Shown here piece by piece: positions 1-64,000 of a stretch of 64,000 nt of DNA. Origin of the DNA: Scenedesmus sp. PABB004 (taxonomy: Eukaryota); assembly GCA_014905635.1 (NCBI GenBank), contig CM026547.1, forward strand, positions 1,488,001 through 1,552,000, given 5' to 3'. Made by a program: the position numbers and the translations under genes. The number at the start of each line of letters is the position of its first letter. Within the stretch, counting starts at the first letter, position 1. The notes under the pieces are model-generated. The model did no database searches. It saw only the letters and a program-made list of their open reading frames with translations, and was not told where the DNA came from.

Positions 1-125
1 GCCGCGACTGCGGCCAGCGCGGCGAGGCCCTCGAGCGCGCCGCCGGCGCGCTGCTGGGCGCCGGCGCGCTGCTGCTGCTCGCCGCCGTCAGCCGCCTCCG
101 CGCTCTCCTCCTCCGCCGCGCTCAT
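1..125 (-). CDS. Possible 5' end of an unknown protein gene running off the left edge
   Basis: ATG at 125 opens MSAAEEESAEAADGGEQQQR..., which stays open to the window edge and lies head-to-head with the OXA gene. No recognisable domain. Confidence 0.3.
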   Translation of the reverse strand, partial: MSAAEEESAEAADGGEQQQRAGAQQRAGGALEGLAALAAVA

Positions 126-654
126 GCCCGGCGCCCGCTACCATGCACCAGCTCCGGCCTCCTCGACCGCACCGGCGGCATGCGCCTTTGGTTTGGCCTC
201 AGCAGCGCCGGGCTGCGCCTCAGCGCCGGGCTGCCGGCGGCAGCAGCAGTCGCGGCGCGGGCGCGGCGGCGGCGGCGTGGGCAGGCGCTCGAGGCGCAGG
301 CCGCACGCGTCGCCGTTGCTGGGATCCACGCCCGCGCGCGCTGGGGCCGCGGGAGCCAGCCGCGGGGCGCCGCGGCGTCGCACCTGGTGTGCGGGGGCCC
401 CGTGCGCCACCCCTGAAGACCCGAGGGACCGATGTGAAAACGCGGGGACCTCGGCGACAGGGCGCCTGGACGCCCGCCGGCTGCGCGTCCGTAGTGCATC
501 GGCGGCACAAGCGAGCAGCGCCCGACCCCAGGTCCCCCGACCCGCCTGGACGACCACTGTGTGCCCGCTGCCGCGCGGAGGCGACGCCAGCGCCGCCGCC
601 GCCGCTCAGGCCGCGCCGCCGCTGCGGCCGGAGCTCGCTGCGGGCGGCGGGCGC

Positions 655-2732
655 ATGTCGGCCCTCCTCCTCCTGGCCGCGCGGGCGCGCCTCTCCAGGT
701 GGGCTTCCAGCCGGGTGACGCGCCAGGCGGGCGCCTGGCCGCCTGACGCCGCCGCTGCCGCCGCCCCGCCGCACGCAGCGCGCCGTGGCAGCGGCAGCAG
801 GCGGCGGCAGGGGTCGCCGCGGCCGCGGCCGCGCGCTTCAGCAGCAGCTGGCAGCCGCAGGCGCAGCAGGAGGGGGTCGGGCAGGAGCTGCTGGGCGAGC
901 AGCTCGCAGGGGCGCCGGACCTGGGCTGGGCGGCGGCCGGCGCGGCGGCGCTCGACGCGCTGCACGCCGGCAGCGGGCTGCCCTGGTGGGCGGCGATCCC
1001 CGCGACCACGCTGGCGGTCAAGGTGCTGCTGCTGCCGGTCAGCCTGAAGCAGGCCAAGATCGTGCGCACCAACATGGTGCTCTGGGCGGAGTCGTCTGAG
1101 CTCGAGCGGCAGCGCCAGGCGCGCGAGGCACACGCCGCGGCGGCGGCGGCGGCGCCCGCCGCGGCGCCGGCCCGCCAGCAGCCGCTGGCGGCCGCCCGGG
1201 ACGCCGGCGCGGCGCCGGCGCAGCAGGCCGCCGGCGCGGCTGCGGCCGCGGCGGCGCTGCAGCAGCTCCTGCAATGGCAGCGCCGCGTGGCCACCTTTCA
1301 CGACCTGCGCCGCAAGTGCGCCGTCCCGCACCCCGCCTGGTTTGTGGTGAACCAGCTGCTGCAGGTTCGGCGGGCTCTGCCGGGCTCCGCGCGGCACGCC
1401 GCGGCGACGCAGCGCCGGCGGCGGCGCCGCCGCCGGCCGCCGCGTTGCCCGCTCACTTGCGCACCCGCCCGCCCCGCCCGCCGCGCCGCGCTGTGCCCGT
1501 CGCGCGCAGTGGCCGGTCTTCATATACCTGTCATACAGCGTGCGCAGCATGGCCCAGGCCGGCTGGCCGGGGTTTGCGAGCGAGGGCGCGCTGTGGTTCC
1601 GTGACCTCACGCTGCCGGCGCTGGTGCTCGGCGGCGCCGCGCCGGAGCTGCCCATGGGACTGCCGGGCCTGGTGCTGCCGCTCGCGGTCACGGGCGTGAT
1701 GCTGACCAGCATACGCATCGGCTTCAGGGCATCAGGTGCCGCCGGCGCGCGCAGAGGGGCCGGGGCCGCGCCGTCGCACGGCCCGCGCGGGCCGTGCGCC
1801 GACCGCCGACCGCCGCCGCGGCCGCGCCGGTCCGCAGGCGCGGCGTCGCGGCACCCCAGCGTGGCGGGCACGTGGCTGGCGCCGCTGCTGGCCTGGCTGC
1901 CGCCGCTGCTGTACGGGCTCACCCTCGCCAGCACCTACATCAAGCTGCAGCTGCCCCAGGCCGCGCTGCTGCACTGGCTCGCGAGCAGCAGCTTCACGCT
2001 CGCGCTGCAGCTCGGGCTGCGCCGCCCACGCGTGCGCGCCGCGCTGGGCTACGCCGCGCTTCCGGGCGGCGGCCCCGCGGCCGGCGGCGGCGGCGTCGAC
2101 CCCGCCGTCGCCGCCCAGGCGGCCGCGGTGGACAGCCCCGACGTGCTCGTGGTCATCGGCGCCAAGCACGCGGCGCTGCAGCGCTATGCCGAGGCGGAGC
2201 ACTGCCTCGCGCGCGCGCTGAGCCTCGACCCCGGCCACGCAAGGTGCGGGGCGGCGCCGCAGCAGTGGCGCGCACGCGTGCGCCGCTTCCGCCTGAGCGC
2301 CGCCGCCGCCGGCACAGGGCGCACTACTCGGCGGGCCAGGTCGCGGCGCTGCAGCAGCAGTGGCCCGCGTCGGAGTCGCACTACCGGCGCTGCGCGGAGC
2401 TCGCCGCCGAGCCCGCGGCGCGCGCCCAGGCGCAGTACTGCGTTGGCGTGGCCTGCCACCAGCAGGGCCGCCACCGCGACGCGCTCGCCGCCTTTGCCGC
2501 CGCGGGCGCCGTGGGCGGCGGCGGCAGCCTGGCGCCCATGCTCGCGCTGGGCCGCGCGCGCGCGCTGCGGGGGCTGGGCCAGGCCGGCGCGGCGGCGGCG
2601 GTCGCGCGCGACTTTCTGGCGTCGCCGGCGGCGGCCGCCTGCCCGGCGCCGGTGCTGGAGGCGCTGCGTGATGGCGCTGATGACGGCGGTGGCAGCAGCG
2701 GTGACGGCGGCGGCGGCGCACCTGCCGCGTAG
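655..2732 (+). CDS. OXA1/ALB3/YidC-family membrane insertase with C-terminal TPR repeats (OXA2/Cox18-like), about 5 exons
   Basis: Spliced protein contains LHAGSGLPWWAAIPATTLAVKVLLLP, QWPVFIYLSYSVRSMA..WPGFASEGALWFRDLT and LLHWLASSSFTLALQ, then TPR-like helices (YAEAEHCLARALSLDP; AQYCVGVACHQQG). GT-AG introns at about 700-778, 1366-1509, 1736-1838 and 2244-2317. Confidence 0.8.
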
Positions 2733-3454
2733 GCTGCTGCGGCGACGCGCCGAGCGCGACCCGCTGTGCGCCCGGGCGGCGGCGGCGCGGCCGGCGCGGC
2801 GGCGGCGGCGCGGCCCGGGACCGCTGGCGCATCTGCGTGCCGCACGCGTGTGTTGCTGCGAGCAGCGCGCGCCCGCTGTGGCGCGCGCAACTGCGAGGCG
2901 AAGTGACACACCCAACTGGCTGCCCGCTCGCGCGCCACATAGGCTATGCGCGCCCGCCGCGCCCCCCACCGGCCACACGACTCCTGATTCTACTCGTTTA
3001 CAGCCCCGCCACACAGCCAGCGGGCCAGGCGAGTCCGGGGCAGGCGCGGCAGATAGCGCGCCGGAGCGGGGACGCGTGCTGCGCCTTTAGCAGGTGCGGC
3101 GAGCTCTTCGTTAGCTCCTTTGTAGGGCGCTCCAGCGGCAGGACCGCGGCGCGGCGCCTGGCAGGGCGCCCGGGAGCAGCGCGGGCGCGGCCATCGCCAG
3201 TAGGCGGCAGCGCAGGCCAGGCCGCGACGCGCGCGGCTGCGCTGGCAGCCGCCTTCAGCTTGTCTCTGCGCCAGGAACCTTGTCGGTGGCCTGCCAGAGC
3301 TGAACGGCGCTGCCAGTGCGCCGCCCAACTGCGCGCGCATCGCCTCCCGCCAGGCCGCGCCGCGGGCGCTCCGGGGGCGCTGGCGGCCTGGCCGCGCACC
3401 CGAGTGGCTCTCTGACCACTTGCTACTGCTACGCGCCGTCCGCAGGTCGTCAGC

Positions 3455-4426
3455 ATGGCGTGCCTGAGCAAGGCCGGCCTGCTGCTCGTGGCCGTCCTGG
3501 CCATGGCGGCGGTGGCCTCCGCAGAGTACGGGTCCGACGGGTGAGCGCGCCGCCGGAGCGCGCGGTCGCGGCCGTTGCTCGTTAAGGAAGCGCTGCGGCG
3601 GCCCGGCGGCGCTGCCGGGCACGCGGCGCGCCCCACGCCGCGCGCCGCGCCGACGGCGCCGCGCACCGCGCCCTGCAGGCACGACAAGGACTTCAAGCTG
3701 CCCAAGAAGATCACCATCGTGCCCAAGGTCAAGGTGTACACCAACGCGACCAAGGGCCCCATCGAGCCGTTCAAGAAGCCGCTGTTCAAGCTGAACAACA
3801 CCATCATCCACAAGGCCAAGGAGATGCCCGCGAAGGACCACTACAAGGAGGAGCCGGTGCACGACTACACCGAGAAGCCCGACGTGTGGAAGTGGAAGCC
3901 CGAGGTGGAGTTCAAGCTGAACAACACCATCATCCACAAGGCCAAGGTCTACAAGGCCAAGGACCACTACAAGGAGGAGCCGGTGCACGACTACACCGAG
4001 AAGCCCGACGTGTGGAAGTGGAAGCCCGAGGTGGAGTTCAAGCTGAACAACACCATCATCCACAAGGCCAAGGAGTACAAGGCGCCCGAGTTCAAGGAGG
4101 CGCCGGTGAAGGACATCACCGAGAAGCCCGACGAGAAGGAGTGGAAGGTGCGCGAGCGGTGGCAGCCGCATCGGGGCGGCGGCGGGGTGCCCGCAGTGGC
4201 TGCAGCGGGGTGCTCTCGGCGGCGGCAGCGGCGGCCGCGGCAGCTGCGGCCATCGCGCGCCGAGCTGACCGCTGCGGCTGACAGCCGTGCCGCTGCTCAG
4301 CCCACCGCGCTCACGCGGCCCGCCCGACCGCCCGCCTGCGAGCAGGACGTGGACAAGGCGTACAAGGAGTGGCACGACGCCGCCCAGAAGCACGGCCCGC
4401 CCGGCCACGACGGCTACAAGCACTAA
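3455..4426 (+). CDS. Secreted Lys/Glu/His-rich tandem-repeat protein of unknown function (3 coding exons)
   Basis: Signal peptide MACLSKAGLLLVAVLAMAAVASA. Exons 3455-3540, 3679-4147 and 4346-4426 with GT-AG boundaries; TAA stop; TGTAA at 4639. Confidence 0.85.
3785..4147 (+). repeat. Coding tandem repeat, 126-bp (42-aa) unit, about 2.9 copies
   Basis: TTCAAGCTGAACAACACC starts at 3785, 3911 and 4037, exactly 126 bp apart. Unit FKLNNTIIHKAKxxxAKDHYKEEPVHDYTEKPDVWKWKPEVE. Confidence 0.95.
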
Positions 4427-4638
4427 GCTTGTCCCGGGGCGGCGCGCGGGGTGCCGCCGCGAGCCCCCACTGCGCTGAAACACGCGCGCCGGCGCGCCGC
4501 GGCGGCGCGCCCCGCGCGCCGCTGTACCCTACAGAGCCGCAGCAGCATTCCCCGAACTGAAGATTTTCGGCGGGTGGCGAGGCCAGGGACGCGCGGCGCT
4601 TGCGCACACAGCTGAAAGATTGCTGTCGCAGCGGCGCG

Positions 4639-4643
4639 TGTAA
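4639..4643 (+). terminator. TGTAA green-algal polyadenylation signal
   Basis: TGTAA about 210 nt after the stop codon. The same motif follows other genes at 20206, 43412 and 47661 (+) and 4738-4742 and 14751-14755 (-). Confidence 0.65.
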
Positions 4644-4928
4644 CTGCCTGCTCTCTCCGCCGCCTTGCCGCGCGCGCACGCGGCAAGCACGGCTGCACCC
4701 AAGGCTCGGCAGCTCTGCACGAGGCGGGTCGCGTCAGTTACAGCGTGCGCCAGCCAATCACGGCGCACAGCGTGCGCGTCAGCCAGCTGCGCCGAACTGC
4801 GGCGATTGCTGCTTCGCATGCGCCGCCCTCGCCCAGCCGCCGTTCCTCACCAGCCAGCCTACCTGCCTCCCTGCCTGCCTGCCTGCCTAGCTGCCTCCAC
4901 CCCCCTGGCGTGCCCCCTCCCCCCGCCC

Positions 4929-7043
4929 TCACGCCACCGCTGCCAGCGCCGCCGCCACCGCCGCGACCGCCGCGAGCCGGGCCGCCGCCGACGGCGCGAC
5001 GAGCGCGGTGGCCGCGCTGGCGACCGCGCCGCCGCCCGCGCGCTGGCGCGGCCCGGGCGCCATCGCGCTCGCCGGCACGCCGATCTGCTGCGCCACGTCG
5101 GGCGGCACCAGCACGTGCGCCACCACGTGCACCACGGCCTTGCCGCCGACGAGGTCGGGCGCCAGCACCGCGCTGCCGTCGACGGCGAGGCCCGCCCCCG
5201 GCGCGGCGCGGCCCGACTCCTGCACGACCGCGCCTGGCGGTGGCCAGCTCGGTGGCGCGGGCCTGCGGGCGGCGGCACAGCGCGGGCGCAGCGTCGGCGG
5301 CGAGCGGCGCGGCAGGGCTGGCAGCCGGCCGGCCGGCCGCCCCAAAGCTCGCCCGGCGGGCCGGCCCGCGGCCGCTCCGCTGGCACTCACCCCGGCCCCT
5401 CCTCCACTGTGAGCGCGTTGCCGGCCTGGGTCTTGAGCCCGCCGCCGCCCGCCAGCGCCTCGAGCGACAGCGCCTCCAGCGCCTTGCTGCCCAGCGACAC
5501 CCCGGCGACGAGGTGCCCGCTCACGAGCTGGTCCGCCAGGCTGGCGTTGCCGGCCAGCGCGCGCTGCGCCGACGGTGACAGCGCGCCGAGGAACGCGCGC
5601 ATGGCCTGCGCGGGTGCGGGTGCGGCGGCAGGCGGCGGGCGGGCGCGGCACGGCGCGGCACGGCGCGGCGCGGCGACGGACAACAGGCCGGTCAGCGAGC
5701 AGGCGGCGACGCCCCCCCCCCCCCCCCTCCTGACCTCCTTCAACTCTCCGCCATGGCCGCCGGCCGGCCAGCTCACCTGGTTGCTCGGCGCAAACAGGGT
5801 GAGCTCCGCGGCCGGGTCCTCCAGCACGGGCAGGAGCCCCGCCTGGTCTGCCAGCTGCGCAAACATCTCCAGCTGCTGCGTCGGGTCGCGCAGCACGCTC
5901 AGCGCCGACGCGTAGCGCCCGCCCGGGCCGCCGGCCAGCGCGGCAGCCGCCGCGGCCGCCGCGGCGGCGGCGGGGCCCAGCAGCGCGTCCACGACGTGCC
6001 CCGTCGCGCTGCCGGACTGGAGGTTGGGCTCGACCACCGACAGCACCGCGCCCGTGGGCGAGTGCCGCAGCCGTGCCGTGCCGTCCTCCGGCCGCACGGC
6101 CACGACCTCCAGGGAGCCGCCGTCGGCGGTGCGCAGGCGCTGCCCCGGCTCGAGCCGGTCCAGGCTCAGCGGCGCGCCCGGGACGGTGAGGCCGTTGAGC
6201 TGCGCCGCCAGGGCCGCCGCGGGGACGTCGGCAAACACGCGGCCCGCGGGCGCGTCGCGCAGCGCGGGGAAGGCCGCCTCAAACGCCTGCGAGCGGCGCG
6301 CGCGGCGCCCGGGGTGTGCGGGGGCCGGCGCGCGGCGCTGCGCGCGCCTGCTGCGGCCGTCCCACCGCCCCACCGCCCCGCCGCCTCGCCGCCTCAACCC
6401 TGCACGCACCGCGTCGTCCGGGATGAAGATCGTTCCCTCAAACGAGGGGTCGGACAGCGCGGTGGCGGGCCCCGCCGCCTCGACCGCGTCCATCCACAGC
6501 CCCACCGGCGACGCGGCCTGCGCCAGCGGCACCAGCACGCCAGGCTCGTCTGCGGCGGCGGCGGCGGCGCCGGCGGCGGGTTTCAGGGGGGGGGGTACCT
6601 GCCGCCGCGCGCGGCGGGCGCGGGTGCAGGGGCGGCCGGCGCCCGCGCGGCGCGGGCCGGCCGCGGCCGCACCCGAGTTCGCGGGCGCCTGCGGGTCGAT
6701 GATGCCGGTGGTGGGGTAGGTCGTCACCGGTGGTGGCGGCGGCGCGCGCGGGCCCACGCGCGCCGGCGCCGGGGCCGGCGGCGGCGCGGCCGCGATCGCC
6801 GTCGTGGCCGGCCCCGCGTCGTCCTCTGCCAGCAGGCACGGCGCGCCTGCGGGGGGAACGGGCGGCCGCGTGAGGCGTCCTGTGGGGGCCTCCAGGTGCA
6901 GGGGCCGCGCCGCGGCGCTGCGAGGGCGCCGCGCGGGCGCCGCGCAGCGGCAGCTGCCGGCACTCACCGAGCAGCACCACCACCAGCGTTGTGAGCCGCA
7001 GGCGCGAGGTGCGCCGGGCCGGAAAAAGGCTCCGACGGCTCAT
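4929..7043 (-). CDS. Fasciclin (FAS1)-domain surface protein, two FAS1 domains, multi-exon
   Basis: Hydrophobic N-terminus (RLTTLVVVLLG). FAS1 H1/H2 motifs GTIFIPDDA...GHVVDALL and LTLFAPSNQ...VVHVVAHVLVP; hydrophobic C-terminal tail. Confidence 0.8.
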
Positions 7044-7556
7044 GGTTGCACCGGCGCGGCCGCCGGCCCGCGCCAGCGCGCCCTGGCCCCCCAGCGCGAG
7101 GTGGGCGCGCAGCAGGATGTGCCGGGCTGCCCCGCCCCCAGGTGGCGCCTGGCGCCGCTGCGGCGCGGCCGGGAACTCGCGTTTAGTAGTCCGCGCAGGA
7201 CGCGGCCCGTGCCAGCCCTGTCGCGCGCGCGCCGACCGGTGGTGGGCGCGCAGGTGCGGGCGGTGTGAGGGGTGGCCGCCTTGCCCGAGTGGTTGCGAGT
7301 GTGCGCTCGGTTTAACAGTGCTCACAGTGTGTCCGCGACGCCACCGAGCGGCGAGCGGGCAGCTGGCGGGCGGGGGGCGGTTGCCCTCGGTCGTTGCGCG
7401 TCCCGAGGTCGCGCCGAGCCGGGAGCGGTCCCTGTTATCAATGGTCGGCACTGTGGGCGGCTCCGCGGGTTCCGCCGCGGGAGCGCCCATCGCCGCCGCT
7501 GTCCCGGCGCCGGTGCCGCCTCGCTCACCGCTGTCCCGGCGCCGGTGCCGCCTCGC

Positions 7557-8047
7557 TCACCGCCGCGCCCGCCGCTCCCTGCTCCTGCTCCTGCTCCTGC
7601 TCATGCTGCGCTTGCGGCTCCGGCTGCGGCTCCGGCTGCGGCTGCGGCTGCGGCGCCGCCGCTCGCGGCCGGCGCTGCGCGCCCCGCTGCGGCTGCGGCG
7701 CCGGTGCTTCTTCTTGGCGCTGCCGCTCCGGTGGCGGCGCTTGTCGCGCGAGCGGCTGCGGTGGCTGTGCCGCCGCTCGCGGCTGGCACTGCGCTCGACG
7801 CCGCGGCGCGCCCTGCTGCCGCTGCGCTCGCGCCGCGCCCTGTCTCGGTCCCTGCTCCGGCTCCGGTCCCTGCCGCGGCTCCTGCTGCGGCTCCGGCTCC
7901 TGCTGCGCCGCCGCCCAACCTCGGCCGCGTGCGGCCTGCTGGCATCGGGCTTCTCGCCATCAACGCGCCGCGCCTGTGGCGGCTCCGGCGGCGCGCCACG
8001 CCCCGCGCTGCCGTCTGCAGCTGCCCCGCGCTGCTGCTGCGGCGCCC

Positions 8048-8120
<73 letters not shown>

Positions 8121-8370
8121 GTGCTGCGCCGGCGGCGGCTCGCTCGCCGGCGTCTCCTGCGGCGGCTGCCCGCGCGGCGGCGACGCGCTCAGCGCGAGCG
8201 CGGCCGGCTGCTCGGCGCCCATCGGCTGCAGCGCGCTCCACTCCACGCGCTGCCGGCTGCCCTCCGCCATGACGGTGTAGCTGGCCAGCGGCGCCGGGCC
8301 GCCGTGGACCATCAGCACCTTGGCCGGCACGCGCCGCCCGTCCGCCAGGAAGCACCACACGCTGCGCGCG

Positions 8371-8404
<34 letters not shown>

Positions 8405-9961
8405 TCGGCGGCGTCAGCGGCGTCAGCGGCGCTCGGCGCGCGCACGCAGAAGGCACGCTGCGCCGCGGCGTCCCACCTCTGCCCTCTCACAAACGTCAGG
8501 CCATCCGAGGGCGCCTGCAGCAGCGCCGCCGCCTGCGCGACCGGCTCGCGCGCAGGCCGGAGCGGCAGCACGGCGGTGGCCTGGCCATTGCTGGCGGGCT
8601 GCTGCGCCGGCGGCTGCTGCTGCGGCGGCTGCGGCCGCTGCGCCGGCGGCGGCTGCTGCTGCTCCAGCGGCGGGCCCCTGCCCACGTTCCCGGCCTCCTC
8701 GCTGTCCGAGGCGGAGCCGTAACCTGCCAGCACCGTGAGCGCGCCCCCGGCGCCGCCGCTGCTGGCGGTGCCGTTGGTCGCACCGCCGTCACGGCCGCCG
8801 GCGCGACCCGTGCTGCTGCCCATGCCGCCGCCCGCCCCGGCCACCTCGCCATACACCTCGCGCGCGACCTCGTCTGCGCCGCGCGGCGGCACGCCCTGAG
8901 CGGTGGCGCGCCGCGCGCAGGGCACTCGCGGCGCCGCCCCCCCCCCCTGGCGGCCGCGCCGCGCCGTGCCGCGCCGCACCAAACATGCGGTCAGTCACCT
9001 CCACCAGGATCGCCGTGAGCTGCTCCCGCAGCTGCCGCTTCACCGCCTCGCCGCGCGCGTGCGCCGCGGCCGCGGCGCTCGCCCGCGCCGCCTCGTCGTC
9101 GCCGCCGGCGTCGCCCCAGCGCGAGCCTGCGGCAGGACCGCGGCGGCGGCGGCGGCGGCGGCTAGTCAGAGCAGCGCGGCCGCGCAGCGGAGCGCCGCGC
9201 GCCACGCCCGCGCATCGCGACCGCCTGTCGCACCCGGGCCGCCGCCGCCCGCGCCCGGCGGGGGCGCCTGCTCGTGCGTCGCCTGCGCGGGCGCGGCCTC
9301 TGCCGCCGCCTTTTTGGCTGCGTCCGCCTGGCGCTTGGCCATCTCTTCGCGCAGCCAGCCCGGCACGACGCTGCGCCGCGCCTCGCCTGCCGCGCCCGCG
9401 CCCGCGCTGCCCGGCGCGCCGCCGTTGGCAAACGCGTGCGCGCTCAGCGGCGGCGGGTGCCCGCCCGGGTAGCTGCTCGCCGGGTGCGGCTGCTGCGCCT
9501 GCAGCTGCGCCGCCGCCGCCGCGTGCGCCGCGCCGGGCTGCACCGGCAGCGCGTGCTGCTGCTGCATTGCCGCCTGCTGCTGCTGCATTGCCGCCTGCTG
9601 CTGCATCGCCGCAGCGTGCTGCATCGCCATCTGCTGCTGCTGCATCGCCGCCTGCTGCTGCATCGCCATCTGCTGCTGCATTGCCATCTGCTGCTGCATC
9701 ACCGCCTGCTGATGCATCGCGTACTGCTGCTGGTGCATCGCAAACCCTGGCGGCTGCTGCCCAGGGAACGGCGCGGCGTGGCCGGCCATCGCCTGCTGCT
9801 GCGCGTGGAGCGCGTGCTGCTGCGCGTAGTACTGCTGAGCCGCGGCCTGCTGCTGCGCCGCCGCCGCCGCCTCCCACGCGTGCCACTGCTGCAAATAGGC
9901 TGACTGCTGCTCGCCGCTGAGCGCCGCGAACGCCGCCTGGTCCATCTGCGACGGCGCCTGC

Positions 9962-9993
<32 letters not shown>

Positions 9994-10221
9994 GTGCTGC
10001 TGGTGGTGCTGCTGCTGCTGGTGCCGCTCGGGCGGCGGCGGCGGGGAGCCGGGAGGCAGCGGCGGCGCGTCCTCCTCCGCGGCCGGCGCCGGCGGTGGCG
10101 GCGGCGGCGGCGGCGGTGGCGGGGAGCCGGGGGCCGCGGCGGCGTCGCCGCCGCCACCGTCACGAGGCATCGCCGGCGCCGGCTCGGCCGGCGGCAGCGG
10201 CGGCGCGTGGGGCGACGCCAT
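7557..10221 (-). CDS. PNISR-like Arg/Ser-rich splicing-related protein with Q/P-rich N-terminus and RS tail
   Basis: VVPGWLREEMAK and REQLTAILVEVTDRMF-DEVAREV resemble conserved PNISR segments. C-terminal RSRSRS domain; polyQ tracts. Confidence 0.65.
8050..8120 (-). repeat. (CAG)n polyglutamine tract
   Basis: Near-perfect CTG run on + strand encoding over 20 Gln in the last exon of the PNISR-like gene. Confidence 0.95.
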
Positions 10222-10632
10222 GCTGCGGCCGCCGCGCTGCGCCGCCGGGGCCGGCGCGATCGCCAGGCGCGCGGGACGGGCACGCGCCGCGATCGGCCCC
10301 GGCGGGAGGCGCTTTTTTTTTGGAGCGGGAGCGCGGCGGGCGGGTTGCACCCCAAGCAGGCGCGCGGCCCGTCTCCAGCATCCTCACTCCACAGCCGGGC
10401 GCGGCGGTCGCCGAAGCCCCCCCCTGCAGCCGCAGCACCGCGCCGCGCCAGCCCGCGGCCTCTTCGCGCGCGCGTGGCGCCTGGGCCCGCCCTCCACGCA
10501 CCCCAAACGCGCCCGCGCGCGCCCCTGACCACAGCGCGCCGCGCAGCCGCGGGCGCAGCCGCAGCCGCCGCGCGCGCCGCCGCCGCTGCTGCCGGCCGGC
10601 AGCCGGGGGCGCGCCGCGCGCGCCGGGCCGCC

Positions 10633-11398
10633 ATGAGGGGCGCCAAGGTGACCATCAAGTACACGGCCGACGATGCGGCCGCCAGGGTGCGCCGCCGCGC
10701 GCCGCGGGGGCGGCGCAGCCGCCGCAGCCGCCGCGGCGCTGCGCCCGGCGGCCGCCGGCCGCGCGCGAGGCCCCGCCGCCCGCCGCGCCGCCCGGCCGGC
10801 GCAGGAAGCGGAGCTGGAGGACTTTCTGTTTGGCGGCGGCGCCGGCGTGGGCCGGCTGCTCGCCGGCGGCGCCGGCGGCGGCGAGGCGGGCATCGCGGAG
10901 CTCGTGCGCGCGGCCGAGGCGGACGCCGGCGGCGACGACGCGGACGGCGAGCTCTTTTTCGAGGACCGCGGCGGCGACGACGGCGGCGCCGACGGCGCGG
11001 CGGGCCCTGGCCCGGGCAGCGCGCGCCTGCAGCAGCAGGGCGGCAAAGGTGCGCCGCGCGGGGGCGCTCGCGCGGGGGCGTTCGCGCGGGGCCCGGCGCC
11101 GCGGCGAGCGCCTGAGCCGCAATGCCCCCCCCCCCCCCCCGCGCCGCCGCACCTCCCCGCCTCCCCGCCGCCGGCAGGCAAGAAGCGGCGCGCGCCGGCG
11201 TGGGTGGACCCGGCTGACCGCGACGCGCGCGTGGCGGTCGCGGACGCGCCGCGCCTGCGCAAGCTGCGCGCGACCAAGGCGCAGACCGAGCTCTCGGGCG
11301 CAGAGTACGAGGCGGCGCTGCGGCGGCAGCACGCCAAGCTCAACCCGCGCACGGGCTGGGCGGCGGCGGCGAAGCGCGCCCCCGGCGGCGCCGCGCGG

Positions 11399-11429
<31 letters not shown>

Positions 11430-11701
11430 CGCAGGAGCCGGACGAGGAGACCGCGGAGCGCCTGCTCGCGTCGGGCAGCGGGCTGCTGCTGCGCGGCGGC
11501 GGCGGCGGCGCGGCGCGCGGCGGGCTGCTGGCGCCGGGCACGCTCGAGCTGAGCCGCCTGCGCGACGCCAACGGCGCGAGCCCGAGCGACGCGGTGGTGC
11601 AGGCGCTGCAGTTCCACCCCAACGGCCAGCTCATGCTGACGGCGGGCTTTGACAAGCGGCTCAAGATCTTCCAGGTGCGGCGGCGGCGCGTGTGAGTGCG
11701 T

Positions 11702-11732
<31 letters not shown>

Positions 11733-12853
11733 GGGGCGGCCGCGTGCGGCGCGGCTCCAAGCCCTGCGACGCAGCGCGCCGCTCCAAGCCCCCCTCCGGC
11801 CGTCGCCCCACCCCGTGCGCGCGCACGCGCGCCGCCGCCGCGTCCAGGTCGACGGGCTGCGCAACCCGCTGGTGTCGAGCCTCTTCCTCGAAGACTGCCC
11901 CATCCACACCGCCGCGTTTGCGGCCGGCGGCGCGACGGTCGTCGCGGCGGGGCGGCGGCCGTTCTACTACGTCGCCGACCTCCACAGCGGCGCGCTCGAG
12001 CGCGTCGTCGCGCCGCCGAGCCTCTACCACACCGGCGGCGCCAAGGGCGGCGCCAAGGGCGGCGGCGCCAGGGGCGGCGGCGGCGGCGGCATGAAGAGCT
12101 GCGAGTCGTTTGCGGCGAGCCCCGCGCCGGGGCGGCCGCTGCTCGCGTTCCTCGGCGACGGCGGGCACATCGGCCTGGTCAGCCTCGGCTCGCGGGCGCC
12201 CGTGGGCAGCCTGAAGATGAACGGCAGCGCCCGCGCGGCCGCGTTCAGCGCCGACGGCGCCACTCTCGTCACCGCGGGTGCGCGCCGCGCCGCGCCGCGC
12301 CGCGCGCGCGCGCGGGCGGGCGAGCGGGGCGTGGCCGCCGCGCCGCGCGGCGCCACACATGCGTGACAACTTTCAGCGCGGCCTAGCCCCTCCGGCCCCG
12401 CTGTGTTCTCAGCACGCGACAGCGACCCCACGCCTGTTTTGTTGCCCCGCGGCGCCACGCTTCATCGCGCGGCGGGGCTGGTTGAGCAGGCGACAGCCCG
12501 CGCACGCGCCGCGCCCCTCCCTCCCTCGCCCCCGCATCCCTCGCTCCCCTCCCCGCCGCGCGCGCACGCGCGCGCGCCGGCGGCCGCGCTGACCCGCCCC
12601 GCACTGACCCGCCGCGCGCTGACCCGCCCGCCGCCCCGCCGCGCCGCGCCCGCCGCCCCGTCCCAGGCGGCGACGGCGTGCTGTATACGTGGGACATGCG
12701 CAGCCAGCGCTGCCTGCAGCGCCAGCGCGACGAGGGCGCGCTCGACTGCGCGTCGCTCGCGCTCTCAGCCGACGGCTCCTACCTCGCCACCGGCGGCGCG
12801 GCGGGCGTGGTCAGCGTGTACGCGCGCCCCGCGGGCCTGCTCGCGCCGCTCGG

Positions 12854-12884
<31 letters not shown>

Positions 12885-13205
12885 GGCGGCGCGGCGGCGG
12901 GCTTTGGCGCGCCGCCCGCGGCGCCGGCGCCGCTCAAGGCGCTGATGAACTTGACGACCACGGTGGACACGCTGGCGTTCAGCCACGACGGCCAGATGCT
13001 GCTCATGGGCTCGCGGCTGAAGCGCGAGGCGCTGCGCGTGGCGCACCTGCCCAGCCTCACCGTGTTCTCCAACTGGCCGACGACCCGGTCGCCGCTGCAC
13101 TACGTCCACTGCGCCGCGTTCAGCCCGCACGGCGGCTTCCTGGGCGTCGGCAACGCCAAGGGCCGCGCGCTGCTGTACCGGCTGCACCACTACGCCGAGG
13201 CGTGA
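10633..13205 (+). CDS. UTP18: U3 snoRNA-associated protein 18 (WD40), 5 exons
   Basis: PAWVDPAD...RLRKLR...LSGAEYEAALRRQH, FHPNGQLMLTAGFDKRLKIFQVDG, LMNLTTTVDTLAFSHDGQML, VFSNWPT, GNAKGRALLYRLHHY. Confidence 0.92.
12360..12498 (+). ncRNA. Intronic box H/ACA snoRNA (two hairpins); 3' hairpin predicted to guide an 18S rRNA pseudouridine
   Basis: Lower-GC island in the long UTP18 intron. Hairpin 1 (12360-12418) is followed by ACA at 12419; hairpin 2 (12431-12492) is followed by ACA at 12493. Both have internal-loop pockets 14-15 nt upstream of ACA. Pocket 2 is complementary to 18S CUCAACCA-U-A-AACGA. Confidence 0.8.
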
Positions 13206-13478
13206 GCGGCGGGGCGTGAGCGGCGGGGCGTCGGCGCTGAGGCGTGAGCGCCGCGCAGTGCGTGCTGCGCGGTGCAACCGCGCGGTTTTGGACTTGGCCC
13301 CGCGGCTCGCGCCGCTCCGCTGTGGTCCAGCCAGCCAGGACATGCAGCTCCGGTGAGCCCGACAGCCCCGTTGGCCCAAGATCCACATCTGCCGCCGGCA
13401 GCGCGCAGCAGCAGCGCCGCCGCCGCCGCGCCAACGCCTGCCCGCACAGCCGCGCCGGCGAGGGCGCGCCCTTGCACC

Positions 13479-14442
13479 ATGTCGTCAGCGGCGCCCCGCG
13501 CGCTCGCGGCCGGGCAGCAGCGCGGCCGGCTGTCGCTTCCCTCGCCAGCGCCTGTCCCAGCGCGCTGCCTCGCGCGCCCGGGCTGCATTAGACCAGCAGG
13601 TGCGCCGCCGCGCGGGACGCAGGGAGATCTGCAACAGGCGCGCCGCGCCGACCTGCTGCGCCGCGCGTCGCGCCGAGCGCTGCCCGCCGCCGCTGCCGGC
13701 GCGCGTGCTCCGGCAGGTGCGCGCCGGCGGGGACCGGCCGTGGTGTTCGCCGCCAAGCGCGCCGTGGCGGCGGCGCTGGCGCCCGCGGCGGCGGCGCCCG
13801 TGCTGCTGGCGCCGGCGCTCGCGTTCAGTAGCGGCACCTACCTGATGGCCCCAATCTACCTCACGCTCGCCTTCTTCCCCCGCTCCAAGCTGGTGCGTGC
13901 CTCCCACGCCGCAGCCGCTCGCCGCGGCGGCAGTCCTGCCGACCGGGGACGGGCGTGCTGCGGCATCCGCGCGGCCAGGCGCGGCGGCGGCCGCGTGCTG
14001 TGCTGACGCAGGGCCGCCGCCGCGCCCGCCGCGCCTGCGCGCGCAGTCGCAGGCCATCCTGAGCAGCGCGCTGCTGCCGCTGGCCTTTGCGGCGGCGTAC
14101 GCGGTGCTGGCGTGGCAGGCGTGGCAGGGCGGCGACCTGGGCGCGGTGCAGCAGGTCCTCGCCGCGTCGCGGCCCCTGCCCGACGCGGCGAGCCTCGCGG
14201 CGCTGTTCCAGCACAAGACGCTCACCGCGCTCGCGTGGCTGCACCTGCTGCTGCTGGACTTTCTCACCGCGCGGGCGGTGCTCATGGACGGGCTGCGCCA
14301 GCTCGTGCCGACCGCGCACTCGGTGCTGCTCTGCTTCATGGTCGGCCCCCTGGGCCTGCTGAGCCACGTGCTGACGCGCCTCGTCGTGCACCGGCTGCGC
14401 GGCGACAACGCCGCGGTCGCGAGCAGCAGCATGTGGGCGTGA
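13479..14442 (+). CDS. ABA4: ABA4-like (DUF4281) plastid membrane protein, neoxanthin-synthesis family
   Basis: Transit-peptide-like N-terminus; LAWLHLLLLDFLTAR...HSVLLCFMVGPLGLLSH signature; one intron at about 13893-14046. Confidence 0.85.
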
Positions 14443-14830
14443 GCCGGCCGGCCGGCAGCTGCAGGCGGGCGGCGGCGTGCCGCGTCGCGCGAGGGCGTGC
14501 GCGCGGGCAGACGCGTGTGCGCCGCCCGTGCGGCGCCACCGACCGCGTTGCTGCTGGTCCCGCGCGGCCACGTGGCTGCGGCAAGGCGAGTGATTCATTC
14601 TTCGAGCGCGAGTGGTGTGGGGCGATGATAAGCGGTCGCTGCCGCCGGCGGCGCGGGCGGCGTCGTAACTGCCAGGGCGAGCCACGCGAGCCCTTGACCG
14701 CCCCCGGGCGCACGCGCGCGGCAGTGGCGGCGCGCTGGGCAGGCCGCGGGTTACAGCGCCGACCGACGACGGCGGGCGCAAACAGGTGCGCGGCGCGGCG
14801 CAGCGATCACGAGGCCCGCCGGCGGCCGCC

Positions 14831-16696
14831 TCACTGCCCCGGCGACGCGTCGCTGCTGGCCTTGGCCGCCTTGGCGGCGCGCTGCGCCTGCGCCGCGGCG
14901 GTCTTGTCGAGCGCGTCGTCGATGAGGCGCCGCAGCTGCTTCTTCTCCGCGAGCAGCTTGAGGAAGTTGAAGAGGAATGGAATGTAGTTGTGCTTGCGCC
15001 GCACGTTCTCGTCCCGCCAGGTGGCGCGCTTCGCCTGCTCCGCCGCGAGGTCGTCCTGCAGCTGCGAGATGCGCCCCGCCGCGTCGGCCTGCGCCGCCTG
15101 CAGGCCCGCCTCGTCGTCGGGCAGGCCCGCGCCGCCGCCGCCCGCGTCGGCCGCGCCGCCCGCGAGCCGCGCGGCCGCCGCGTCGCGCCGCGCGGTCGCC
15201 GCATCGAGCTGCGCCTGCAGCACCTGCTGCCGGTCCGCGACCACGGCCATGAGGTTGAACCGGATCTCGCTCGCCGCGTAGCGCGCGATGCGCGCCTGGA
15301 TCGCCGGCGCCGCCGCGTCCACCCACGTGTCCTGGCGCGCGGCGCGGGCGGGCGGGCGGGGTGGCGCCGCGGGGCGCGGGGCGCGGGGCGCGGGGCGCGG
15401 GGCGCGGGGCGCGGGGCGCGGGGCGCGGGGCGCGGGGCGCGGGGCGCGGGGCGCGGGGCGCGGGGCGCGGGGCGCGGGGCGCGGGGCGCGGGGCGCGGGG
15501 CGCGGGGCGCGGGGCGCGGGGCGCGGGGCGCGGGGCGCGGGGCGCGGGGCGCGGGGCGCGGGGCGCGGGGCGGCGGCGCTGCGGGCGCGCAGCGCGCGCA
15601 CCTGCGTGACGCCCTCCGCCAGCAGGATTGGGCCCTGCTTCAGGCCGTCCAGCTCGTACAGCCGCCCGTCGACGGGCAAGTAGCTGCGGCGCGCGCGCGC
15701 AGGCGGGCGGGTCGGGGCGGCGTGCGGCGTGCGGCGCGCGCGGCGACGGCAGCCGCTGCTCCTGAAAAGGCCGCTGCCGCTGCGGCTGCTGCGCAGCCCC
15801 CCCCCCCCCCCCCCCCCCGCTGCCCCCCCCCCCCTTCCCCCAAGCGCGTGCCTGATGAAGTGATACACGTCGTCATCGTCCCCCGCGCTGCGCTGCTCGT
15901 CCGGCACGAGCGGCTCGGGGCGCGCAAAGCTGTTGTGCGCGGCGCGGATGCTGTCGGAGTTGCTGATCGCGAGGCCTGCAGCGCGGCGGGGCCGGCGCGG
16001 GCGCTCAGCCGGCGGCGGCAGCGCGCGCGGCGCCGCCCAGCAGCGGCCGCACGGCGCGCCTTTGAGCTCCGGCGGGAAGTCGGCGGTGAACTCCCGGAAG
16101 TTGGTCAGCTCCTGGCCGAGCTCGAGCTGCGGGCAGTTGAGCAGCACCGAGAGGATCGCCTGCGTCGCGCATGCGTTGTTGATAACCTGCGCGGCGGGCG
16201 CGGCGGGCGGCGGGCGCGGTGGTGGGGCGGCGCGGGCGGCGCGGCGCGGGTCGCGCGGCGGCTGCAGGTCGGCGCGGCGCGGGCGGCGCGCCTGGTTTGC
16301 AAAGAAGACCCGCCCCGCCGCCTCGCTGCCGTCCACGGGGCGCTCGTCCTTCTCGGAGCGCCACTTGAACAGGAAGATCAGCCCGTACACCGGCCTGCGC
16401 GCGCCGCAGTGGCGTGTGTGCCACCTGAAGCAGCGGCCGCCGCCGCCTGCGCCGCCCGCGCGCGCCCCCGCCGCGCGCACTTGAAGGCCGCCAGCGACTC
16501 CGCGTCCAGGGAGTAGAGCTCCTCCACCTGGCAGCCGCGCGGCGCGGCGGTTGGCGCGGGACGCGCGGCGAGCAGCGGCGGCGCCGGCCGCCGCTGCCGC
16601 GCGGCGCACCTGCACGCCGCGCACGCCGATCGACTGTATGAGCTCCGTGAAGACGCCCGGGTCGCTCTCGATGGTCGTCCAGGTCTGCGCCGCCAT
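14831..16696 (-). CDS. UCHL5: Ubiquitin carboxyl-terminal hydrolase UCH37/UCHL5 family
   Basis: WTTIESDPGVFTELI, PVYGLIFLFKW, FANQVINNACATQAILS (catalytic Cys), YHFISY, LYELDGL, IRFNLMAVV, WRDENVRRKHNYIPF. Confidence 0.95.
   Translation of the reverse strand: MAAQTWTTIESDPGVFTELIQSIGVRGVQVRRAAAAAGAAAARRASRANRRAARLPGGGALLPGRGVAGGLQVRAAGARAGGAGGGGRCFRWHTRHCGARRPVYGLIFLFKWRSEKDERPVDGSEAAGRVFFANQARRPRRADLQPPRDPRRAARAAPPPRPPPAAPAAQVINNACATQAILSVLLNCPQLELGQELTNFREFTADFPPELKGAPCGRCWAAPRALPPPAERPRRPRRAAGLAISNSDSIRAAHNSFARPEPLVPDEQRSAGDDDDVYHFIRHALGGRGGGAAGGGGGGGLRSSRSGSGLFRSSGCRRRARRTPHAAPTRPPARARRSYLPVDGRLYELDGLKQGPILLAEGVTQVRALRARSAAAPRPAPRAPRPAPRAPRPAPRAPRPAPRAPRPAPRAPRPAPRAPRPAPRAPRPAPRAPRPAPRAPRPAAPPRPPARAARQDTWVDAAAPAIQARIARYAASEIRFNLMAVVADRQQVLQAQLDAATARRDAAAARLAGGAADAGGGGAGLPDDEAGLQAAQADAAGRISQLQDDLAAEQAKRATWRDENVRRKHNYIPFLFNFLKLLAEKKQLRRLIDDALDKTAAAQAQRAAKAAKASSDASPGQ
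15371..15572 (+). repeat. Perfect (GGGGCGC)n heptamer minisatellite, about 29 copies, in a UCH37 intron
   Basis: Uninterrupted 7-mer over 202 bp. Confidence 0.95.
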
Positions 16697-17052
16697 CGCG
16701 CGGCACGAGCGGGCGCGGCGGCGGGAGCGCCGGCGGCGGCGGCAGCGGGAGCGGCGGTGCGCCGGGCGACGGCGGTGGTGGCGCTGCTGGGCGTCTCGTC
16801 GGCGGCCACGGGCTGTGACGCGCGCCGATGCGACAGGACCACGGGCAGGGTTGTGCGCCGGTGCTTTCTCGCTCCCAGCAGCGTTCCCGCGCCCCGTGCA
16901 CGCCCGCAGGGACCGCCCGATCACACCGCCACGCTCGCTCACCCCGCGTCGCCGCCCGATCACGCGCCAGGCGCGCGCCGATCAGCTCGCGCGCCTCCCC
17001 GCCCTAGCCCCTTGCTCCGCCCGCGGGCGGCCGGCAGGCGGCGACCGGCACC

Positions 17053-18465
17053 ATGAACGAGCTGGAGGTGCGGCGCGCCGGCCGCGGAGAGCGCGGGGGC
17101 TCGCGCGGCGCCGCCGCGACCGCCCGCTGCTCCGCCGCACGCGCCGCAGGTGGAGCGCCAGATAGAGCAGATGGTCCGCTTCATCAAGCAGGAGGCGGAG
17201 GAGAAGTCCAACGAAATCAGGGTCTCCGCGGAGGAGGTGCGGCGCGCGCCGGGCGAGCGGGGGCGCCGGATCCCGTGTCCCGCGCCGCCGCCGCCGCTGC
17301 GGCGCCCGCCGCGGCGCGCTCAGCGCCCGCCTGCCGCGCTGCGCGGCAGGAGTTCAACCTGGAGAAGCTGCAGCTGCTGGAGCAGGAGAAAGCCAAGATC
17401 AGGAAGGAGTACGAGCGGCGCGAGGGGCAGGTGGAGGTCAAGAAGAAAATGTGAGAGCACACGCCGCGCCCGGCCTCGCCGGGCCGGGCCGGGATGGCAG
17501 CGTGCGGGCTGGCGGCTCCCCGCGCCGCCAGCAGCGGCAGGCGCACGGCTGGAAGCGCGGCGCGCCCGGCGCCCGCCCCGCCGCGCCGCCGCGCCCGCGC
17601 CGGCCCACGCCGCGCGCCGCGCCGCGCCCACGCCCGCGCCCGGGCGCGCAGCGAGTACTCCAAGACGCTCAACGAGGCGCGGCTCAAGGTGCTGGCGGCG
17701 CGCGAGGCGGCGATCCAGACGGTGGTCAAGGAGGCGCGCGCGCGCGTGCGCGAGGCCGCCAAAAGCCCCGCCGCGTACAAAAAGCTCATGCAGGACCTGC
17801 TGGTGCAGGTGCGCCCCAGCGACGTACATGCACACGCACACACACACGCCGCCGCCGCTGCCGCCGCCGCCGCGCGGGAGCGGTGGTCTGCGCCACGCCG
17901 CCGCGCGAGCGCCCGCGCGCCCCGGGCCGCCCGCGGGCGCGCCTCCACCGCCGGCGCGCCGCCGCCGCCGCCGCGCGCCGCAGGCGATGCGCAAGCTGGG
18001 CGAGCCCACCGCGCTGGTGCGGGTGCGGCAGGTCGACCTGGCGCTGGCCAAGGAGGTGCTGGAGCCGGCGCGCAAGCAGTTTGCCGCGAGCTACGGCGCC
18101 GAGGCGCCCTCCCTCACGCTCGACCAGCGCGACTTCCTGCCCCCGCCGCCCAGCGGCGCCGCGGCCGACGACGGCAACGAGGCCGCGAGCTGGTGCGTGC
18201 GCGCGCGGCGGCGCGCGCGGCTGCCGCGCAGCGGCTGCGGCCGCGGCCGCGGCCGGGCCCTGCGCGCGCCGACGCTGCCGCTGCCGCCGACGCCGACGCC
18301 GCCGCACGCGCGCCGTGCAGCTCCGGCGGCGTGCTGGTGACGAGCGCGGACGGGCGCATCGTGGTGAGCAACACGCTGGACCACCGCGTGCACATCGCAT
18401 ACGAGGCCAACCTGCCGGACATCCGCGGCACGCTCTTCGGCGTCGCCGCCGCCGGCACGCACTGA
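17053..18465 (+). CDS. VHA-E: V-type H+-ATPase subunit E, 6 exons
   Basis: VERQIEQMVRFIKQEAEEKSNEI, EEFNLEKLQLLEQEK, LNEARLKVL, GGVLVTSADGRIVVSNTLDHR. Confidence 0.95.
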
Positions 18466-18723
18466 GCGCCGCGCGGCGCCGGTGCCGGCGCTGCGCTCTC
18501 GTGATGCGCGGCAGGGCGGGGTGGGTTGGGAGGGGGATGGGGATGCGGTGAGGGGGGGGGGGCGCTAGGCTGCGTGTGACATGACGGTCAGCGAGCGGCC
18601 GCTCGTGCGCCCGAGACTGTGTGCGCAGCAAGCAGCCCTGTCAGACCTGCCTCATCGACTCAGCTCGGGGATCCGCGGCTCGCCAGCCGCGCACAGCCGC
18701 GCACAGGCGCTCAGGGCCCTGAG

Positions 18724-20166
18724 ATGGCCGAGCAGCAGCACGCCGCCGCCGCGCTGGAGCTGTGGCAGCGCGTTCAGGCGGCGGGCCCGCTGGTGCGCTG
18801 GCTCACTCCCACCTGCACGCGCAGCAGCCGATCACGCCGCGCACGGCTCCACACGACCGCGCGGCGCCACCGCCGCTGCTGCTGCCGCCGGCGCGCGCAG
18901 GTGCAGTGCATCACCAACTTTGTGTCCATGGACATCATGGCCAACACGCTGCTCGCGGCGGGCTGCAGCCCCGCGATGGCGCACTCGCTCGACGGTGGGC
19001 GCGGCCGCTGCGCCGTGCACGCCAGCGGCCGGCCACACCGCCCACACCGCCGCCCACACCGCCACGCTCGCTCCGGCCCCATTTGCTGCCGATCAGAGGT
19101 GGAAGAGTTTGTGGGCATCGCGTCGGCGCTGCTCATCAACATGGGCACGCTCTCCAGCGACTGGGTCGCGGCCAAGAAGCTCGCCGCCAAGCAGGCGCGC
19201 CGCGCTGCACACACCCTCGGCGCGCACGGCCGCCGCGCGGCGCACGCGCGCGCGTGCGACCGCGCCCCCGCGCACGGCCGCGGCGCGCGCCCGCGCCCGC
19301 AGGCGGTGGCGCTGGGCAAGCCGTGGGTGCTGGACCCGGTCGGCTGCGGCGCGACGACGTATCGCACCGCGGCGTGCGTGGCGATGCTGCGGCTGCGGCC
19401 GGCGGTCGTGCGGGGCAACGCGTCCGAAATCCTGGCGCTGGCCGGCGCGGCAGGTGGGGCCCGAGCAGCCGCGCGAGCAGGCGGGCGGGACGCACGCGGG
19501 CGGGCGCGCGGCGCCCCGGCGGCCCGCAGACCCCCGCGCGCTGCGCAGGCACGACCAAGGGCGTCGACAGCACCGCGGCCAGCCACGAGGCGCTCGACGC
19601 GGCCAAGAAGCTCGCGGCGGAGCACGGCTGCATCGTAGCGGTGTCGGGCGCCGTCGACCTGGTGCGCGCGGGTGCGCGCTGACCGCAGAGCGCGCTTGCC
19701 GCGCCGGCTGTCGACGCGCCCTGGCTTTCGGCGCGCCGCAGGTGACGGACGGCTCGAACGTGCTGGCCGTGGCCAACGGCGTGGCGCTGCTGCCCAAGGT
19801 CACCGCGACGGGCTGCTCCGTGACGGCGCTGATCGCTGGCTTCATGGCCGTCGCGGCGCCGGGGCAGGCGCTGGTCGCGACCGCCGCCGCGCTCGCCGTG
19901 TTTGGGTGCGCGCCGCGGGAGCCTGCGGGGCACCTGCCCGAAGAGCTCGGCCCGCCCGCGCTGCGCGCTGCGCGCCGCATGCGGCCCCGCGACCGCGCGC
20001 ACGCCCGTGCCGCAGGTTTGCCGCCGAGCTCGCCGCGCAGGACGCCAAGGGCCCCGGCAGCCTGCGCGTGGGGCTGCTGGATGCGCTGCACCAGCTGGCG
20101 GAGGGCGCCAACGGCGACGCGGCGCAGCAGCTGCTGGCGGGGCTGAAGATCGCCGCGCACAGCTGA
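18724..20166 (+). CDS. thiM: Hydroxyethylthiazole kinase (thiamine salvage), 7 exons
   Basis: PLVQCITNFVSMDIMANTLLAAGCSPAM, LLINMGTL, PWVLDPVGCGATTYR, RGNASEI, KVTATGCS, GPGSLRVGLLDAL. Confidence 0.95.
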
Positions 20167-21293
20167 GCGCCGGCCGTCGTCGCGCTGTGCCGCGGGCTGC
20201 GGCGGTGTAACCCGCTGCCGCTTCCAGCGCCGCCACCGCAGCTGGCCGCCGGCGCGCCGCCGCCGGCGCGCGTGTGCGCCCGCAGGGCGGTCAAGGGCGG
20301 CTCGCGAGCCTCGCGCCCGCCGGCGGCTGCGCCCTGGCCGGAGCCCTGCTGGCCGGAGCGCCGCCTGCTGAGCCCTCCTGCCAGCCGCGGTGACGGCCTG
20401 CGCCGCGCGGCCGCGGCGCCGAGCTTGCGGGGGACCGCGCGGCACCGGCAGGCCGCTCACCCGCGCAGTCACCCGCGCCCGCTGCTGCCGGCGGCGGCGG
20501 CGGCTGTGGCGCGGGCGCGCGCGCCGGAGCACGCAGCGCGCCTCGCTCGCGCGGTCGCGCCCCCGCAGCCCGGCTGTCGGCCGCCGGCGGCCGGTCCAGG
20601 CTGGCCCGACCCGGTCATGGCGCGCCGCGCCGCTCGTTCGCGGCGCCCACCCGCCGCACACCTGCCGCGGGTGCCCATGCGTGCTTTGCGCGCGCCCGCG
20701 CCCGCGCCGCGTGAGTCACGGCGCGATCCCGGGCTGGCGACGCGAATCGTCGGTTTACGCGCCGTCTGCTGTCGTAACAGCTCATCATCCCGCGAGCCCG
20801 TCGTCGGCCGGGCGCCTACTTAGCGCCGCCGCCGCGTCGCCCGCCGCCTGTGTGGCGCTGCCCCGTCGTCGCTCGCTGCCAACACAGGCCGCGGCAACCG
20901 ACCGCAGCACCACCCGGACAGCGCCCTCACTCCCGCCGCCCGCGCCACCCGCCGCGAGTCCGGTGAGTTGCCTCCGCGGCTTGGGCGTGCGCCCACGGCC
21001 GCTGATCGGGCCGCGCGGGCCGGGGGAGCGCGCGGGGAGCGCCAGCGCGGCAGGTCACGTCGTCGACAGCGCGACCGCGCTGCCGCGCCCCCGCGGCGCC
21101 CCGAGCAGCTCTTCAGCGCGCATTGCGCGCCGGACGGGCCGGCGCAGCCCCGCGACGCGCCTGGCGGCCGCGCCAGGCTTGCAACGCGGCTGCCCGCTGA
21201 CCCCGCGCCCGCCCGCGCCCGCCCGCGCGCCGCGGTGCAGGCCCAGCCCCTCTCCGAGGCCCCCAACCCTCCAACCGCCGCCTGGTCGCCGCG

Positions 21294-23529
21294 ATGGCTC
21301 TCAAGGGCGACGCCAAGGCCGCCGCCAACGGCGGCTCCGCCGTCATCGCCAAGCGCTCGAAGTCGGCGGCGAGCCTCGTCAGCGAGGCGCCGACCGGCTT
21401 CAGCTGCTATGACCGCCCCACCCGCAAGCTCCTGCAGTCGGCCGAGCGGAAGATGGCCACGCGCTTCCTGGTGAGCGCCGCCGCGCGGCCTGCGGCCCGC
21501 GCGCGCGCGCGCGCGCCCCGCGCGCCCGCTCGCGCTGCCTGCCTGCTGACTGCCCGCCTGCCGCCCGCCTCCCCGCCCCGTCCGGTGCGCGTCGCTGCTC
21601 TCTTCATCAGTTTGGCGTGTTCATCACGATCTTCATCAACTACATCGACCGCACCAACCTCGCGTTTGCGTCGGTGCAGCTCAACTCCGACATCGGGCTC
21701 ACGCCCAGCGTGTACGGCTTTGGCTCCGGGCTGTTCTTCATCTCGTACGCCTGTGAGCGGCGCGCGCGCGCGCGCGCCCGCCCCCCGCCGCGCGCGGCGC
21801 CCCCCCCCCCCCCCCCGCGCGCCAGGCGCGCGTGCGCGCCTGGCCGGCCGCCGACGCCCCCGTCCGCCGCCCTCCCGCCCTCCCTCCCCCCTCCCCCCTC
21901 CCTCCCCGCGGCGCCGCGCAGTCTTCCAGCTGCCGAGCAACATCGCGCTCGACTTCTTCGGCGGCCCCAAGTGGATCGCCTTCATCTGCGCGACGTGGGG
22001 CGCCGTCGCGGCGGGCTTTGCGGGCATCCGCAACCAGGCCACCTTCCTCGCGCTGCGCTTCATGCTCGGCATCTTTGAGGCGGGCGCCTTCCCCGGCATG
22101 GTGTTCTACGTCTCCATGTTCTACCCCCGCACGCGCACCCAGGTGCCCATGACCGCCATCGTCATGGGCATCCTCGTCAGCCAGTGCGTCGGCGCCGCCA
22201 TGGCCGCCGGCTTCCTCTCCATGGACGGCATCGGCGGCCTGCGCGGCTGGCAGTGGTGCGCGCGCGCCGCCGCGCCGCGCTGCGCTGCTGGCGCTGCGCT
22301 GGTGCTGGCGCTGGCACCGCGCGCGCCGCCGCTGCGCTGGTGCTGCGCTGCGCGCGCCGCCCCGCGCGCGCCGCCCCGCGCGCGCCGCCCGCGCGCGCGC
22401 CGCCCCGCGCGCGCCGCGCCCCGCGCCCACGCCCTGCCCCGCGCGCCCACGCCCTGCCCCCGCGCCCTGCCCCGCGCTCGCCGCCGCCGCGCAGGCTGTT
22501 CCTCATTGAGGGCCTGATGTGCATCATGGTCTCGGCGTACTGGTTCTTCGTGATGCCGCGGTCCATCGCGACGATGAAGTTCCTGACCGACGAGGAGCGC
22601 GACGCGCTGCAGATGGTCATGGACGAGCAGTCGAGCCAGGAGAAGAAGCACGAGGAGGGGCACACCGTCAAGTACTACTGGTCCAAGGTCAAGTCGGCCT
22701 GCCACAACCCCATCACCTTTGCCGCCGCCGCGTGGGGCTTCTTCTACTTCTGGTGCGCGCCCCGCCGTCGCCTGCACGCGCCTGTGCGCGCGCGGCCCCC
22801 GCCTGCACGCGCCCCCGCCGCGCGCCCGCCACGCACCCGCGCCGGCCCCGCTCACCCGCGCGCGCCCGCCTGCCTGCCCGCCTGCCTGCCAGGGCCTACT
22901 ACGGCATCATCTACTGGGCGCCCATGCTGGTCAACGCGGTCATGCACAAGCCGCTGACCGCCAAGTCGACCAAGGCCGACGTCGTGACGGTGCTGCTGAC
23001 CGCCATCCCCTACGCCTGCGCCGCGGTGTGGCAGGTCGTCTACAGCTGGCACAGCCAGTACCGCAACGAGAAGCGCTGGCACGTCGTGGGCAGCTGGATG
23101 AGCGCCGCGGTGCTCATGTGCCTGCTCCCGACCGCGATGAAGGCGAGCGTGGCGGCCGCGTTTGCGGTGTTCACCCTCACCACCATGTTTGTGTACGGCG
23201 CGTTCTCCATCTCGCAGTCCTACATCGCCGGCCTCCTCGGCGGCGAGCGCGGCACGGGCGGCGCGATCCAGAACAGCATCGGCAACCTCGGCGGCTTCGT
23301 GGGCCCGTACGTCATTGGCGCGCTCTTCCAGAAGACGGGCACGCACGACGCGGGCATGTATGTGATGGGCGCGGGGCTGGCAATGAGCTGCATCATCGTC
23401 GCCGCGTACCAGCCGCGCTGGAGCGAGGCCAAGGCGATGCCGCACGCGCCCAGCAGCGCCGCGCTCGCGGGCCTGCCCAAGGCCGGCACCGAGGCGGAGC
23501 TGGCCAAGGACATCGACGCCAAGGTCTGA
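21294..23529 (+). CDS. MFS transporter, anion:cation symporter (ACS; tartrate/allantoate/nicotinate-like) family
   Basis: INYIDRTNLAFA, FQLPSN, LRFMLGIFEAGAFPG, GGLRGWQWLFLIEG, NSIGNLGGFVGPY; probable 5'UTR intron 20963-21240. Confidence 0.9.
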
Positions 23530-24144
23530 GGCCGCCGCCGCACGCGGCTGTACACCAGGCCCGGCGCGCGGCGCGGCGCGGCGCGGCGGGCGGCGAAGAG
23601 TCTCTCCGCACCAAAACACGCGCAGAGCGCCGGCCGCCGGCGGCGGCGCGCCTCGGGGCGCGCTCGCGGGCGGGGCGGGTCGGGGCGGGGGGCGTCACGG
23701 GGCGCGGGGGGGGGGGGGGGGGCTTCCGTTTGCTCTGGCTGGCCGCGGCGGCACTGCCTGGTGCGCGTCGCAGCAGCATTTTTGCCCAGTGCGTTGGCCG
23801 GTCGGGCGCGCGTGCGGCGGCGGCGGCACGTTTCGCGCGCGTGGGCGGGCGGCCACGCCGTGCCGCCCCGCGTCTGCTCTCTCTTTTTGATGACACACAC
23901 GCGTTAACGGCAGGGGGCTGCGCCTGCGTCGGCAGCGCTGCCGTTGTACATGCTGGGCTGGGTCGCGGTGCGGTCCCTGCCGCGCCGCGCGGGCCGACCT
24001 GGAACTTGGCCGCCCAGAGGGGCGGCCCGCTGCTCGCGAGCGTTGATCGACTAGGCAGGCGGGGATTGTCGCATTTATGACTGGCGCGGGGCGGTGGGCG
24101 TGCGTAATCGGTCACGAACGCCTCTGCGGTGCTCTCTCCTGGGC

Positions 24145-24747
24145 AGCAGCAGCTGCAGCGACGGCAGCAGCTGCGGCAGCAGGAGCGGGAGCGGCGCTGA
24201 GCTGAGCGCGCCCAGCAGCGTGCGGCTGCTGCCGCGGTGCAGCAGCCGGTCCGCCGCCGCTGCTGGGCGAGGAGGAGCTGCAGCTGCTGCTCTTCTGCGT
24301 GGTGCGGGCGGCAGAGGCCGATCAGCAGCAGAGCCAGCAGCTCGGCGGCGCGGCGTCCCTGCCGGCAGTGCCGCCGTGGTCCGCCGCGCCGCGCTGCGCG
24401 CCGCGTGGCGGTCGTGCGTGGGCTGAGCGCAGCAATGGGCGCAACTGAGTTGTTGGGGCGCAGTAATCGTTGCACGCATTCGCTGGGGCGCAAAGCATCC
24501 GCGCCGGCCGCGGCGCCGCAACCGCTGCGCCGCCGTTGCGCCGCGGCGCGCGGGCCCCGCCGCAGCCCTCACCGCCCGCCCGCGCGGCGCCCCGACACCG
24601 ACACCCGGCTGCCCCGTGCCGTCAAGCCGCCCCCCAGCACCCCGCGCACCGCGCTCGAGCGTTCCGGCACCGCGACACCAGCCAAGGCCGCGAACCAGCC
24701 GGCACCGCGCCGGCGACGGATCCCGCTCCCCTGATCATGGGTCGCAC
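24145..24747 (+). repeat. Left arm of ~600-bp inverted duplication: frameshifted copy of the EF-hand gene 3' end plus the promoter/ATG of the small membrane-protein gene
   Basis: Aligns as reverse complement with 28659-29258. Carries a 17-nt deletion and a 5-nt insertion relative to the intact coding copy. Confidence 0.9.
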
Positions 24748-25287
24748 GGGTGCGGCGTCTCACGGGCACGGCGCCCGCGGTTCCGGGCGGGGCGCATCGC
24801 GGATGCCGACGCGCCCGCCGCGCGCGCACAGGCACGACCACGCACCAGGCGCCGCCTCCCCCCGAGCGCGTCACGCGCGCCTCCACGCACAGCAAGGTCA
24901 TCGGCCTCAGCGCCCGCCACCGCGACCAGCACGCCGCCTCGCCGCGCAAGTCCCACGGCCCCAGCCGCGCTCAGCTCGCCAAGGAGAAGGCACACGCCGG
25001 TGGGGAGACGCCGCGTGCCGCCGGCGCCGGCCGGCGGCCTCGGTGCCGCTGCTGCTGTGCTGCTGCCGCCGCCGGCCGCCGCGCCGGCCGACCGCGCGCC
25101 GCGCCGACGCGCTCTGCCGCGCCCTGCCGGCTGGGCGCAGCAGCCCACCTGCCCGCCCCGCCGCGCGCCGCGCCGCCGCGCAGCCTACCCGTACGGCCGC
25201 GGCGTCTACTGGCTGAGCGTGGTCGCCTTCGTGGCCGTCGTGGCGGCCTGCCTCTACTGGACCGTCGTGCTCGCGAGCACCGCCTGA
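24737..25287 (+). CDS. Small (~94 aa) tail-anchored membrane protein, weakly RAMP4/SERP1-like, 3 exons
   Basis: MGRT-GTTTHQAPPPPERVTRASTHSKVIG...KEKAHA-AYPYGRGVYWLSVVAFVAVVAACLYWTVVLASTA*; GT-AG introns; basic N-terminus and a single C-terminal TM segment. Confidence 0.6.
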
Positions 25288-25463
25288 GCGGCGGCGGCGG
25301 ACGCCGGCGCGCCCGCCCGCGCGCGCACGCGCGGCGGCGGGGCGGCGCCGGCGGCGGCGGCCGCGCGGCGCGCTCGGTCGGTCGGTCGGTCGGTCGGGGC
25401 GCCCGGCCGACCCGCTGCGGCGCCGCGGCGGCGCGAAGCGAAGCGGCGGCAGCAGCGGGCGCG

Positions 25464-27369
25464 ATGAAGCTGCTGCACCAGAGCTTTGTGAAGAACGGGG
25501 AGGGGGAGGTCAAGCTCGTGCCGGAGGAGGGTGCGCGCCGCGCCGCGCAGGCCCGCGCCGCGCCGGCCCGCGCCGCGCCGGCCCGCGGCCGCCTCAGAAG
25601 GCGCGCGCTGTCGGCCGCGCCCGCCGCCAACGCGCCCCCGCGCCCCCGTGCGCGCGCAGCGGAGGACATGTGGGAGGTGTTCAACCTCGTGCGCGGCGGC
25701 GACCGCGTGACGGGCACGACGTTCCGCAAGGTCGCCAAGGAGAGCGGCACCGGCGCGGAGAGCGAGCGCGTCAAGGTGCGGCTCACGCTCGCGGTCGAGG
25801 GCGTGGAGTTTGACCCCGAAGGTGCGCGCGCCGCGGCGGCGGCGCGGGGGCGTCCTCCACTGGCGCGCGGCGCCGCGCGACGCGCGACGCACGGCCGCGC
25901 GCGACGCCGCGCGCCGTGCGCGACGCCGCGCGCCGTGCGCAGGCTCGTCGCTGCGTCTGAAGGGCCGCAACCTGAGCGAGAGCGAGCACATCAAGCTCGG
26001 CGCGTACCACACGCTCGAGCTCGAGCCGGGGCGCGCCTTCACGCTGGCCAAGGCCGAGTGGGACGCGCTCGACGTGGAGCGCCTGCGCACCGCGTGCGAC
26101 CCGCAGGCCTCCGCCGACCTCGCGGCGCTGCTCATCACGGTGCGCGTGCGCGGCGGCGCGTGCGCGCGCGCCCGGGGCGGGCGCGCGGCGGGCGCCGCGC
26201 CCACTCGCCGCCGGCGCCGGCGCCGCGGCCGCGCAGGAGGGCCTGGCGCAGCTGTGCCTGGTCGGCGGCAGCACCACGCTCGTGCGCGCCAAGGTCGAGG
26301 CCAACCTGCCGCGCAAGCGCGGCCCCGCTGTGGCCGGCTACGACAAGGCGTGGGAGAAGTTCATGGATCAGGCGCGCAGCACGCGCAGCACGCGCAGCAC
26401 GCGCAGCACGCGCAGCACGCACAGCGTGCGCAGCGCGCAGCCTGGCGCGGCGGCCGCGGCCGCGGCCCGCACGCATGGCAGCGTGCCCACGCCGCGCCGC
26501 GCCGGGCCGCGCCCCGCCAGGTGTTTGCGGCCGTCGTGCGGCACGTGGACTGGTCGGTGGTCAAGTGCCTGGTGATCGCGGGGCCGGGGTTTGCCAAGGA
26601 CGCGTTTAAGGCCTACCTGGAGGCGCAGGCGGTGCGGCGGGACGTGCGGCCCCTGATCGAGCACAAGGCCGCCATCCTCACCGCACAGGTGCGACGGCCG
26701 CGCCGCGCCGCGCCGCGCAGCCGCGCCCGGCGGCGCCGCGCCGCCGCTCGCCCGCTGGCGCCGCCCGACGCGCGCGCCCGCCGCCCGCGCACTGCACTGC
26801 GCTGCGCCGCGGCGCGCCAGGCGTCGTCGGCGTACAAGCACTCGCTCAAGGAGGTGCTGTCGCTGCCTGCGGTCGCGTCGCGCATCAAGGACACCAAGGC
26901 CGCGCGCGAGAGCGCGGCGCTGGCCGAGTTTTATGCGATGCTCGGCGCCGACAGCAGCCGCGCGTTCTACGGCCCCGGCCACGTGCTCGCGGCGGCCGAG
27001 CTCGGCGCGGTGCAGACGCTGCTCATCTCGGGTGCGCGGCGCGGCGGCGTGCCCCGCGGCGGCAGCAGGGCTGGCGGGCCGGGGCCCGCGCGCCGGCGCG
27101 CCGCGCTGACGCCCGCGCCCGCGCCCGCGGCCGCGCGTGCTGCGCGTGCTGCGCGCGCCGCAGACAAGCTGTTCCGCGTGAACGACGTGGCCAAGCGCCG
27201 CAAGTACGCCGACCTCGTGGAGGGCGTGCGGGGCGGCGGCGGCGAGGCGCTCGTGTTCAGCAGCCTGCACGTGAGCGGGGAGGCGCTGAACAGCCTCAGC
27301 GGCATCGCCGCGCTGCTGCGCTTCCCGCTGCCGGAGCTGGAGGACCAGGAGCTGGTGGAGGAGGCGTGA
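25464..27369 (+). CDS. PELO: Pelota/Dom34 ribosome rescue factor, 7 exons
   Basis: VKLVPEEAEDMWEVFNL, IKLGAYHTLELE, VKCLVIAGPGFAKD, RAFYGPGHV, FSSLHVSGEALNSLSGIAALLRFP. Confidence 0.95.
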
Positions 27370-27528
27370 GTGAGCGGCCGGGGGCGCGCCGCGCGGCAGC
27401 GGCGGCGGCGCTGCGCGGGCGCGTCGTGGCAGGCGCTGGTGACCGACTTGCTTGCCATCACGAGCCCCGCGCTCGGCCGCGAGCTCGCCGCCGTGTCCGA
27501 TATCGGGAGGCCGGGAGGGCGCATTCGA

Positions 27529-27650
27529 TTGCGCCTATTGCGCCCGACACTCCAGGCGCAACAGGCGCAACGCGGCGCGCCCAGGAGGCGGGCCCAGGAG
27601 GCGCTCAGCGCCGAGACGGGCGCCCCCCCCCCGGCGCAACGCGTTGCGCC
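27529..27650. promoter_or_regulatory. Cluster of GGCGCAA inverted repeats/palindromes upstream of the DUF1989 gene
   Basis: 16-bp inverted repeat 27529-27544/27555-27570 (15/16 match) and a perfect 18-bp palindrome GGCGCAACGCGTTGCGCC at 27633-27650. Function is inferred only. Confidence 0.45.
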
Positions 27651-27859
27651 AGTTGCGTTCGACACGCTGACGTCGCGGGCGCCAGGCGTAGCGCTCCGCT
27701 CAGCCCGCGCGCGACCGCCGCGCGGCGCAGCGCGGCGGCGGTCCAGGCAGCAGCAACCCCGCCGAGTGAGGACACCCGCCTGCGGGCCGCATGCCACTCA
27801 CCGACGCGCACGCGCTCTCGTCCGCGCCGCTGCCCGCTCGCTGCTGCACGGCAGCAGCC

Positions 27860-28654
27860 ATGCCGCGCGCCGCCGCCGCTGCTGGTGCCGCTGCCAGGCT
27901 GCGCGCGGCGGCGGGGCGCCCGGGCGGCGCCGGCCCGCTCGCGCAGCTCCTGCGCGGGTGCTGGCTGTCCACGAGCTCGTCGGCGTCGGCTCCCGCCGCC
28001 GGCGCGCCGCCAGCGGGCGCTGGCGTGCGGCGCGTCGACATCCCCGCGTACGGTGGCGCCTGGCTGCCCGTGGGCGCGGGCGAGTTCGTGCGCATCACCG
28101 ACGTGGAGGGCCAGCAGGTGGCCGACATGTTTGCGGCCGTGGCGGGCGACGGCTCCGAGTTCCTGTGCGCCGGCGCGACGCGCGGCGCGGGGCATCGCCT
28201 CTTCCCGCGCCTCGGCGGCGCGTTCTTCAGCAACCGCTTCCGCCCGCTGCTCACGCTCGTCGCCGACACCTCGCCCGGCGTGCACGACATGCTCTGGCGG
28301 CCGTGCGACGCGCACCTCTACGCGCTCGCGGGCATGCCCGCGCCGCACCCGAGCTGCTCCGACAACTTCCGGCGCTGCGCGGCCGAGTTTGGCTGGGCGC
28401 CGGAGCGCGTGCCCGACCCCGTCGACTTCTTCCAGAGCACGCCCGTCGGCGGCGGCGACGACCCGCTCGCGCTGAGCCACGGCACCGCGCCCAGCCGGGC
28501 CGGCGACTGCGTCGTGCTGCGCGCCGAGGCGGCGCTCAACGTGGTGGTCACGTCGTGCTCGTGGGACGTGCCCGGCCACCCGCTCAACGGCGAGCGCTGC
28601 ACGCCCGTGCGCCTGGAGGTGGCGGCCGACGGCGCGGCGTTTGGCGTCGAGTGA
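27860..28654 (+). CDS. DUF1989 (urea carboxylase-associated family) protein, intronless, with organellar presequence
   Basis: GEFVRITDVEGQQVADM, FFSNRFRPLLTLVADTSPGVHDML..C, HPSCSDNF, PDPVDFFQ, SRAGDCVVLRAE, VVVTSCSWD; Arg/Ala/Ser-rich N-terminus. Confidence 0.85.
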   Translation: MPRAAAAAGAAARLRAAAGRPGGAGPLAQLLRGCWLSTSSSASAPAAGAPPAGAGVRRVDIPAYGGAWLPVGAGEFVRITDVEGQQVADMFAAVAGDGSEFLCAGATRGAGHRLFPRLGGAFFSNRFRPLLTLVADTSPGVHDMLWRPCDAHLYALAGMPAPHPSCSDNFRRCAAEFGWAPERVPDPVDFFQSTPVGGGDDPLALSHGTAPSRAGDCVVLRAEAALNVVVTSCSWDVPGHPLNGERCTPVRLEVAADGAAFGVE

Positions 28655-28658
28655 CTTG

Positions 28659-29258
28659 GTGTGGCCCATGATCAGGGGGGGATACGTTGCCGGCGGCGCT
28701 GGTGCGCGCGCTCGCGGGCTGCCAGAACGCACAGCTCGAGCGAGGTGCGCGGTGCTGGGGGGGTGGCTTGACGGCACGGGGCGGCCGGGCGTCGGTGTCG
28801 GGGCGCCGCGCGGGCGGGCGGCGAGGGCTGCGGCGGGGCCCGCGCGCCGCGGCGCGACGGCGGCGCAGCGGTTGCGGCGCCGCGGCCGGCGCGGCTGCTT
28901 TGCGCCGGTGCAACGATTACTGCGCCCGACAACTCAGTCGCGCCCATTGCTGCGCTCAGCCCACGCACGACCGCCACGCGGCGCGCAGCGCGGCGGACCA
29001 CGGCGGCACTGCCGGCAGCGACGCCGCGCCGCCGAGCTGCTGGCTCTGCTGCTGGTCGGACTCTGCCGCCCGCACCACGCAGAAGAGCAGCAGCTGCAGC
29101 TCCTCCTCGCCCAGCAGCGGCGGCGGCCCAGCTGCTGCACCGCGGCAGCAGCCGCACGCGTGCGGCCCGCGCGCGCTGCTGGGCGCGCTCAGCGCGGCGC
29201 CGCTCCCGCTCCTGCTGCTGCTGCCGCCGCTGCTGCTGCCACTGCCGCTGCAGCTGCC
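28659..29258 (-). repeat. Right arm of ~600-bp inverted duplication
   Basis: Reverse complement of 24145-24747. Includes the intact last exon of the EF-hand gene and ends in a relic ATGGGCCACAC beside the DUF1989 stop. Confidence 0.9.
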
Positions 29259-30329
29259 ACGCCGCATGCCCGCCCGCGCGGCGCATCGGCACGCGCGCGC
29301 GCCGGCGCCGGCGCTGCCCGGCGGCTGCCAGCCGACCTGCACGCCGCCAAAGTGCCTGCAACTGCAGGACGTGCAGGCGCAGCAGCGCGGCGGCTCAGCG
29401 CCGGCGGCCGGCGCCGCGGCCGTGCCGCCGGCGAGCTGCAGCTGCTGCGTGGCAGCGGCGAGCCCCGCCAACGGCAGGCCCAGCAGGTCGCAGCAGGAGC
29501 CCAGCCCCGCCAGCGCGCTGCCGACGTGGGCGCCTGCGGCAGCGGCGCCGGTCAACGCAGGCGCCGGCGGCGGGCGCTGCCGGCGCCGCGGCACGCGCAC
29601 CCGCAAACACGCGCCGAATGCTGCCGGCGTGCGCGTGCACCGCGCGCAGCTGCTGGCCCGCGAGACCCGCGCACATCAGCGCCACCAGCAACGTGAACTC
29701 CTGGCAGCCGACCTGCGCGCGCATGCAGGGGGGGGGGCGCATGGGCCCCGCCGGGCGCCGCCCGTCGCCCGCCAGCGGCGCGGCCCAGCCCAGCCAGCGG
29801 CGGCGCCGCGCGGGGGCTTACGAAGCCGCAGCCGTGCACGTCGAGCGCCGCCCACAGGTCCCACGCCCGCCAGGGCGGCAGGTCGGTGAGGCGCGCCAGC
29901 AGCGGCAGCAGGTCGGCGTCGGCCAGCCCGCGCGGCGCGGTGGCGGCGTCCAGCAGCGCGATCGCGGGCAGCCGCGGCAGCGTCGACGCGTGCGCGTCCC
30001 AGTACTGCCGGCGGCGGCGGCGGCGCGAGGACGGGGCAGGGGCGCCGGGCGTCGCAGGCGCCGCGCCGCGGCCGCGAGCGCCGGTTGACCGGCGGCGCCG
30101 CCGTCGCGCCCCCCACCTTGCGGATGCACAGCAGGCCCTCGCTGCTCACGGCGCGCGCGTAGACGTCAACCTCGCCCCGCAGCGCCCTGCCGGCGCGGCA
30201 GCGGCGCCGCGCGCGTGAGGGCGCGCGCCCGGCGCCGGCCGGCCGGCGGCGCGCGCCGCCGCACCGCCCCAGCTGCTGCCTGGAGAGGCCCACGATGGCG
30301 ACGAGCAGCGCCGGGTCACGCAGCTGCAT
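28956..30329 (-). CDS. Degenerate EF-hand protein, EFCAB9-like, at least 5 exons
   Basis: Spliced: ...YARAVSSEGLLCIRK|YWDA...GLADADLLPLLARLTDLPPWRAWDLWAALDVHGCGF|VGCQEFTLLVALMCA...LLGEEELQLLLFCVV. GT-AG introns at 30116-30005, 29821-29713 and 29600-29534. Confidence 0.6.
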
Positions 30330-30750
30330 CGGGCATGCTGGGCCACGGCAGCCGCCGCGCGGCTGCCGCTGCGGCAGGGCGCGGCCTGGGCGGGACGGGG
30401 GCGACGGTGCGTGGGTCGTGGCGGGGTGTGGAGTCGCTCGCGGCGCCTCCGCGCGCGTGGTCAACCGTCGACGCTGCTCCGGTCGCGCGCGCGCGCGTGC
30501 GGCAGGAACTGTGGCCGTTCGCACGAGCATGCACGCCGCCGCTCGGCCCCGAGCCGGCGGGCGAATCGAGCGGCACACCTCCCGCCGCGGTCGTGGCCGC
30601 CCGTGCGCCGGCGGCGCCGCCCGCATGTGTGCGCCGCCGCCGGCAGGCGCCGCCCTGTCCCTCCCTCTCGCAGCGCCGCGCTCGTGGTCCGGCAGCCCCC
30701 AGACCGAACGCCGGGCGAAGCAGCAGCAGCAGCAGCACGCGCCGCCCAAG

Positions 30751-33125
<2,375 letters not shown>

Positions 33126-33818
33126 GCGCGGCGGGCGGGTAACGCGGGCGCACGGGCGAGCGCGCGGCGGCCGAGCGCGGCGGCGACGTCGCGGCGGGCC
33201 GCCGGCGGCAGCGCGGCGCGCGGGCGGCGGCGCGGGCGGCGCACAGCCCTGGCAGCGACCACCACCAGGTCACCGCCTGTGGGGGAGCAGCCGAACCAGC
33301 AACGGCCAACGCGGCCGCCGGTGCGCGGCGGGTTCAGGGCCTGGCGAGCAGCGTCGCGCAAACGCGGCTGGCGGCGCCGGCGCCGGCGCCCGCCCCGGTC
33401 GCCCGACGGCACAGGCGGACGCCCCGCTCCACACCCGCGCCCACCGGCCCGTCGGCGGCACCCTGTTGTTGCTCGCCGGCCCGTTGTTGCTCGCGCCTCG
33501 CCCGCGCTCCCCGCCCCGCCCGCCAGCCCGGCCGCATCGCCCTGCCCCGTCGCCGAGCGTGACCAGCGAGGCCTCCCGCCGTCCGCGGCGCGGCCCGCGC
33601 GCCCTGCGCGAGCGAGAGCTTGCGTGCCGTTGGGGCGCCGGCACGCCCGCGGCCAGGGGCGGCCCGCGGCGGGCCAGAAACGCGCGGGCGGATGGCCCTA
33701 GGCGCGGCTAGCCGGCAGGCGGCGCGGCGCGGCGGCCCGGCCGCGCGGCGCGGCGCGTGAGGGCGCCGAACGCCGAGCGCTCGCTGCTGTCGGCCGGCGG
33801 CGGGCGCGGCGCGCCGCG

Positions 33819-36800
33819 ATGGACGCCCCCAAGGCCCGCGCCCGGTCCAGCCTGTCGGCCTCGGGCGTGGTCTTCCTGACGGAGCGCGCCGGGCGCAAGG
33901 AGCGCGTGTGGGTGGGCGTGCGGCTGCGGCCGCTGCTGGAGGCCGAGCAGCTCGCGCGCGAGCGCGCCGCGTGGCGGCCCGCCGGCGCGGTGGCGCTGCA
34001 GCACGTGGACCCCGACAAGCCGCCCGGTGCGTGCACGCGGCACACCTTTTCGCGCGTCTTCCCCGAGGGCGCGAGCAACGAGGACGTGTACGCCGAGGCG
34101 GCCGCGCCGCTCGTCGCCGCGGCCGCGCTGTGCGGCGCCAACGGCGCGGTGCTCGCGTACGGCCCGACCGGCGCGGGCAAGACGCACACGGTGCAGGGCC
34201 TGCTCGCGGGCGCGGCGCGCGACGTGTTCGCGCTCATCGCCACGGCCGGCGGCGGGCGCGAGTTTGTGGTGCGCCTGTCGGCGCTCGAGGTGTACAACGA
34301 GGTCGTCCGCGACCTGCTGCGCGACAGCAGCCCGGGGCTCAAGCTCGTGGACGACCCGCTGCGCGGCACCGTCGCCGAGGGGCTCACCGAGGCGGGCGTG
34401 CGCTCGCTCGAGCACCTGCGGGCGCTGCTGGCAGAGGTGGAGTCGCGCCGCCAGGTGCGTGCGCGCGCGAGGCCGGCGCTCGCTGGGGCGGGCGCGCGGG
34501 CGGCGGCGCCGCCGGCCGGCCGCCCCGACCGCGCGCCCGCCGGCCGCCGCGCGCAGACGCGCGCGACGCGCATGAACGACAGCAGCAGCCGCAGCCACGA
34601 GGTCGTGCGGCTCTACATCGAGAGCCGGCCCGCCGCCGCCGCAGCCAGCAGCGGCGGCGGCGCCGGCGACGACGAGCAGCCGTCCGCGGAGAGCTCCGCG
34701 GGCGACCTCGCGGCGACGCACGACGCCGGCGCGGGCCTGCGGTCGCCGCCGGGGCGGCGGGCCCGTACGCCGTGACGGCCGCCACGGTCAGCTTTGTCGA
34801 CCTCGCCGGCAGCGAGCGCGCGGCGACGGCCGCCGGTGACGCCGGCGACAAGCAGCGGCAAAAGGAGGTGCGGGCTGACCGCCTGCCGGCCGGCAGCGCG
34901 GCCGGCAGGCGGCCAAGCCGCGAGCAGCTGGCCCCGGCCGCCGCCGACTGCCCGTCCGCCGCCGCGCAGGCGGGCACCATCAACAAGAGCCTGGTCACGC
35001 TCAACTCGGTCATCCGGGCGCTCGCGGACAACCCGGTGCGGCGCGGCGCGCCTGCGCGCCGCCGGGCGCCTGGCGCCCTGGCCCGCTGTCGGGGGGAAGG
35101 GCCTCCGACCCAGTGCCGCCCGCCCCGCCGCAGGGCAAGCGCCACGTGCCGTTCCGGGACTCCAAGCTGACGCGGCTGCTGCAGGCCTCGCTGGCGGGCA
35201 ACAGCCACATGGCGATCATCACGGCCATCTCGCCAGCGGCCAGTGAGCCCGACTGCGCTGCCCGGCGCGCCGCGGCGCAGCGGCGGCCGCCGCGCGTTCA
35301 GCTGCGCCGCGACCAAAGGCGCCTCTCCCTGACGGCCGCCGCCGCCGCCGCGAGCGTAGGCTCGGTTGACAACACGCGCGCCGCGCTGCACTTGGCCGCC
35401 GCCGCGGGGCGCGTGGTGATGCGGCCGGTCGTCAACCGCATCCCCGCCAGCAAGTCGGTCATGCGGGGCGTGGCAGGCGAGATCAGGCAGCTGCGGCGCC
35501 AGCTGGTGAGCGCCGCGCGGGCTGGCACGGCGGCGCGGCGGTGCGCGCCCGCTCGGCCCCGCTGGGCCGCCGCTTACGCTCGGGTGCCCGCCGCCCGCCG
35601 CCGCGGCGCGCGCCCCAGGCTGACGCCGGCCAGTCGGACGCGGAGCGCAACGCGCTGCGCGGCCAGCTGGAGGGCCTCCAGGCGCAGATCCTTCGCGGCA
35701 GCGGCTCGGCGCACAAGGTGGGTGGCGCGCAGCGCAGCGCAGTGCAGCACGCCCAGGTTATGTGGGCCCGGCTCGGCTCACGTCGCGCTCGCCGCCCGTG
35801 CCGCCGCCGCAGGCGCTGGAGCCGCTGGAGGGCCAGGGCACACGCTGGGAGAACCGCGTGACGCTGGCCAAGGAGCTGCGTGCGTCGTGCACCGGCCTGC
35901 GCAGCTCCTGGGCGCCGGGCGACGCCGCCCCCCGCGCGTCGGCAGCCGCCGGCGGCGGCGGCGTCAGGCCGGCGAGCGCGGCGGTGCGTGCGAGTTCGGC
36001 GGGGCTGGGCCGCTCCATCAGCGCGGCGGCGCGCCAGCTGGACGCGGCCGGCGGCGGCCAGGTGCGGCGCAGCATGCGGCTGCTGGACTGCTACCTGCTG
36101 CGGGACGACGGCGGCGAGCCCGGCGGACGGCCCAGCAGCGGCGGCGGCGCGCAGGAGCAGCCGCAGCAGCGGCAGCAGCAGCAGCTACAGCCACGGCAGC
36201 GGCCCAAGTCGCGGGCGGGGCAGCAGCAGCCCTGGCAGATGGCGGGCTCCTCCATTCTGCAGCAGGCGACCAAGCAGCAGCAGAAGCTGGACGGCGCGGG
36301 CAGCATAGTGCAGACGCTCAGCTTGCAGCAGCAGCAGCAGCAGCAGTTGCCGGGTCAGCCGCCGCGACTCGCGGCGCAGGCGTCGCGGCTCAACCCTGGG
36401 CCCAAGGTCAAGGCGGAGGAGTCGCAGCGCGCGATGCAGATCCAGAAGCTGCAGGTGCGACGCGCGGCGGCGCGCAGTCGGCCCGCGGCGGCTCGGCGTG
36501 CCGCACGCCCACGCCCGCCCGCGCACCCACCGCGCCGCGCCGCAGGAGCCGTCCGGCCCCGAGGCCGAGGCGGCCATGGCGGGGCTGGAGGTGGAGGTGC
36601 GCTGCTACAAGCACGTCCAGGAGTACACGCTTGCCGAGCTCGCGGCGGCGCTGGAGCACCTGGAGTGCCAGCAGGCGGCGGGGCAGGGCATGGGCAGCTG
36701 GAGCGACGACCAGCTCGACGCGCTGCGCAGCGAGGTCGCGCGCAAGCGCGCGGCCGAGGCGCTCACGCAGCTCGGCGACCGCGCGCTCGACGCGCTCAGC

Positions 36801-38480
36801 CGCAAGGTCAACAGCTACACCTCCTCCGCGGAGACCAGCCCCTTTGGCGACCTGCGCCGCCAGCTCGCCGGCGGCTCCAGCCGCGACGCGGGCGTGCTCG
36901 ACACGCCCGCCGCGGCCGCGGCGCTCGCGAGCGCGGCAGCTGCGGGCCTGGCGGCCGGCGACGCGGCGGTGTGGCCGGCGGGCGAGCGCACGACCAGCCC
37001 CGAACTGCCCGCCAGGTGGGGGCGCGTTGCTGGCGTGCGCCGGCGGCGGCGCCGCGCCGACCGCCAGGCGGCGCGCGTCTTCGCCGTCCGCGCCGCGAGC
37101 TGCTGCGCAGCTCACGCGCCGCCCACACCGCGCCGCCGCCCGCGCCCGCAGCCACGAGGACGAGGCCGGCCCCGCCTGGCCGGAGGGCGGCCCGCGCCTC
37201 ATGTCTGGGCGCGTCACGCCCACCCCCGCGCCGCAGGCGCAGCGGCGCGGCGTCGGGCGGCCCGCATCGGTGGCGGGCCGCGCGGCGCCCGCCGCGCCCA
37301 GCACGCCCGCGCCGGGCACGGCTGGCAGCAGCGGCGGCGGTGCGCCGCCCGCGACTGCGGCGGCGGCTGGCCAGCAGGCGCTGGTGTCGCCGTCGCAGGA
37401 GAGCAGCAGCAGCGGTGCGCGCAGCGCCGCGCCGTCGTCGTCGCTGTCGCCGACGGGCAGCGCCGCGGCGGCGGCGGCGGAGCAGCTGGTGCGGCTGCAG
37501 GAGGCGTGGCGGGAGAGTGTGGAGAAGGACGTGAGCTGCCTGCGCGAGGTGCTGGCGCAGTACAAGGAGCAGGTGGAGCGGCTGGAGATGCAGAAGAAGC
37601 TGCTGCTCAGCCAGGTGCGGCCGCGCGCGTGGGTGGTGTGGGTGGTGGTGTGGGGGGCAGGGTGGCGGGCGGACTGCGCGCCGCAGCGCCGCGCGGCGGC
37701 GGCCGCCAGGGCGCGGTGCCGAGGCTGACCGCTCCGCCGCGGCCGGCGCTGGCGGCGCAGGTGCTCAAGCTGGAGTTTTCGCTCGAGGAGGAGGAGGGCC
37801 GCGTCGCCGAGCTGCAGTCGCAGCTCGCACAGAGCCAGCGCGACGGCGCGCGCGCGGCCGCGGCGGCAGCCGCTGGCGGCGGCGGGGCGGCCGCAGCGAG
37901 CGCTGCGGCCGCGGCGGCGGCGGCCGCCGCTGCGGCGGCGGCCCCCAGCGAGTGCGGCGGCCCCGGCCTGCTGCCGCCCATCAACACGCCGCCGCCGGGG
38001 CTGGGCATGTTTGACGCCGCCTCGGACGACGGCTGGGCGAGCACGCCGACCGCGGACACGCTGCTGCCGCGCATCGTGGCGCTGTGGGAGGAGCTGTACG
38101 TCCCGCTCGCGTACCGCTCGCGCTTCTTCCTGTCCTTCCGGGGGCGCGAGGTGTTCTACTACGAGGTTGAGGCGCGCCGCCTGGAGTGGAAGCGCCGCCA
38201 GATGCTCGCGGGCGCGACGGAGGAGCCCGCGGGCTGGGACGCGCCGGGCGGCCACCTGTCGCGCGGCTCGTTCACGAGCGCCGCGCCCGACGGCGCCGGC
38301 CGGCCGGGCACGCCGTCGGACGGCGCGCGGCGCGCCGGCACGCCGCGCGGGGGGCTCGCGGCGAGCGGCAGCTTCGCCGGCATGCGGCGGCGCAGCCGCG
38401 CGCTCGACAAGGCGGCCAGGTGCGGCTCGCCCGCCCGGCGGCCCGCCCGGCCGCTCGGACGGCCCGGCGGCCCCGCCGAC

Positions 38481-38526
<46 letters not shown>

Positions 38527-39329
38527 TGGCCGTCTGTCCTGCAGGGCGCTCGACTGGGAGCGCAAGAGCCTGGCGGCGGGGCTGAAGTGGAACCTGACCG
38601 AGGCGGAGCGCGAGGAGCTGTACCGCGCGTGGGGCGTCGACCCCGACACCAAGGAGCGCAAGCTCCAGCTCGTGTTCAAGCTCTGGAGCAAGGACACGCT
38701 GCAGTGAGCGCGCCGCGCCGCGCCGCGCCGCGCCCGTCGAGGGCGCCTCGCACAGCCGGGCGCGCTGCGCACCGCCGCCGCCGCCGAGCGCCGCCGCCGA
38801 GCCCCGCCGCCGCGGCCCCGCCGCGCCGCGCAGGCAGCCGGACGGCATGGCGCGCAGCAGCGAGCTCGTCGTGCTGCTGGCGGGCATGGACGCGAGCGAG
38901 CACATGATGGAGCTGGTCTTTGGCAGCGCGCTGCGCGAGTACGGCGGCGGCGCGGGCCCGCTCGCGCGCAGCAGCACCAGCGGCCTCGGCTACGCGGTCA
39001 GCACCATCGTGCGCCGCCTCGCGCCGCCGCTCGCGCGCACGGCGGCGGGCATGGTGGGCGGGCCGATGCGCTCGTCGCTCTCGGTCGCCGGCAGCGGCGG
39101 CGGGCTCGCCGCGCACGGGCTGGGCTACGGCGGCGGCCGCCGCGGCGGCGGGTCGTTCACGAGCCGCCTCAGCGGGGGCCTCATCAGCCTGCTCGGCAGC
39201 CGCGAGGGCGGCGCCGGCGGCGGCGGGCTCACCGCGGCGCACCTCGCGGGCGCGGGCGGCGGCAGCGGCGCGCCGAGCCGGGAGGGCTCCTTCAGCAGCC
39301 TGGCCAGCAGCGTGCGGTACCGGCGGTAG
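33819..39329 (+). CDS. Kinesin-7 (NACK1/CENP-E-like) with C-terminal DUF3490-like domain; one apparent frameshift
   Basis: YGPTGAGKT, LEVYNE, MNDSSSRSH, FVDLAGSER, HVPFRDSKLTRLLQ; C-terminal IVALWEELYVPLAYRSRFFL...YYEVEARRL...EREELYRAWGV...RKLQLVFKLW. Confidence 0.88.
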
Positions 39330-39641
39330 CAGGCGGTAGCAGGCCGCGGCGGCCCGGCCCCCGGGGGCGGCCGGTGGTGAGCCGGGCAGGCGCGGAGGTG
39401 GGGCTTTGTGTGCCGCAGCGCCCCAGCGGCGCGCGCTGCCGCGGCGGTGGTGCGGGCGAGTGCGGGCGGGCGCGGAGACGACGGGGCAGTGCAACCCCCC
39501 TCCGTTGTGACGTGCGCTGCACCGCCGCCACCGCTGGCGCAGCAGCAGCAGCACGAGCGCTTGCGAGCTCGTTTTGCGCCGCTGCGCGCCCGAACAGCTC
39601 GTGTGACAGCTCTGGGAGACGCAAGGGCCCTGCCAGCCTGC

Positions 39642-41078
39642 ATGCGGGTGGCTGGGCTGGCGCCGGTCCCCTGGCGGGCGGGGTGTCGGCAGCAGCATCG
39701 GCGATGCCCCGTCCATGCCCCGCGCTTGCCGACGGCCGCGGCGGCTGCCAGCGGTCACTCACCCTCAGGAGATGCTCCTGAGGGACTGCCGACGCAGCAG
39801 CAGCAGAAGCAGCAGCCGCAGTCGCAGCAGCAGCGGGCGCCGTCGCAGCAGGCGCAGCAGCAGCAGCAGGCGCCGCAGCCGCGGTGGCAGGACCTGCAGC
39901 AGCAGCAGCCGCAGCCGGCGCCGCCGTGGCTGGCCGAGCCGGCGGGGTCGCCGGACGGCGGCGACGGCGGCGACGGCGGCGACGGCGGCGAGGACCACGT
40001 GCCCTGGCACGCGCGGCGGCGCGCGCGGGCGCTGCGCGAGGTGCTCGGCCTGCCGCCGTTCCGATTTCAGAGCCTAGTGGAGCGCGCGCCGGCGCTGCTG
40101 GGCTTCCAGCCGGGCACGCTCGCCGCGACGCTCGACGCGCTGTGCGCGGCGCTGCACACGACGCAGAAGGGCGTGCTGGCGGTCGTCGAGGCGCGGCCGG
40201 GCGCGCTGCTGGCGCCGCACGAGCCGGTCGCCGTGCTGCACACGCTCGCGGGCGTGCTTCGAAAGTCGCCGGACGGCGCCGCCTTCCTGCTGGCGCCGCA
40301 CCCGCAGCTCCTCGCGCTGACGCCGGCGCAGCTGGAGGACCGGCTCGCCGCGCTGGCGCGCGTCATGCGCTGGCCGCCAGGGCCGCGCGGCGCGCCGGCG
40401 GCGGCGGCGGCGGCGGCGGGCTCCGCCGGCGTCGGGGGCGGCGCGACGCTGCTGTGGCTGCTCGCGACGCCCCTGCCGCGCACCGCGGCGGCGCTCGAGG
40501 CCGTCGCGGCGGCGCTGGACGCGTGCCCGGACGACGCGGCGGCCATGGCGAGCCGGCACCCGCACCTGCTCGTGATGTCGCCCGCCGTGCTGCGCTCGCG
40601 CCTGTTCCTGCTGGCCGAGGCGGCGGGCACGAGCTGCGGCGGCCTGCTGGAGGCGCTGGAGCCGGCGCAGCTCCGCGCGCTCGCGGGCGTGCTGCTGCTG
40701 AGCCCCGCGCGCATCGAGCAGGGCCTGCTCGCGCTCGCGGCGGTGCTCGGCTGCACGCGCGCCGACGCGGTGGACCTGCTGCTGCGCCTCGACGGCGGCC
40801 CCGGCGCGCTGCCGGGCGTGCAGGTGGCGTGGGTGGCGCTGCAGGCGGCGTGCCGCGCCCACCCGCCCTGGGCGGAGGAGCTGCGGGCAGCGCGGCGGGG
40901 CGACCTCGCCGCGCTGCTGGCCGCCACGCACGAGGGCCTCGCGCAGGCGCGCTTCCTCGTCGCCGCGGGCGCGGCGGGCGGCGCCAGCCTGCGCGCCGCG
41001 CTCGAGTGCCCGCCCGGCGAGTTCCGGCGGCGCCACGGCGCCGCCTACGCGGCGTGGCTGCGGGGCGGCGGCGTGTGA
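39642..41078 (+). CDS. mTERF-like organellar helical-repeat protein, intronless
   Basis: Repeated 'LVERAPALLGFQP / LLAPHPQLLALTP / MASRHPHLLVMSP' units with a transit-peptide-like N-terminus; start codon uncertain. Confidence 0.6.
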   Translation: MRVAGLAPVPWRAGCRQQHRRCPVHAPRLPTAAAAASGHSPSGDAPEGLPTQQQQKQQPQSQQQRAPSQQAQQQQQAPQPRWQDLQQQQPQPAPPWLAEPAGSPDGGDGGDGGDGGEDHVPWHARRRARALREVLGLPPFRFQSLVERAPALLGFQPGTLAATLDALCAALHTTQKGVLAVVEARPGALLAPHEPVAVLHTLAGVLRKSPDGAAFLLAPHPQLLALTPAQLEDRLAALARVMRWPPGPRGAPAAAAAAAGSAGVGGGATLLWLLATPLPRTAAALEAVAAALDACPDDAAAMASRHPHLLVMSPAVLRSRLFLLAEAAGTSCGGLLEALEPAQLRALAGVLLLSPARIEQGLLALAAVLGCTRADAVDLLLRLDGGPGALPGVQVAWVALQAACRAHPPWAEELRAARRGDLAALLAATHEGLAQARFLVAAGAAGGASLRAALECPPGEFRRRHGAAYAAWLRGGGV

Positions 41079-41470
41079 GCCGGCGCCCGCGCGTCTGCCA
41101 GGGCACGCGCGCGTTCCAGCGCCGCGGTCTGGCGGGGCCTGCTAACTCGTGCCCCGTGCTTGTCAAGTTCTGGAGGCTCCGTCGCGTCTCCCGCGAGGTC
41201 GCAGGCAGGTGGGGAAGCAGAGGCAGCTCACGCGCCGCCGCCCGCCGCCGACCAAAATCAGCAGTAACGTCTGGCGCGTGCTGCGGCCGCGCAGCGCTCG
41301 CCCAGAGACTTACCTTCGTATCTAAGAGCTCAGTGGCAGCGCGTGCCGCGCACTCAGCTGCCGGAGAGCGGCTGGCGGGCCCCGCCTTCGCGGGCAAAGG
41401 CGCGCGAAGCTGGGCGCCCGAACATCTGGCCACGCAGCAGCTCTCCGCAGGTCGGAACGGAGCTGCTGGC

Positions 41471-43330
41471 ATGGCCGGCACGGCGGCGCGCTGGCAGGGG
41501 TGGCAACGGCGGCGGCGCGCGCTGGCCGCGCTGCTGCTGCTCTTCGCGGCGCCGCCGCCCGGCGCCGAGGCGGTGGCGCCGGCCAGCACCGCCCGCGGCA
41601 CCATCAGCTTGATGGCCGCAGCCGCGCGCGCCAGAGAGCAGGCCGCGCCGGCCGGCGCCGTCGGCGGCGCGCCGGGGGCTGGTGCGGCCGGCGGGACCGC
41701 CGCGGCTGGCCCCAGCTCGGCGGCGACGGGGGACGAGGCAGCGCTGGTGTTCCATGACGCCGACCTGGGCGTGCGCGAGCTCGCCTTCCCGCTGCGCCTG
41801 CCCGGCGAGTTTGTGTCAGAGGCGGGCGTGTCGTTCGCGACCGGCGAGCTGCGCGTCTTTGTTCGTCAGGTCTGCGCACCCGGCGGCGGCGTGGAGGTGC
41901 ACGGCTTCGCCGGCCTCTGGCCCGACGACCCGGCGTTTGCCGGGCGCCGCGCGACCTACTTTTATCGCCAGCCGCCGGAGCTGCGCGCCGCGCTGTCGCT
42001 CTCGCTGTCGGGCGTCGTCGTCGCGGCGCGCGGCGGCGCGGCGGGGCCGGCGGAGGCGCCGCTGGCTTGGCAGGACGACGCCGGCGCGGACATGGGGCTC
42101 TGGGGCCTGCACGGGCGCTTCGAGGCGGCGGCGCCGCAGCACCGAGCACCCGTGCTGGTGCTGGCGGGGTGCGGCACGCAGCACCAGCTGCCCGTGCTGG
42201 CGTGCGGCGGCGGCGGCGGGAACGCCAGCGACGCCGGCGACGCGCCGCCGACGGTCGTGGTCAACGCGCACGGCACGGAGCTGCCGCTGCGGCGCGGCGC
42301 CTGGAACGTCGTCACGACGACCAACCCCACGCACGTCGCGCCGGAGCGCCTCGCGCGGCTGCTGCTGCTGCACGCAGCGCACCACCGGGGGCTCGGCTTT
42401 CAGGGAGCGGTGCTGCGCTGCAACCCGGACGAGGCGCGCGCGCTGGCGGCGATGCCGAGCGTCGCCGCAGAGGTCGCGGCGGGGCGCCTGCTCATCTGGC
42501 CCTGGGCGTGGCGGGTGCGCAGCGGTGGCCGGCGGGCGCGGGCGCCGGCGGGGGCGGGGGCGGGCGGCGGCGGGCGGCGCGGCCATCCCTGCCGCCGCGC
42601 GCTCACGCCGCGCCGCCGCCGCGCGCCGACGCAGGGCATGGCCGCCGCGCCGGCGGGCGCCGCCGGCGGCGCGGCGCGGCCCTACTTCTGGCAGGTGCCG
42701 CGCAACCAGCTGACGCTGCTGGCCGCGCGTGGGCGGGGGCTGGCACTCTCGTTCTTTGACCTGGACGAGTACCTGGTGCTGCCGGGCGCGGCGGCGGCAC
42801 GGGGGCCGGGCGCCGGCGGCGGCGCGCTCGCCCAGGCGACCGCCGCCTGCCTGCCGACGCGCTGGCTGGACCGCGCGTGCGGCGGCTGGACCTTCCCCCG
42901 CCACGCGGCGGCAGCCGAGTGCGACGGCGAGGAGCTGGACTGCTGGGCGGCCGCGGCCGCGCGCAGCGGCGCAGAGCCGGCCGGGCTCACGCTGGACATC
43001 ACGCGCTGCCCCTGCGCGCTGGGCAAGGTGCTGGCGCACGCCGACGCGCTCGTCAACGCCAAGGTCCACACCGCGCAGCCGGCGGCGGGGCGCGAGGTGT
43101 GCCGCGTGCCGCCGAGCTGCGGCTGGCTGCTGCACATGCACGCCCTCATCGCGAGCCACCGCCCTTGGAAGGTGCGCCAGGCGGCGGCCGAGGAGGTGAC
43201 GGGGCGCTGGGCGGTCGCGGCGGGCGGCGCCGGCGCGGTGGCGCACGACGACGCGCGGGCGCGGCCGCTGAGCGACGCCGAGTGCAAGCAGCGGCGGCTG
43301 CCGCCGCTCAAGGTCTGCGCGCAGACGTGA
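41471..43330 (+). CDS. Glycosyltransferase-like protein (GT92/DUF23-like), signal-anchored
   Basis: N-terminal hydrophobic segment; HHRGLGF, QVPRNQL..L, SFFDLDEYL (DxD motif); one probable intron at about 42507-42634; TGTAA at 43412. Confidence 0.6.
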   Translation: MAGTAARWQGWQRRRRALAALLLLFAAPPPGAEAVAPASTARGTISLMAAAARAREQAAPAGAVGGAPGAGAAGGTAAAGPSSAATGDEAALVFHDADLGVRELAFPLRLPGEFVSEAGVSFATGELRVFVRQVCAPGGGVEVHGFAGLWPDDPAFAGRRATYFYRQPPELRAALSLSLSGVVVAARGGAAGPAEAPLAWQDDAGADMGLWGLHGRFEAAAPQHRAPVLVLAGCGTQHQLPVLACGGGGGNASDAGDAPPTVVVNAHGTELPLRRGAWNVVTTTNPTHVAPERLARLLLLHAAHHRGLGFQGAVLRCNPDEARALAAMPSVAAEVAAGRLLIWPWAWRVRSGGRRARAPAGAGAGGGGRRGHPCRRALTPRRRRAPTQGMAAAPAGAAGGAARPYFWQVPRNQLTLLAARGRGLALSFFDLDEYLVLPGAAAARGPGAGGGALAQATAACLPTRWLDRACGGWTFPRHAAAAECDGEELDCWAAAAARSGAEPAGLTLDITRCPCALGKVLAHADALVNAKVHTAQPAAGREVCRVPPSCGWLLHMHALIASHRPWKVRQAAAEEVTGRWAVAAGGAGAVAHDDARARPLSDAECKQRRLPPLKVCAQT

Positions 43331-43474
43331 CGCGGCCGGCGCGCCCAGCTGGGTGTGCAGCCTGCACAGATTGGACGGCGCACGGCGGGCGCGCGCCCCG
43401 CCCTGCAGCCCTGTAAATGCGCGCGCCGTCGGTTACCCTCGAGCCCACGCGCGGTTGCGCGCGACGGGGCCCCC

Positions 43475-46023
43475 TCACCGCTGCGCGAGCGCGCCGACCG
43501 CCGCCAGCGCCTGCGCGCAGCCCGGGTCGCGCGCCGCCGCCATCGCGGCGCAGCGCCGCGCCTCCGCGACGTCGCCCTGCATGGCCCTGCAGCGCGCCAT
43601 GTTGAGCAGCACCGCGCCCTCGCGCTCCACCTCCCACGCGGGCGCGCCGCCCGGCGCGCCGCACGCGCCGCCGCCCCGGCCGCCGCCGCGGCTGCTGCTG
43701 TCGTCGTCGGAGCGGGCGCTGCCGGCGCGCGCGCTGTGCGGGTCGCCGCCGCCGCCGCCGCCGCCTCCGCCGCCGCTGCTGCCCTGCTGCTCGCCGCCGC
43801 CGCCGTGCGGCGCGCCCGCCATGAACAGCGCGGCGTGGCCCGCCAGCTGCTCCGCCGCCTCGTCGGCGCGGCCGAGCAGGCAGAGCGCCTCGGCGGCGTA
43901 GCAGGTGCCGAGGAAGTGGTGGCGCGGGCTCATGCTGCTGCGCGCGAGCAGCGCCTGCGCCGCCGCGAGCGCCGCGCCGGGGCGGCCCAGCGTCAGCTCC
44001 ACGTACGCGAGGCTCGCGAGCAGCGCCTGCTGCGTCGCGGGCAGCTCCGGCGGCAGCAGGCAGGCCGACGCCTCCATCAACGGGTGCGCGCCCGCCGCGG
44101 CAGCGGCGGCGGCGGCGGCGGCTGGCGTCGAGCTGCTGCTGCAGCCGGCCTCGCCGCCGGCGTCGGGCTGCCCGAACAGGCCCTCGCCGCTGCTGGCCGC
44201 GAGCCACGGGGGCGCCCCTGCGCCGAGGTCGCCCGCGGCCGCGGCCGCCGCTGCGGCCGCGGCCGCCTCCGCGTGCTTGGCCGCCTCTGCCTGCTGCCCC
44301 TGCAGCAGCGCGAGGCCGTTGTTTAGGTGCTGCGCCGCCTGCTCCAGCAGCGCCTGGCCGTCGGCGTCGAGCGGTGGCGGCTGCTGCGGCTGCGGCTGCT
44401 CCTGCTGCTGCTCGGCCGCCGCCTGCTGCTCATGGTGCAGCGCGATGAGCGCCTCCGCCATGCGCAGCCAGAGCTGCGGCAGCGTGAAGAGCTTGCCGCT
44501 CGCCGCCTCAAAGCACTCCAGCGCGGCGCGCCAGTTCTGCAGCGCGAGCTGCTGCAGGCCCATGTTGTAGTGCAGGGCGTCGCTCTCGTCCGCGAGCAGC
44601 CAGGGCCCGCGGCCGTCGCGCTGCTGCTGCGCGGGGCCGGCCCCGCCGCCGAGCTGCGCGTCAAACGCGGCCTGGTGCTGCGCGAGCGCGGTGCTGAGGT
44701 ACAGCGCGGCCACGTGGTGCTTGCCCAGCTGGTGGTGGATGGCCGCGAGCGTGTTGAGCAGCGTCAGCCGGTGCCGCGCGCCCGACCCCGCCGCCGCCGC
44801 CAGCAGCGGGGCGAGCGTCTTGAGCGCCTTCTTGGGCTGCTGCCGCAGCACCTCGACCTGCGCCTTGAGCAGCGCCGCGCCGGGGCTGGCGGGCTGCAGC
44901 GCCAGCAGCGCGCGCGCCTGCGGCGCGCGGGCGGCGCGCGCGCGTCGGCCGGCGCCGCGCGGGAGGTCGGCCATGCGGCCTGCGCCGCCGCCGCGGCGCA
45001 CCTCCTTCTTGGCGGCCTTGGTGTTGCTGCACGCGACGGCCAGCCGCGCCTTGTACAGGTGCAGCAGCGCGGGCAGGTCGGGGGCGGGCGGCGGCGCGCC
45101 GCCCTGCGCCGCGACCAGCGCCGCGACCCGGCCCATGAACGCAGAGCTGCAGCGCGACACCGGCGGCAGCGCGTCCACGCTGAGCGGCCCGCCCGCGCCG
45201 TCCGGCGGCAGCGGCGGCGGCGGCCGCGGCGACGGCGAGCGCGGCGCGTGCGGCCCGTCCGCCGCGCCGGCGCCGGCGCCGGCGCCGCCGTCGTCGGCGC
45301 CGTCGGCGCCCTCGGCCGGCCGGCGCGGCGGCGCGGCGGCGGCGGCGAGGTAGCGCAGGACCTGGGCCGCGCGCGAGAGCTGGCGGCTGCCGAGGTAGAC
45401 CTCGAGCAGCAGCACGCACAGCGCGAGCGCCGCGCCGCCGTGCAGCGCCTCGACGCCGCGGTAGAGCGGCTCCAGCACGCCCAGCGCGGCCGCGTGCTGC
45501 TGCGCGGCAAACAGCAGCGCGCCGCGGTTCAGCGCCGCGACCGCGGCGCCGGGGCTGCTCGCGCCGCCGTCGCCGCCGGCGCCGCCGTCGCCGCCGTGTG
45601 CGTCCTGCGGGGCCGCGCATGTGGACGCGTGCGGGCGCGTGCGGGCGCGGTCAGGGGCGACCTCGCCGCGCGCGCTGCCGGCCGCTGCCGGCGGGGGCAC
45701 CGCGCGCCGCCGCTGCGCGCACCAGCCACGCCCCGAGCTGGTCGGCCAGGCACTGCAGGCTCGCGCCGCCAGCCTGGAAGCCTGCCAGTGCGAGGTTGAG
45801 CTGCACCTGCGCGCAGCGCCGGGGGGCTCGCCGGCTGGCCGCCGGTGCCGGCGCAGCGCGGCGGCAGCAGCAGCAGCGGCGGCGGCGCGGCGGCCGCGCG
45901 CACCTTGCCGTCCGCCGGCTCCTGCGCCTCCAGCCGCTCCAGCGTTGCCTGTGCGGCGTCGTAGCGCCCCAGGAGCCAGAGCGAGGTCGCCTCCGTGGCC
46001 AGCTCCAGCCCGAGCGGCCCCAT
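43475..46023 (-). CDS. CNOT10: CCR4-NOT complex subunit 10 (TPR)
   Basis: KVQLNLAL, LHLYKARL..TKAAKKE, LHYNMGLQQL...ALECF...PQLWLRMAE, LASLAYVEL, FLGTCYAAEALCLLGR. Confidence 0.85.
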
Positions 46024-46331
46024 TGCGGCGGGCCGGCGGGCTGCGCGGCGCCCGGTGATGGCGGTGGTGACGCCGGGACGAGCCTGAGACGGGCGGGGCG
46101 GGCGCCCGATCGCCCAGCGCGCGGGCTCAGCCCGGGTTGTGCGCTGCACCGCGAAGGGCGCCCGCGCGCGCGCTGGAGCGCCCCGCCAGGCGCTCTCACG
46201 TGCCCCCCTCGCGTCCCTGCGCGCCCTCGCGCCGCCGCCTGCCGCCGGGCGCCACCCAACCGCCCCAGTAGACGCTGCTGCATCCAAACCAGCACGCCCG
46301 CCCGGGCCCCGCGCCGCCCTGATCGCCCGCC

Positions 46332-47380
46332 ATGGCCGACTCGGTGGCCAAGGGCGCGGAGTACTTTGCGCAGGCGCAGAAGAAGCTTAAGTCGTTCAGC
46401 TTCTTCGGTGCGCCCCGCGGCGGAGCAGCGGCGACGCGCGCGTGCACGCGGCGCGCCGCCGCGTGCGCCGCATGCACGCCAGCGGGCCGCCCGCGCCTCC
46501 CCGGTGGCGCCCTGGCGCCCGCGGGCCGACGGCCGCGCCGCCCGCGCGCCGCGGCGCCGGCGCAGGCAACAAGACGGAGGAGGCGGCGGAGCTGCTGGAG
46601 AAGGCGGCCAACTACTACAAGCTCGGCAAGGCCTGGCGGGAGGCGACCGAGGCGTACACGCAGCTGGCGGGCCTGCAGATCAAGCAGGACAGCAAACACG
46701 ACGCCGCCAACGCGTACGTCGAGGGCGCCAAGTGCGCGATGAAGGCGTCGCCGGGCGAGGGCGTCGCGCTGCTGCAGCAGGCGGTGCACCTCTACACCGA
46801 CATGGGCCGCCTCAACATGGCCGCGCGCCAGCTGCGCGACATCGCGGAGGCGCAGGAGAAGCAGGGCCTCAAGGACGAGGCCGCCGCGTTCTACGGCCAG
46901 GCGGCCGACCTGTTTGCGACGGAGAACGCGACGAGCGACGCCAACAAGGCGCGGCTCAAGGTCGCGGAGCTCAGCGCCGAGGCGGAGCGCTACGCGGCGG
47001 CGGAGGAGATCTACGTCGACGTCGCGCGCGCGTGCACGGAGAACAACCTGCTGCGCTTCAGCGCAAAGGGCCACCTCCTGCAGGCCGGCATCTGCGCGCT
47101 CTGCTACGCCGGCGACGACGACGTGGCGGTCAAGCTCGAGCAGTACCGCGACATCGACCTGCAGTTTGCGGGCAGCCGCGAGGCGACGCTGCTGGAGGCC
47201 TGCGCGGCGGCGCTCGCGGCGGTGGACGAGAAGGCCTTTGCGACCGCGGTCGCCGAGTTTGACTCGCTCACGCGCCTCGACGCGTGGAAGACGGCGATGC
47301 TGCTGCGCGTCAAGCGCCGCCTCACGGCGCGCCAGGCGGGCGGCGACGGCGGCGGCGACAGCGAGGACGAGCTGCTGTGA
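46332..47380 (+). CDS. SNAP: Alpha-soluble NSF attachment protein, 2 exons
   Basis: KTEEAAELLEKAANYYK, SKHDAANAYV, YTDMGRLNMAAR, LLRFSAKGHLLQAG, FDSLTRLDAWKTAMLLRVK, C-terminal EDELL. Confidence 0.95.
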
Positions 47381-47703
47381 CGCGCCGCCGCGGCGAGCGG
47401 CGAGCGGCGGGGCGGGGCGGGGCGGGGGCGCGAGGGGCGGGCGGCGAGCAGGGTAGAGGCAGGACTGCAGCGCCGGCGGGCTGCTGCTGCTGTGTGTGCG
47501 GGCGGGCGGGAGAGTGTGGCGCGGCGTCTTGCGGGGCGGCGCTGGGCCGGAGCCCCGCGCCGCGCGTGGCCGTCTCGGAGAGGGGCGCGCCCCGTTGTCC
47601 CGCGGCGTGGCCCGCGTGCATGCCGAGCTCGTGTGCGCGCGCGCCGCGACGCTGGGCAGCTGTAACGAGGCTGCCCCGGTGAGCCTGCGCGCGTTCGGGG
47701 CCG

Positions 47704-49628
47704 TCACCGATGCTGCGGCGGCTGCGCCGGCGGCACGGCCGCCGCGCCCGCGCCCGCGCTCGGCCCCGCACCCGCGCTGCCCGGCTTGTCCACCAGGCGC
47801 AGCCGCTGGGTGAGCTGGTCCAGCTGCAGCTCCTTGCCCAGGCGGTCCAGCTCGGGCGTCTGCACCGGCGCGACCGCCTGAAACGCGGCGATGTGGCGCT
47901 GCACGGCCTCGTTGCCGGCGCACAGGTTGCGCACGGCCCACAGCGCCCACTCGCGGGCCATGGGGTCGCGCTCGTCGAGGTTGGTGTTGGACAGCAGCAG
48001 CTCCACGCCGCCGGCGGCGAGCACCGCGTCCTGCACGCGCCGCCGCGCGTGCACCAGGTTGCTCAGCAGCGCGACCAGGTCGCCGCGGTAGCCAGCGTAC
48101 GGCGGCGCCCGCTCGGCCGGCGGCGCCGGCGCGCCCTGCTCCGCGCGGCGCCGCGCCTCCTCCGCCTGCTGGTGGCGCGGCTTGGGCGGCGGGCCGAGCT
48201 CGCGCAGCATCGCCAGCGCCCGCGCGGTGACGCCCAGGGCGTGCAGCTGCGCCACGCAGTCGCCGCCAACGGCGCCAGGCTGCTCTGCAAACGCCACCAG
48301 CCCGGCGCCGCCGTCCTCGCGCGACGCGACGGCCTTGAGCACCTGTAGCGTCACCTCCAGCGCAAACCCCGCCACGCTGCCCGGCCGCGCGCCCGGCCCC
48401 GCGGCGCGCGCCGCCAGCACGCTCAGCAGGGCGGCGGCGCAGCGCAGCCACGGCAGAGCGGCCTGCTGCTGCTCTGACGGCTGCTCTGACGGCTGCTCTG
48501 ACGGCTGCTGCTGCTGCTCCTGCTGCTCCGGCGGCGGCGGCGGGGCCGCAGCAGGCACGGTGCCCACCTCCAGCGCCACGACGTGCAGCAGCGCCACGTG
48601 CGCCACGTTGGCCTGGAAGCTGGCGGGCAGCGCGTCGGCGGCGCACGGCGCGGCGCCGGCGGCGGCGGCGCCCGCGTCGGCGTCGCTGCGCTGCTGCTGC
48701 CCGACGTCAAGGCACGCCATGAGCTGCTGCAGGCGGCCGTGCCGCAGCACCACCGCCCTGATCAGCAGGCACAGGTTGTCGTTGCCGGCGCCAGCAGGCG
48801 CTGCCCCCGGCAGCGCCATGAGCGGTGCCAGCAGCTGCAGCCAAACGCCGCCCGCCTCCAGCCCCGTGAGCTCTTCCAGCGCAGCGCCGCTGGCGCGCAC
48901 GCAGTTGAGCGCCGTCAGCGCCAGCGCCTCGTGCACCGCGCCTGCGGGGCGCGGCGGCGGCGCAGCGGCGCAGCGGCGCGGCGGTCGGCTGCGGCTGGCG
49001 CGCCGCGGCTTGCGCGCTGCCGCCGCCGCGAGCCCCCACAGCCCCCCCCCCCCCGGCGCGCACCCTGCTTGACGCCGAGCAGCAGCTGCAGCACGCTGGG
49101 GAAGAGCTGCTGCCACAGCACGGCCGCGCACGCGGGGCACGCCGCCGACATGTTGGCCATCAGCTGCGACGCAGCCAGCAGCACCTGCTGCTGCTGCTCC
49201 TGCTGCTGCTCCTGCTGCTGCTGCTCCTGCTGCTGCTGCTCCTGCTGCTGCGACTGGCAGGCGCGCGCGGCCGCCGCCGCGAGGCGCGGCGCGGACGCGT
49301 GCATGCCGCGCCGCTGCAGCGCAGCCGCCGCCGGCGCGCCCGCCGCGCAGGCGTTGCGCAGCGTGCGCAGCAGCGTGAGCAGTATCGCCTGGCTGTCATC
49401 GGGCGCCCTGCGGCGGCGCGCGCGGCGCCGTCGGCGGGGCGGCGGCGGCACCAGCGGCGGCGGCAGCGGCGCCGGGCGGCGCGCGGCGCCGGCGGCTCAC
49501 CGCGGCTCCGCCGCCAGCGCGTCAAGCTCTGCACAGAGCGCGTCCAGGCGGCCGCTGTCGAGCAGCTGAGCGCGCCCCGGCGCCGTCTTTGAGAGCGCCA
49601 GGCACTCCGCCGCTGCCGCCGCGTCCAT
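47704..49628 (-). CDS. ATXN10: Ataxin-10-like armadillo protein
   Basis: YAGYRGDLVALLSNL...VQDAV...GGVELLL...DERDPMAREWALWAVRNLCAGN; N-terminal LRTLRNACA. Confidence 0.85.
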
Positions 49629-49904
49629 GGCGGCCCGCCTCCCCCCGCCGCGTGGGTGCGCGGGTGTTGTTGTTGGGGCCCGGCGCGTCACGCACCGTCG
49701 GCGAGGAGCAGGCCGCTGCCGTCACGCCGCGGCGCGCCGTGACGGCACCCGCGCAGCTGCCGCGCAGCCGCTGTCGCTTCCCCCGCCCCCCACACCCGCC
49801 CCCTGCCTGGCTCAGCACGTGGGAAGGTTGCTCCTCGGCAGCCCAGCTCGCGCAGCGGCCCGCAGCCCTCCGCCGCGCCAGGTCAACGCGCCCGCGCGGC
49901 GGCG

Positions 49905-52457
49905 ATGGACGCGCCGTCGACGGCGCCGGCCGGCGGCGACGCCGTCGATGAGGCACCGGCCGTGCAGGCTCCGTCCCCTGAGCGCCCGCTGAGCCCGGCA
50001 GTGAGCGCTTGGCGCCGGCCGGCTGCGCGCTGCGCGCGCGACAGCGGCTCACGTCCGCACGCTGCGCGGCGCGCCTGCGCAGGCCTCCGCCGGCGCGCTG
50101 CCCAAGTCCGAGCGGCCGGCCGGCGCGGGGCTCCCCAGCAAGCCGGCCGGCACCACCGCGCAGCGCCGGCCGAGCAGCAGCAGCTCGCGCGCGGCGCCGA
50201 CGCCTGCGCCCGAGCCCGCGCCCGCGCCTGGGCCGGCGCCCGCCGCTGCCGCCACGGGCAGCGCCAACGCGCTGCTCAAGATTCGGGCCGCGCGCGCGCG
50301 CCCGGGCGGCGCCGCGGCGCCGTCTGCCAACGTTGCGTCGACCATCAGCCGCGCGCGGGACGCGCTCGCGCGCGCGCGTGCGGCGGCCGGCAGCGCCGCT
50401 GGCGGCAGCCTGGCGGCCAGCCCCAGCAGCGCGGCCGTGTCGGACCGGCCCTTCACGCTCTACGGCCGCGCCGAGCCGCCGCCGCCGCGCGCGGCGGTGG
50501 CCATCGCGCCGCCGACGAGCGACGAGGCCGCCAAGCGCAGGCACGCGCGGCGGCCGCGCCGGCTGGTGTCCGCCAGCGCACGCGCGCGGCGCGGCCCAGG
50601 CGCAGGCCCGCCACTGCCGCCGCCGTGGCGCCCGCGCAGGGCGTGGCAGGCCGAGAAGGCGGCAATGCGGGAGCGCCGCCTCGCGCAGGACGCGGCGCGC
50701 AAGGAGCGCGAGGACGCGGCGCGCGCGGCGGCCGCGGCGGCGCGCGCTGAGGCGCACCAGAAGGTCATGGCCGAGCGCAAGGCCAAATACGTGAGCGAGC
50801 CGCGCGCGCGTGCACGCGCACAGCTGCCGGCCCAGGCCATGCCCACTCTGCGCGGCGCCGGCCCCGCGCGCTGACCGCCTGCCGGCTTGCAGGACGCGTT
50901 CAAGGCGCGCGAGCGCGAGCTCGCGGCCAAGAGCGAGGCGGCGTGGCGGCAGTACCGGGAGCAGCGCGGCCGGCCGCCCCTGTTCAAGGTCAGCGCCACG
51001 GCGGGCGCGCGGGGCAGGCCGGGCGGCCCGCGCCGCACGCGCCCGGCGCGCCTGCGACGCGCCGGCCCGTGACACGCCGCGTGCGCGCAGACGATGGAGG
51101 AGGAGTTCCGGTCGCGCTCGGCGGCCGAGGAGGAGGCGCGGCGCGCCGCGTACGAGGTGCGCGCGCGCGCTGCGCGGCGCAGGGCTGCCGGGGGCCGCGA
51201 GGGGCCTGCGCACGTACGTGTGCCGTGCGTGCCAACCCCGCCGCGGGCGCGCACGGCGCGCCGCGCAGGCGGAGGTCGCGGCCGGCAAGCTGGCTACGGT
51301 GAAGCAGCTGGTGGAGGGCGAGGTGGTCATCAGGCCGCCGCCCGGGAGCGTCAGCCCCGGCCGCAGCGCCTCGCCGGGCGCGCTGCGCCGCTCGCTGGGC
51401 TCAGGCGAGCACAGCGCCGTGCTCGGCCGCGCCTCGCCCGCGCGCGGCTCGTGGGCCGGCGCCAAGGCGGGCGCGCACAAGTGGCCCGCCGCCGGCGGCG
51501 GCGCTGCAGCGGCCACCGCCAAGCAGCTGGTCGAGCGGGCGTGCAGCCCCATGGTCCTGCCGGCGGACGGCTCGCTGCCGCCAGGTGAGCTGGGGTGTGT
51601 GCGCACCTGACTCGCCTGGCCGCTGTGCTCACTGCCGCCCGGTGCTGCCCGCAGGCGCCCGAGTGGTGCCCACGCGCCTCGCACGCGCCGACGCCCAGCG
51701 CGTGGCAGAGGAGGCGGCGGCGGCGGCAGCGGTGGCGGCGGCGGCAGCTGCGGTGGCCGCGGCGGCGGCGGCGGCGGAGGCGGCGGAGGCGGCAGCGCAG
51801 CCCGCCCAGCCGCCTGCCGGGCCGGCCGCGGAGGCCGCCGACGCGAGGCGCAGCAGCGCGCCCTCGGCGCGGCTGGCAGCGCCCGTGCCGGAGCAACAGT
51901 CCGAGGAGGCAGAGCAGCAGGAGTCTGAGCCAGAGCTCGAGCAGCCGGGTGCCGAGGGGCCCGGCGAGCCCGCGGACGCAGCCGAGCCGCTGGCTTTGGC
52001 GGACGAGGCGTCGGAGCTGCTCGAGGCGGCGGCAAGCGCAGACGAGGCCGCCGCTGGGAGCGCGGGCGGGGGCAGCGACGCGGACGAGCCAGACGAGCAG
52101 GCGGAGGTGCCGGACGGTGACGACGATGCGCTGCAGGGCGGCGCGAGCGCATCACACAGCTGCGGCTCAGCGGCGCCTGCCGAGCAGGTGGCGGACGGGC
52201 AGCGCGAGCCTGAGCAGGAGTCGGAGGAGCAGGAGGAGGAGCAGGAGCAGGGCGGTGGCGGTGCGGAGGAGGGCAGCGAGCTCGAGGGCGGCGAGCTGTG
52301 CGACGAGGCGGACGGCGAGGCGCCTGACAGTGGCACGGAGCTGGGCGGCGGCGCGTCGGCCGACGAGGCCGACGAGGTGGCGGCGGCGGAGGAGGGTGAT
52401 GACGGCGGGGGGCTGGGCGGCCGGGAGTCTGCGGATGAGGCGCCGGCCCGCGGGTGA
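49905..52457 (+). CDS. Unknown coiled-coil protein with acidic C-terminal tail, about 7 exons
   Basis: Consistent splice phases join E/K/R-rich helical exons (AWQAEKAAMRERRLAQ, DAFKARERE, MEEEFRSR) to an E/A/D-rich last exon ending at 52457. Confidence 0.6.
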
Positions 52458-52793
52458 GCACGGTGGGCTGTGGCTTTTGCCAACGCGGGCCGGCGCTGCG
52501 CGCGCCCACAGTGTGTGTATGTGCGTGTGTGGCGACGACGTGCTCCATGATCAGCCGGCCGCGCCGCAACGGTGCGGACGGCGGCGCCGTGGGCCTGGCG
52601 GCGGCGCCGCCTTGGGCACCGTGACGACAGCAACACTGAGTGATGGGATGGCGCGTGGGGTCGCTAGTGCAGGCGCACACCCGCTGAAGTGGTGCAAAGA
52701 GCTCGCCGCATGTGCCCTGATGCCCCCAATGTCGCAGTCATGCAAACGCCACAGCAGGGCAGGCGCCCCTCAACCGATCGCAGAAGACGGCGC

Positions 52794-55100
52794 TCAAGCG
52801 TGCTGGCCGCCGCCGTCCTCCGCGGCGTCGGCCTGCCGCAGGAGCGGCTCCGCCAGGCCGCTGCCGTCGCCGGCAGCCTCGCCGCCGCCAGCCTCGCCGC
52901 CGCTGGCGCCGTTGTCTTCAAGGAGCTGCTGCGCGCGCGCCACCTCCGCGCCCCAGTCCAGCGTGGCGACCAGCGCGTGCAGGATGAGCGCCTGGGTGGC
53001 GACCGCGACGGTGAGCCCCGCGCGCAGGCCCCACACCCCCCAGCCCGCGAACCGGGGCGCGCCCAGCATCCACGCCACGGGCATGCCGACGGCCCAGTAC
53101 GAAATCCAGTTTGCCCAGGCGCCCGTGAGCTGCCGGCCGGCGCCGCGCAGCACGCCGCTCAACACCGCGACCTGCCCGTCGCCTGGCGCGGCAGCGGGGG
53201 CGGGGGCAGCCCGCAGTCAGGGGCGCGCTGCGGCCGCCGCCGTGTGTGTGGCGCGCCCCGCGCGCTCACACAGGATGGCGGCGACCACGACCGGCAGGAC
53301 GTGCTTGAGCTGCTCCTGGATGTCCAGGTCGCGCGTGAGCGCCGCGACCATCGGCCCCCGCGCGAGCCACACGGCGGCGCAGAGGCCGAGCGACGACACG
53401 AGCGAGAGCACGCACGCGAGGCGGCACACGCGCGCCGCGCCGGCAGCGCTGCCGGCGCCGAGCGCCTGCGCGGTGCGCGTGGCGGTCGCGGTGCCGATGG
53501 CATAGCACAGCATCCAGGGCAGCAGGCTCAGCTGCGTCGACAGCCCCATGACCGCGACGGCGATCTCCGGGCTCGGGAGCCAGCCGGCCAGCAGCACGAG
53601 CACCTCCCACACCCACCTGCGCGCGCGCGGCGCCGGGCGGCGGGCGGTGGGCGGCGCGGCGGCTGCGGGGGCGGGGGCCGGCAGAGCTGCAGCGCGGCAC
53701 ACCACTCGGCGCAGACCATGACCACGCACGGCACGCCCAGGCTCAGGTACTGCCCCCACCCCTTGACCGCATCGGCCAGCCGGAAGCCGCGCCAGTCCGA
53801 GCCGCCGGCCGCGGGGCGGCACTCCCTGCGCGGCGGTGCGGCGGCGGCGCGGCGTGTGCGGCCAGCGCCCAGGCGCGCTGGCAGCGGGCGGGCGCGCGCG
53901 CCCCAGGGCCGCGCAGGCGCGCAGCCGCGCTGACCGGAGGAGCATGTAGCTCAGTAGGATCACCACCAGCGTGCCCTGCACTGCCACCATCGCCAGCGCC
54001 GCGCCGGGCAGCCCCAGGCCCGCCCTGCGGCGCCGCGCGGCCGGACTTGGCGCCTCCGCGCCCCCCGACCCCCGCGCCGCCGCTGGCGCTGCGCGGCAAG
54101 CGCGCTGGCGCCAGCGCACCACCAGACGAGACCCCAGTTGAGCACGGGCGACAGGGCGAGCCCGGCGAGGCTCGCGGCCATGCCTGGCCAGGCCAGGCCC
54201 TGGGCGAGCAGGAACTGCACCGTCGTCTCGGTCAGCACGCTCAGCCCCAGCGCCGGCACCATCAGCTGCAGCAGCCTGCCCGCGCGCGCGGTCGGCGCGC
54301 GGTCAGCGGTCGACCGCTGCGAGTGCGGCGGCCCCGCGCGGCCCCGCGGTCGGCGCGCGCGCGCGCGTGCGCGCACGCACTGGCTCGTGGGCGCCGCGAT
54401 GGCCGGCTCCTGCCCCACCTGCGGCAGCAGCCACGCGAGCGCGCCCGAGCCCCAGGCGAGCGCGGTGGGGAGCACCGCGCACGCGCACACGAGCTGCGCG
54501 CGCACGAGCATGGTGGCCAGCAGCTCGCGCTTGCCCGCGCCAAACGCCTGCCCGCAGAGCGTCTCGAGCGCACTGGCGAGGCCCGACACCACGCTGTACC
54601 CGGAGACGTTGTAAATGGCCTGGCTGAGAACGAGCGACGAGAGCGGCACGGCGCCCGGCAGCCGCCCCACGCACGCGGTCGCCACGAGCTGCTCCCCGAT
54701 CGCGGCCACGCCCTCCACGAACAGCGGCCCCGCGATGGCCGCCAGCCTGGCGCCGGCCGGCGGCGGCCGCGGCGGCGTGGGCGCGCGGTCGGCGCCGCGC
54801 GGCGCGGCTGCGGCGGCGTGGGCGCGCGGTCGGCGCCGCGCGGCGCGGCCGCGCACAGCGCCTGCCGCCGGTCGGCGCGCTGGCGGCGGCAGTGAACCCT
54901 GCCTGCTGCCCCAGAACTCACTGGAGCGCCTCCTGCGCCAGGCCGGGCGGCGGCCGCTGCCCGGGGTGCGCCGCGGTGTCGCTGCCGCTGCTGCCGGCGC
55001 GCCGCATGTCGCCGCCGTGGGGCGCGTGCAGCGGCAGGTTGATTGGGTGCGCAGAAAAGCTGCCCAGCGCGTCAACCGCGCCAGGAGCGTGGGGCGCCAT
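52794..55100 (-). CDS. MATE-family (DTX) efflux transporter
   Basis: SGLASALETLCGQAFGA, VQFLLAQG, CAEWWVWEVLVLLAGWL, VLSGVLRGAGRQLTGAWANWISYWAVGMP, GVWGL. Confidence 0.92.
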
Positions 55101-55357
55101 GAGTGACTGCGCCGCTGCTGCTGGCGTCGCTGCGAGCTGCCGCTGCTCTGCTGCTCCCGCCACGCACGGTCGCGCGAGTGGCGCGGGAAGTCGCGAGTCG
55201 CCGCCGGAGGGCGCGCCGGCCGCCGCCGTCGTTGACGACGTCAAGGGCTCAGCGCGTGCGCCGCACGCCGCGCCCACAGCCGCAGCCGCGCCCGCAGCCA
55301 CACGCCATACGTACAGCCGCCGCCGCCAACGTCGGACGCGCCGCATCCACACGTGGC

Positions 55358-56119
55358 ATGCGCCCGGGCGCGCGCGCCGCGGCGGGCGGCCTCGCCGCGC
55401 TCTTCGCCGCCTGGGCGCTCGGCTATCCGGCGACGTGGCGGCTCGGCCCGGGCGACGCCGCGCCGGCAGCTCCGAGTTTTGTCGCGGCGGACCCGGCGGC
55501 GATCACCCGGTTTGCGCCGCACCCCGGCATCCGCGTCCTCCACTCGGCAGCGGGCGGGCTGTGGGCGGCGCTCGTCCCGCTGCAGCTGAGCGCGCGCGCG
55601 CGGCGGGCCGCGCCGCGGCTGCACCGCGCCGCTGGCCTGGCCTTCTTCGCGTGCGCCGCCGCGGTGTCGGCCGGGTACGCGCTCATGGAGCGCCGCACGG
55701 GCGTGCTGCGCGCGCACGGCGTGCACAGAAATTCATTCTACCGGCCGCTCGCCGCCTGGTTTGCGGCCTCCGCGGCGGCGGCGCTCGCCGCGGCCGCGCG
55801 CGGCGACGGCGCGGCGCACGGCGCCTGGGCCGCGCGGTGCGCACGCGCGCCCCGGGCGCGGCCGCGCCCCCGCGCCGGCGACGCGAGCCCACGCGCGCCG
55901 CCGCCTCGTCGCAGGCACATCGCCGTCGGGTTGACCTTTGCGGTCGCGCGCGCCCTGGTCCTGGTCGCGGGCGCGGCCCTGCGCTTCGACGCGGCGACGG
56001 CGCTCGAGGCCCGGCTGACCGCGTTCTACTTTGCCAGCTACACTGCTGCAGCGCTCTCGCTCGGCGGCTGCGAGTGGGCGCTGCGCGCGCCGCCCGAGCG
56101 CCGCGCAGAAGCGCTTTGA
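55358..56119 (+). CDS. DUF2306-like membrane protein, 2 exons
   Basis: LHSAAGGLW..LVPLQLS..ARRAAPRLHRAAG..F and AHGAWAAR-HI motifs; multiple TM segments. Confidence 0.6.
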   Translation: MRPGARAAAGGLAALFAAWALGYPATWRLGPGDAAPAAPSFVAADPAAITRFAPHPGIRVLHSAAGGLWAALVPLQLSARARRAAPRLHRAAGLAFFACAAAVSAGYALMERRTGVLRAHGVHRNSFYRPLAAWFAASAAAALAAAARGDGAAHGAWAARCARAPRARPRPRAGDASPRAPPPRRRHIAVGLTFAVARALVLVAGAALRFDAATALEARLTAFYFASYTAAALSLGGCEWALRAPPERRAEAL

Positions 56120-56236
56120 CGGCGTCTGCTGCGGCGCGCGCGTGAGATCCACCGCCCCGCGCCCTGAATTTTACCGCCATCACGCCGTCTCACGCCTCCG
56201 CGCACCGCCCGCGACCGGAATGGGGCAGCGACGGCG

Positions 56237-57404
56237 ATGAGCACCCGCGCAGCAGCGCCGCCGGCGGCCGGCCGCCGCTCGCTGGGCGCCGCCGCAGCGC
56301 CGCGCGCGGCGCGGCCGTCGCGAAGGGCTGGCGCGCCCCTCAGCGCCCGGCCGCGGCGAGCCATGGCGAGCGGCAGCGACGCCGCGCCGGCAGCGGCAGC
56401 CGGCGGCTCGACGATGGCCGCCGCCGCGCCGGCGAGCGACGACCGCGTGCCCTCCACGGCCGCGGAGGTCGTGCAGACCTTCCTGGCGCACCCCAGCGCG
56501 GCGGTGCCGGCGGTTGCCATCGTCGGGCTCGCCTGGGCGCGCGCGGGCGCGCGGCGCCGCTGGGGGCGGCCGACGCGGCGGTGGCGGCCGGCGTCGTCGC
56601 GTTCTGGCTGGTCCAGGAGTGGGTCGTGCACAAGCACCTGCTCCACTCGAGCTTTGAGTGGCCGGGTGAGCAACGCGCGGGCGCGGGGGCTGCCCGCAGC
56701 CCGCGTGCGGGCGCGTGCGGCCGGGCGCGCCGCGCACCGCTCACACCCCCCGCCCCGCCGCGCCGCGCCGCGCCGCGCCGCGCCGCGGGCGCCGCAGGCA
56801 AGGCCATCCACGCGGCGCACCACGCCGCGCCGTATCACCACGTCTCGCTCGACCCCCCCTGGCTCGTGCTGTCGGTCATGGCCGCGGCGGGCGCCGCCGC
56901 GGCGGGCGTCTTTTCCGGCGGCCCGCTCGCGCTCACGGCGACCGGGGCGTACGTCACGGCGGGTGCGCATCCCGCGCCGCGTGGGGCGCAGCCGCGCTGC
57001 GGGGGCGGGGGGCGCGGGGCGCTGCCGCCGCACGCACCGCCTGGCCGAGCGCGTGTCCCCGCGTTCGCACGTCCGCACGCGCCCCAGGTCTGTGCTACGA
57101 GTTTCTGCACTACGTCGTGCACACGCGGTGGCTCCCGCGCTCCGCCTACCTACGCGCGGTCCGGCGTCACCACCAGCTGCACCACCTGCGCAACGAGGAC
57201 TACTGGCTGAGCTTCACGCTGCCCGCGGTCGACCGGCTCTTTGGCACGCTCCCTGCCCGCGGCAGCGCAGTGCCGCTGTCCGACGCGGCGCGCGCCGCGC
57301 ACGGCGCCGCGGGCGGCGGCCGCGGGGGGCGGGCACCCGCAGCGCCCGCCGCGCACAGCGTGCCGCCGCGCGAGGCGGCAGCGGCCGCGGTCGCGCGGCG
57401 GTGA
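56237..57404 (+). CDS. Fatty acid hydroxylase/sterol desaturase superfamily protein; one apparent frameshift
   Basis: His boxes EWVVHKHLLH, IHAAHH, YEFLHYVVH, RRHHQLHH, then VDRLFGT; start codon uncertain (56237, 56363 or 56413). Confidence 0.8.
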
Positions 57405-57755
57405 CGCGGCAGCCGGTCTGTACAGCAGGACGAACAGACTTGTATCATCAAATCTGCGCGCACGCGCGCGAGTGTGAGGGGAGAGCCAGCGGCGGCTGCG
57501 TCCGACGCCCGTGGGCGTCTGAACCCGAGCGTGTTGCTTTTGACCGCGAGTTGCTTGGCGCTGCTGGGGAGTGCTGTGGCCGGCGTGGCGCGCTCGCACG
57601 GACTCGCTGCAACGCGCGGCAGCGGCGCCGGCGGCGCGCGCTCCTCATTCTCCGCTTGTTGCTTGCCCCGAGCCGCCCCGCACCTCCCTGCCGCTCGCGT
57701 ACGCTGTTGTCGCTCTTCCCAGCAGCCACGCCCGGCCCTGCGCGCCAGCGCGTCC

Positions 57756-59798
57756 ATGGCGCTCGCAGCAGCGGCAGCGGGCTGCGGCGCTGCGCGCGGC
57801 ACCGTCACCGCCGCGGCCCGCCGCGCCCTGTCGCAGCTGCGGGCGCTGCACGCCTCGGCGCCCGCCGGCGCCGCGGCACCCGCGGTCGCCGCCGCCGACG
57901 ACCCGCTCACGGCGCGGTGCCGCGGCGCGCTGGCGGAGATGCGGGCTGGCGGGACCTACAAGACGGAGCACCCCATCACCACCGCGCAGGGCGCCACCAT
58001 CGGCGTCGAGGGCCGCGACCAGCCGGTGCTCAACTTTTGTGAGCGGCACGCGCAGCGCGCCGCGCCTTCGCGCGCGCCCATGCGCGCCCGCGGGTCGCCC
58101 GCTGATATCGCGCCGCGCCCTCGCGCGCCCTCACGCGCCCACTCGCGCTGATATCGCGCGCAGGCGCCAACAACTACCTGGGCCTGTCCAACCACCCCGA
58201 CGTTGTCGCCGCCGCGCGCGCCGCGCTGGACAGCCACGGCTTTGGGCTGAGCTCGGTGCGCTTCATCTGCGGCACGCAGGACCTGCACAAGGCGCTCGAG
58301 GCCCGCATCTCAGCGTTCCACGGCACGCAGGCGCGGCACCCGCGCCCCGCCGCCTGCCGCGCGACGTGCCCTGCGGCACGCCTGCCGCGCGGCCCCTGAC
58401 GGCTGAGAGCTCCCACGCGCCGCGCCGGCTGCCCTGCTGCCCTGCCGCGCAGGACACGATCCTCTATCCCTCCTGCTTTGACGCCAACGCGGGCCTCTTT
58501 GAGGCGCTGCTCGGCCCCGACGACGCGATCATCAGCGACGAGCTCAACCACGCGTCCATCATCGACGGCGTGCGCCTCTGCAAGGCCAAGCGCTACAGGC
58601 GCGCCGGCAGCGCGCCGCGCCGGCGGCGCGCCACGCCAGCGGGCGCGCCGCGGGGCGCCCGCGGCGCAGGCACGGGCCCGCCTCCACCCCCCCCCCCCCC
58701 CCCCCCCTGCCACACACAGGTTCAAGCACATGGACATGGCGGACCTGGACGCCAAGCTGACCGAGGCGGCGGCGGCGGGCGCGCGCGTGAAGCTCATTGC
58801 CACCGACGGCGTGTTCTCCATGGACGGAGACGTGAGCCGGCAGCTGGGGCGGCAGCCGGGGGCAGCGGGGGGCAGCGCGGGCGGGGCCCCGGCCCCAGTT
58901 GGCCAGCGCGCGCGCGCCGCGGCGTCAGGCTGACGCGCGTCGCCGCCGCTGCCGCGGCCGGCGCGCGCCGCAGATTGCGCCGCTGGGCGACATCGTGTCG
59001 CTCGCGCGGCGCCACGGGGCGCAGGTCATGGCCGACGACTGCCACGCGACCGGCTTTGTCGGCGCGACGGGCCGGGGCAGCGACGAGCACGCGGGCGTGC
59101 CCCCGGGGCAGGTCGACATCATCAACAGCACGCTCGGCAAGGCGCTCGGCGGCGCGACCGGTGCGCGCCGGGGGCCTGCCTGCGTCCCGCCCGGCGCCGC
59201 GCAGGCGCGCGCGCCGCGCCGCGCGCCCACGCCGCCGCCGCGCGCGCAGGCGGCTACACCACGGGGCGCGCCGACGTGATCGCGCTGCTCCGCCAGCGCG
59301 CGCGGCCGTACCTCTTCTCCAACACGCTCGCGCCCGCCGTCGCGGCGGCGAGCGTGGCCGTGTTTGACCTGCTCGCGCGCAGCACCGAGCTGCGCGACAC
59401 GCTCGCCGACAACACGGCCTACTTCCGGCGCCGCATGGCCGAGGAGGGCTTCAGCATCCGGCCGGGCACCCACCCCATCGTGGTGCGGCGGCGCGGCGGC
59501 GCAGCCGCAGGGCCGGCCCGCCGTGGCTCACGCGCTGCCGCCGCCGCGACGCTGCCGCCGCCACCGCCGCCGCCACCGGCAGCCGATCATGCTGGGCGAC
59601 GCTGCCCTGGCGTCGCGCATGGCGGCCGCCATGCTGGAGAAAGGCATCTACGTCGTGGGATTTTCGTACCCGGTCGTCCCGCGCGGCGCGGCGCGCATCC
59701 GCGTGCAGCTCAGCGCTGCGCACGAGCGGGCGCACCTGGACGCTGCGATCGCCGCCTTCGTGGAGGTGGGGCGCGAGCTGGGCGTGATCGGGGGCTGA
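57756..59798 (+). CDS. GCAT: 2-amino-3-ketobutyrate CoA ligase (glycine C-acetyltransferase), mitochondrial
   Basis: [96 protein letters not shown]. Confidence 0.95.
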
Positions 59799-60062
59799 GC
59801 AGGCGCCCTGCAGAGCACAGGGGAGAGCACACACGACGCAAGGACGCGTCGGTTGTTACGAACGAACGCGAACGCCGCCGACAGCTGCGCACCGGCCGCC
59901 GTCCCTCCAGCTGCGCTGAGCGCCCGCGCGCAGCGCACGAGCGTGCCGCCACCCAGCACCGCCGCGCGCACCGGCGAGCCACAAACAGTCGCGCCGCCGC
60001 ACCCCCGCGCACCGCAACACCGCCCAGGCAGCCCCACGCGCGCTCCCGAGCTGCGTCACGAC

Positions 60063-62000
60063 ATGGAAGACACGCCGGAGCTGCCGCCGGAGGAGGCGGG
60101 CGCTGCCGCGTCGAGCAGCCCGCCCTCACCAACAGCGGCCGGCAGCGGCGCCGCCGCGGCGTGCCCGCCCGCCGGCTCGGCGCTGGAGGGCCTGGCCGCC
60201 AGCGTGGGCGCGCTGGACGCCACGGCGGGGCAGCTGGCGGCGCTGGTGGCGGCAGCGTGCGACACGCAGCGCGAGTGCGCGCGTGAGCAGGCGGCGCCGG
60301 TCGCCGAGCAGGCGCCGCCGGTCGCCGAGCAGGCGCCGCCGGAGCAGGCGCCGCCGGAGCAGGCCCGCCTGGTGGCGGAGCTGGAGCAGCAGTTGGCTGC
60401 GCTGGCGGCGGAGAAGGCGCGCGTGGAGGCCGACCGGCAGGAGATGGCGGTCAAGCAGGGCAACTACAAGGGCACGATCGCGCAGGTGCGGGGGGCGCCC
60501 GCGAGCGGTGGGTGGGGGCAGCGCGCCGACTCGACGCAGCAAACGACGCACACGCGCGCCGCTGCGGCCGCAGCTGGAGGGCGCGCTCGCGTTCAGCGAG
60601 CGCAAGGTCAAGGACCAGCTGGCGGCCATGGACAGGCTGCAGGCCCAGGTCGCGGGCCTCAGCGCCGAGCTGCAGGAGGCGCGCGGCGCGGCGGCGCAGA
60701 CGCCCGACCGCTGCCGCACGGCAGCGCGCGCGCTGCAGGCTGAGGCCGACAAGTGAGCGCAGAGGGGGAGCGCTGGGGCCGCGGTCAGGGTCGCAGCATG
60801 TGCGGTCGCTCACGCACGGCTGTGCCGCGCGCAGGGCTGCGTCGTTTGCGCGCACCAACGAGGCGCAGGTCAAGAAGCTCAAGCAGATCGTGCGGCTCTC
60901 GGTGCGCGCGCCGCGCACGCTGCCGCACCCCTGGCGGCTCTGGACGGCGTGTGCGCGCGGTGCTGGCCAGCCGCGCATGCTGCCGCACCCCTGGCGGCTG
61001 TCGACGGCATGCGCCCTCGGCGCCGCGCCCCGCAGGCGCGGGAGCTGTCGGAGCTGCTCGACTTTGCCGAGCAGGAGCGGCTGACCCTGGTGGAGAAGGA
61101 GGCGGCGCTGCAGCAGGACCTCGCGCAGGTGCACACTGACCCAGCAGCGCCGGCGAGCGCCGGCCGGGCGACGGCGGCGGCCTGGCACACGGCGGCGCGC
61201 GCTGCCGCCGCGCCGCGGGCCGACGCTCCTGCCCGCCGCCGTGCCCGCAGGCGCGCGGCCGCGCCGAGGCCGCCGAGGCCGCTGCGTCGGGCAGCCAGGC
61301 GGAGGCGGAGGCGCTGGCGCAGCAGCTGGAGGCGACCAGGGCCGAGGTGGGCGGGACAGGGCTGCTGGCCCCATCGCAGCTGCGCAAGGGCGCTTTGCGC
61401 TCACGCGCCAGTGCTGCGCTGGCGCAGCAGCGGGGCGGCGTCGAAGCTGCCCGCCCCGGCCGCCGCCCCGCAGCTGCTCGACTGCCAGGCGCAGCTCGCG
61501 GCGACGCAGGAGCAGCTGGAGGCGGCGCGCGGCGCGCTGGCCGAGGGCGAGGCGCGCGCTGGCGTGCTGGTGGGCGAGCGCGACGCGGCGGCGCGCAACC
61601 TGGCCAAGGCGGAGGCGGAGCTGAACGACGTCAGCGAGTACAGCACCAAGATGTTCAGACAGGCGCGCACGCACGCGGCGCGCGGCGGCGGCCGCAGCCC
61701 GGCGGGCCGCCGCCCTCAGCAGCGCGTCACGCGCACCCCGCTGCCCCGCCCCCCGCCTGCCCGCCCGCCCAGGTGCGGTTCATCAGCCACGTGCTGGACA
61801 AGAACGGCGCGATGCTGGGCAAGCTGCCCGACTTTGCGTCGCTCGCGCGCGACCTGCGCGCGTTTGTCGCCGCCAACGCGGCCGCGGCCGGCGCCACGGC
61901 GAGCCACAGCGTGAGCCACGCGACCGCGACCGCCGGCGGCGCGTCGATGATGGCCGACACCGCGGTCAGCGGCTCGCGCGACGTGGGCGGCCGGGCGTGA
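60063..62000 (+). CDS. Unknown coiled-coil protein, about 7 exons
   Basis: Heptad-rich exons ([53 protein letters not shown]) joined by consistent introns. Confidence 0.6.
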
Positions 62001-62112
62001 GAGCGACCGCACGATGCGCGCTCGCCGACTCGCGCGCGCTTGTTGGCAACGCGAGCCCCCGCGCCCCGCCGCCGCTGGCGACCGGGAGACAGTGGCGGCC
62101 CCGAGCGCCCGG

Positions 62113-63251
62113 TCAGCTGCCAGCGCGGCTGGGCGGCAGCGGCACGGGGTGCTGCGCAAGGATGAGGCACAGCGGGATGCGCGCGACCAGGGTCGTGTCG
62201 GGCGCCGCGCCCTGCGGGACGCGTGGGCGCAGGCGTGCGTGGGCGCGGGCTTCACAGCCGCTGCCGCAGGGCAGCGCGCGGCCGACCGCGTGCGCACGTG
62301 CCTCTGCCGCCAGCGCGTCGAGCAGCGCCCGCCGGAACTCTGCCAGCGGGTCTGGCCGGTCGGGGTGGGTCTTCCGGCAGATGGCGTACGCGCTCCAGGA
62401 CGACACGTAGCCGACCTGCGCGCGCAGCCGGGTCGATCGCCAGCACGCGCCGCGCCGGCCGCGCGCCTCGGCCGCCGCAGGCGTCGGGCCGCCGCTGCGG
62501 CGCACCAGCTGCTCGGGCGTGAGCTCGGCAGGGCACTCGAGCTCGTGCAGCTCCACGCTGCCAAACTCGTCGGCGCTCGGCTCGAGGCCTGCGCGCGTGC
62601 GCCGGCCGCTGGCTCGCGCGCGCGCCACGCCGCGCCGCGCCGCCGGCGGCGCGGAGCCGCAGCCGCCGCACCGCGGTACATGCGGTCGGCGCTGCGCTTG
62701 CGCTCGTCCCAGAACGGCCCCAGGTCGTCGTAGATCCGCCGCAGCGCCGCGCCGCAGCCGGGCGCGGCGCGCGGCGCGGCGGGGACCTCGATGGCCGCCA
62801 GGCCCAGCGGGATGGCCCACGCCGCGAAGACGCCGTGCGGCTTCAGCACGCGGCGGACCTCGCCGTAGAAGCGGCGCAGCTCGAGCCAGTGGAGCGCGGA
62901 CGCCACGGTCACGGCGTCGGCGGCGCCGTCCGGCAGCGCCACGTCGTGCGCATCGCCGCGCGCGTACTCGACGTTGGCCGCCGGCGTCGCGTGGCGCAGC
63001 TGCGCCGCGTTGGCGTCGGTCGCGAGCACGCGGCGGAAGTGCGGCGCGAGCGCGGTCGCCGCCTGGCCGGACCCCGTCGCGACGTCGACGGCGAGGCCCC
63101 GGTGAGACGGCTCGGGCAGGCGGCTGAGGATGAGGTGGTACAGCTGGTCCGGGTAGCGGGGGCGGAACGTCGCGTACGCGGCCGCCGCCGCGCCGGAGCA
63201 GACGTCGTCGCTGTACGGCGCGGGCGCCGCCGCCGGTGCCGCCGCCGACAT
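62113..63251 (-). CDS. Class I SAM-dependent methyltransferase (Methyltransf_11, trans-aconitate MT-like)
   Basis: YATFRPRYP, AVDVATGSGQA, ADAVTVASALHW, FYGEVRRVLKPHG, GYVSSWSAY. Confidence 0.9.
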
Positions 63252-63722
63252 GCGCGCGCGTGCGCGCGGAGCGCGAGCTGGCCGATGGGGGGACGCCTGG
63301 CGCCTCGCTGGGCGGCGGCCGCCTCACTCCAGGGGGGTGGGGGCGCGGCTGGCTGGCTCGTCAGAGCTTCCAAAAGGCTGGGCGGCGGCAGGGCGGCGCT
63401 CTGAACGGCCCGGCGGCACGCGGCACGGCGTGCGGCGGGCCGGGCGGCCGCATGCGCGGCGGCGGCGCGGGGCAGCCTGGGCAGCTGACCGAATAGGGCG
63501 AGCTGAGCGAGACAGCAAGCGCAGCTGGGCGCGAGCTGAGCGGTCGCGGTTTGGCGGCGGCTGTCTGCTCTGCTGCCCCGGTCCGCCCAAAGAGCAGAGC
63601 GGCGCGCCCGCGCAGCAGCACCACCAGTTCCCAGGCGCGAGCTCAGCGCGTTCGGCGGGCTCGAAAAGAGAGCAGCACGCCGCTCCCGCGGCGCGCCGCC
63701 GCCGCTGCTGTCGCTGCCTCGC

Positions 63723-63783
63723 GCGGCCGCCGCTCGCGGCCGCCGCTCGCGGCCGCCGCTCGCGGCCGCCGCTCGCGGCCGCT
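63723..63783. repeat. 13-bp tandem repeat (CGCGGCCGCCGCT), about 4.5 copies, upstream of the F-box gene
   Basis: Direct inspection; each unit contains GCGGCCGC. Confidence 0.85.
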
Positions 63784-63841
63784 GCCCGCACGCACCGGCC
63801 GCCGGCCGCGCGCAACCGCCGCTGCTGCGCGCTGCCCCGCA

Positions 63842-64000
63842 ATGGCGCTGGAGGAGCTGACGCACGACCTGCTCGTCCGCGTCCTGGCGGGCGCCGGCGG
63901 CGCCGGCGTGGCGCGCGCGGCGGCCGCGTGCAAGCGCCTCGCCGCCGCGGCGACGGAGCTCGCCGCCGCGCCGCTGCTGTGCAGCGCGATGAGCACGTTG
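63842..64000 (+). CDS. 5' part of an F-box protein, possibly F-box/FIST, truncated by window edge
   Basis: MALEELTHDLLVRVLAG...VARAAAACKRL (F-box pattern) followed by PLLCSAMSTL. Confidence 0.6.
   Translation, partial: MALEELTHDLLVRVLAGAGGAGVARAAAACKRLAAAATELAAAPLLCSAMSTL

Follow-up and report, generated by a model that had tools for sequence, protein, structure and literature searches.

A probable box H/ACA snoRNA in an intron of the UTP18 gene of Scenedesmus sp. PABB004, with predicted targets at conserved rRNA pseudouridines

The gene that occupies this part of the 64-kb window (the whole stretch of DNA that was analysed) encodes a homologue of the ribosome-biogenesis protein UTP18. Its last coding exon matches human UTP18 (PDB 7mq8_LS, E 1.1e-37) and yeast Utp18 (PDB 5wlc_LS, E 7e-27), and the protein encoded here, P0001, has 100% identity with an NCBI entry that bears the name Scenedesmus sp. 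PABB004. P0001 splices across the intron that precedes this exon, joining TLVTAG to GDGVLYTWD, and within that intron, on the sense strand of the host gene, lies a short element with the anatomy of a box H/ACA small nucleolar RNA. The first-pass annotation, made from the letters of the window, had placed the element in a UTP18 intron of about 390 nt, and both the identity of the host and the length of the intron are confirmed by the protein matches and the splice junction. It had also described the intron as longer than typical. At 389 nt it is indeed longer than two other introns of the same gene model (~129 and ~170 nt), and as the comparison covers these two, both from one gene, the description is true of a very small sample. 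The features of the locus, with the basis for each in brackets, are as follows.

11845..12277, + strand: UTP18 exon 5' of the host intron (tblastn of P0001)
12278..12666, + strand: UTP18 host intron, GT..AG, phase 1, 389 nt (sequence, ORF frames, annotated protein P0001)
12360..12498, + strand: candidate box H/ACA snoRNA of 139 nt within these limits, with hairpin-hinge-hairpin-tail form (folds, GC)
12360..12365, + strand: hairpin 1 lower stem, 5' strand, 6 bp with 12413-12418 including a terminal U·G (sequence)
12366..12373, + strand: hairpin 1 5' pocket strand ACAACTTT, which pairs through the five bases at its 3' end with AAAGU, just 3' of the predicted 25S target (target search)
12374..12403, + strand: upper part of hairpin 1, a stem of 5 bp and 4 bp parted by a C·C mismatch, with a loop of 10 nt (folds)
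12404..12412, + strand: hairpin 1 3' pocket strand TGTTCTCAG, whose first five bases pair with GAAUG, two of the pairs being G·U (target search)
12413..12418, + strand: hairpin 1 lower stem, 3' strand (fold)
12419..12430, + strand: hinge ACAGCGACCCCA, 12 nt (sequence)
12431..12436, + strand: hairpin 2 lower stem, 5' strand CGCCTG, 6 Watson-Crick bp with 12487-12492 (folds)
12437..12443, + strand: hairpin 2 5' pocket strand TTTTGTT, of which TTGTT pairs with AACGA of 18S rRNA (target search)
12444..12478, + strand: hairpin 2 upper stem and loop, 7 bp plus 4 bp, 11-nt loop (folds)
12479..12486, + strand: hairpin 2 3' pocket strand TGGTTGAG, 8 Watson-Crick bp with CUCAACCA of 18S rRNA (target search)
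12487..12492, + strand: hairpin 2 lower stem, 3' strand CAGGCG (folds)
12493..12495, + strand: ACA box directly after the hairpin 2 lower stem, 14 nt past the top of the 3' pocket strand (sequence)
12667..13205, + strand: last UTP18 coding exon, ending HHYAEA and then a stop (ORF frames, protein matches)

We consider 12360-12498 on the + strand to be a real intron-borne box H/ACA snoRNA, a member of a known RNA class, with a probability of roughly 0.8. Two hairpins with internal loops, each with an ACA 14-15 nt after the start of its 3' pocket, are found where the first-pass annotation had put them, and the pocket TTGTT that it had noted at 12439-12443 is the 3' part of the longer strand TTTTGTT. 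The lower-GC island that it had described is equally clear: the GC content of the element is 69.8%, compared with 92.7% and 88.7% in the intron flanks, 78.6% and 76.4% in the neighbouring exons and 78.7% in the whole window. A low-GC element within a GC-rich intron is what a sequence constrained by rRNA pairing would be expected to look like. The element is present once in the 64-kb window (blastn). An intronic position in a ribosome-biogenesis gene is common for snoRNAs of green algae, to judge from Ostreococcus tauri (PMC7671301), where introns house 72 of 131 snoRNAs and ribosome-biogenesis genes make up 33% of the hosts.

How far does folding alone carry this reading? The minimum free energy (MFE) of the whole element is -65.7 kcal/mol and that of the full H/ACA-type structure -59.6 kcal/mol. 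The hairpin-hinge-hairpin-tail architecture is present in the MFE structure and in the explicit H/ACA-type structure; hairpin 2 is kept in the whole-element MFE, in which the pocket strands of hairpin 1 partly pair with each other. Folded alone, hairpin 1 has the H/ACA-type structure as its MFE, with five of its lower-stem pairs kept. Fold z-scores of -2.37 for the + strand and -3.20 for the - strand are modest and show no preference for the strand of the element, and therefore the case for something more than chance rests on the boxes and the guide-target tests and not on folding energy. On the reverse strand no ACA stands behind either hairpin.

The boxes depart from the family rules in one respect. 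[quoted passage not shown] The hinge ACAGCGACCCCA holds no ANANNA in any register, and the sequence at the H-box position is ACAGCG, in which A1 and A3 are kept and position 6 is G; the suspicion, raised from the hinge reading ACAGCGA, that the H box is non-canonical was well founded. The ACA at 12419-21 directly follows the lower stem of hairpin 1, 15 nt past the start of the 3' pocket strand. The distance from target to box is usually 15-16 nt in eukaryotes and 14-16 nt in archaea (PMC7991803), and the distances here, 15 nt for hairpin 1 and 14 nt for hairpin 2, fall within 14-16 nt, with the exact values depending on how the target position is counted. A guide duplex has at least 8 bp in total and at least 3 bp on each side (PMC7991803), and both hairpins reach this minimum on surrogate plant rRNA, with 8+5 bp for hairpin 2 and 5+5 bp for hairpin 1. 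A hinge that opens with ACA and lacks an ANANNA could also belong to two single-hairpin ACA RNAs of ~65-70 nt each, with the ACA at 12419 as a true box, and the double-hairpin rule does have exceptions, such as the trypanosomes (PMC7991803). We regard such a pair of RNAs as very improbable, because a 12-nt hinge is the usual double-hairpin arrangement, nothing in the analysis points to a processing site in the hinge, and PMC7671301 gives the reported H/ACA snoRNAs of O. tauri both a 5' and a 3' stem.

The two pockets of each hairpin were compared with rRNA by the pairing rule of H/ACA guides, in which the 3' pocket strand pairs with the bases 5' of the target U and the 5' strand with the bases that follow U-N. 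The target rRNA is a surrogate, taken from land-plant contaminant contigs in bacterial and archaeal assemblies and not from the alga itself; the Rfam scan found no rRNA in the 64-kb window. Searching the bacterial and archaeal assemblies with the 18S motif gave 70 contaminant eukaryote contigs, most of them land-plant-like, and the target space marked by Rfam comprised a complete 18S (contig L053, 1217-3024), 5.8S, and the LSU at model positions 1-2249 of 3401. The LSU beyond these positions was checked only in four full-length LSUs of divergent eukaryotes (L169-L171 and L173), which served as extra target space; L161 was left out since it holds a partial LSU only, and L031 showed no LSU in the stretch examined. 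We presume from green-algal rRNA that the 18S segment CUCAACCAUAAACGA and the 25S segment GAAUGUCAAAGU are present in this alga. Arabidopsis numbering was fitted to L053 through the modified positions given by Streit & Schleiff 2021 (Suppl. Tables 2 and 3).

The best site for hairpin 2 is position 1027 of the plant 18S, CUCAACCA-[U]-A-AACGA, which pairs over 8+5 bp with one G·U and scores 12.5, compared with 8.5 for the runner-up in the 18S, 5.8S and LSU (1-2246) of the plant. The conserved 18S segment that the first-pass annotation had named as the target of this hairpin is paired as it proposed. Its further suggestion that the target U corresponds to human Ψ1081 is upheld. Plant 18S 1027 is Arabidopsis U1025, with an offset of +2 across 900-1300 at which 34/34 anchors agree; Arabidopsis U1025 is a pseudouridine mapped by Sun et al. 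2019, its guide is given as 'nd', its human equivalent is U1081, and no yeast equivalent is listed (Streit & Schleiff 2021, Suppl. Table 3); and human 18S Ψ1081, 94% modified, stands in the context CCGACCA-Ψ-AAACGAUGCC in the part of Taoka et al. 2018 (Suppl. Fig. S2) available to us. A target-driven scan of both strands of 577,515 bases, made up of the 64-kb window and 80 algal UTP18 loci, found hairpin 2 to be the sole hairpin able to guide this 18S site. From this complementarity, the predicted target of hairpin 2 is the 18S uridine that corresponds to Arabidopsis Ψ1025 and human Ψ1081. Our literature search did not find a guide for human 18S Ψ1081. The excerpted O. tauri target lists (PMC7671301), at positions U994-U998, contain 25S.U995 and 25S.U996 only and no guide for 18S.U996, the equivalent site; for the neighbouring 18S U971 the same excerpt gives snR31 / SNORA8 / At-snoR5a. 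The guides of human 18S Ψ1081 and Arabidopsis Ψ1025 would act on the same uridine, in the same conserved context, as the target of hairpin 2.

Hairpin 1 had been left without an assignable target and called a possible orphan guide, which it need not be: its best rRNA match is also a known pseudouridine site, in 25S rRNA. This is LSU 2214, GAAUG-[U]-C-AAAGU, which pairs over 5+5 bp with two G·U and scores 9.0, and the equivalent site is also the best for hairpin 1 in 4/4 other LSUs. With an offset of +13, and U2174, U2176, U2181, C2187, A2204 and A2210 as anchors, LSU 2214 is Arabidopsis U2201, a mapped Ψ with snoR99 as its guide and U3694 as its human equivalent (Streit & Schleiff 2021). Human 28S Ψ3694 is 100% modified and has the context CUGAAUG-Ψ-CAAAG in the available part of Taoka et al. 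2018. Both target sites are known pseudouridines in other organisms. The pairing of hairpin 1 makes the 25S uridine that corresponds to Arabidopsis Ψ2201 and human Ψ3694 its probable target. The duplex is weak, both G·U pairs adjoining the target. A looser scan for guides of the 25S site returned hairpin 1 and about five unrelated places in the 577 kb. Two of these places were inspected and rejected, one at L072:2998, which has no second hairpin, and one in L089, which is TG/CA low-complexity sequence.

The weight of these matches was gauged by shuffling the pockets with their composition kept, against a plant target space of 877 U with 66 listed Ψ. In the plant space, shuffles scored at least as high as hairpin 2 in 27/2000 cases and as hairpin 1 in 204/2000; with one extra LSU added to the plant space the counts were 23/1000 and 238/1000, respectively. 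The top site was a listed Ψ for 200/2000 shuffles of hairpin 2 and 93/2000 of hairpin 1, and an equal or better score coincided with a listed Ψ in 1/2000 and 16/2000. Since the first-pass annotation picked the 18S target post hoc, the statistic for hairpin 2 calls for a multiple-testing discount, and even with this discount the guide prediction for hairpin 2 is well supported. That for hairpin 1 is supported mainly by an independent best match that also falls on a conserved Ψ.

The difference between the hairpins raises a narrower question, whether hairpin 2 might be the sole guide of a real snoRNA, with hairpin 1 serving RNP assembly or stability, or acting on another target, perhaps an snRNA, an rRNA site peculiar to the lineage, or a position in the 3' third of the LSU of this alga. 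We consider this less likely than not. The shortness of the hairpin 1 duplex with its two G·U pairs next to the target, the ease with which shuffles match its score, the handful of unrelated places that a loose scan also yields, and the existence of another guide for the 25S site in Arabidopsis, snoR99, would all suit a hairpin without a 25S role. They have to be weighed against a top site that belongs to the listed Ψ and is shared by Arabidopsis and human, the rarity of shuffles that combine such a score with a listed site, and a duplex that does reach the published minimum, 8 bp in total and 3 bp per side. A guide function for both hairpins remains the reading we prefer.

Could the whole element be a chance structure, two GC-rich hairpins followed by ACA that give no stable RNA and have no guide function? 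Such hairpins are not rare in this window. A hairpin-plus-ACA descriptor fires on 18/676 ACA triplets, 12 on the + strand and 6 on the - strand, and two more of those that pass lie inside or adjoin the same intron. Hairpin 1 escapes the strict descriptor owing to the C·C mismatch that interrupts its upper stem. Modest z-scores that are alike on both strands and an H box that is not canonical also suit a chance origin, as do the lack of an Rfam match and the absence of the element from the single orthologous intron compared, both described below. However, the top target is a listed Ψ in only 1/18 of the descriptor-passing hairpins, namely hairpin 2, and in 0/17 of the others, whose pockets are GC-rich, whereas the element is a sharp low-GC island; the best rRNA match of both pockets is a mapped Ψ site conserved in human; and the joint shuffle counts for score and listed site are small for hairpin 2 and low for hairpin 1. 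A chance structure is therefore quite improbable in our judgement. Against the snoRNA reading stand the missing Rfam match, the ACAGCG H box, the pairing of the hairpin 1 pockets in the whole-element MFE, a z-score no better on the + strand, the unrelated orthologous intron, the surrogate nature of the rRNA, the failure of the descriptor to detect hairpin 1 and the weak hairpin 1 duplex.

The Rfam check that the first-pass annotation had recommended was run and gave 0 matches across the whole window at the gathering score, and again 0 when 12200-12700 was scanned with E up to 10, so that every curated snoRNA family is unmatched. For comparison of the intron across algae, a metagenome scan with the UTP18 alignment gave 80 loci, and 16 of these were examined by tblastn. 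In eight of these (L141-L146, L149 and L150) the UTP18 reading is interrupted at the same residue and in the same phase; they belong to a distant metagenomic alga, with 73% identity in the best segment, and their orthologous intron has no similarity to the element. In the remaining 8/16 the UTP18 reading is uninterrupted and there is no intron at that place. The closer relative Scenedesmus sp. NREL 46B-D3 (P0002) entered the comparison as protein only. Bacterial and archaeal genome contigs gave 8 weak WD40 matches, none of them useful, a search of 88 loci with the motif GGTTGAG plus box gave no orthologue, and an exact 22-mer of hairpin 2 had 0 matches in the genome contigs. The literature search found no paper that combines Scenedesmus, snoRNA and pseudouridylation.

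If the element is a snoRNA, its biogenesis and action could follow the usual course for intronic H/ACA RNAs. It would be transcribed within the UTP18 pre-mRNA of Scenedesmus sp. PABB004, and after splicing and debranching the intron would be trimmed by exonucleases down to the snoRNA, which would be protected by Cbf5/dyskerin, Nop10, Nhp2 and Gar1. The opened internal loop of each hairpin would then pair with rRNA on both sides of a uridine, with this uridine and the nucleotide 3' of it left unpaired at 14-16 nt from the box, and Cbf5 would isomerise the uridine to pseudouridine. We infer that the RNA accumulates, binds these proteins and directs modification in this alga.

Among known systems, the candidate is most like the H/ACA snoRNAs of green algae and plants (Ot-HAsno of O. 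tauri, snoR of Arabidopsis). It shares with them two pocketed hairpins and a 3' ACA, an intronic position in a ribosome-biogenesis host, bipartite rRNA complementarity round an unpaired U-N, and a box 14-15 nt past the top of the pocket; unlike them, it has ACAGCG at the H-box position and no Rfam match. Arabidopsis snoR99, which is listed for 25S U2201 and 18S U803, would have the same 25S uridine as predicted for hairpin 1. The partner hairpin here is predicted to target the U1025 equivalent, that of snoR99 targets U803, and no homology to snoR99 emerged from the Rfam scan.

With this candidate, a non-model green alga gains a snoRNA gene that had not been annotated. Rfam covariance-model scans miss genes of this kind, which in a genome of 80% GC are picked up by a low-GC island taken together with a guide-target test. 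The element is also put forward as a candidate guide of a conserved 18S Ψ to which no guide is assigned in Arabidopsis, and its pocket sequences are a possible query for the missing plant guide of 18S Ψ1025. The general understanding of H/ACA guides is unchanged by it, and in that sense the finding is an ordinary one. The deviant H box poses a small, testable question on how strict the box is in Chlorophyceae: with an ACA-type ACAGCG at the H-box place, the element may act as a relaxed-H-box snoRNA or as a tandem of single hairpins. We know of no report of relaxed-H-box or tandem single-hairpin ACA guides in green algae. That the locus represents a relaxed-H-box double hairpin or tandem single-hairpin guides, and at the same time the first green-lineage guide for 18S Ψ1025/Ψ1081, is unlikely.

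Two minor observations concern the UTP18 loci themselves. The intron of the eight interrupted metagenome loci described above carries a block of its own, predicted to form a long hairpin without an ACA; compensatory changes are found in 0/46 of its predicted pairs, and the block is conserved among three sequence variants. Oligo-dT biofilm metatranscriptome contigs (word share 0.10) compared with 10400-13600 of the window gave mostly low-complexity partial matches, and the single exact piece among them, of 205 bases, corresponds to 12964-13168 in the last exon of UTP18.

Three sequence variants of the UTP18 gene of a metagenomic green alga (L143, L141 and L150) carry an intron at the same position and in the same phase as the UTP18 host intron of Scenedesmus sp. 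PABB004, and comparison of the three reveals one block that has been kept while the remainder of the intron has diverged:

L143, 4975-5100: conserved intron block
L141, 1390-1520: conserved intron block
L150, 175-300: conserved intron block

The block is predicted to form a long hairpin, GGCATGTC...GACGTGCC, with neither an ACA nor clear C/D boxes, and none of its 46 predicted pairs shows a compensatory change among the three variants. Read by eye, the exon-intron boundary in these loci is ...ACCTCAG followed by GCGCGCGTCGG, and the intron apparently begins with GC rather than GT (L143:4888, L141:1298 and L150:76). On this reading of the boundary it would therefore appear to be a GC-AG intron.

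Towards its 3' end, the host intron itself contains three copies of CTGACCCGCC with a period of 15 nt (window 12589-12628), located 39-78 nt upstream of the acceptor:

12589-98 (+): first copy of CTGACCCGCC
12604-13 (+): second copy
12619-28 (+): third copy

The motif CTGAC is similar to the branch-point consensus, and the copies may therefore be redundant branch sites, or may be merely a GC-rich tandem repeat. Inspection of frame translations also revealed a (GT)n microsatellite in the upstream UTP18 intron (window 11690-11720), where the GC profile dips to 0.67.

The public gene model of the UTP18 homologue (P0001) is 807 amino acids long, compared with approximately 600 in relatives. The proteins of the relatives stop at ...HHYAEA, whereas the model runs on beyond this point (window 13203-14439), joining two extra exons that resemble a hydrophobic protein:

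13824-13892: extra exon joined in the P0001 model
14047-14439: extra exon joined in the P0001 model

A stop codon lies in the window frame immediately after ...HHYAEA, the open reading frame ending at 13205. The public model is probably a fused gene model.

The rRNA searches also encountered plant- or alga-type 18S rDNA on 70 contigs filed as bacterial or archaeal assemblies (L001-L070), and eukaryote LSU rDNA on at least 16 further contigs so filed (L159-L174); these contigs are contaminants within public genome records. One of them, the eukaryote contig L170, is filed under a Chloroflexota MAG and possesses a group I intron inside its LSU rRNA gene (4559-4974; Rfam RF00028, 95.8 bits).
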